DNA of 63,684 nucleotides, filler included, from Collodictyon triciliatum (GCA_043381765.1; 5 parts of 5 records of this genome joined end to end with filler, not necessarily neighbours in it); one strand, 5' to 3'. Shown: positions 1 to 63,684, counted from the whole stretch's first letter. Notes: generated from the sequence alone by a model not told the origin. Program-made: numbers and translations.

Positions 1-100
1 GAGTGAGTGAGTGAGTGAGTGAGTGAGTGAGTGAGTGAGTGAGTGAGTGAGTGAGTGAGTGAGTGAGTGAGTGAGTGAGTGAGTGAGAGAGAGAGAGAGA
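1..100. repeat. (GAGT)n then (GA)n microsatellite
   Basis: Perfect tandem repeat, visible directly. Confidence 0.95.
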
Positions 101-164
101 GGCACAGCAGTATACATCGAGAAGGTGCGGCTGGGGTTTGATTGGCCGATAGAATGAAATTCGT

Positions 165-1815
<1,651 letters not shown>

Positions 1816-3075
1816 GACGACGAAGGGGATGCGCTATTGAAAAGTTGCCTTTAGCCAAACGAAAGCTCCAGAGAAAGCACACCAGGACCCCAACTCCTAG
1901 TTAAATGGTTCTGCAGTAACTAGTTCTCTATGTTGCCCAAAAAAAAAAAGAGTGGGGCCTTGACTAAATGACGTAGGGTAGCCACCCTGGTCCGATATAG
2001 TTGAGCTTTGTGTAATTCCAAGCCATAAGTCGCTGAAGGCCAAAGGAGCTAAGCGAATCCCGAGTGAACGCCACATGAGACAAATGATAAGACCATTGTC
2101 ACAGAACCTGTTTGGCTCAGCCCTCTGACACCAGTGGCGCGTAGTAGGGCTACTTCCACGTGCGACCCTCCAGCAATTTGGCGTCGTGCTATCGATACCC
2201 AAGGCGCCGAGAAAATTCCAAAATCCAAAATTCCGCAGCCACGTGTCCACAGTACCGTAACTAATTTGTGCCATGGGTACATTTTCATAAATAGACAATA
2301 TTAAACGAAATATTATTATTATTTTATTGTAATAGACGCTCACATATCAGATGCTATAGTAGATTTTTGGTTTATATATATTAAATTCCAGTTATTGATA
2401 AATAGACAGCTTTCCTTTTCCTCAACTCGTGACCCGTATATGACACATGATGACGACACGGTTTTCTTGGCTTGAAACTTTAAAGATGCGCGACCGAATC
2501 GCTTGTGCAGCGCGCAGCAGAAGGAACCTGCTTCTTCGTCTTTTTCTTCGCAGGCTTGTAGTTGGGGCTGGAGTAAGGCATCCAAATCTATTGGGTAGGA
2601 ATGATGGCTTCTGCGCGGGATTATGCGGCCTATGAAAATTGCAAAGCAGACTCAGATACCGTTGTACTATTGCCATGAGTTTGTGGATGAATGGCTTTGT
2701 TTCCTTTCCTTTCCTTCACTTTTTTTTTTTTTTGTTATATTCTGCCACTTTTAACATAAGTCCTTGATATGTGATATTGTAGTAATTAAAATATGCCCAT
2801 GGCACTTTACTCTTCGTTTCAGTTGAAAATACATATTTAGAGATACTTCTTTATATAACCGTGGCTTGCAGAGAATACAAGATAGAAAGAGACAGAAAGG
2901 AAAACAGAAGGGAACAATTGGAAATAAGCTTGAATTAACCCCGCTTTTTTTCTATTAGTGGGTACATCGCACATAATATCAGTAGATATTGAGGCAAGCT
3001 GAATAAAGACGCAATAGAGCTATCCTTGTCTCAGGAAACTCAACTCATCAGACTGCATCTATTTGAGAGTATCAT

Positions 3076-4130
3076 ATGTCACGAGCAAACTTCAGACAAG
3101 AATCGAGTGCACTCTTCACGGAAAAGGTAAACGATTCGCATTAAGTTTATGAACTGATTGATATTTTCTCTTTATTCGATTCAAAATGCAACAGGTTTAA
3201 GCCGTGCGTGGGGCTTTCGACTTGATTGAGACAGTCGATCTTTTACTTTATGATATGAATGATTGATGAATAATAAACAATTATGTTTACTGTTTGTTTT
3301 ATATTCTATTCTTACCCAGCCACATAATAAAGGATTGTTAATTTATATATACTATAATATCGATGCCAATCATTTGTTTTTCTTTCTGCATAGCCTTTCT
3401 TTCTAAAACTAAAACGATACTCATCGCGATAATCTGTCGCTTTCCCGAATTATAAATCTTTCTTGATATGCTCTTATAAAGGAGAGTATTGCTAACTTCA
3501 TAAAACGGTTTGTTGCAGCTTCGTTCGAAAAAAACAGATGACCGCTCTAGTAGCGAATCTGATGCAGAAACGGAAATTCCCAAGGACGTTCCTGGTGCAG
3601 GCTCATCAGCAAACCAGGCTCCATTTATCAACCATGGTGTGTATCATAACTATTACCTCCTTATATATTAATATAATAATATGTTATCACCGTTATCATT
3701 TTCGCCAACCAAAACGATGGTACTGCATCTAACTACACTAATTCTTCGACTAAATTCAAGGCCTTAGGACATGGGAAAATCTCAGAAAGGAATGGAGAAA
3801 AACCCCAATAGGAATTCCTCGCAAAGAAAAGTTTGTTTTCTCATCTTTTCTGTATCCATTACACGAACCATATATTCTCATTTATAGTTCAGCAAAAGTC
3901 CTTAGCTTTTCAGTAGGTTTGATTTCTTCACTAGTTTCTTAATATTTTTTGCTCAAAGAATATATTGATGGTATTAAAGTCAATCTTCCAATCGCAGACG
4001 GAGGATTTCACAACAAGAGCGCAATCTCCTCTCAGTGCAAATCACTCGGTCAGACCACTTTTCTAAACCCATTCCACTTGGGGAGTTTGTACCAGCCTTG
4101 ACGCAAGTATGGGAGACGGAAGCTCAATAG
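3076..4130 (+). CDS. DUF4050 / Gag1-like clamp family protein, about 4 exons, 5' end uncertain
   Basis: In-frame exons MSRANFRQESSALFTEK / ...QAPFINHG / LRTWENLRKEWRK / ...HFSKPIPLGEFVPALTQVWETEAQ*. They match the family motifs F(I/V)NHGL..W...R..W and F..PIPL...V..L..VW. Confidence 0.75.
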
Positions 4131-4329
4131 ACCCGCCAGTTTTTCTCTCCTATCTTACAATTTTCAGATTCTTCTTTATTTTCTTTTTTTATTCTTATGA
4201 TACCAGTGTTTCTCTTTTCTATCTTCCTCGTAAACAAAATGAACCTATTTCAAGAAATAAATAATAAGATAATTTTTATCTTGAAAGACATTAAAAATTC
4301 ATCTGGTCGTGCATAATATCTAATATATT

Positions 4330-4387
4330 ATGATTACTTCATTGCTCTTTGAATCGAATGAAGGGAAAAAATGATTACTTCATTGCT
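4330..4387 (+). mobile_element. Very short retroposed insert with 17-bp TSD
   Basis: atgattacttcattgct [ctttgaatcgaatgaagggaaaaa] atgattacttcattgct. Confidence 0.8.
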
Positions 4388-4419
4388 TTTTTTTTTGACA
4401 GCGTGTTGTTCCGTATAAT

Positions 4420-4491
4420 ATGTTGCACTAAAGATTTAGCCTCGCTACACTTTGAATCGAATAAAGGAAAAAAAATGTTACACTAAAGATT
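4420..4491 (+). mobile_element. Very short retroposed insert with 17-bp TSD (1 mismatch)
   Basis: atgttgcactaaagatt [tagcctcgctacactttgaatcgaataaaggaaaaaaa] atgttacactaaagatt. Confidence 0.85.
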
Positions 4492-4851
4492 AATCTATGA
4501 CAAGTTAATCAACCCACCAACCCGCTATACGCTGGCAAACACCCAATGTCTCTTTCTTCGAGGCAAAACGTACATGTCGCATGGCACACCAGCTTTGAAA
4601 AGTAATTTTAATCATAGAAAAATTAAAGGAACAGCCAAAACAAGACAAATATGATTGCGTATCAAAGAAAAGCCATAAACAAGTTACAATGTGAAGGGTT
4701 ATGTATAATGTAGCACCATTTTACAAGGCTTCTTCAACTTTGGACGAACTTTTCCTTTCATAATTATAATTATGTTTTTATGTTTTTTTTTTCAGACTTT
4801 TCGTGAGAAAGGCCAGGCTTCAGGAGCTCTGGGAAAGAAAGAAAATGTCAT

Positions 4852-9814
<4,963 letters not shown>

Positions 9815-10254
9815 CCTAACCAAAAAAAAAATAAAAATAAGAATAAGAACAAGAATAATAGATGAAGCATGCAAGGGACAGTCACAGGGCTATGTGTTAA
9901 CTACTGCTGTTGGTGAGTTATTTACGCTTCTTTATTTCTCTTTTCTTTTGCTTGATTCACTCCTTGCAGTTTTGTCAGGACGAAGTCGCGTTTTTTTTTT
10001 TTAAAAAAAAAAAAAAGTAATTTGTAACCGAACGTACGGTCTGCAATATGTGGATCTTCCATCGTCACTCGCAATACAATGGCTACTTTGTTGTGTTGTG
10101 TTTTTGGTTTTTGGTTTTGTTTTAGTCGGAAACTTACCTCCCAGCACACGGGAATACTAAAACCGCGTAAAGAAAAAGTGATCACACCTCGCACATCGGA
10201 GAAAATCACTAATATGTCCGTTACAAACGAGTGCCTCGCAAGAAATAAAAATGA

Positions 10255-10325
10255 TGCATTGTCCGGGAATCGAACCCGGGTCGACAGCTTGGAAGGCTAT
10301 CATGCTGCCACTACACCAACAATGC
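10255..10325 (-). tRNA. trnG: tRNA-Gly (anticodon TCC)
   Basis: Reverse complement is GCATTGTTGGTGTAGTGGCAGCATGATAGCCTTCCAAGCTGTCGACCCGGGTTCGATTCCCGGACAATGCA. It has a 7-bp acceptor stem, anticodon loop CTTCCAA and T-loop GTTCGATTC. A T-run terminator follows a few nt downstream. Confidence 0.97.
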
Positions 10326-10694
10326 TTTCTTGTTGCAATGATGAAATTATATTATAATGACATATCAAATCGTGTTTCATTTTCCTTTTTGTGGGTATTG
10401 GTGCCACGAGTTACCTGTCCTTGCCCATCTCCTTTCCGTAAATCGGCTCTATATCTGGCGAGGTTTACACACCATAATAAACCAATACGTGAGGCATCCA
10501 ATGAAGTAAATATAAAACAAAATTATTGTATCTGCACCATTATTCACATAGTTATTGAAGATATACACAATATCATAATTTTAGTGGTCTTCTAATACGA
10601 AGTTTCTGGGTGACAGTTCTTTCATGTTGTTTTATGAGCATCATTTCTTCATGCTTTTTTTCGATTTTCTTTCAGACCCGTCCCAAGATGTGGC

Positions 10695-13600
10695 TCACCA
10701 CTCTTGGACAGTCCCGGGTTGCTTTTCTTCAATGTCGCCCTTCCTGTTCACATAAAACATCCTGATTGACTGGCTGCCATATGCGATGTTCTTACTGCGG
10801 TCCTCGGTTTCGAATTCGGGCGAATCTTGTATTAGTGCCTGGGTGATATGTGAAATGTTCACACGACCAGGCGTGCCATTGGACTCCATTTTGGATGCGA
10901 TGTTGACATTTTCCCCCCAAATGTCGAAAACCTAATAAATTCAATGACGCAAATGTCTCAAATAAATAAAGAAAAGAATATATATAAGTAGGCACGATCA
11001 AACAGACTGGAATATGAAAACTCGTCCAAGAGAATTATAATATGCGTTGGTAGGCAAGCAAACCATCTTAGTCACACCGATAATTCCACCGACTACATTT
11101 CCACTGTTTATTCCGATGCGAACGTTGACACGTAGCCCCTCGATAGGATCTAATTCCTGGACAATACGAATCATCTCCAGCCCCATGTCGACAACAGCCT
11201 AAATGATTTACAATATTTGCCTATGAATGACACTATTTTTTCCATGAGTATGGTAGAAGAAAGACACACCATTATTTAACATAATAAGTATATCAATCGA
11301 TATTCGCACAATAAGGAAATGGAACAATCAGTGGACAAGAATTTACTTGGGCATGGTCAGACCGCGGGTATGGTAGACCACCAACAACCATATAAGCATC
11401 GCCTTTGTTACAACGGATTTTTTTGGTTAATACATAAAGCGTTATCTTGCACTAATTCAATACATCATTTGAACATACAAGGATATTATTTACCTATTGT
11501 CTTAATTTTTTCAAGACCTTTCTCTTCGGCATATGAGTCAAACTAAAAAATCAATATATTACTTGTTAGAATTAACCTCGCTACACTTTGAATCGAATAA
11601 AGGGGAAAAAAATATTACTAGTTAGAATTATACGTACAGTTTCTGAATTTTTGTAAATGAAGATATTTCAGTCAGACCTGAGAAAACAGGCTATTCAACA
11701 TTTTAACGATACTCTTTGCGTCTAATTTTGATGAGAGGACTGTAAAACTACAAAGTTGAAAAATAGTATGTGTGATTACTCATGAGTAATTGCACCTTAT
11801 TTTATTGCCACTATTGTCGTTTTTTTCGTGTTGATTTTTTATTTTTATTTTATTTTATTTTTTAAATAAAGGTGCAGCTTCTATAATTATTACCCAACAA
11901 TATCTGCAAATAGGACAGTTGCAGTCTGATAAGTGTCGATTAGTTTACCATCCCCATCTCTCATTTTTTTGATAACACTTTCCGGTAGAATGTTATCTGC
12001 GTATATTTTTCAATTAGTCCGTGCATAAGCTTAATCAAATATGATAAATTTAAGAAAAAATTGTTATATAATATATTTTATATATCTTTTACGCGCGATA
12101 TATCCACTAATAGGCAAAAAAAAAGCAAGGGTTACTAACATAAAAGGCGTTCGGTTTCCTCTCTTTGCTTCAGTACTTTCTTCCGTTCCTCCTCTGCCAA
12201 CTTGGCAAGTAGGTAGTCACGTCTTCAAATTAAATGATTATTACAAGGATTTAGGATATATTTTCCCCTGTGGTCAAAACGCTGCTTACTAATTTTATCA
12301 TCTTAAGTACCTTTCGTGCTTTTCTATGCCAAGCGATGTAGCCCCTCCAAAGACACTCAAGGCCACATAAAAGATAAGGCCATTCAAATCAAGAGGCAGA
12401 TCCATGGATGAAGCTTTCAGGCATATCTTTTTGATGAGGTTAGTGTTAAAATTTTATCCAAGGCCACCCCAACTTTGAATCGAATAAAGAAAAAATAATT
12501 AAAGTGATCTCAAAGTTTGACCCATAAAGGGGGATTTCTTTGTGCTGATAGTTTCATCTGAAAGCGAACTATCTAGTGCTTCGATATATTTGATATTCTA
12601 TTTAATCTACTAGAATATTTGTCACTGGTACTTACCACAAAAGGGAAAAAAGACCCTAAAATAGCTTTCAGGCAGTATCGATACGGGACTTTGGATACCA
12701 TGAAAAAAAGCACTTGAAAGATGAGCAATAGCTCATACATCATCAAAGAAGCTCCGGATAAATCATTTCTTTTGATAAAGGTAAGAAAAATCATTCTCTG
12801 GCATTTCTTTTGAATTAGACATTAAATATTTCATTTCAGACAGTTGGTGGCTTACTTACCGAAATATTCCGAAGGAAATGATGGCTCCAAGATATGAAAG
12901 CACAATAATTGATATTCCTCCATTAATGGCGCTTAAAGAGTTCAAATAAACCAAACCTCCATATGTAATCTGTTATCAATACATAAGCTCGATCGTAAAC
13001 AAACTCAAAATTAAAATGATGGCTTTTTTTTTTTAGGAAGATGCTTCTTTTCTTTTCCTTTTTACCTGTGTCAGTACAGAGGGACCCATAACCATATAAT
13101 ACTCCTGTAATTGCTCCCATGATGAATGTTTGTATTGCAATAGACTCCACCCGGCTATCATTTGGAATGCAACGAAGAATATCACAAATGTCGGTAAGCG
13201 TTCCTGGCATTCTTGTTCTTGGATGTAACGGAATTCACTTTCATCCTTGGCATCAATAAAGCTAAGAATGAGAAATTTGGATTTGATTTGTGAGTTCATC
13301 ATCGCATCCATTTCTTCATTTTTCTTTTGCATAGCTTCCCTGGCCTTTCTTTTCTTTCTTTCTCCTATTAAGAATATAATGTTGTCATTTATATATTTTT
13401 AGCTTTTTTTATACTTTTTTATATATTTAATATTTTTAGAAAAAATGATATGATTATCTCTATAAAAACAGAGGAAGTAAATTTTTTATGACAAGTAATT
13501 GTGTTGCTATGGGTATACCTTTTGGCAATTCGTCCTTGTCATCATTCATTTGTTCATTTGCGTCTTTTGTTTCCTTTTTCTCATCTTTTCCTGATCTCAC

Positions 13601-13727
13601 ACTAACTGGCGGAATGTCGATGGGATTTTCCGTTTTATCCATGGTGATGGACTCAAGTCTATTTTTTTATTTTTTTTAATACAAGACAATGTCATAGAAT
13701 CAGTCAGGTTTCTATTTTTTTCTATAA

Positions 13728-13759
<32 letters not shown>

Positions 13760-16716
13760 GGGGGGGGATCAATTTTATGACTATCGATTGCATATCTTGC
13801 ATTGAATAGATTGAACTGTGGTACCTGTTGTTGATAAAATATGTCTGCATATCTCCTTTTCCTTTGACGTACATTATTGGCCTCTTTTCAAACTCAAATT
13901 CATTATGCAATAGGTCATATACCTCGCTGGTCACATGAACACGGTTTGCAGTACCATGCGATTGCATTCGACTCGCTATGTTTTCAGTAAATCAATATAG
14001 TTTTACGCTCGAATTTCACTCAGTCTCAATCTGGTCGACTTCATTAAAAGCTCCTCTGTATACCTGTATTCACGGAATCTCCCCATAAATCGTACAAAAA
14101 CTTGGTTTTACCTTTGGTATATGGTTTTTTCCCCATCAATTATGGTTTTTAAATAATCATAATGCCATATTATACAAAAGTATTCATCAAAATATATCAT
14201 TCAATGAAAAATGGTTTGTTGTGCTAATTTTAGTTCATACGCTCATCATGGGATAATTGTATTTGATGTATTTTAACTGCTATTAATTTGATTCAAAGAA
14301 AGAAGGAAATACCTATGACACCAGCAACTATAGGCCCCGTATGTATTCCAAGGGTGACTTGAATATCCTTTTGCTTCATCTTTGATAATCCCTCTGCCTA
14401 TTGATGCATAATTGAGAAAGTGCAAAAAGTTTGATATTTCAATTTTTCAGTCAGCCAAGATGCAATCAGGGTATGAAATGGCAAAATGAAATTCTATAAT
14501 GTGTTTTATTACCGCTCTAATCATATCGAGAGCGAAATTTGCCGTGTTTTTGGCGGATTGGTGCGGTGGCAAAGGCTCGGGCAATCCACACGCCACAAGA
14601 TACCCTAGCCAGTAATCGCAAATTATGCATTTTTTTCTTAAATATATACATATATAATTGAGAACTTCAGAACGATGTTTTGTTTTGTTTTGTTTTGTTT
14701 TGTTTTGTTTTGTTTTGTTTTGTTTTGTTTTGTTTTGTTTTTATTATATTTATTTTTTTCTTTTCACAAGGGACAAAAAGACTTCTGGAAAAAAAATACC
14801 GTCGCCGATGGTTTTAATCTTCTCCAGTTTGTAGCTGTGTGCCAATCTATCAAATGTGGAAACTATGTCTCCAAGCAATTGTATAGCTTCTGTAGGCGGC
14901 AGTTTTTTGGATATGTCGGTCCATCCAACCAAGTCAGCGAAAAGAACTGTGACATGAGAATACCCATCTGAAATCACCTTGTGTTTTATTTTCCCGTTTA
15001 GAACCCAGGTTAGGCGGAGAAATGGGTAGAGAAGAAAATATCGGATTCGATTCTAGAAGCAAGGTATTTACCTCTTCTCCGTCTATAAGTCTTTTTGCTA
15101 TCTTATTAGGCAGAATATTCAGCAGCAATTTTTCCTAATGGTTTTTAATAATAAAAAAATAATCATAAATTAATGCCAGTTGCGAGCCTATTTTACTAAT
15201 GAGTTAGGAGAAAATATGTTACCGTGACAAGCTTCTCTTTGACCACTTCCTCTGTATGTCGCAACACAATCGCCCTTCTTTTCTAATTTTTCAAGTACGT
15301 AGTATGGTTATCAGTTCTTGGTCTACGTATTTGTTCACTCTACTCTCCTGTCTAATTGTTTTCTTTTACTATTTCTTTCCTCTTTCGTTTTCTTTATGTT
15401 TTCTTTATGTTTTCTTTTTAATATAAAATATAGGTTCAATCTGCTTAGACAAAGACATGAGCAAAATTATGTTTTTCTTTTAAGAACAGTACCTCTAGGT
15501 TTCTGTATTGCAACTCGTTCCTGTAGCTCGCAAGTCCCACTGAAATCCCTCCAACCAGCAGAGTTACAATAGCAGCAAAATACCTTCCGACTGTAATAAC
15601 GGGAAATCCCGCTATACAAGCCAAGAATGCAACGGCGCAGAATGTGTAAACTTTGACGGCAACCTGGGATAAAATCAGATACATAAACATCGACATAACC
15701 GTTATTGCATTTCTCATTATCATATGTGCAAAAATGCCATGGCCAGTGAGAGGCGTCAATCGGTTTGTACCAAGGACAAACCTTGAATGGAAAGCGCAGA
15801 GACATAAATACACCATAATCCCCAAATAGGTAGACCATATTCAGGTATCGCTCGTCATTCAAGTAAAGCAGTTCCGGTTCATAAAGATTAAACCTCCCAA
15901 ATTGTGCTCTAACGCATAACGTGGCCAAGACGACACTCGTAGTGATACACATGATGCGCAACTGATATTCAGGAAACCATCTATTATGCGAATATGAATA
16001 CCCAAGCATCGATTAATATTATTTTTTTTACAGGTCAATTATATGACAGCGAACCTTTTTAAAATACATAAGTTATTTAGTAAATGGTATATACTTGGCC
16101 GTGGTGGCTATGGCAACCGTGGTCGTCATTAACCCCAGGGCAACGTTTGTACCGATACCCACCATTTGAGGACCTTTTGGATCCATCAACTCCGATCCCG
16201 TGAAAGTAAAAAGGATGATGGCAACAATCAAGGCGAAAAGGCGATGCGCTTTAGTTGATGAGTAAAAGAGCTTTCCAACGAAGTCCTCTTCAAGTTCATG
16301 GTCCTTTTTTTTTTTATCGTCATTGTCATTATATATAGTCAGTTGCGAAACATAAACACCTAAAAGATTTTACTTAAACACATCTCTTCTACTTTTTTTT
16401 TGTGGGAGAAAATCAATCGTAGTTTATATCAAGCAGATGACAGGTTGCTGAAAGAAAGGACAAAAACAACCAAAACACATACCAGAAAGGTGAGCCACTT
16501 ATCCATGGAAAATTTTGCCTCGATCTCGCGCAGAATCGAAGCGTCTGTGTCTTGTGCGGCATCATTGCGGTTCCAGACTGCCGACAAGTCCCCAACATCC
16601 ATGAGCCCGGCAGATGCTGTGGACGACAGAGACATCCTCTTGACATCGTGGTTCAGCCTCTCGAAGTCCTTTCCGCCTTCCTTCTTTAGCCTGTTGAGCT
16701 CGTCGTCGTATGACAT
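10695..16716 (-). CDS. Class III transmembrane adenylyl cyclase, TM cassette-C1-TM cassette-C2, many exons
   Basis: C1: [71 protein letters not shown]. C2: DNILP, [56 protein letters not shown]. Hydrophobic exons precede each domain. Lys and Asp at the specificity positions indicate ATP as substrate. Confidence 0.92.
11556..11630 (+). mobile_element. Very short retroposed insert with 19-bp TSD (1 mismatch), in a cyclase intron
   Basis: atattacttgttagaatta [acctcgctacactttgaatcgaataaagggg A-run] atattactagttagaatta. Confidence 0.85.
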
Positions 16717-18361
16717 GGCTCTTGATTATTTCTGTTTGGCGTAGAAAGGTAGATCAAGATTAATTCCTGCCGTGTTTTAAGAAGGGCTCTCCATGGAATA
16801 AAGAACCGATTGCTAGAATAAGCTTATTTCGACTATTCATCAAATAATTATACGAGGCATTATGACCTTCTCTTTGTTTAATGTGTTTCAGGCTCAGCTA
16901 TACACCACCCAGGCCCTTGTCAGAAAGAAAGAGAACTGTCTTGCATACAATACGGAAAAGCATATGGGATGGACAATATTGTGAGTCGTCTGCGGGAATG
17001 TGTCGTATGGGTGTGAAATCAGTGAGGGATTCGCTAGGTGGGCTTGAGCAAACAGAGGCAACTTTGCTAATGCTATCTCTATTTCAGAATTCTCTGCGAT
17101 GTGGTATTTGTTAGAGTCCACCAATTTCTCAAAACACCCCAACAAGAGACCAGACCCGGCATGCTAGCCAGACCAGCACCTTGTAGCTCATTTCCCGCTC
17201 TGCAGGGACTGCCCCAAGGCAGTGGGCAAATGTAAGGAGCAGATCAATTCAGGGAAAAACGGAAAGGCTGAGCAAGTAACCCAACTCTGTAATTGCGTCG
17301 TAGACAAAGACCACCCACGGCCCGGCAAGCTCTTTCGCTTCATTTCGTTTGCGGTCTGTACTCGCGGCCCAGAAAGACAACCCCGAAATTGATCAATTCC
17401 CGGAGAAATATCCATTCCCTGGGGTCTAGTTTATTTTTCTTGTGCAATCACTCAAACATATGTATTTTCAGGATTCACAGAAACGCGTTTTAGCCGAGTA
17501 AAATAGCGACAGGAGTACCCCACGCCAGAATTTCAAAAGAAAATTAGAGTGTTTTGTGCGATAACCCTAACCCATCTGTTCATTGGTTTGAAAATGAAGC
17601 TCTTTTTTTCCTTTGCGTGGTTGAAGGGAAGGAATAAAACTAGGCGAAGGAAAACGCCACTCACCCGCCAACTAATCAAACTCTGGAACTTTTCCAAATA
17701 GGTGTGTATTCTGTGCTGCGCGCGTGCTCATTGGTCAAAACATTTCCTATCTATAGGCTGATTCTATGGAATGAGTTAGGTGGATGGAGAATACGTTGGA
17801 GTGTCGCCGGCCAAAAAAATATGAGTTAATTTCCGTTAGAAACAGGACGCCTGGCGGAAGCACCGGATGACAGTTTTCACCGAACTTCTTGGGTATACAC
17901 AGATTCCCGCAGAGATGAGGTGTTACTGCACATCAGAATCGTTAGCAGAGAAATAACCTCACAATTATATTTATAAATTTATATTAATGTATTTATATTA
18001 TTATTATATCGATATATACGACAAATATTTTATCATGAAAAATAAATATTTATTTTCCAAATTTGAATAAAGACCGATCCGCCCCAATTTTGTTTTCTGT
18101 GGCGGTCTGTCTTTTAATCCGCCTGAAAGTTTAGGCGCTTCAAAGCAAGGAAAAAACGCCACGTCGCCATTGCAACGAAGCTTGAAAGCAGGAAGGCTGC
18201 AGAGGCTCCGTATAAATGATGAAAGTTGGCTCTTAAAAAAATAAAAATAAAAATAAAAATAAAAATAAAAATAAAAATAAAAATAAAAATAAAAATAAAA
18301 ATAAAAATAAAAATAAANNNNNNNNNNNNNNNNNNNNNNNNNNNNNNNNNNNNNNNNNNNN

Positions 18362-18373
18362 TTAATTAATTAA
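18362..18373. other. Artificial scaffold-joining linker TTAATTAATTAA within an N run
   Basis: All-frame stop linker centred in a 100-nt N spacer; it recurs four times. Confidence 0.95.
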
Positions 18374-20414
18374 NNNNNNNNNNNNNNNNNNNNNNNNNNN
18401 NNNNNNNNNNNNNNNNNTTTTTTTTTTTTTCTTTTTTTTCTTTTTTTCTTTTTTTCTTTTTTTCTTTTTTTCTTTTTTTCTTGAAGTCGATCACAAGCCC
18501 ACGGCGGTGCTGAGAGAGCTATCGGGCCCGTGATCTGTGATGATCGCGCGAGTGGATATGTGATCGGCTTTTTATAGGTGAGGCCATGTTTGGCGTAACT
18601 GTGATCGGCGCTGCGTCAAACGAAAGGGAAGTGAAGGGAAAAGCCGATCACGCAGCCCACACAGGCCACAGCCCCAAGGGATTCTGTCGCCCGCGAAGAT
18701 TCAGCCGAGTTGGTGACACTATATGTCTAAAATAGAAAATGATCTAGATCTTTTTATAATTTGGGGTCATTGACGAAATATAGCCACATATGCCATTCCC
18801 TACAACAGATTGAGTGTCGATTCGGTCATCGGAATTGGGATTCAGGCTGATCATGTCTTAATAGTAATTTGTATCTGGAAAACAAATATTTATTGCTCAG
18901 TCTCTTCAATTAAAAATTACTAGTCAAATTATGCGTATATAATCTGTGTAAAATTCGATAAATAATAATACGCATCAAGCCTGTTACTTTAAGGTTGTGT
19001 TGTGGGCTTTTTTTAAGCGATTATTCGTTGGCACATAGTGGCCAGGAAAAGTCTGTAATAAAATGCTAATTAGGGTAAAAGTTGGCACAACCCACAAGCG
19101 GACACTTTTTTAGCCCACAACACCACGCTGGTGGGCGGTTATGACCCTGGCCGATCAAAAATTATTCATTGCAACAAACATACAGCCCACAACTCCCCTC
19201 GACCCGATACACTTTCCCAAGAGCACAATAGTAGCGCACACTCCAGAACAACTCAGACAAAGCAAGCTAATCGCAGGCCCATCTCTAACTTGCTAGACCA
19301 GAACGATGGACGCCCTCGCCAAGAACTCCAACAAGCGCAAGCAGGAAGCTGCCCCCGCGAAGCAACAGCAAGCACTGGTTTGTTGTGCATTTCACACTGC
19401 CGCCGCTCAACACTTGTTTAATTTCTTACAAGGCTGGAGTTCAACGCGAAGTCTTTTATTTTTTTTTATATTTTTTTGAAGTTTGTGTCTGGCCTTATCG
19501 CCCCTTAAAGGGTTAAGAGCTACCACTTTGTGGTGGTTGTGTCCCTGTCAGGGCTGCACCACAACTGATGGCCTGAACAAAAAGGATGACACACATGAAC
19601 AAGGTCATAACTGGTCATCTTTCGCTGGAGCACCAATTAAATTCATATGTTGATTGCGAACTGTCTGTCAGCCTGAATGACTGAGGGGCAATCGATTGTG
19701 CTAATGACTTCACTCTGGCCGCTAGATACCTATAGATACCTATCGAATGGTTATCACACATAAGCTTCTGTGAATAGTCGTATCTTGCCCTCACCTAACT
19801 CGCTCATACTCTGACCCACGTTTTGGCGATACCAGTAAGGCTCATGTAAACCTGACTCTGCCCTAGTTAACCAGGCAGGTATACTGGGATTATGACTATT
19901 TACACAGCATTTTCTCCTTTTCTTGGAAAAATTATCAATCAATTCTACATGCAAACAGTGATGAGCCAAAAAAAAAAACATTTAAAAATAACTTGATACA
20001 CTTCAAAGATTGTATTTTGACATGCGTTCATTTTGCCACTCCAAACAATACCTGTACCATGTCTGCACAAATTGAAAGGGAGAATAAGAAAAAAATCATG
20101 TTTGATTTATTCAGTACTGGACATGTAAAATCGTAGGAGATTGAACAGGACAGCATGACCCCTAGAATAATATATGGAAGCCTTAGTTTTGGTGTAGATG
20201 AACCGAAGAAATACTTCATCTAATATCAAAGAGCGAACATAAGTATTTCTTCTTTTTCTTTTTCTTTTTTTTTTTTTAAAAAAAAAACAGGAATAATGAT
20301 TAAATTTGAAGTGCGGGGGTATTGAGACATATTTACTTTCCTTAATGACTTACAAAAATAATAACTATTAAGACGGGATGGGTTGGTGACTTGCCTTGGT
20401 CGAGTTTAGTATGA

Positions 20415-23190
20415 CTATTTGCCCTCTCCCCATACAGACTCCAACTCCGTTTTGTTTTTCTCACGTTCAGCCTTCTTGTCTTTTCTAACCTCCTCTAAGG
20501 CTCTGCAGTGGCAAAGATGTTAGTGTACGCACAAGATGAAGGAGAATGTAATGTATGACAATACATACAAGGCGGATGGGTGAAGATAAATTGGTATTTC
20601 GAAGAGACATTCACTTACATCTCCTCTTCAGTCTTTTTTAGGGAGACACCCTTTTCTGCGAGCTCAAAGAGTATGAACCGTCTGGCTGTGGTCCCAGAGA
20701 ATTGAGGTTTCTTCAATCCTTGTACCTCCGACTCCGCCGCAGCGATTGGATCTACAGAGTATGAAATTGAGTGGTCTTGAACGCTTACAGACTATCTCAT
20801 CGAATGGCAAAAGTGTTTCCCCTTTCCATTTTCTTCTGAATTTCTCATGTTTTAATGGCCGGGATCATACAAAATACTTTCTTTTTTTTTTTTTTTTGAT
20901 GAATAAAGTTTGCGTGGTGCATATTATCTTACCGTATAATCTTGTGGGTTTGACGAATTGAGGCTCCTTAGTAACAGAGAACATCCCACTACCGATACTC
21001 AGGAGATAATCATAAGCAGTTTTTGCTATTTAAATCACCAAATATGTTTTCATATATAGTTACAGTCACCAAATTCTTTCTCATGAAGAGTGTGAGTGAG
21101 TAGGAGATAGGGCATGTCAAGGAAAACCATCAACAAGAAGAAAAGAATCGGTACAATTGATAATTGCTAAGATGGCTTTAAAAAAAAAGAGAGAAAAGGA
21201 TAGAATAAACGAAAGTATATGATGTATAATATCAACGAGTCAATTTTTACTCCTCCCTCTCCCTCCTCTACACTCTCCTTTGCTTTGAAAATTAAAAGAA
21301 AACAGTAAAAAGTAAAGAAAAAAAAAAAGGAAATGACCTACACACAAACAACAACAAACAACAACAAACAAAACAAACAAAACAAAACAAACAAACAAAA
21401 GCATATTAAAAGACCTTTTGCGCTGTTTGGAAATACGACCAGAATATTACTAAGATAACTTTGTCCAGGCGGGGTGATAATGTTGACATCACTGGTCAAA
21501 TGAACCCCGAGCCATTCATGAACGTCGTCAATTGTGGCATCGTCTGTGAACCCGGAAAGTTCCAAAATATGGTCAGTCTTGGATACCTTTTGGCCTAACA
21601 GAGAGGTAATAGTGGCATTAGAATATTCTACTCTAGCTGCGCTCACACGATATGTGTTCAAAGAGTGGAGGGAGATTGGGCACAAAAGAATAGAAAAGAA
21701 TAGAAAATATTTGAATAGAAAAGAAGCCCTCAGAGCATTTAGGTTTGAATTTAATAACTGAGTGGATGATTTACTTGGTGTGGGTTCAGGATTGTAGTTC
21801 GTTTGAAGGGAATCTACAACAGTATCTTCATCTTGGACTAATTCAACAGGGTATTCTTCACTTCCAAAGGTTCTTGACCGATTTTGAGTGAACCCCCGTC
21901 CTTTTCTTATTACACCAGTGTTTTGAGGGCGAAAACCTTCGTCATAGAGGGGTTTGATTTCCTCTCTGGTCAGTGTGGAATTTACTATGAATTGGGAGGG
22001 CGAGGGTAAAGTGGCAATTATGGGAGGGTTTGATAGGGATATATCGCCATCTTCTTCCCAATTATCTGGTGCATCATCAAGATTTGTGGGCAGAGTATCC
22101 TTGGCAGGTAGAGTTGGCTTATCAACCTGTGCAGGTTCTTTAGGTTGTTGTGAGTGTGTCCGTTTTGCGCTGTGGGATTGATTTCGAGTAGACTTGTCTT
22201 GCTGTCCAGTTTGATGCTTTTTTTCTTCCGAAGCAGTTGATGTAACAAAGTCTGGCTGCTCAGAGCCTAGGCCAAATGTAGACAAGAGCGGTGTTGGTCT
22301 ATATCGATGATATGTATTAGCCAGTAAATATGCTTGTTTTTTTTTTTAAAAAAAAAATAATTAAATAAATCACTATAAGTAGACTAAGCATCATAAAAAT
22401 AGCACGGGGAAGAGAATTATCAAATGAAAATAATACATGTGACATTGAGGTGTCTTCAGGATGTTAATTGCTCGTTGCCCATGACCGACGGATTGGTGTT
22501 TTAGTCCAAAGCGGTCACAGAGTATATGGGTTAGTCTGCGGAGATAAGGGCTAGCAGGAGGTAGTTGCAACTGCTTCTTTGGTCTGTGAGATCGCATATG
22601 ATGAAGGTGAATGAATCATAAGTTGGAAGGGGGAAGACCTTCAGTTTTGAATTTTTGACAATTTTCTGCTGTGTTGCTGAATAGCCTCGGGGGACGAAGG
22701 TTCGAACAAGGCAAAGCGCATGCGGATAAAAGAAAAAGAAAAAGAAAAAGAAAAAGAAAAAGAAAAAGAAAAAGAAAAAGAAAAAGAAAAAGAAAAAGAA
22801 AAAGAAAAAGAAAAAGAGAAAAGAGAAAAGAGAAANNNNNNNNNNNNNNNNNNNNNNNNNNNNNNNNNNNNNNNNNNNNNNNNNNNNNNNNNNNNNNNNN
22901 NNNNNNNNNNNNNNNNNNNNNNNNNNNNNNNNNNNAGAGAGAAAGAGAGAAAGAGAGAAAGAGAGAAAGAGAGAAAGAGAGAAAGAGAGAAAGAGAGAAA
23001 GAGAGAAAGAGAGAAAGAGAGAAAGAGAGAAAAGTAAAAGAGAAAAGAGAAAAGAGAAAAGAGGAAACATGACTTACTTATCTTGCATAAAAACCACAAG
23101 TTGCTTTTCAATCTGCAGAATCGCAAGGCGTGGGCCCTCTGGACTCTGGTCGCACAGTGCATTCCAGAGATCTTGATCAATAGGATCCAT
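20415..23190 (-). CDS. R3HCC1: R3H + RRM-like + coiled-coil protein (R3HCC1-like)
   Basis: R3H domain LPPASPYLRRLTHILCDRFGLKHQSVG, RRM-like DHILELSGF...ILVVFPN, TTARRFI motif, and a terminal coiled coil ending ...ELESVWGEGK*. The start is uncertain (23190 or 23292) and there is a gap in intron 1. Confidence 0.75.
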
Positions 23191-23778
23191 CCAGTCGGGA
23201 AGAAAACAAAACGGAAAGACTATCTTGACTCTGAGACTGTTATGTTTACGTATCAATAACCCTGCCGCGCCTGGTTGTCTAAGGGATTTCATTGCCCATC
23301 CGCCTTGTATTTACCTTTTTTTATTTTATTTTTGCTATATTTTTTGTATATGTAAAACTTTTCCACCTCACTTGTCCAGGGTTGCAAGGGAGGGGCTCTT
23401 GTGAAGAGCATATGTAAAAGGAGAAATCAAAGCGAAAGACAGACATCAAAATAGAGAAAGTATTATAATATGAAAAGATAGAAGACAAAGGATAAAAGAA
23501 CTCAGAGGTGTGGGGGTGACGAAATGAAGGACTTGATTCTGAAGACTCAATTGCCTTCCTGATAGTCCCACGTCGCACGAGCCACCGCACGATGTTGAAG
23601 CAGATTGAATAGAAAACGAATCCAAAGGACAGGGTAAGGATATCAAGGAAGGGACTTTGTTAAATTTTGATGGTTGACGAAGAAAGGAGGACATACAAAA
23701 GCGATGGTGGGATGAGAAAGAAGATAGGGGATGGATGGATGGATGGGTGGATGGATGAGCGATGAGTAATATCAAGGC

Positions 23779-24697
23779 TTAGGAGTTTGCTCTGGAGCGA
23801 AGATTGGGTCGCTGATTGGACTTTGGGCGGTTCTTTTGCTGGGCCAGCGGAGAAAGCAGATTACTCCTGGCAGCCGGGGGCTGTGTGTGGGGCTCCTGCT
23901 TGATGGCTGGGATGTAGTCGATGGGGCTGAGCAGACGCGATGGTTTGCTTGCCTGGCGTGAATCCAGTTGATCCCGCGGCTGCGCCTGGGAATGCGCCTG
24001 GGAATGCGCCACGACGGATGGTGACAAAGCGCGCAGGCGATTCTGGGATGGGCGTGAAGGCTGAGGCATTTCTGCGGTCTGGGAGGTGCTTGGAGAAAGG
24101 ACACTTCGCACAGGCTGCGTTCGACGGATGGGCTCCAGACCGCGGGGCCGGGACGATGTGTCGATGCTCAGCGGGTCCACGGGCGGACCGGAAGTGGGCA
24201 GCGCGCATGTTGGGGCATCAAGCAGCGGCTCCAAAGCGCGATGTCGGCCACTTGCGGCTGCATTGTTGTTACTGCTGGTGGCGTTTGCGGAGATTTCGTC
24301 GCCCAAAACGGCTCCTGCTTTGCCTGGCTCGCGGATGGCCGGGGAGATGCCGAGCGGCTCGAGCCTGAGTGCGAGGGAGATCATGGGGGTTAACTTGGGT
24401 TCTTTGTGCCGTGCACGACACTTTTCGACCTGCCGATGCTAAAGGGGAGGGAGTGGCCTGGTTGGTGTATCGGATCGGGTGCTGACCAGACGGTTTTGTT
24501 CTTCTTCTTCTTTTTTTTTTTTTTTTGGGTTGCCAATGCGTATGTTTTTGTGTGGGAAAGAAAAGAAACTAGGAGAGGGAAGGGCGATGAGGAAGTCTAT
24601 GGAGGGGCCCTTACTTCATCCCAGTCCCTGCTTGGCGTTGTTGGGAATCCTTCGTGCTGGATCGACCCCCTTGTAACGCTCGGTTGGAAGCCACGGT
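23779..24697 (-). CDS. 3' exons of an unknown low-complexity protein, 5' part beyond the scaffold end
   Basis: GC-rich ORF 23779-24429 begins at a CAG acceptor (VEKCRARHKEPKLTPMISL...). A phase-compatible upstream exon lies at about 24615-24697. No domain was recognised. Confidence 0.45.
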
Positions 24698-24763
24698 CTG
24701 TGGGCGAAACAAAAACAACACGGTTTTGTGCTCTTAGTCGGGCGGTGGAAGGAGAAGAACCAA

Positions 24764-24859
<96 letters not shown>

Positions 24860-24903
24860 NNNNNNNNNNNNNNNNNNNNNNNNNNNNNNNNNNNNNNNNN
24901 NNN

Positions 24904-24915
24904 TTAATTAATTAA
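24904..24915. other. Artificial scaffold-joining linker
   Basis: TTAATTAATTAA in an N spacer. Confidence 0.95.
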
Positions 24916-25032
24916 NNNNNNNNNNNNNNNNNNNNNNNNNNNNNNNNNNNNNNNNNNNNGTATGTATGTATGTATGTATGTATGTATGTATGTATGTATG
25001 TATGTATGTATGTATGTATGTATGTATGTATG

Positions 25033-25064
<32 letters not shown>

Positions 25065-25080
25065 CAAAGCGATATTGTAC

Positions 25081-28000
25081 CTCAAACATGCCAAAGAAGT
25101 GAAACCAAAGGCTGAAAAAGTCCTCTGGGCTCCATTGTGTTGGGTCTTCACCGAAAAACTTGACGGTCTCATTGTACTGTTGTACCATCTGCGCCATCGT
25201 GCCTGCTACCAGGCGAATAGTCTCATTAGCTCTGAGGACAAACTCCTACAATACACCGAATATGATGACATGATTAGTCCACTGAGCTTATGTTCGTCCC
25301 TTTTATACTTTATAAATCCGGATAGCGCACAGTACTGCGAGGTAGAGGACAAGAAAAAAGAAAAAGAAAGACACAATCCAAAATAAAAAAGTAACAGGAA
25401 GTTATGACGATATCTACAGATATTTCCTCTTTGAATTGAATAAAAGAAAAAAATCTACAGAAATTTTCTTGTTTCGCACCGAAAATTACTTCGTGTATCA
25501 CAAAAATTTACCTTCATCATCACTGAAAAGCCGTCTCTGGGGTCAGTCGTTCCTTTTGCAAGTTCTTCTTGGATAGCCTTGATTAGTGTTCGGGCGTTGT
25601 TCAACGATGCCATCATTTCACTTAAACTGACTGGATTGTCATAATTTATTTTATTTTATTTAGAATGCCAAAATTATATAGAATCACGAGTCATGAATCA
25701 AGAATAAAACCCATCGTAATTTTGGGTTCACCGACTGAATAAGCGTGATTATATTGCGCTATAGAATGCTTCTCTTGATTTCCATCAATTTATGTTGATT
25801 TCGTACAACCTGCGCATGCATCTTGCAAATGAGGCACATCTTCTTGGAATCCAATCAAATCAGATCTTCTCTCGCTCACTACATATGCTATGTAGTGCAG
25901 AAGCGTTATTTTGCTGTTCTGCGCCTTGGTGTCGTGGAGCTTTTTTTTTTTTTGAAGAAAATTGTGAGTACAAATCACGTTGAGTATTCCCCCTTCCCCC
26001 TCCTTTTTTTTTTTTTTTGGAGAAGGTAAATTCTTTTTGAACTTTTAGTTTTAAAACAAAATGGAAGTAATTTGAAACCTTCAAAAGGTAGTTTAATTTA
26101 AATCCCTTAGCAGCCCCTTTATTCAATGAGTTTCCTGCTTGAAGAATAACCTATAACAATGATACATGCCCAATAAAAATGAATAGTTATTCATGACAGT
26201 GGTAAAATATTGTTCACTAAAAATTTGCGTGGCTACAAACAGAAAGCAGGCCAGTAATCTTCTTGCTTTTTTTAAATTCGTCGCACACAATTTTAAGAAG
26301 CTTCACATCCTAATTTTATTACTCATCTTTATTTTGCATAGAAATGGCATGTGGATATGATCAATCATGATTTGGGACAAAAAAGCTTTTTGTAATGATA
26401 CGGAGCATGATACAATTTTTTTGAAGTAATAAGTGGTTGTGAAAGTATGCAAAAAAAAATAAATAATACAAATACGAATGATAATAAAGTAAACCAAAAA
26501 GAATAAGAGATAAAATAAGAAAACCTTGCTAAGGTCCTCCATTTCGTCAGAAAATGAATTTCGAAAAATCCAATATTTAATTCGAAGTTCGATACGTGGA
26601 ATATCATAAAGCTATCACGAAGAGAGTGGATGCATTTATGGTAAGACACATATTAATTATTTTCTTAGACAGATTTACATTTACGCTATTCGAAGCTCAA
26701 TTGAAGTAATTATATGGAAAAATTACAAAACAAAAAAAATGAAAGGAAAGAAAAAGGAGATGTTCTTCACCTGAAGTAAAAGCATTTCAGCTTTTCCTAA
26801 CTTAGCTTTATCTCCTTTAAATTCTTTGATGGCATCGATCTATAAAATATTTGTAAAGGAGCAAGTTATCCCACGTGAATAAATATGCAGGTATCTCAAT
26901 CTGAAAGGATGAAATATTAGACATACTTCCTCTTTAGTGGGAGTACATATCTGCAATGCTTGCAGTTCTTGCTCAGAAAAGTATGAGTCTCTCATACTTA
27001 TGATTCCCAACCGAATCTCTTCATAAGACTTTTTAAAATGAGAGAGCAAAATCCCTAGCATTTTGAAATAATGAATGATACCACACCATTTTTTTTAAAT
27101 AAGGAACAAAATGCGAGCAAAAAGTTTTAAAAAAAATAAACATAAAACACTTCACGTTCGATGAATTAGTAATTTTATCATTTTTTTTTTGTCGTTTATC
27201 TTGATAACTAATTGTAAAGTATTTCTAGATACGTGAGTAAACGTATAGTATATAAAAAATCAAACCTATATTCTGGGCCCTTTTGTAAGAAAGAAACGTC
27301 GCAGCAGCCGGAGTCTGTTCCTTACTTGCTTGCTTGTTTGTTTCTTCGCAAAGTACACAATCAAAAGATTTATTAAAAGCATATTTTGTTAAGTATGTCT
27401 AGCGTTTTAAAAGCTAGTAGAATATATACACGAGTATTTTTCATCCATATCGCTTGATTTACATGTTTTTCCTATGTAAATATTTAATTTTGACTTGCTT
27501 CCAGCCTCTTTAATAGCGAATAATTTTTTATTTTAAAAAACCTTGTGATGTGGCAGCACGTTGGCGTGAAAACAAGTATTCCAACTCATCCATCTGCACG
27601 ACAGCTGGTGCAGATTCTTGTGTAACCTGGATAAAAAGTATATCATCAAGGAAAGTCAAAAAAAAATAATAAAAAATAGAGCCTTCAAGAGTGCTGGTCG
27701 CATAGGATACTTTGTTAACTCACGGATTTCCAAACGGTGTTTTCAATCTCCCCACCCGCCACCGGGGTCCAATGAACCTTCTTTGTTGATGGCCCACTTG
27801 CTACGCATCCGTGATGAATGTTCCACAAAATCGAAAACCAAAGTAAAGAATAGCAAGAAAATCACAGACCTTTGGCAGAACTTGAACCCATGCCGGGAGG
27901 AGGTGGCGGCGGAGGTGGCGGAGGAGGCGGAGGAGCTCCGTTGGGGCCAGACTGGGGCATTTGTATTTGCATTTGCACGGGAACCACAGGGATATTTGTC

Positions 28001-31000
28001 GCATTCGACTCTAGTGTTCCATTTGCTGTTTCTTGTTGCGGCCGGTCTCGAAGTTCTCGAAGTTTTGAACCAAGGACAGAAAGTCTTTCGGTTCTATCGA
28101 GAAGCGGTTGTGAATCAGGAGGAGGAGTTGCTGAAGCTATACGTTTTATAAATAGAAAATCAGGTCGATAAAGAAAGGGAGCTGAAGCACAAATATATGA
28201 AGAATAGAAACAAACTAGAAATAAAAAACAAATAAAAGAGAATACATAAACAAGAGATACTTAGTACGATTATTTTACAACTTATGTATTTCCATCCACA
28301 TATACCATAATAAAAGTATATTTCATATTATGCATTAAATGTTTGCTTAAATATTAATTTAAGTTGTGAATACTTTTCATGGTTTTTGGAGTGAAAGACT
28401 TCAATTGTGGATTATCTAGATTCAGATACTATGTTAACTCAAAATTGGACAAATTCATTTGCGTAGTTCCTACATTATTAGCTGTTTGTAGTTAAGTGAC
28501 ACTAAATTACCTCTTTCCATTTTTTTACGTTCCATGGCTTCTTTGAATAGTTCCTTTTTTGATTTTTGGGAACTCGACTGCTTTTTAATCAAAAGGTAAA
28601 TAATTAATAATATAAATACTTATCAGATAAAGTGATAATGATTATTATATCAAGGGAATAGAGAGAAGATATAAAGATCAAATAAAATAAAAGGAGATAT
28701 CGAAAAAGTTCATAAGAGACAAAGTAAAGTATGATAGATGCTACGAAAACTTACACTATTTAAAAGTGATTTCCCATCCACCTTTTTTACAAGATTAGTG
28801 TTAGATATATGATGAGAAAAATTAGACTTCTGTTTTAAAAATATAAAGAATTCTGAAAATAAAATGCAATTAAAATAAACACCTATCCATATTTACATTA
28901 TTTTTCTGTGCCTTTGATCTATAGTCTTATACTTACACAAGGCCGACCTTCAGATTCTAGTGAATATGTTGTTTGTGAAGAATCAAGAATGGCAGCTGAA
29001 CCTAAGGTGCCTGACCGAATATTGGATGGGTTTCTTTCATTTAAAACCTCATTTCTCGGCTTGAAGGGTGATCCGTCTTTAAACCCAGGAGAGGAAATCG
29101 AAGATGGAGTTGGGAGATTCTCGTTCGCAGGGCTTGTTAAACGATCCATCATCTCAAAGTATTCTTTTCTGTCAATAGTAACTGTGTCCCTATGGTCACC
29201 AAACATCCGCAAAGTCAGGGTAGTGTCTAATAACCCCACGCTTTGTGGTTGAATAGAGATGACAACAGATAAAGAAGGATACATTAACAGTCTCTTAACT
29301 TTATATTTTGAGATATCTAGGCAATCATAGGAAGAAAATTGTAGCATAGTCTAAATGTCTTTTTCTTTTTTCTTTTGAATGTGATTTAGGTTACGATTCT
29401 GAGCGAGGTCTGAGATTCCCTTGGTCAGACGAAAAACCCTCCGGCATATTCAATAGAAGGTTCACAGTTGCATTCTTCATTAATCATTAAAAGATGAATA
29501 AAATATGGGATGGAAATTAGCAAATACATTACAAGTCATACATTTTCATAACTGCTAGTAGTATATTTCGATAAAAAAAGGCGACAAGATGAGACTTTAC
29601 CACATCATTTTCGCTCCAACTCATCATGGTGCGGATAATTGATTCTTCAAATCCCATTTCAATCAAGCTTTTTTGAAGTTCATCAGGCTAGGGACGATAC
29701 GTAAAATTTTAAAAAGCTGACTTTATGTAAAATTAATCTTATTTTTTTCATATATGTTGCACCTAGTTTCAATGAATTCCTTTCGGATAAATCATGCAAT
29801 TTTTTTTAAATAATTTGTGAATTTTTTTGGAAAAGAAAAAAAGAAAAGAAGATATTTTTATTTGAATTCAAAAATAATCGAGCCAAATGTGATAATAAAA
29901 CAAAATAAATTTTAGATAAAAAGAGAATTGGATGAGTTAACAACAGAAATTGAATGGAGAAAGAATAAAAAAGAATAAAAAAGAATAAAAAAGAATAAAA
30001 AAGAATAAAAAAGAATAAAAAAGAATAAAAAAGAATAAAAAAGAGAATAAAAAAGAATAAANNNNNNNNNNNNNNNNNNNNNNNNNNNNNNNNNNNNNNN
30101 NNNNNNNNNNNNNNNNNNNNNNNNNNNNNNNNNNNNNNNNNNNNNNNNNNNNNNNNNNNNNTAAAAAAAAGAGAATAAAAAAAAAGAGAATAAAAAAAAA
30201 GAGAATAAAAAAAAAGAGAATAAAAAAAAGAGAATAAAAAAGAGAAAATAAAATAGAAAGAAAACTGTGAATAGCAAAAACGATCACAATACTGACCGAT
30301 AGTGACGGTTGTATAAATGAATCTTGTCTTGTCAGAGTTCTAGGTCCTTGGGAGCTTTTGTCGCTAGATACTAGCTTGGAAAATATCGAACGCCTCTGCT
30401 TTTTCTTCCTAAAAATAACAATATTTTTTCTTGCAAACAAGATGAAATAAAATCCGGAAATGAAAATATATGACAGTTCTTACTCGATTTTGTGCTCTTC
30501 CCATTTCTGGAGTACTTGATCTATCTCTTCCTTAACCTGAACTAGCAAAACAACGTTGTCGTCGCTTAAAGGTTTTTGAAGGTATTTCTAGGAAATATTG
30601 GGTGAGTAGAGTAATTAATTGAGCAAGAAAAAATCGCCTTTGCAGACTGAATTTTATTTAAATATTTACCAAAAGTCTTTGCCTACACTGTGTACAATAT
30701 GTTACAGCATTTTCTGCCTTAATACCAGTGCTTTTAGATCCTTTAGATGCCTCCTCCAAGGATGACAAGTGCAGAGATAGGGTGACCAGCTAACGTTTTT
30801 CCATGATGGATTAATTACAAGGATATCAAGATAACTCAATAAAAACAATGCAAAACAAAAAAACAAAACAAAAAAACAAAAAAACAAAAACAAAAACAAA
30901 AACAAAAAATAAAAAAAATAAAAAACAAAACAAAAAACAAAACAAAAAACAAAAAAGAAACAAAAACAACAGGAAGGGAAAGATACCTCCAATTGAAATT

Positions 31001-32824
31001 CATCAATATCAAATTTATTTGGGTCTCTTACGGAATTCTGTCTAGCCCTTACCTTTGAAAATATTATAAACAAATTGCAAAATATGGTATTTGAATATCA
31101 TAATATAGAACTTTTGGTTAGTAACATACTTGAGCGCGAGGTGGAGTTGGTATAGGTGCAGGGGTCGGTACGAATGAAGTTTGTTGATTCATCTGCACAT
31201 AATGCGCATTTGTTTGGTATATAGGTGGTTGCACATTTACATATGCAACATGATTTCCTGAATACGAACTACGCCGTGTATTCGGCTCTTCCTATTTTAT
31301 TATTAAGAGGATAACACTGAATATTCATACACATTATATTTATTGTTAATTTGTATATCTATCGACTAAATGGTATTCAATTGTGCATAATAGTTACTAT
31401 TCAAAAATAGAATAAAAAATGCTATTACCGAGGTCTCTGCAGCAGCCCATTCAGGTCTGGATGGTGGTGGAATGAAAAGTCCTAAAAATGATGCACTTTA
31501 ATAGTGGTCACTAAAATATCTTTCGCAATATCCCTTTCAAATCGCATAAATGCCCAGTGTTAAAATGCATGTAAGATTATCTTAATTGCCTACCGGTAGC
31601 CTTCACTTTATCGTAAAATCTTTGTATTTCTGTACCAAGTGGGTATAATTTTAAGCCGCAATAGTAAGATCCAACGATTTATTATTATTATTATTTATTC
31701 ATGCAATATCAGTTCCCATAACAATCCGACGAGAGTGTATCTATCAATACAGATATAGAGGATGGCAACTTACCGTAGAGATGGTGATCTGATTTACTTA
31801 AATATTTCCAATCAGCAAGACTCGTTAATATGGCATCGGTGACATAGAGAGGCTAAACGAAAGAAAAAAAGGATACATAAAAAACACGCATTATTTATGC
31901 TTTACATGTTACAGAAAATTTTAGACACGATACGAACTATTTTCATATTATTGGATATACAAAATAATACAAATGATTCCTTCATTACGAGCATACTGGG
32001 AGTAAATAGCACACTGTAATAAAATTTAGTTACCGTCGACGAATTGGAAATGATACCAAACAGCCGATCTGTCCATTTTTTTCTTGCAAACTCAACCCGA
32101 AACTGATAATGGCTGTTCTGGTACAAGTAGTCGATGATCTGAAAACAGAGATTTATTATAAAGCCTGGTTTGAAACATTTGGATCTATGACCAATTTTTC
32201 AATGCTTGTTTGTTATATCTTATGGGTTATATTCTGAAGCATATGCATGGATGGAGGATACTGTAAGAAAAACTAAGCACATCAAAGAAAAGTATAAAAA
32301 AAATGTTTCTCTGGTCGTTTAAGATGCATATTTTTAGGAGAGCTCTAACTTACATTAATCGCATTCTGGGCGTACTTTGGATTCGGTGATAATACATATG
32401 ACTTCATCGACTGCAACGTGCTATAGGCATATCTGCATATGGGCATGCCATTTTTTTTTGTTACAATGAATATAAAACTAGGCCGAAGTAAAAATACAAT
32501 TTTTGTTTCGTTTTAAATAACACAGATTTGTTCCAAAAGCCTATAAAGCAATGCGTCGAACTGAATAACTGAATAACTGAATAAAATACAATCTGTTTCC
32601 CTAAATGCAGCATCAAAGGAGAAATGGGCGACAAGATACCAAACATTGTAGAAAAGTTTGAGCTTTCTTCTTTTTCTTTCCTTTTCTCTCCTTTTTTCTT
32701 TTTCTTTCTATCAGTCTTACTCTTGTGGTTTCTCTTCAATGGCACGACTCAATCGAAGTACAACGGGCCAGTTCACCTCGGGCTGTTCTCCTCTTCCTAT
32801 AGCCTCTGCAACCATGCGTTCCAT
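25081..32824 (-). CDS. Formin with VHS-GAT-UBA-FH1-FH2 architecture, 3' end cut by the scaffold end
   Basis: FH2 motifs KKVHWTPV..ENTVW, RAQNIGILLSHFK, GNSLNKGAAKGFKLNYLLKLHDTK, TLLHYI, VKFFGEDP...PEDFF; poly-Pro FH1 at about 27890-27935. N-terminal exons are VHS-like, GAT-like and UBA-like (SLIEMGFEES...NDVNATVNLLL). Exons were traced with compatible phases from ATG 32824 into FH2. Confidence 0.85.
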
Positions 32825-33398
32825 TCTACCTAGAGTCATATATTCAACAACATCCTTACTTTCGCTGTTTATTCACAATCATATCTCCAACTTTTTTTTT
32901 TTTTTTGGAAAATCTCCCCAGCGCACAGTCACACATCTGCGAGAACTTCAGCTCTCCCACTTTTCCAGTTGTCTTCATACAGACTTGTAATTCATTCTTT
33001 TTCCCACAAGAGACATATGAGTTTCCATGGACAACAGGTTATCTGCTTTTCTAAGCGATCGCGGGTTTGTGGACAAACGAAGCCATCGATCTCGTACCAG
33101 ATCGGAAAATCCGCAGACAGCCGGACGGCACACACGGGCACAGTCGTTCCACATTAAGAGCAGAGGGCGGTGTATTTTGATCCAGATCGAATGGATCCAT
33201 CTTTGGTGTTTGGGTGCATCGGCCGAGGTTGTGATCCACTTTTTGTAAGCTGTCATCCTAACTCTCAGCCATGGTCTGGGCAAGCGCCATGATCGTATGT
33301 CCATACAACCCCTATGGTTCGCACACAAGCGCAGTGCGATCAAGGCTCTCTCACACTCTTTTACTTTGATCACTTTCCCCTCCGGACTCTTGTCTACG

Positions 33399-33467
<69 letters not shown>

Positions 33468-33859
33468 GAAAAATAAAAGAGATTTGATCTCATATGCACC
33501 AGCTGGAGAGAGAGAGAGAGAGAAAGAGAAAGCGGCCAAGACGACTTATATTTAAGTTGGCTTGATCGGTTACTGCGTCTTTCCCACTCAAAGATTAACT
33601 CGTAATCGTAAACTCATTTGTTCGTGTCCCACTTCAGCAATTTGTTATGAAATAATGAATAGCTCTTGCACGACTCACAGACGTGCCAAGTGTCTAATCT
33701 GCTCAGTCCTTTTTTTCTTTTTTACACAAAGCGAAACGGTCTTACGTGCCATTTCCATTATTCACGATTTTTTTTTCTTTCCTCCTCCTTTCCTCCCTCT
33801 TTCCTCCTCCTTTCCTCCCTCTTTCCTCCTTCTTCCCCTATCCCTCCCAGGGCACTGCA

Positions 33860-47334: not shown

Positions 47335-50300
47335 AAACTGTCAGAATTCATAGAGTAATTGATTGCATGCAACTCTGCCGTTACGCTCTATGTTTGGATG
47401 AAATAACCTTTCTCCAATATTTCTTCTTTTTTTTTTTTTTGTCTCATAAGCGGTAATTGTCTCATATAATCACTCATTAGTATAGTTTACGCTTTCTGGA
47501 ACAATTAATCTCTCATAGATGCACTCAGAAGATGTCTTGAAATCACCTCTAGAAAAAAAAAGTGTATTTCTTAAAAAGCAATAAAGGTCCTTGTAAACTC
47601 TACGGACTGGTGTATCTTTGAATGCTCGGATTTGAGCAACTTGTGTTTGATGTTTTTTTTCTATTTACCTTGTATGATTTTCGCCAATCATTTGGGGAGT
47701 ATGGAGCAGTAAATGGAGAAAAACACCGAGAAGACACAGAACGAGATGGAACCAGCAGATGCAAATGAAAATAAAAATCCTCCAGGAGAGCGATACTTTC
47801 CACGGAACTCTATCGACAAAGATGCGCAGCCTATCGCAGGGCGTAACACAAGACCACAGTCAAGGGAATCTCCCTGAAAGTTGCAGATGTGGGTGACAAC
47901 GCCTGGGCTCTAATCAGTATGATATTCACTTTCCACAGCTTCTGAATGCCATCTTTGTCAAACGCGCTAGAATATGCTTGGGCGGTTGTGGGTGAAATGT
48001 AAACAATGGGGCCAGTTTTTCAGCTCAGGGGCTTTTTGAACGCATCTGTTCTGGCTATGCACACAAAAAAAAGTACCCTTTTTGAATCAGGAGTCTTGTG
48101 AAACTGGCGCCTATCTGACTTTTCATCGCCTATTCCATTATTGTGTGGTAATTTCAGTCGAATACTGTTTTTTTATGACCTTGTGAGTTTTTTTCTTACT
48201 GCTGCAATACATGATGCATGAATATTTGCAACCACCGGGCGACTGGATAAGGGTGGCGTTGAATCTTCATCATGGTAAACATTCGAAAAATCGAAGCCCG
48301 GCTTTTCAATATGCTGTCATTATTATATAACTGCATAAACATGGAAACGAATGAACAAATACACGAATAAATTATATACGCGAAAATTGGAATACGTGGT
48401 ATCAAATGTCGTAGGGTAAACTGGTGATTGTACAGAAATAAGAGCTTGTATTAAAAGGGAATGTTTTGTGGCATTTTATGACTCTATTATTCCTATAGTA
48501 CTGGACACACTGTAGTCTCTTGGACAAGAGTTAGGTCATCCTGAAAATAAAAAGAATGAGACGAACTGTGCTCAAATCGAGATTTTAAAAAAAAGCACGC
48601 AGGTAATGAGAAACAGCCTGTCCAAAGCGACGAGACTAGCAGTTTAAGCGAAAGTTCTGAATCTAGGAAACGTGGGCGGCAAAAAACCGAAATGCATGAG
48701 ACTTTGTTGGTTGCTTCGTAGAAATGGAAGTGTTATTTCAAGAATTCTAATGGTCGAGAGGCGGTGAGAATCATTCAAAATTGGTAGGAATTGTCCATTA
48801 CTGATGAAAATCATAGAATAGGAATCTGCAGTGTTTTACACATTCGATGATTTCTCAGCTCTCCTTGTAATAAATAAATAAATAAAATGAATTCTAAAAA
48901 AGCTATCACACTCTATTTTCAATAATCCTTAATTTTAGAGCCTCTCGTTTTATTATCTATTCCACATTATTTTACATCACGAATTCCGGGTGAATGGATT
49001 CAGAAAAGACGCTCCTTCGCACAAAAGGAAAGAAAAAGAACCATGCTCGAAGTGGTTTCGGCTGGCTCTTTTCGTGCAATCAGACTCAACATTATTATCT
49101 TCCTTTTTCGTCAGCTTCATAATGACATGACGCAGCTCTTCACGTCCGCCTGGTCACAAAGTGCTTCCTCACTCCTCAACGAAGAAAGAGCATTACGACG
49201 TCCTGCTGTTTGCGGTTGTTGCTTTTTTTTTTCTTTTTTTGTCTTATCTCCCGCGTTTGCATAAAGACCTCCAGATGTGGATGTTATTGAATATTCCGCC
49301 CTCTGTTGCAAAAAAGGAGACTAATTTCCAAGAAAAGAATTGGGTAATCACACAAAAGTGGAGGAAGCTTTTTGGATGGGCTTGAAAATACTTTGGTGAA
49401 TGAAACATATGGTACTTGCCCGCTGTTCGATGATAGGAATGACTTGATTCCCTTGCAGCTTGTGTGGCGTGGCCTATCCGTTGCTATAGAGCAAACCAGG
49501 AATGAACGAGCCAAGCCTTTTGTCCAAAATATAATAGTGTTATAAGTTCCAGATGTAAATTATGAAAATGGAAAATAATTATCAAAGCCAATAAAAGCTC
49601 AAATGAGAGTAATATACCATCTGGAATCAGACGAAACATTCAAAAACACATACAATGTAATCTTATAATTCTCCTACATAGAAGTTCGGAGCGATTATTT
49701 GCACGTGCTCACAAATTGCAAGGTGTTTCGAGTCTGACTTCAGGACACAGAACAACACACATCCCGCCCACTTTCTGCCCACAAGTCGAAGCGCCTGCTG
49801 GCTCACTTCGCTGGCAAAGCACTTTTATTCTCTNNNNNNNNNNNNNNNNNNNNNNNNNNNNNNNNNNNNNNNNNNNNNNNNNNNNNNNNNNNNNNNNNNN
49901 NNNNNNNNNNNNNNNNNNNNNNNNNNNNNNNNNNNNNNNNNNNNNNNNNNNNNNNNNNNNNNNNNNNNNNNNNNNNNNNNNNNNNNNNNNNNNNNNNNNN
50001 NNNNNNNNNNNNNNNNNNNNNNNNNNNNNNNNNNNNNNNNNNNNNNNNNNNNNNNNNNNNNNNNNNNNNNNNNNNNNNNNNNNNNNNNNNNNNNNNNNNN
50101 NNNNNNNNNNNNNNNNNNNNNNNNNNNNNNNNNNNNNNNNNNNNNNNNNNNNNNNNNNNNNNNNNNNNNNNNNNNNNNNNNNNNNNNNNNNNNNNNNNNN
50201 NNNNNNNNNNNNNNNNNNNNNNNNNNNNNNNNNNNNNNNNNNNNNNNNNNNNNNNNNNNNNNNNNNNNNNNNNNNNNNNNNNNNNNNNNNNNNNNNNNNN

Positions 50301-50496
50301 NNNNNNNNNNNNNNNNNNNNNNNNNNNNNNNNNNNNNNNNNNNNNNNNNNNNNNNNNNNNNNNNNNNNNNNNNNNNNNNNNNNNNNNNNNNNNNNNNNNN
50401 NNNNNNNNNNNNNNNNNNNNNNNNNNNNNNNNNNNNNNNNNNNNNNNNNNNNNNNNNNNNNNNNNNNNNNNNNNNNNNNNNNNNNNNNNNNNNNNN

Positions 50497-51960
50497 CATC
50501 AGTGGATGCCCAGAGCCGGATGAGAGAGGGACTATCATGAGCATAAAACACGACTACGAACAAAACTTCAAAGTGCTCTGGAATTCAGGTAATATTACTT
50601 GTCATTATCTCAAAGACTTCGACTACAATGAGCTTGTCGTTGGAACAGAAGTGAAGTTTGAATTCTCAATTACAGATATGCTGGACAGGCAAGATTTTTT
50701 TTCCATTTTTTTAAATATATTCTGGCATTCAATTTCTTGTAAAAGTTTCTCATCCTATTATTATTTACCCATAAGCCCAAAAAGAAAATTAAAAAGCATA
50801 CTGTGGTATGATTTTGAATATTGTATTAAAAAAATAGGATAAAAGATTCTTTAAACCGGCAGGGTGTCCCATCTGTGTTACCCTTCCATAGTATAATTAT
50901 AATATCAACTCTACAAATATTCAAGTTTTTTGATAAAAATATCATTCAAAATATGTTTTATTTATTAAAGTTTAATACTCTTTTGATTAATTTATTATGA
51001 TATCAGCCATACCTAGGAATCCGATGAATCCGAGTAAATCAGAAAAATTATGCACTTACCCTGTTGAAAATGAAACTCCATCCCTGTCAGATTATGAAAT
51101 ACAAAGCTCGATAGGGTTTGGATTGACGGCAAAAATGTTTTACGGGAAAGCAGGAAAAGACTCTCTGGCTATTAAAGTCATACCAGATGATATCTTGGCT
51201 TTGGACCCTTTAATATCCCTAACAGCTGAAACAGAAGTAAAAAATGCCATGTAAGTGACGTTTTCATAAAAACTCAACCCAGCCTCGTGATTTATTAATT
51301 AATTTTGATTTCGTTTCTTTTTCTTTTCTTTTTATTGAAAGGCTCTTGTTTTTCAACGTATGGTTATATTCATTATTGAAATTATATGTTTATGCACCTC
51401 TTTGAATATTTTCATTTTCCTTCTTTTCGATGAACCTCGATAATAGGTTTGCTGTGTTGTAATTTTTTTTTTTTTTTATTCTTCCTTTCAATTTTGTACA
51501 GGGTGGCGGTGTGTTATAATTTTTATATTTTTATTCGATTCGAAGAGTGTTACCATGTTATCATGAACAGTAACTTTTGTGCAGTGCAAGCTAAGCATTC
51601 TAAAATCACTGATGCATACCTTTTGCAGGAATTTAAAGCACCAAAATATAATTTCGTACAAAGGTGTTAAAAGGACGAAAATTGGTATTGAAATAATTCT
51701 AGAGTTTGCAGAACATCGAAGTTTAAAGCAGTATCTAATACTTGGGGAAGAAATTTCGCCGTTGGAGAAACTTCACATAGTCTGCTTTCAATTCTCATTC
51801 ATTGATTTATAATTGTCCAACATAAATTTATTTACTTTATATCATTTCGAGCTCTGCAGAATTTTAATTATGATTATGATTGTTATTATGATTATTATGA
51901 TTATTATGATTATGATTGTTATTATGATTATTATGATTATGATTGTTATTATGATTATTA

Positions 51961-52046
<86 letters not shown>

Positions 52047-52298
52047 NNNNNNNNNNNNNNNNNNNNNNNNNNNNNNNNNNNNNNNNNNNNNNNNNNNNNN
52101 NNNNNNNNNNNNNNNNNNNNNNNNNNNNNNNNNNNNNNNNNNNNNNTATTATGATTATTATTATGATTATTATTATGATTATTATTATGATTATTATTAT
52201 GATTATTATTATGATTATTATTATGATTATTATTATTATTATTATTATGATTATTATGATTATTATTATGATTATTATTATGATTATTATTATGATTA

Positions 52299-52329
<31 letters not shown>

Positions 52330-53466
52330 TTTATTTTTATTTTTATTTTATTTTTATTTTTATTTTTATTTTTATTGCATATCTTTCTTTTTTTTAAAAA
52401 AAAACCAGGCCAGGGACATCACTCGCGGATTGATGTATCTCCACGGAAATGGCTCCAAGCTCCCTCTTGGAAATTTGAAATCTACAAATGTTTTGGTAAA
52501 TATTTAGTCGTTGAAAGAGCGAGTAAAATATAACATTTACGTATATGAATATTGAATCATATATTTTGGGTGATCTATTAGATAACTAGCGATAAAACTG
52601 CAAAAATAACAGACTATGTAAGTGAACACTTTTGTTTTCAAAAAAAAACCTAAAAATTACCAATACATCAGGAGTTTGTAGGTATTTAATGAACCATTTT
52701 TGTGTAGTTCTACTCTTCAATTGAATATCGCTGCAGAGTTGTAAAAAAGATCCCGCCTGTGCTTCATGTTTGTTTTTATTACCGATTGATTGATTTATAT
52801 TTCATAATGGATACTATCTCTGTATGCCCCATTTCTAGTTCCCATTTATTTGTTAAATTTTTTTATGGCAGTATCTCTCTCCAGAGTACATCTCAAGAGG
52901 CGAATTAACATATGCGTCAGATATTTATGCGCTTGGTAAAGGCTACATATGATTTGTTTATTTGTTTATTTGTTTATTTGTTTATTTGTTTATTTGTTTA
53001 TTTGTATATTTGTATATTTGTATATTTTATTAAAAGCGCACACTTTCAAGCCAAATAAATTTCAACCGATTTTTTCATCAATTATTCAAACCTTCTGCAC
53101 AAAATTGAAAGGAAGAATAAAAAAAAAAATCAATTATTCAAACCTTGTATGATAAAAAAAAAAACATTCGAAACAAAACGAAACATGACAGGCATAATAT
53201 TCTGGGAGTTGGAAGCCAGGAAAAGTCCATTTTCTGACTGGGAGAATTGTAACCCGAAAAAATTTGTCCGGCTTGTCTCCTACGATAATTTGAGGCCTAC
53301 ACCAATAGAATCGTCGCCCCTTGGGCAAGGATTCAAGTCCCTATACGTACGATGTTGGAGCGGCGAGCAATCATCTCGCCCTTCATGCAGAGCCATTCTG
53401 GAAGAACTGGAGCGTTTGGAACAGACCCTTTCCGGTGAAAACTCTCTGCCGCCGCCCATCGAATAA
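50497..53466 (+). CDS. TKL-like pseudokinase, 5' end in a gap
   Basis: IGFGLTAKMFYG, LAIKVI, LKHQNIISYKG, ILEFAEHRSL, RGLMYLH...LGNLKSTNVL, KITDY, YLSPE, SDIYALGIIFWEL, CWSGEQSSRPS. The reading frame needs a probable GC-AG intron at 50689-51016. Confidence 0.82.
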
Positions 53467-53898
53467 ACTGAAGAAATGGACCCCACATTCAATATCTTGG
53501 GTCTTAGATACACCCGTTCTGTAGTCAGAGACGGGCACTTTGCTTCATACCCCCCGCGACCAAGGAGCAGCGAACGAAACGAAAAATATTTATTGTGACG
53601 TGGCGTGACGTTTCTTGTCGTGGTCAGCTTCTATACGTGGAATTAATGACTTTTTTTTAAAAAAAATAAACCTCTGCGCGCTTCGTTCGCATTTGGGACA
53701 GAGGCACAGTGCACAACTCGGCGATCAGGCCACGTTTGCTCGTGATCGGCCATGGCTCGGACCAGAAAAACACTGCCATAAAGCCTTCCCTCATCACGGG
53801 GAGAATAAGTAAAAGGGTTCGGTAAATGGTAGAGATCAGATGGTCGTGGAGGCATTAAGAGTTGCTGGCATGTTCCCTCTATTTTTTTCTATTTTTCT

Positions 53899-54021
<123 letters not shown>

Positions 54022-54618
54022 TTTTTTTTTTTCTCTCTTTTTTTTTTCTCTCTTTTTTTTTTCTCTCTTTTTTTTTTCTTTTTTTTTTTCTTTTTTTTTT
54101 CNNNNNNNNNNNNNNNNNNNNNNNNNNNNNNNNNNNNNNNNNNNNNNNNNNNNNNNNNNNNNNNNNNNNNNNNNNNNNNNNNNNNNNNNNNNNNNNNNNN
54201 NNNNNNNNNNNNNNNNNNNNNNNNNNNNNNNNNNNNNNNNNNNNNNNNNNNNNNNNNNNNNNNNNNNNNNNNNNNNNNNNNNNNNNNNNNNNNNNNNNNN
54301 NNNNNNNNNNNNNNNNNNNNNNNNNNNNNNNNNNNNNNNNNNNNNNNNNNNNNNNNNNNNNNNNNNNNNNNNNNNNNNNNNNNNNNNNNNNNNNNNNNNN
54401 NNNNNNNNNNNNNNNNNNNNNNNNNNNNNNNNNNNNNNNNNNNNNNNNNNNNNNNNNNNNNNNNNNNNNNNNNNNNNNNNNNNNNNNNNNNNNNNNNNNN
54501 NNNNNAAAAAATAAAAATAAAAAAGCATCGCAATACTCCATACTTACTCGGGCAAATAGTTTGCTTCTCGCAGACGTTGGCTCATAACCAAATAATAAAA
54601 CATGACGATAATTTCTAG

Positions 54619-55657
54619 GATGAGCCTGTTCTGCTCATTGGCATCTTGAAAGGCTGCTTCATATTCTTGGCCGACTTGATTCGAGAGATCCCTGGTGATA
54701 CACGTGTCGATTTTATGGGCATCAAGTCATATGAGGGTGAAGCTAGGTGAGTACCTGCAAAGTGCTCTGTAGTCGATGGTAGTTGTTTCGTTTTCTGTTT
54801 TTTCTTCCTATTGACAGCTTAAACTGGACACTTTTATGCATTCTTCCTCTCATCTTCTCTCGGTTCAATTGTTTGTTTTCTCGTTTATATGTTTGCTTTT
54901 TTGCTTTTTTTTGCTTTTCGTTGGGCTAGAATCCAGTTATCTTTGACTAGCCTTTTTTTTTTCGGGGGTGTATTATCGTCTGTCTTTCTGATAAACTCTG
55001 CCTAACCCTTCTCTCAGCACCGGTGAGATCAAAGTCACCAAGGAACTGGGTCATTCGATCGGGGGCATGCACTGCATCATCGTGGAAGACATCGTGGACA
55101 CCGGCTTATCTCTCAACTTCATTCGCGATTACCTTGCTAAGCAGAATCCAAAGTCTCTCAAGGTTAGTCACTCCTTGGCTTTCTATTCTTACAATATGTA
55201 TTTTCTAGCTTCGAAACTGGTTAGTAAATCGTAATATAGCGCTTTGTAATGTTTGGATTTAAAGTCTTCATAGAGCTACTTCAAAATAAGGATTAACGGG
55301 CCCCTCTATTTTAACATATAGTTAATATCCATATTATTCTGAATGAACATACTGCTTCTGTTAGATATGCGTTCTTCTGGACAAGTATGAAGCCCGCAAG
55401 CACGAAGTGGAAGGAATCGAATACATAGGATTCAAAATCCCGAAAAAGTTTGTCATCGGTGAGTATCCTACTATACCAGCCCTGTGTGATCGCCACACTT
55501 TAAATAAACTAGTTGTACTTCTCATGTATCTTCCCGAACTATATATGTCATGGATGCCAGTGAGCATTAAGTTGTCCGACTTTCATTAGGATACGGACTG
55601 GATTGCGATGAGAAATTCCGAAATCTTCCATATATTGGAGAAGTCGTTCCTTTATAA
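54619..55657 (+). CDS. HPRT: Hypoxanthine phosphoribosyltransferase, N-terminus probably in the gap
   Basis: Four exons: LIGILKGCFIFLADL..VDFMGIKSY / IIVEDIVDTGLSL / ICVLLDK..GFKIPKKFVIG / YGLDCDEKFRNLPYIG. The PRPP-binding motif is intact. Confidence 0.95.
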
Positions 55658-56170
55658 GAAGGAATATTTGAGTGCATTAGTCTGCATCAACCAGAAATCA
55701 CTTCGTCGAAACGAATAAAAGATAAAGAAAAAAAGTCCTGTTGATATGAGCCACAGGAAACAAGACCCTCTAGTCAGGGCCCATTCGGCTTTCTGTTGGA
55801 TGCACATCCGTGTCTATTTAATCATTTAATTATTTGGTGTGTGCAATATGACACAAACTCTTTCCTCCTTGAGGTGATATATCGATTCGTAATCCAGCAG
55901 ACAGAATATTTGATCATATACTTTGAATATGCCCTGGGCTATTGAATCATAATTTTTATTATGTAGATTAAAAGGAAGTAATGGCAGAAGAGAAAAGGAC
56001 TAAAATGGGTGACTTAAGGAAAACCAAAGAAGAATAATAGAGAACTAGAGCTCGACAGTGTCGTCCTACATGACGCAATCTAGTGATGTGTCTCCGATTC
56101 TCACTGTATGTTTGGAGCTCAGGCAACTTTGAAACATATACAGTTTTTCTGGGCGAAAAAGAAGGTAATC

Positions 56171-59100
56171 TCATTCATCCAAGTGTCTCGGGTTGCCACG
56201 CCCGCTCGAGCGAAAGATTCGCATCATTCTATCATACTCGTTGATTTGGAAGCTTGCAGAGGCCTCCGCATGGGCTGGGGAGGGGCGCAGGCGCATTTCC
56301 ACCGATATCGGAGGAGACGATGACTGTGCAGGTTTGGCATTTGCAAGAGTCCTACCAAGGTGTTTTCATCCTTTTTAGGCTCAGCAAAGAAAGTAAACAG
56401 AAGAAGAAAAATAGGATGTTTATGAAGATTTATAAACTCATAGAAAGAAGGAAGGGAGAAGAGAGAAGAAAAAAAAAAGAAGAGAAAGCGATGTTGTTTT
56501 TGGTATTGTATATGTTTTGAGAGAAAAATACGGTCTGTCTTTAGGCGGGGAAACCCATCTCTGCTGCGATGGCCGGCTCATTGCCGCTGCTGGCAATGGT
56601 GAAGGAGCCGGGCCAAGATGATTTACATAAGATGCTGCTTTCTAAGATGCATAGAAAACGGTGCGTTACTTCAGACTGACATGTGTGCTTGAACAGCACC
56701 GCTTTGCCTGGAATCCTACCTGTATTCTGTCCCGTATCTTGGCCCAACGCTCCTCTTCGGCTGGGTCAAGGTGCAGTGCGGAATGCGGTCGTGTGGACTG
56801 TGGTGGTGCCGGTGCCGGTACTGGTGTGTTAGAAAAGAACGGATCTCCAGGGAACATGGGACGAATATCACTCGGCTGGGTCCTGTGCATTGTCTGTCTG
56901 AGCTGCGCCTGCATGTCCTTGGGACTCACGCTTTCGTCATCTGGTTCGGCCTCCATGTCATGGTGGTATAGCTCGTCTTCATAGTGCCCCTGAGAGCCTG
57001 CCTCGAATTCCAACTCCCCATCTTCTCCGACAGAACGAGCATAGCTCTGGTCGCCAGCATATAAAGCGTTTGTGTTATTACCTCGTATATCACCTTCTTG
57101 ATGAATGTTCTCTTCATCCCCGTTTACGTCTTCGTCGTATTTATATTCTAATTCGTATTCCACGTCTCCTGTGATATTTTCTTGGTGTCCGCCTTCTCCA
57201 GAGTTCCCTGTGACGGTGCTGCGGAATGAATTAAAGGATTGTCTATTTTCAGAACTTTGCCTAAGGTTGCCCTTCTCGCGGTAGTGGTTTGGTTGCGCAT
57301 CATGCTTTCGATCGTATTCTGGTCCAAGTTCGAATTCAGCCTCCGCTTCAACATGTAAATCAACGTCCTGCTCAAACCCATTTCCCCTGTTAGCGTGAGG
57401 ATGTTGCATTTGCTCATTCCTTTGGTTTGTGCGGTCACCAAGACTCCCATGCTTTGTGGTGTCTGAAAGGGATAAACTCTGGGTGGAGCTTGAAGCTATT
57501 GTCGCTGTCGAGAATCGGACTTGAGCGGCACCCAAGTCTGATTTACGGACAAGCACGGGGCTCCGACTAGGAATAGGGTTGGAATTTTGTTGAAACATAA
57601 TATCATCCTTCTTGGCAAACGATGTAACATTGGGATTGGGATTGTGAGGGTGTGGCTGTGGCTGTGGCTGTGGCTGTGGCTGTGGTGTGTCTTTGCTTGG
57701 CTTTTGATTGGGCGAGGGGCTATGGCGCAGTGGGTTTCCTTCATTTGTGTTGGAAGCATAACCAATGCTGTTTGTTGTCAACGAAATGGGCCTTTGGATG
57801 GGTTCATATGGCTCAAGAGAATCGAATTTGAGGGATAAGAGTTCCTGGGCGCGTCTTGTCAACCGAACAAGCTCACTTTCTGTGGCCACGTCCATGTCCA
57901 AAGGAAATCGAACCGGCTCTGCTGCTTTTGGTATATTTTCTATCGCTGGTGGTGATGTATGGCCAGTTGTTTTGCTGATAGATGATAGGATATCTGGTTT
58001 ATGAAGAAGTGTTCCCCTTCCTGGAGAAGTTGGTGTTAAGGTCGGTTTTGTTGTCTGCGGATTCATTCGAGATATGGCTTCTTTTTGAAATAAATCAAGC
58101 TCTCTGAGTTGCTTGCGAAGTTTCTCTCCTAAATCTTCGTCGGGTTCATATTGTAAGGGTGATATAATGGCAATATCTGTTACTGATTTGTATGATGTCT
58201 GCTCTCTCTTGGGCGGGATAACATCGTATTGGAAAGTAAATGATTCCCGCTCTGGTGCTATTCTAGTCAAAGGGTAGAATTCTTTTCGACTATCATAATT
58301 CTACATTATGATGAAATAAGTTACGAAACCGAAATATGTATATATATATTGATCGATTTATTGTGACATATTTCATTAGAGACAAGCGTGGTTTATGTTC
58401 GATATAGAAAGTGATGATGTAACAATTAAATGTTGTACATGTGACTCATCCACGAATTTTGTCTGTATGATGGGCTCAAATTCATATTTTGAAGATGAAT
58501 TTGCCATAGACGAGAGTAAAGTCCGGTCTAGAGGAGATATCCTAATCTATGTGATTTTAAACATGAGGACAGAGAAAATCAGGGGTCGATGAGGCAACAT
58601 GGAAAATTATTAGGTAAAGCACCGATATTTGTGTGAGAGAAAAACAGTAAAAAGGAACCTTGAGCTGTCCGACATTTTGATTCCTAAAGTTTACTAAATG
58701 GTACCAGCCGTTGATTTCATGCAGCGCAGAAAAAAGAGGAGACAAATCGACCTTTTTTTTTTTTAGATGATTTTTTTGGTATTGTTTTATTCAAATATCT
58801 TTGATGAAAGATATATCTGTATGTTATTAGGTTGATTCAAGCATTTGTTATGAATTCTTTTCAAAAAGAAGAATATTTTCAACTGAAATATGTATTTCAA
58901 TCATATTTTTCATTAATATTTCTAGAATGAAAACCTTTGCTGACCCCAGAGCTTGGTCATCATTAGGAAAAGAATTATGCCCTCGACTTACTAACTCAAA
59001 TGGTTGCTCATCATTAAGTTTATGCCAAATTCGAAAGCATATCGGATTCGACTTTTAAATTGAAGAATTCAAATTTTAATATATTTTTTCGAAATGACAC

Positions 59101-59340
59101 TTCCACTAATTATATTCAAAGAAAAATAATCGAAATTAAAAAAAATATGGATTGGTATGTTTTCAGTTTTCCATATGTACACACCTTGATTTTTGATACA
59201 AAACTGTCGCTAAAAGGAATACGAATGGTATGTAGGGATTTCCATGATGGAGAACATGAATTTTCAACCACTTCTGTCCGATATGTTTCAGTAACGCCAT
59301 CATTTTCCCAAGAAAAACTGGCATACGCATGAGGCGGAAC
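56171..59340 (-). CDS. C2CD3: C2CD3-like centriolar C2-domain protein, C-terminal part, 5' truncated by the scaffold end
   Basis: The C2 domain (YRTEVVENSCSPSW, FRIWHK, VDLSPLFSALHEINGWYHLVNFRNQNVGQLK) resembles the last C2 domain of C2CD3. Also LRKQLRELD and a terminal EYDRMMRIF. Boundaries of the last exon are approximate. Confidence 0.72.
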
Positions 59341-59549
59341 TCTTTCAGCGTTCCTGAGAATAATTTATTTAAAAGCAACTCTTTTATGTTTTATGTTTTA
59401 TGTTTTATGTTTTATGTTTTATGTTTTATGTTTTATGTTTTATGTTTTATGTTTTATGTTTTATGTTTTATGTTTTATGTTTTATGTTTTATGTTTTATG
59501 TGTTTNNNNNNNNNNNNNNNNNNNNNNNNNNNNNNNNNNNNNNNNNNNN

Positions 59550-59561
59550 TTAATTAATTAA
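59550..59561. other. Artificial scaffold-joining linker
   Basis: TTAATTAATTAA in an N spacer. Confidence 0.95.
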
Positions 59562-59736
59562 NNNNNNNNNNNNNNNNNNNNNNNNNNNNNNNNNNNNNNN
59601 NNNNNTGTTTTTGTTTTTGTTTTTGTTTTTGTTTTTGTTTTTGTTTTTGTTTTTGTTTTTGTTTTTGTTTTTGTTTTTGTTTTTGTTTTTGTTTTTGTTT
59701 TTTACTGATTTGGACATTTCATCAAAATTTTAGAAG

Positions 59737-62700
59737 GACCCCCAAGCCTGGAAAGAACTTGTTGATTTTCAAGACCAATTCATGGAATTTCATGGTAGAA
59801 CAGCTATCGGTTCAATAAATGAAAAAAAGGTACATGTGTATATATCTTTCTTAAGCTGCTCTGCCTCTGAATATTTATTTTTTGGTTATATGTGCGAATT
59901 TTTCTATACCCTAGTATGATAAAAAAAATTTTACTTAAATAACACTAATTCCTATAATATATGTCGTGGGGCTAAGATTCGTTTTCAAATTAGATTTCTA
60001 TCTACGAGAGAGCTATCAAAGAAAATCCCAATTCTGAAGATTTACTTATTGAATACCTGAAGCTTTGCACCGTCACTCTCGAGTGATTAAATTATTAAAA
60101 TATTTAGACGATAGATTTTTCCTCCGTCTAAGTTTTTCGTTTCTTTTTTAAAAATTGTACCTTTTCCCCTTATTCATCGCTTCTTTCTATTTTCTATTTA
60201 TTTCATTACAGGCCTAATAAGGTGTCTAAACTTTGGGAGCAGACTGTATTTCAACACACAGATTTACCCCGATTATGGTCCGCCTATGTAGCCTACAAAT
60301 GCTCTAATTTCTCTTCATTTTCTATCTCGTCCATGAGGAATCTTTTTAGCTCGGCACTACAGATGATTTTTGAAAATGGATACGAAGGTTTGGAAGATGC
60401 TTCTTCTTCTTCTTCTTCTTCTTCTTCTTCTTCTTCTTCTTCTTCTTCTTCTTCTTCTTCTTCTTCTTCTTCTTCTTCTTCTTCTTCTTCTTCTTNNNNN
60501 NNNNNNNNNNNNNNNNNNNNNNNNNNNNNNNNNNNNNNNNNNNNNNNNNNNNNNNNNNNNNNNNNNNNNNNNNNNNNNNNNNNNNNNNNNNNNNNTCTTC
60601 TTCTTCTTCTTCTTCTTCTTCTTCTTCTTCTTCTTCTTCTTCTTCTTCTTCTTCTTCTTCTTCTTCTTTTTCCTCTTCTTCCTCTTCTTCCTCTTCTTCC
60701 TCTTCTTCCTCTTATTCCTCTTCTTCAAATAATCTAACTTTCAGGTTATTTTATTTTTATGTTTTTTTCCTCTATTAGATTCAAAGTATTTTAGTTTTAT
60801 GATCAAATATTTTTGCTGTTGTAGAATCAAGCATGTCGGCGGGATACGATTTAGAGAAATTTTTGCTTAGCATATTTATAAGAAGTTGTGTCATGGACAA
60901 GCAGGTATGAAATGTTAAAATATCTTATCCTTTTTGTATAGCTTTACATAACACTTTATGGTTTGCCAATCATCGAGCTGCTAGAAATAATCATTTTTAG
61001 ATTATCTTCCAGAGATTCACAATATATTAGAGTTTTGTTCTTTTAAAAGAACCGAGTTTCCTTTTTCAATTCATTCCATAAGGCCGGGCACTCGGAAAAA
61101 GCAGTTGGGAAATTTCAGGCACTTATCGAATTCGTATGGTTTAAACCTGCTCATATCAAAAGCAATCAACAAGTCCTGCGATTGTTTCAGGATTTTTGGG
61201 AATCTGGAGTCCCCAAAGTAGGCGATGAAGGTGCTAAAGGATTTTCGTATTGGTTTGGTGCTCAGACACACGTGCAACCAAACCCTATACCTAAGGATGT
61301 TGTATGCTTTATAAATTCACTTTACTTCAGCTGTACATTAATATCACAAATGATTCAAACATATCCATAAGCAACATATTTTGTACATTATGTTTCAGTA
61401 TTATTTGTATGGCTGATTGTTCACATTTAATGTAATATCCATCCTAGGAGGTTGACGAAACTCAAGATTCTGATATTCTTGTAGAACCTATCAACTGGTC
61501 AGGATGGATTGAAAAGGTATCAAAGATAAAAGATCACATTATATGTAAAAGAAGAAGAAAAACTATAAGAAATTTTTGTCAAGCTTCACTAAAATGAGAA
61601 TTTAATCCAATTAAATTCACTAACCCAGAGAAAAAAAATTAACTGCTTGTAGGAAGATTTGCTAGAGAAAATTCACTGGAAGCCGTTAGCGCTGGGAGGT
61701 AATCCAGATGAAGTTGATGATGAGGACCGAATTGTACCATTTGAAATAGTATGGTGATGTAAAATAATTTGACATAACCCCCTTTACTTAATCAAGGCTA
61801 GTAACAAGCTTTTCTGTTCGGTATTTATATATCGACTCACATTTTCGCTATTTATGTCACAACTTTCCTCCTTTATTTGCCTTTTTTTTTGTTCATAGGT
61901 GCAAGATTTTTTGTTTGCTATAAACAACGAGCAACTCAAAGTTGAACTGGTTCTTGTATTTCTGGAGTTTCTTGGGGTTCCCCTACCACCACGAAGATCT
62001 ACATCTGATTATTTGTCAAAAGAGCGAGGTTCATTCAATGCAATTGTTTGTTTGTTTTTTGGACTACTGTATGAGATTTCTAATCAAGACCATTTATTAG
62101 TTATCGAACGTGAGAACTTTGATGATATTCCTGCTCTTATATCGTCACCTAGTCGCCACAAAATTGATATGAATTCTTACCGAACTCTAGCAGATGCGCG
62201 ATTGGTCCCATTCGTGCAGTTTGCCTTATTTATTTTATTCATGTACCTTGCGGTTCGTGTCTTGTTTTCTTTCTCTTCTTTTTTCTCTTCTTTTTTCTCT
62301 TCTTTTTTCTCTTCTTTTTTCTCTTCTTTTTTCTCTTCTTTTTTCTCTTCTTTTTTCTCTTCTTTTTTCTCTTCTTTTTATTTTATTTTAATTTTAATTT
62401 TAATTACACCATCTATACATCATGATAGGAATGTTCTTTATCTATGTCGTCAGGCACATCCCGACAATACCCAACTTTGCGAAATGCAAATATGGGTGGA
62501 CAGTTTTGGTGAGATAAGGAAAGCAAGGAAATCATGTAAAACCCTGTTGAAAGGTTAAAGATTTAGTGGGCACTATTGGCTCTTTTTCTTTTTTTTTTCT
62601 TTTTTTTCCTTTATTCGATTCAAAGTGGGCACTATTAGCTTACTTGTTTGTTTGTATTACCATGGATAGTATATATGTATATCGCTTTGCTTTGAAATAG

Positions 62701-63337
62701 GTCCCATTTTTTTGATTCGCAATATCTTATCCTTTATTCCATTCAAGGTAGTTATTATTTTATTCATAGAGCATCGCGAAAGTCTTACACTATGGAATGC
62801 GTATGCGTGTTTGGAATGCAAGCACCAGAATATTCAAGAAGTATTATTAATTTTCTTCCTTTGACATGCTATAATCATGTATCCGATGTAATTCATAAAT
62901 GTAGGCTTTACGCATCTATGATACAGCATTGATGTCTATATCGACCATGAAATCCGTTGAGGTTTTATTTTATTATAAAAATGTGTGGAAAAATCCCATA
63001 GACTCCCATTACAACCCAACTAAAAATGAGTGCGTGATTTGTATTATGGTTCGCTGGGTTAAAAATCGCACGATTGAGATTAACGGAATACATCAATTTT
63101 TACCATATAACGCACCAGTCTCTTAAATTTTAAAGTTTTCACCAGCGCCAAGATGTGTACATGATATTCTGGAAATATGCTGAGTTGTACATAGAACATG
63201 CTCCGGAATCTGGCTTGACGCCTGTTCTACATATCCTCTGCTCTGCTGTCGATCGATCTTTCTCTCCTTTGAATCTGGACCCGAGCATCGAAAAGTCGTC
63301 CCTCACCCCTGCTACTCGCATTCTTAAATGCAAAAAG
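59737..63337 (+). CDS. NRDE2: NRDE2 nuclear RNAi/exosome regulator homolog (HAT/TPR-like), partial at both ends
   Basis: DPQAWKELVDFQD, EKKISIYERAIKENP, LWSAY, AGHSEKAVGKFQALIEF, FQDFWESGVPKVGDEGAKGF, HWKP...DEDRIVPFE, FLEFLGVP, LWNAYACLE. Confidence 0.88.
62565..62640 (-). mobile_element. Very short retroposed insert with 17-bp TSD (1 mismatch), in an NRDE2 intron
   Basis: agtgggcactattggct [T-rich tail cctttattcgattcaa] agtgggcactattagct. Confidence 0.8.
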
Positions 63338-63684
63338 GTAGAGCTTGAACACCCTCTTTGTCTGATTTAAGATATTATCTATGTTTGGGGGTGCAAACTC
63401 ATTTTCATGGATAAATGCGACATGATTGTTTGTTTTGTTTTGTTTTGTTTTGTTTTGTTTTGTTTTGTTTTGTTTTGTTTTGTTTTGTTTTGTTTTGTTT
63501 TGTTTTGTTTTGTTTTGTTTTGTTTTGTTTGGATACTTCGTCGATAAATTCAAGATATTAGAAAAGTAACCCGCCTACATATCAACTAGATTTATAGAGA
63601 ACTTTCTGCTTCATTCAAACCCAATCTCGGACGTGACGGGCTTTTCTTCTACATTTGCTACATGTGGTTTGATTATTTGGTAAT

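What the first reader, a model, noticed from the sequence alone, without database searches (positions are those of the whole stretch)
25081..32824. Formin fused to a TOM1/GGA-like VHS-GAT module and a UBA domain: candidate ubiquitin-directed actin nucleator
Seen: a phase-consistent GT-AG exon chain runs from ATG 32824 without a stop. It passes through a VHS-like region (MERMVAEAIGRGEQPEVNWPVVLRLSRAIEE...NPKYAQNAINIIDYLYQNSHYQFRVEFARKKWTDRL...LADW...FYDKVKATGLFIP; about 31430-32824). Next come a GAT-like helical region (YCTQCRQRLLKYLQKPLSDDNVVLLVQVKEEIDQVLQKWEE; about 30484-30790) and a UBA domain (LQKSLIEMGFEESIIRTMMSWSENDVNATVNLLL; about 29438-29688). Poly-Pro FH1 and a canonical FH2 follow. 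No GBD/FH3 autoinhibitory region is visible. Established: VHS-GAT is the ubiquitin-cargo-binding module of TOM1/GGA endosomal adaptors, UBA binds ubiquitin, and FH1-FH2 nucleates actin. I do not know of this combination among described formins, but that rests on recall and not on a search. Inference: the protein is an ESCRT-0-like adaptor that builds actin on ubiquitinated endosomal or phagosomal cargo.
Basis: partly seen in the sequence, partly recalled or inferred. Interest (0 to 1): 0.85.

Follow-up and report, generated by a model that had tools for sequence, protein, structure and literature searches.

The report
Formin gene with VHS-like, UBA-like front
A many-exon eukaryotic gene model encodes a genuine actin-assembling formin whose front end seems to carry ubiquitin-adaptor-type modules instead of the usual Rho-binding region, but whether the two halves form one transcript could not be tested here.

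Summary
The exon chain is real. There are 29 minus-strand exons, all 28 introns are GT-AG, and the 1022-codon frame has a stop only at its end. Codon bias learned from a neighbouring gene favours the proposed frame in 26 of 29 exons, and in 12 of 13 N-terminal exons.

FH1 (13 prolines) and a complete, colinear FH2 are confirmed.

The tools refuse spliced sequence, so the N-terminal domains could only be tested exon by exon:
- **VHS:** 1 of 6 exons hits Pfam VHS, at 12.6 bits against a cutoff of 29.8, and at the register expected for an N-terminal VHS.
- **UBA:** one exon hits UBA_7 at 12.4 bits.
- **GAT:** no profile support.

Both hits are below threshold. They are notable only because these families were named beforehand.

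Single-transcript status is untested. The internal N gap lies inside one A-rich repeat array. The gene's 3' end abuts a six-frame-stop linker, so its C-terminus is unknown.

No VHS, ENTH or UBA formin appeared in seven literature searches or five formin surveys. Verdict: probably a new formin architecture, about 50% as stated. Interest is moderate.

The parts
31429..32824 (-). Exons E1-E6 (32824-32721, 32432-32354, 32138-32034, 31852-31774, 31629-31594, 31481-31429), residues 1-152: VHS-like N-terminal domain. The start ATG is at 32824; other in-frame ATGs lie at 32839 and 32815.
   Evidence: GT-AG chain. In-frame codon score is best in 5 of 6 exons. E3 hits Pfam VHS at 12.6 bits, E 0.13, exon residues 1-34 on profile 66-99 of 141. 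The other five exons have no hit.
30987..31291 (-). Exons E7-E8 (31291-31130, 31052-30987), residues 153-228: Pro/Gln-rich linker
   Evidence: No Pfam hit.
30484..30789 (-).
   Evidence: Coding in frame. No Pfam, PDB or other profile hit. The GAT resemblance is by eye and recall only.
30297..30408 (-). Exon E11, residues 303-340: basic/Ser-rich linker with GTCAGT donor, ending in phase 0
29688..30296 (-). Intron 11 (609 nt as assembled), holding the plain 100-N gap 30062-30161
   Evidence: The gap is flanked on both sides by related A-rich arrays: AAAGAATAAA x10 at 29960-30061 and AAAAAAAAGAGAATA x6.2 at 30163-30253.
29395..29687 (-). Exons E12-E13 (29687-29601, 29474-29395), residues 341-396: UBA-like module split by intron 12
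   Evidence: E12 hits Pfam UBA_7 at 12.4 bits, E 0.16, residues 6-16 on profile 6-16 of 48. E13 has no hit. E12 opens at an AG acceptor with no in-frame Met ahead of its first helix.
28511..29240 (-). Exons E14-E16 (29240-28937, 28829-28755, 28580-28511), residues 396-546: Ser/Pro-rich linker. E15 is a 75-nt phase-0 exon that could be skipped and has a negative coding score.
   Evidence: No Pfam hit. No homologue for E14.
27870..28136 (-). Exon E17, residues 546-635: FH1 with one run of 13 prolines (residues 614-626)
25081..27800 (-). Exons E18-E28 (27800-27724, 27626-27542, 27343-27266, 27054-26927, 26839-26771, 26611-26525, 26309-26241, 26150-26079, 25939-25810, 25630-25512, 25245-25081), residues 635-994: complete FH2 domain
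   Evidence: Colinear exon-level Pfam FH2 hits reach profile position 372 of 372. The spliced model aligns to formin FH2 domains at 112-143 bits. Atlas places E28 with FH2 clusters in 27 of 30 hits.
24860..24959 (.). Join of 44 N + TTAATTAATTAA + 44 N just past the last FH2 exon, flanked by unlike microsatellites: (AAAG)24 at 24763-24859 and (GTAT)26 at 24960-25062
   Evidence: Reading it as an arbitrary contig join is from recall of that linker convention.
24611..24697 (-). Doubtful terminal exon E29 (28 codons + TAA), lying beyond the linker join
   Evidence: AG acceptor and phase fit. phmmer alignments run 10-17 residues into it. But the in-frame codon score is the worst of the three frames, and it has no Pfam hit.

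Best explanation
One eukaryotic gene on the minus strand encodes a roughly 1000-residue formin. It has at least 28 exons, from 32824 to 25081, and its 3' end is lost at a contig join.

The C-terminal half is a standard actin-assembly engine. A short FH1 (one 13-proline tract) would recruit profilin-actin, and a complete FH2 would dimerise, nucleate filaments and ride their barbed ends.

The N-terminal 400 residues are not the usual Rho-GTPase-binding GBD/FH3. They begin with a VHS-like helical domain at the very N-terminus. A Pro/Gln-rich linker follows, then a helical stretch that may be a GAT-type bundle, then a UBA-like three-helix module.

Shown: the exon chain, its coding character, FH1 and FH2.

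Weakly shown: VHS-like and UBA-like identity.

Inferred: GAT identity, one transcript, and the mechanism. In that mechanism the front end docks on ubiquitinated membrane cargo or on TOM1-type endosomal partners. The formin would then be placed, and perhaps activated by clustering, on endosomes or phagosomes rather than by a Rho GTPase.
For: Exon chain: 28 of 28 introns are GT-AG, and the frame is open with a single terminal stop.

Coding character: the in-frame codon score is best in 26 of 29 exons and in 12 of 13 for E1-E13. Only 1 of 84 intron-frame scores is positive.

FH2: 5 of 11 exons hit Pfam FH2 colinearly, and the unmatched exons fill the profile gaps to within a few residues. The model aligns at residues 625-1004 at 142.6 bits.

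VHS: the only family that E3 hits among 24,736 is VHS. Protein residues 62-95 fall on profile positions 66-99, so the profile start falls at the protein's N-terminus. For a family named in advance, E 0.13 corresponds to p of about 5e-6 per exon, or about 3e-5 over the six exons tried.

UBA: E12 hits UBA_7 at E 0.16.

One gene:
- All exons lie on the same strand.
- E11 ends and E12 begins in phase 0.
- E12 opens at an acceptor with no in-frame Met before its first helix, so it needs an upstream exon.
- The two in-frame-candidate ATGs between E12 and the gap run into stops or would leave a 34-nt intron (read).
- The gap is flanked by related A-rich arrays.
- GC stays at 0.12-0.48 inside the locus, whereas the GC-rich islands (0.50-0.63) lie only outside its two ends.
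- Both halves share the same fine exon grain, with mean exon lengths of 93 and 115 nt. Neighbouring genes have 1-3 kb exons.
Against: VHS and UBA:
- Both hits are far below Pfam's curated cutoffs (12.6 against 29.8 bits; 12.4 against 27).
- Their E-values match those of six plainly chance hits in the same 28 exon queries: DUF494, Gp45_2, DUF7156, Taeniidae_ag, GEMI5_RBS and Arm-DNA-bind_3.
- 5 of 6 VHS exons gave no hit, and so did E13.

GAT: E8, E9 and E10 gave no hit.

Other searches:
- Exon-level PDB searches with E1, E3, E10 and E12 returned no VHS, GAT or UBA chain.
- The Atlas look-alikes of E3 are ARM/HEAT-type repeat clusters scoring 0.78-0.83, and none is VHS.
- No protein with a similar E14 or E3 was found.
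- None of the 5 formins nearest in E26 carries VHS.

One gene:
- No transcript evidence was obtained.
- The E11-E12 intron holds a gap of unknown size and has a weak GTCAGT donor.
- E1-E11 (340 residues) could be a stand-alone TOM1-sized protein.
Confidence: 0.5

Rival explanations
1. There are two neighbouring genes on the same strand. One is a TOM1-like VHS(-GAT) adaptor (E1-E11) whose last exon and 3' end lie in or beside the N gap. The other is a short formin (UBA-like, linker, FH1, FH2) whose first exon also lies in the gap. The fusion would then be an artefact of chaining GT-AG sites across an assembly gap.
For: - The gap is of unknown size and sits exactly between the two halves.
- The donor of E11 is weak (GTCAGT), and the frame stays open into the intron, so a longer terminal exon cannot be excluded.
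- Phase agreement at this one junction is a 1-in-3 event.
- VHS-GAT adaptors are normally stand-alone proteins (recalled).
- No fused orthologue was found.
Against: - E12 is an internal-type exon, with an acceptor and no usable Met before its first helix.
- No plausible first exon lies between E12 and the gap (read).
- The gap flanks are related A-rich arrays, which suggests a collapsed repeat and not missing genes.
- As assembled, only 609 nt would have to hold a 3' UTR, an intergenic spacer and a promoter.
- There is no GC-rich island like those at the two ends of the locus.
Confidence: 0.27
2. It is one gene, but an ordinary formin with a lineage-specific helical N-terminus, for instance a degenerate armadillo-type GBD/FH3. 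The VHS, GAT and UBA resemblances are then chance or too decayed to bind ubiquitin.
For: - The domain hits are sub-threshold and at the noise level by E-value.
- The Atlas neighbours of E3 are ARM/HEAT-like repeats, although at scores below 0.9.
- GAT has no profile support.
- The PDB exon searches were blank.
Against: - Chance hits would have to fall on just the two families named in advance, at about 5e-6 each per exon, with the VHS hit also in N-terminal register.
- No Drf_GBD or Drf_FH3 hit appeared in the 17 exon queries upstream of FH2.
- By eye, the VHS helix pattern and the UBA Met-Gly-Phe loop are present. Both motifs are recalled, not computed.
Confidence: 0.15
3. The scaffold is misjoined at 30062-30161, so two unrelated loci were brought together by repeat-rich ends.
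For: The window is full of gaps (16 N runs) and simple repeats. Four of its joins are linker-type joins.
Against: This gap is a plain 100-N scaffold gap, not a linker join. Strand, order, phase and the repeat family on both flanks all agree across it.
Confidence: 0.06

Closest known systems
Formins with non-canonical N-termini: plant class II PTEN-formins, class III RhoGAP-formins and the moss Sec10-formin For1F
   Same: An FH1-FH2 engine is joined to a membrane- or trafficking-targeting module in place of GBD/FH3. P0002, one of the nearest FH2 relatives found, is a PTEN_C2-FH2 protein. The surveys stress frequent domain shuffling in formins (passages of PMC2386819 and of bioRxiv 10.1101/2020.06.12.142943). 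For1F was seen only as a title and abstract start.
   Different: Here the partner would be VHS(-GAT)+UBA. That combination is not mentioned in the main text of any of the five formin surveys or reviews searched.
TOM1 / Tom1-like (TOL) VHS-GAT adaptors, the ancestral ESCRT-0 (recalled)
   Same: A VHS-like domain sits at the extreme N-terminus and is followed by a Pro-rich linker and a helical segment in the GAT position.
   Different: - The VHS is only weakly detected, and the GAT is not detected by any profile.
- TOM1 proteins end in a clathrin- and partner-binding tail, not in UBA-FH1-FH2.
- No clathrin-box, PTAP or NPF motif was found in the model (motifs recalled).
Diaphanous-related formins (mDia, DAAM, FMNL; Dictyostelium and fungal GBD/FH3 formins)
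   Same: FH1 lies directly upstream of a complete FH2. The nearest Atlas clusters for E28 are chordate FH2 fragments and a diaphanous cluster.
   Different: No GBD/FH3 hit and no DAD-type motif were found. However, the true C-terminus is missing at the contig join, so absence of DAD is not established.
Endosomal actin nucleation by recruited machines: Spire-FMN on Rab11 vesicles, WASH on endosomes, RhoB/RhoD-Dia on endosomes, TOM1-myosin VI (all recalled)
   Same: The proposed outcome is the same: actin filaments built on sorting endosomes next to ubiquitin-cargo adaptors.
   Different: In those systems adaptor and nucleator are separate proteins, joined by GTPases or scaffolds. Here they would be a single polypeptide.

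Membership tests
Formin (FH2 protein) | Complete FH2 domain | tested here: met
   Exon-level Pfam FH2 hits at profile positions 88-129, 154-180, 205-232, 233-273 and 318-372 of 372, summing to 117 bits. The spliced model, residues 625-1004, aligns to the FH2 of P0002 at 142.6 bits, E 3e-45.
Formin (FH2 protein) | Proline-rich FH1 directly upstream of FH2 | tested here: met
   A run of 13 prolines at residues 614-626, 9 residues before the start of the FH2 exon set.
Formin (FH2 protein) | Actin nucleation and processive barbed-end binding | not testable with these tools
   Needs pyrene-actin or TIRF assays.
Diaphanous-related formins | N-terminal GBD/FH3 (DID) | tested here: inconclusive
   0 of the 17 exon queries upstream of FH2 hit Drf_GBD or Drf_FH3. 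But exon-level scanning detected only 5 of 11 exons of the true FH2.
Diaphanous-related formins | C-terminal DAD | tested here: inconclusive
   No [MLV]DxLL motif in the model (motif recalled). The real C-terminus is unknown, because the contig ends 120 nt after the last FH2 exon.
TOM1/TOL VHS-GAT adaptors | N-terminal VHS domain | tested here: inconclusive
   E3 hits PF00790 at 12.6 bits, E 0.13, against a curated cutoff of 29.8, in correct N-terminal register. The five other exons have no hit. The spliced domain could not be submitted.
TOM1/TOL VHS-GAT adaptors | GAT three-helix bundle after the VHS | tested here: inconclusive
   No Pfam or PDB hit for E8, E9 or E10. The resemblance is by eye only.
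TOM1/TOL VHS-GAT adaptors | Binding of ubiquitin and endosomal partners | not testable with these tools
   Needs pull-downs.
GGA adaptors | Hinge plus C-terminal GAE ear | tested here: not met
   No ear-domain hit in the 28 exon queries. The C-terminal half is FH1-FH2.
ESCRT-0 (Hrs/Vps27, STAM/Hse1) | FYVE, UIM or SH3 modules after the VHS | tested here: not met
   No such Pfam hit in the 28 exon queries. No UIM-type motif by regex (motif recalled).
UBA domain proteins | UBA three-helix fold | tested here: inconclusive
   E12 hits UBA_7 at 12.4 bits, E 0.16, against a cutoff of 27, over residues 6-16 only. The domain is split by intron 12, and the joined form could not be scanned.

The most novel reading that the evidence does not exclude
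This is a previously undescribed formin class. A TOM1-type ubiquitin-cargo sorting module (VHS, GAT-like helices, UBA) replaces the Rho-GTPase-binding GBD/FH3. Actin filament assembly would then be placed and switched on by ubiquitinated endosomal or phagosomal cargo, with adaptor and nucleator in one polypeptide.
Probability: 0.33. Interest if true: 0.7.

Novelty: new variant of a known kind. Interest (0 to 1): 0.45.

Why it matters
Formins are normally switched on by Rho GTPases. Actin on sorting endosomes is normally made by machines that are recruited separately.

A natural fusion of a ubiquitin-cargo adaptor front end to FH1-FH2 would be a one-protein link between cargo ubiquitination and filament assembly. 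It would also be a new entry in the catalogue of formin architectures, and a ready-made tool for asking whether clustering on ubiquitinated cargo is enough to activate a formin.

If the two halves turn out to be separate genes, what remains is an ordinary short formin next to a TOM1-like gene.

Tried and rejected
- **Whole-genome searches:** no genome is held for this window, and the metagenome locus gave no handle.
- **RNA evidence:** The look-up of sequencing runs was busy twice. It then listed no RNA holder. One run of uncertain kind (X1) holds 0.28 of the sampled words of 25081-29700. That is close to the roughly 0.31 I compute for a fully spliced transcript, but the run was never laid, so it counts for nothing.
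- **Read laying:** two requests were turned back for a short piece between N runs and for a microsatellite. No splice junction was therefore observed.
- **Homologue searches:** E14 gave none, the E3 region gave 1 candidate and no hit, and a 35-aa query was too short.
- **Exhaustive search with E26:** 6 hits, of which 5 are formins without VHS and 1 is an unrelated FG-GAP protein.
- **PDB searches with single exons:** E3, E10 and E1 gave nothing. E12 hit only designed repeat proteins and RecX.
- **Atlas:** E3 gave generic helical-repeat clusters below 0.9. E28 gave FH2 clusters only.
- **One-frame read-through of the VHS exons:** I did not recode the stops.
- **Metagenome scan with E28:** two unrelated formin fragments at 36% identity. 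A first try with E3 was too short.
- **Taxon:** the dynein exon is only 25-31% identical to every listed dynein, so it gave no placement. Rfam and tRNA scans found only a tRNA-Gly. A guess of Physarum had no support.
- **Script box:** it holds no profile library.
- **Supplements of the formin surveys:** these are closed, and they could list a VHS-formin that the main texts do not mention.
Full report
**What is in the sequence**

Read on the minus strand, the region gives a chain of 29 exons:
- E1 32824-32721
- E2 32432-32354
- E3 32138-32034
- E4 31852-31774
- E5 31629-31594
- E6 31481-31429
- E7 31291-31130
- E8 31052-30987
- E9 30789-30670
- E10 30587-30484
- E11 30408-30297
- E12 29687-29601
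- E13 29474-29395
- E14 29240-28937
- E15 28829-28755
- E16 28580-28511
- E17 28136-27870
- E18 27800-27724
- E19 27626-27542
- E20 27343-27266
- E21 27054-26927
- E22 26839-26771
- E23 26611-26525
- E24 26309-26241
- E25 26150-26079
- E26 25939-25810
- E27 25630-25512
- E28 25245-25081
- E29 24697-24611 (doubtful)

All 28 introns begin with GT and end with AG. The 3069-nt CDS has one stop, at its end.

**Is the chain more than chance?**

I trained a codon log-odds table on an independent gene, the 3.1-kb dynein exon at 34936-38052. The background was this locus's own introns, so the intron scores are partly circular. The results:
- The proposed frame scores best in 26 of 29 exons, and in 12 of 13 for E1-E13. 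At one chance in three per exon, 12 of 13 has a probability of about 2e-5.
- The exceptions are E6, E16 and E29. E15 is best in frame but negative, and as a 75-nt phase-0 exon it could be skipped.
- Only 1 of 84 intron-frame scores is positive.
- Exon GC is 0.27-0.56, against 0.20-0.38 for introns.

The N-terminal exons are therefore coding in the stated frame, not just open by choice of splice sites.

**The formin half**

Spliced sequence cannot be handed to the database tools, so I scanned exons singly.
- Five of the 11 FH2 exons hit Pfam FH2, strictly in order: E21 at 88-129, E23 at 154-180, E25 at 205-232, E26 at 233-273 and E28 at 318-372 of 372. Their scores of 15.9, 15.1, 23.9, 31.9 and 30.6 bits sum to 117 bits.
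- E27 gave no FH2 hit.
- The unmatched exons have the lengths needed to fill the profile gaps: E22 and E24 are 23 residues each for 24 positions, E27 is 40 for 44, and E18-E20 are 80 for 87.
- Inside the script box, the spliced model aligns over residues 625-1004 with the FH2 of P0002 (142.6 bits), and with P0005 and P0003 at 112-138 bits.
- Junctions with unusual GTTTxx donors (E20/E21, E24/E25, E25/E26) are validated by this contiguity.
- FH1 is a single run of 13 prolines.
- The Atlas placed E28 with FH2 clusters in 27 of 30 hits.

The formin identity is not in doubt.

**The N-terminal modules**

I made 28 exon-level Pfam queries in all.

*For the reading:*
- E3 hit VHS and nothing else: 12.6 bits, E 0.13, exon residues 1-34 on profile positions 66-99 of 141.
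- E3 covers protein residues 62-96, so the profile start falls at the protein's first residues. VHS domains always sit there (recalled).
- E12 hit UBA_7 at 12.4 bits, E 0.16, over residues 6-16.
- An hmmscan E-value is the per-family p-value times 24,736 families. For families named in advance, these hits therefore correspond to about 5e-6 to 6e-6 per exon, which is why I give them weight.
- By eye, the VHS helix pattern and the Met-Gly-Phe loop of UBA are present. This rests on recalled consensus, not on a computation.

*Against the reading:*
- Both scores are far below the curated cutoffs (29.8 and 27).
- Six unrelated families scored at the same E-value level (0.03-0.23) in the same queries.
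- The other five VHS exons, E13, and the putative GAT exons E8-E10 gave nothing.
- Single-exon PDB searches gave no VHS, GAT or UBA chain.
- The Atlas neighbours of E3 are generic ARM/HEAT-type clusters at 0.78-0.83.

Exon-level sensitivity is poor even for the true FH2 (5 of 11), so the blanks weigh little.

No Drf_GBD or Drf_FH3 hit appeared in the 17 exon queries upstream of FH2. No DAD-like motif is in the model, but the C-terminus is missing.

**One gene or two?**

No transcript evidence could be obtained.
- The run search listed no RNA holder.

What bears on the question is indirect.

*For one gene:*
- All exons lie on the same strand, and the phase is 0 on both sides of intron 11.
- E12 starts at an acceptor with no in-frame Met ahead of its first helix, so it is not a first exon.
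- The two ATGs between E12 and the gap either run into a stop or would need a 34-nt intron, against a minimum of 69 nt in this gene.
- The plain 100-N gap is flanked by related A-rich arrays, AAAGAATAAA x10 and AAAAAAAAGAGAATA x6.2. That suggests a collapsed repeat.
- The GC-rich islands lie only beyond the two ends of the locus (0.50 at 33000-33399 and 0.55-0.63 at 23800-24599), and none lies inside.
- Both halves share a fine exon grain, while neighbouring genes have 1-3 kb exons.

*Against one gene:*
- The gap size is unknown.
- The E11 donor is weak (GTCAGT), and the frame stays open into the intron.
- E1-E11 would make a plausible stand-alone 340-residue adaptor.
- No fused orthologue was found.

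I put one transcript at roughly 0.6-0.65.

**The 3' end**

Just past E28 the sequence runs into (GTAT)26. It then meets a join of 44 N, TTAATTAATTAA and 44 N, with an unlike (AAAG)24 array on the far side.

From recall, such six-frame-stop linkers mark arbitrary contig concatenation. The same join occurs at three other places in the window.

E29 lies beyond this join and has the worst in-frame codon score of its three frames. Alignments do run 10-17 residues into it. I treat the C-terminus as unknown. The FH2 itself is complete.

**Comparison and novelty**

Seven full-text searches found no paper describing a formin with VHS, ENTH, GAT or UBA. The one paper with 'UBA domain' and FH2, on FHOD3, was seen only as a title and abstract start.

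Term searches inside five formin surveys or reviews found no occurrence of VHS, ENTH or UBA in the main text:
- PMC2386819
- PMC5628938
- PMC5047451
- bioRxiv 10.1101/2020.06.12.142943
- PMC3820618

Their supplements are closed and could differ. These same papers stress that formin domain shuffling is common (PTEN, RhoGAP, Sec10, PDZ, PH). A new partner is therefore a new variant of a known kind, not a new kind of system.

The organism could not be placed. The neighbouring dynein-like exon is only 25-31% identical to every listed dynein, and no genome is held.

**Verdict**

- This is certainly a real, complete FH1-FH2 formin.
- Its front end is probably VHS-like and UBA-like.
- GAT is unproven.
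- The fusion is plausible but untested.

Overall, I give the stated architecture about 0.5, and moderate interest (0.45).

Noticed in passing
window 34256-38055 (+): A dynein-heavy-chain-like gene is transcribed divergently from the formin. One 1039-codon exon holds the end of the linker (DHC_N2 positions 320-403), AAA1, AAA2, a lid and AAA3. It is only 25-31% identical to all 120 listed dyneins. There is no room for a tail upstream, since the formin ATG is 1.4 kb away. A SUZ-domain gene starts at 40551, so it looks truncated or highly aberrant.
   Followed up: partly
window 18318-18417, 24860-24959, 44055-44154, 59506-59605: Four joins have the form 44 N + TTAATTAATTAA + 44 N, which gives stops in all six frames. 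They are distinct from the plain 100-N gaps. They probably mark arbitrary contig concatenation, so adjacency across them should not be trusted.
   Followed up: partly
window 23800-24600: A GC-rich island (0.55-0.63 against about 0.33 for the surroundings) carries long open frames on several frames of both strands. Its nature is unknown: a low-complexity Ser/Pro-rich exon, a promoter island or a repeat.
   Followed up: no
window 25081-27626 (-): Six of the eight donors from intron 19 to intron 26 are GTTTxx or GTTGxx rather than GTAAG. Three of these junctions are validated by contiguous FH2 profile coordinates. This organism therefore tolerates T-rich donor sites.
   Followed up: partly
window 40551-41636 (+); 1211-1543 (-); 10255-10325 (-): Other genes in the window: a SUZ-domain protein (42.5 bits), adenylate kinase exons (62.9 bits), and a tRNA-Gly(TCC).
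   Followed up: yes
window 52400-53466 (+): Open frames that look by eye like the catalytic loop and C-lobe of a TKL-type protein kinase. The one piece scanned (53059-53463) gave no Pfam hit at E 0.001.
   Followed up: partly
window 56669-58300 (-), 4855-5949 (-), 21341-22345 (-): Three long single-exon open frames (544, 365 and 335 codons), rich in Pro, Gln and Ser, have no Pfam family. They contrast with the finely split formin gene.
   Followed up: partly
L001 773-922; L002 1380-1529: Two short metagenome contigs encode intron-bearing FH2 fragments that are 36% identical to E28. They come from some other, GC-richer eukaryote and are not orthologues.
   Followed up: partly
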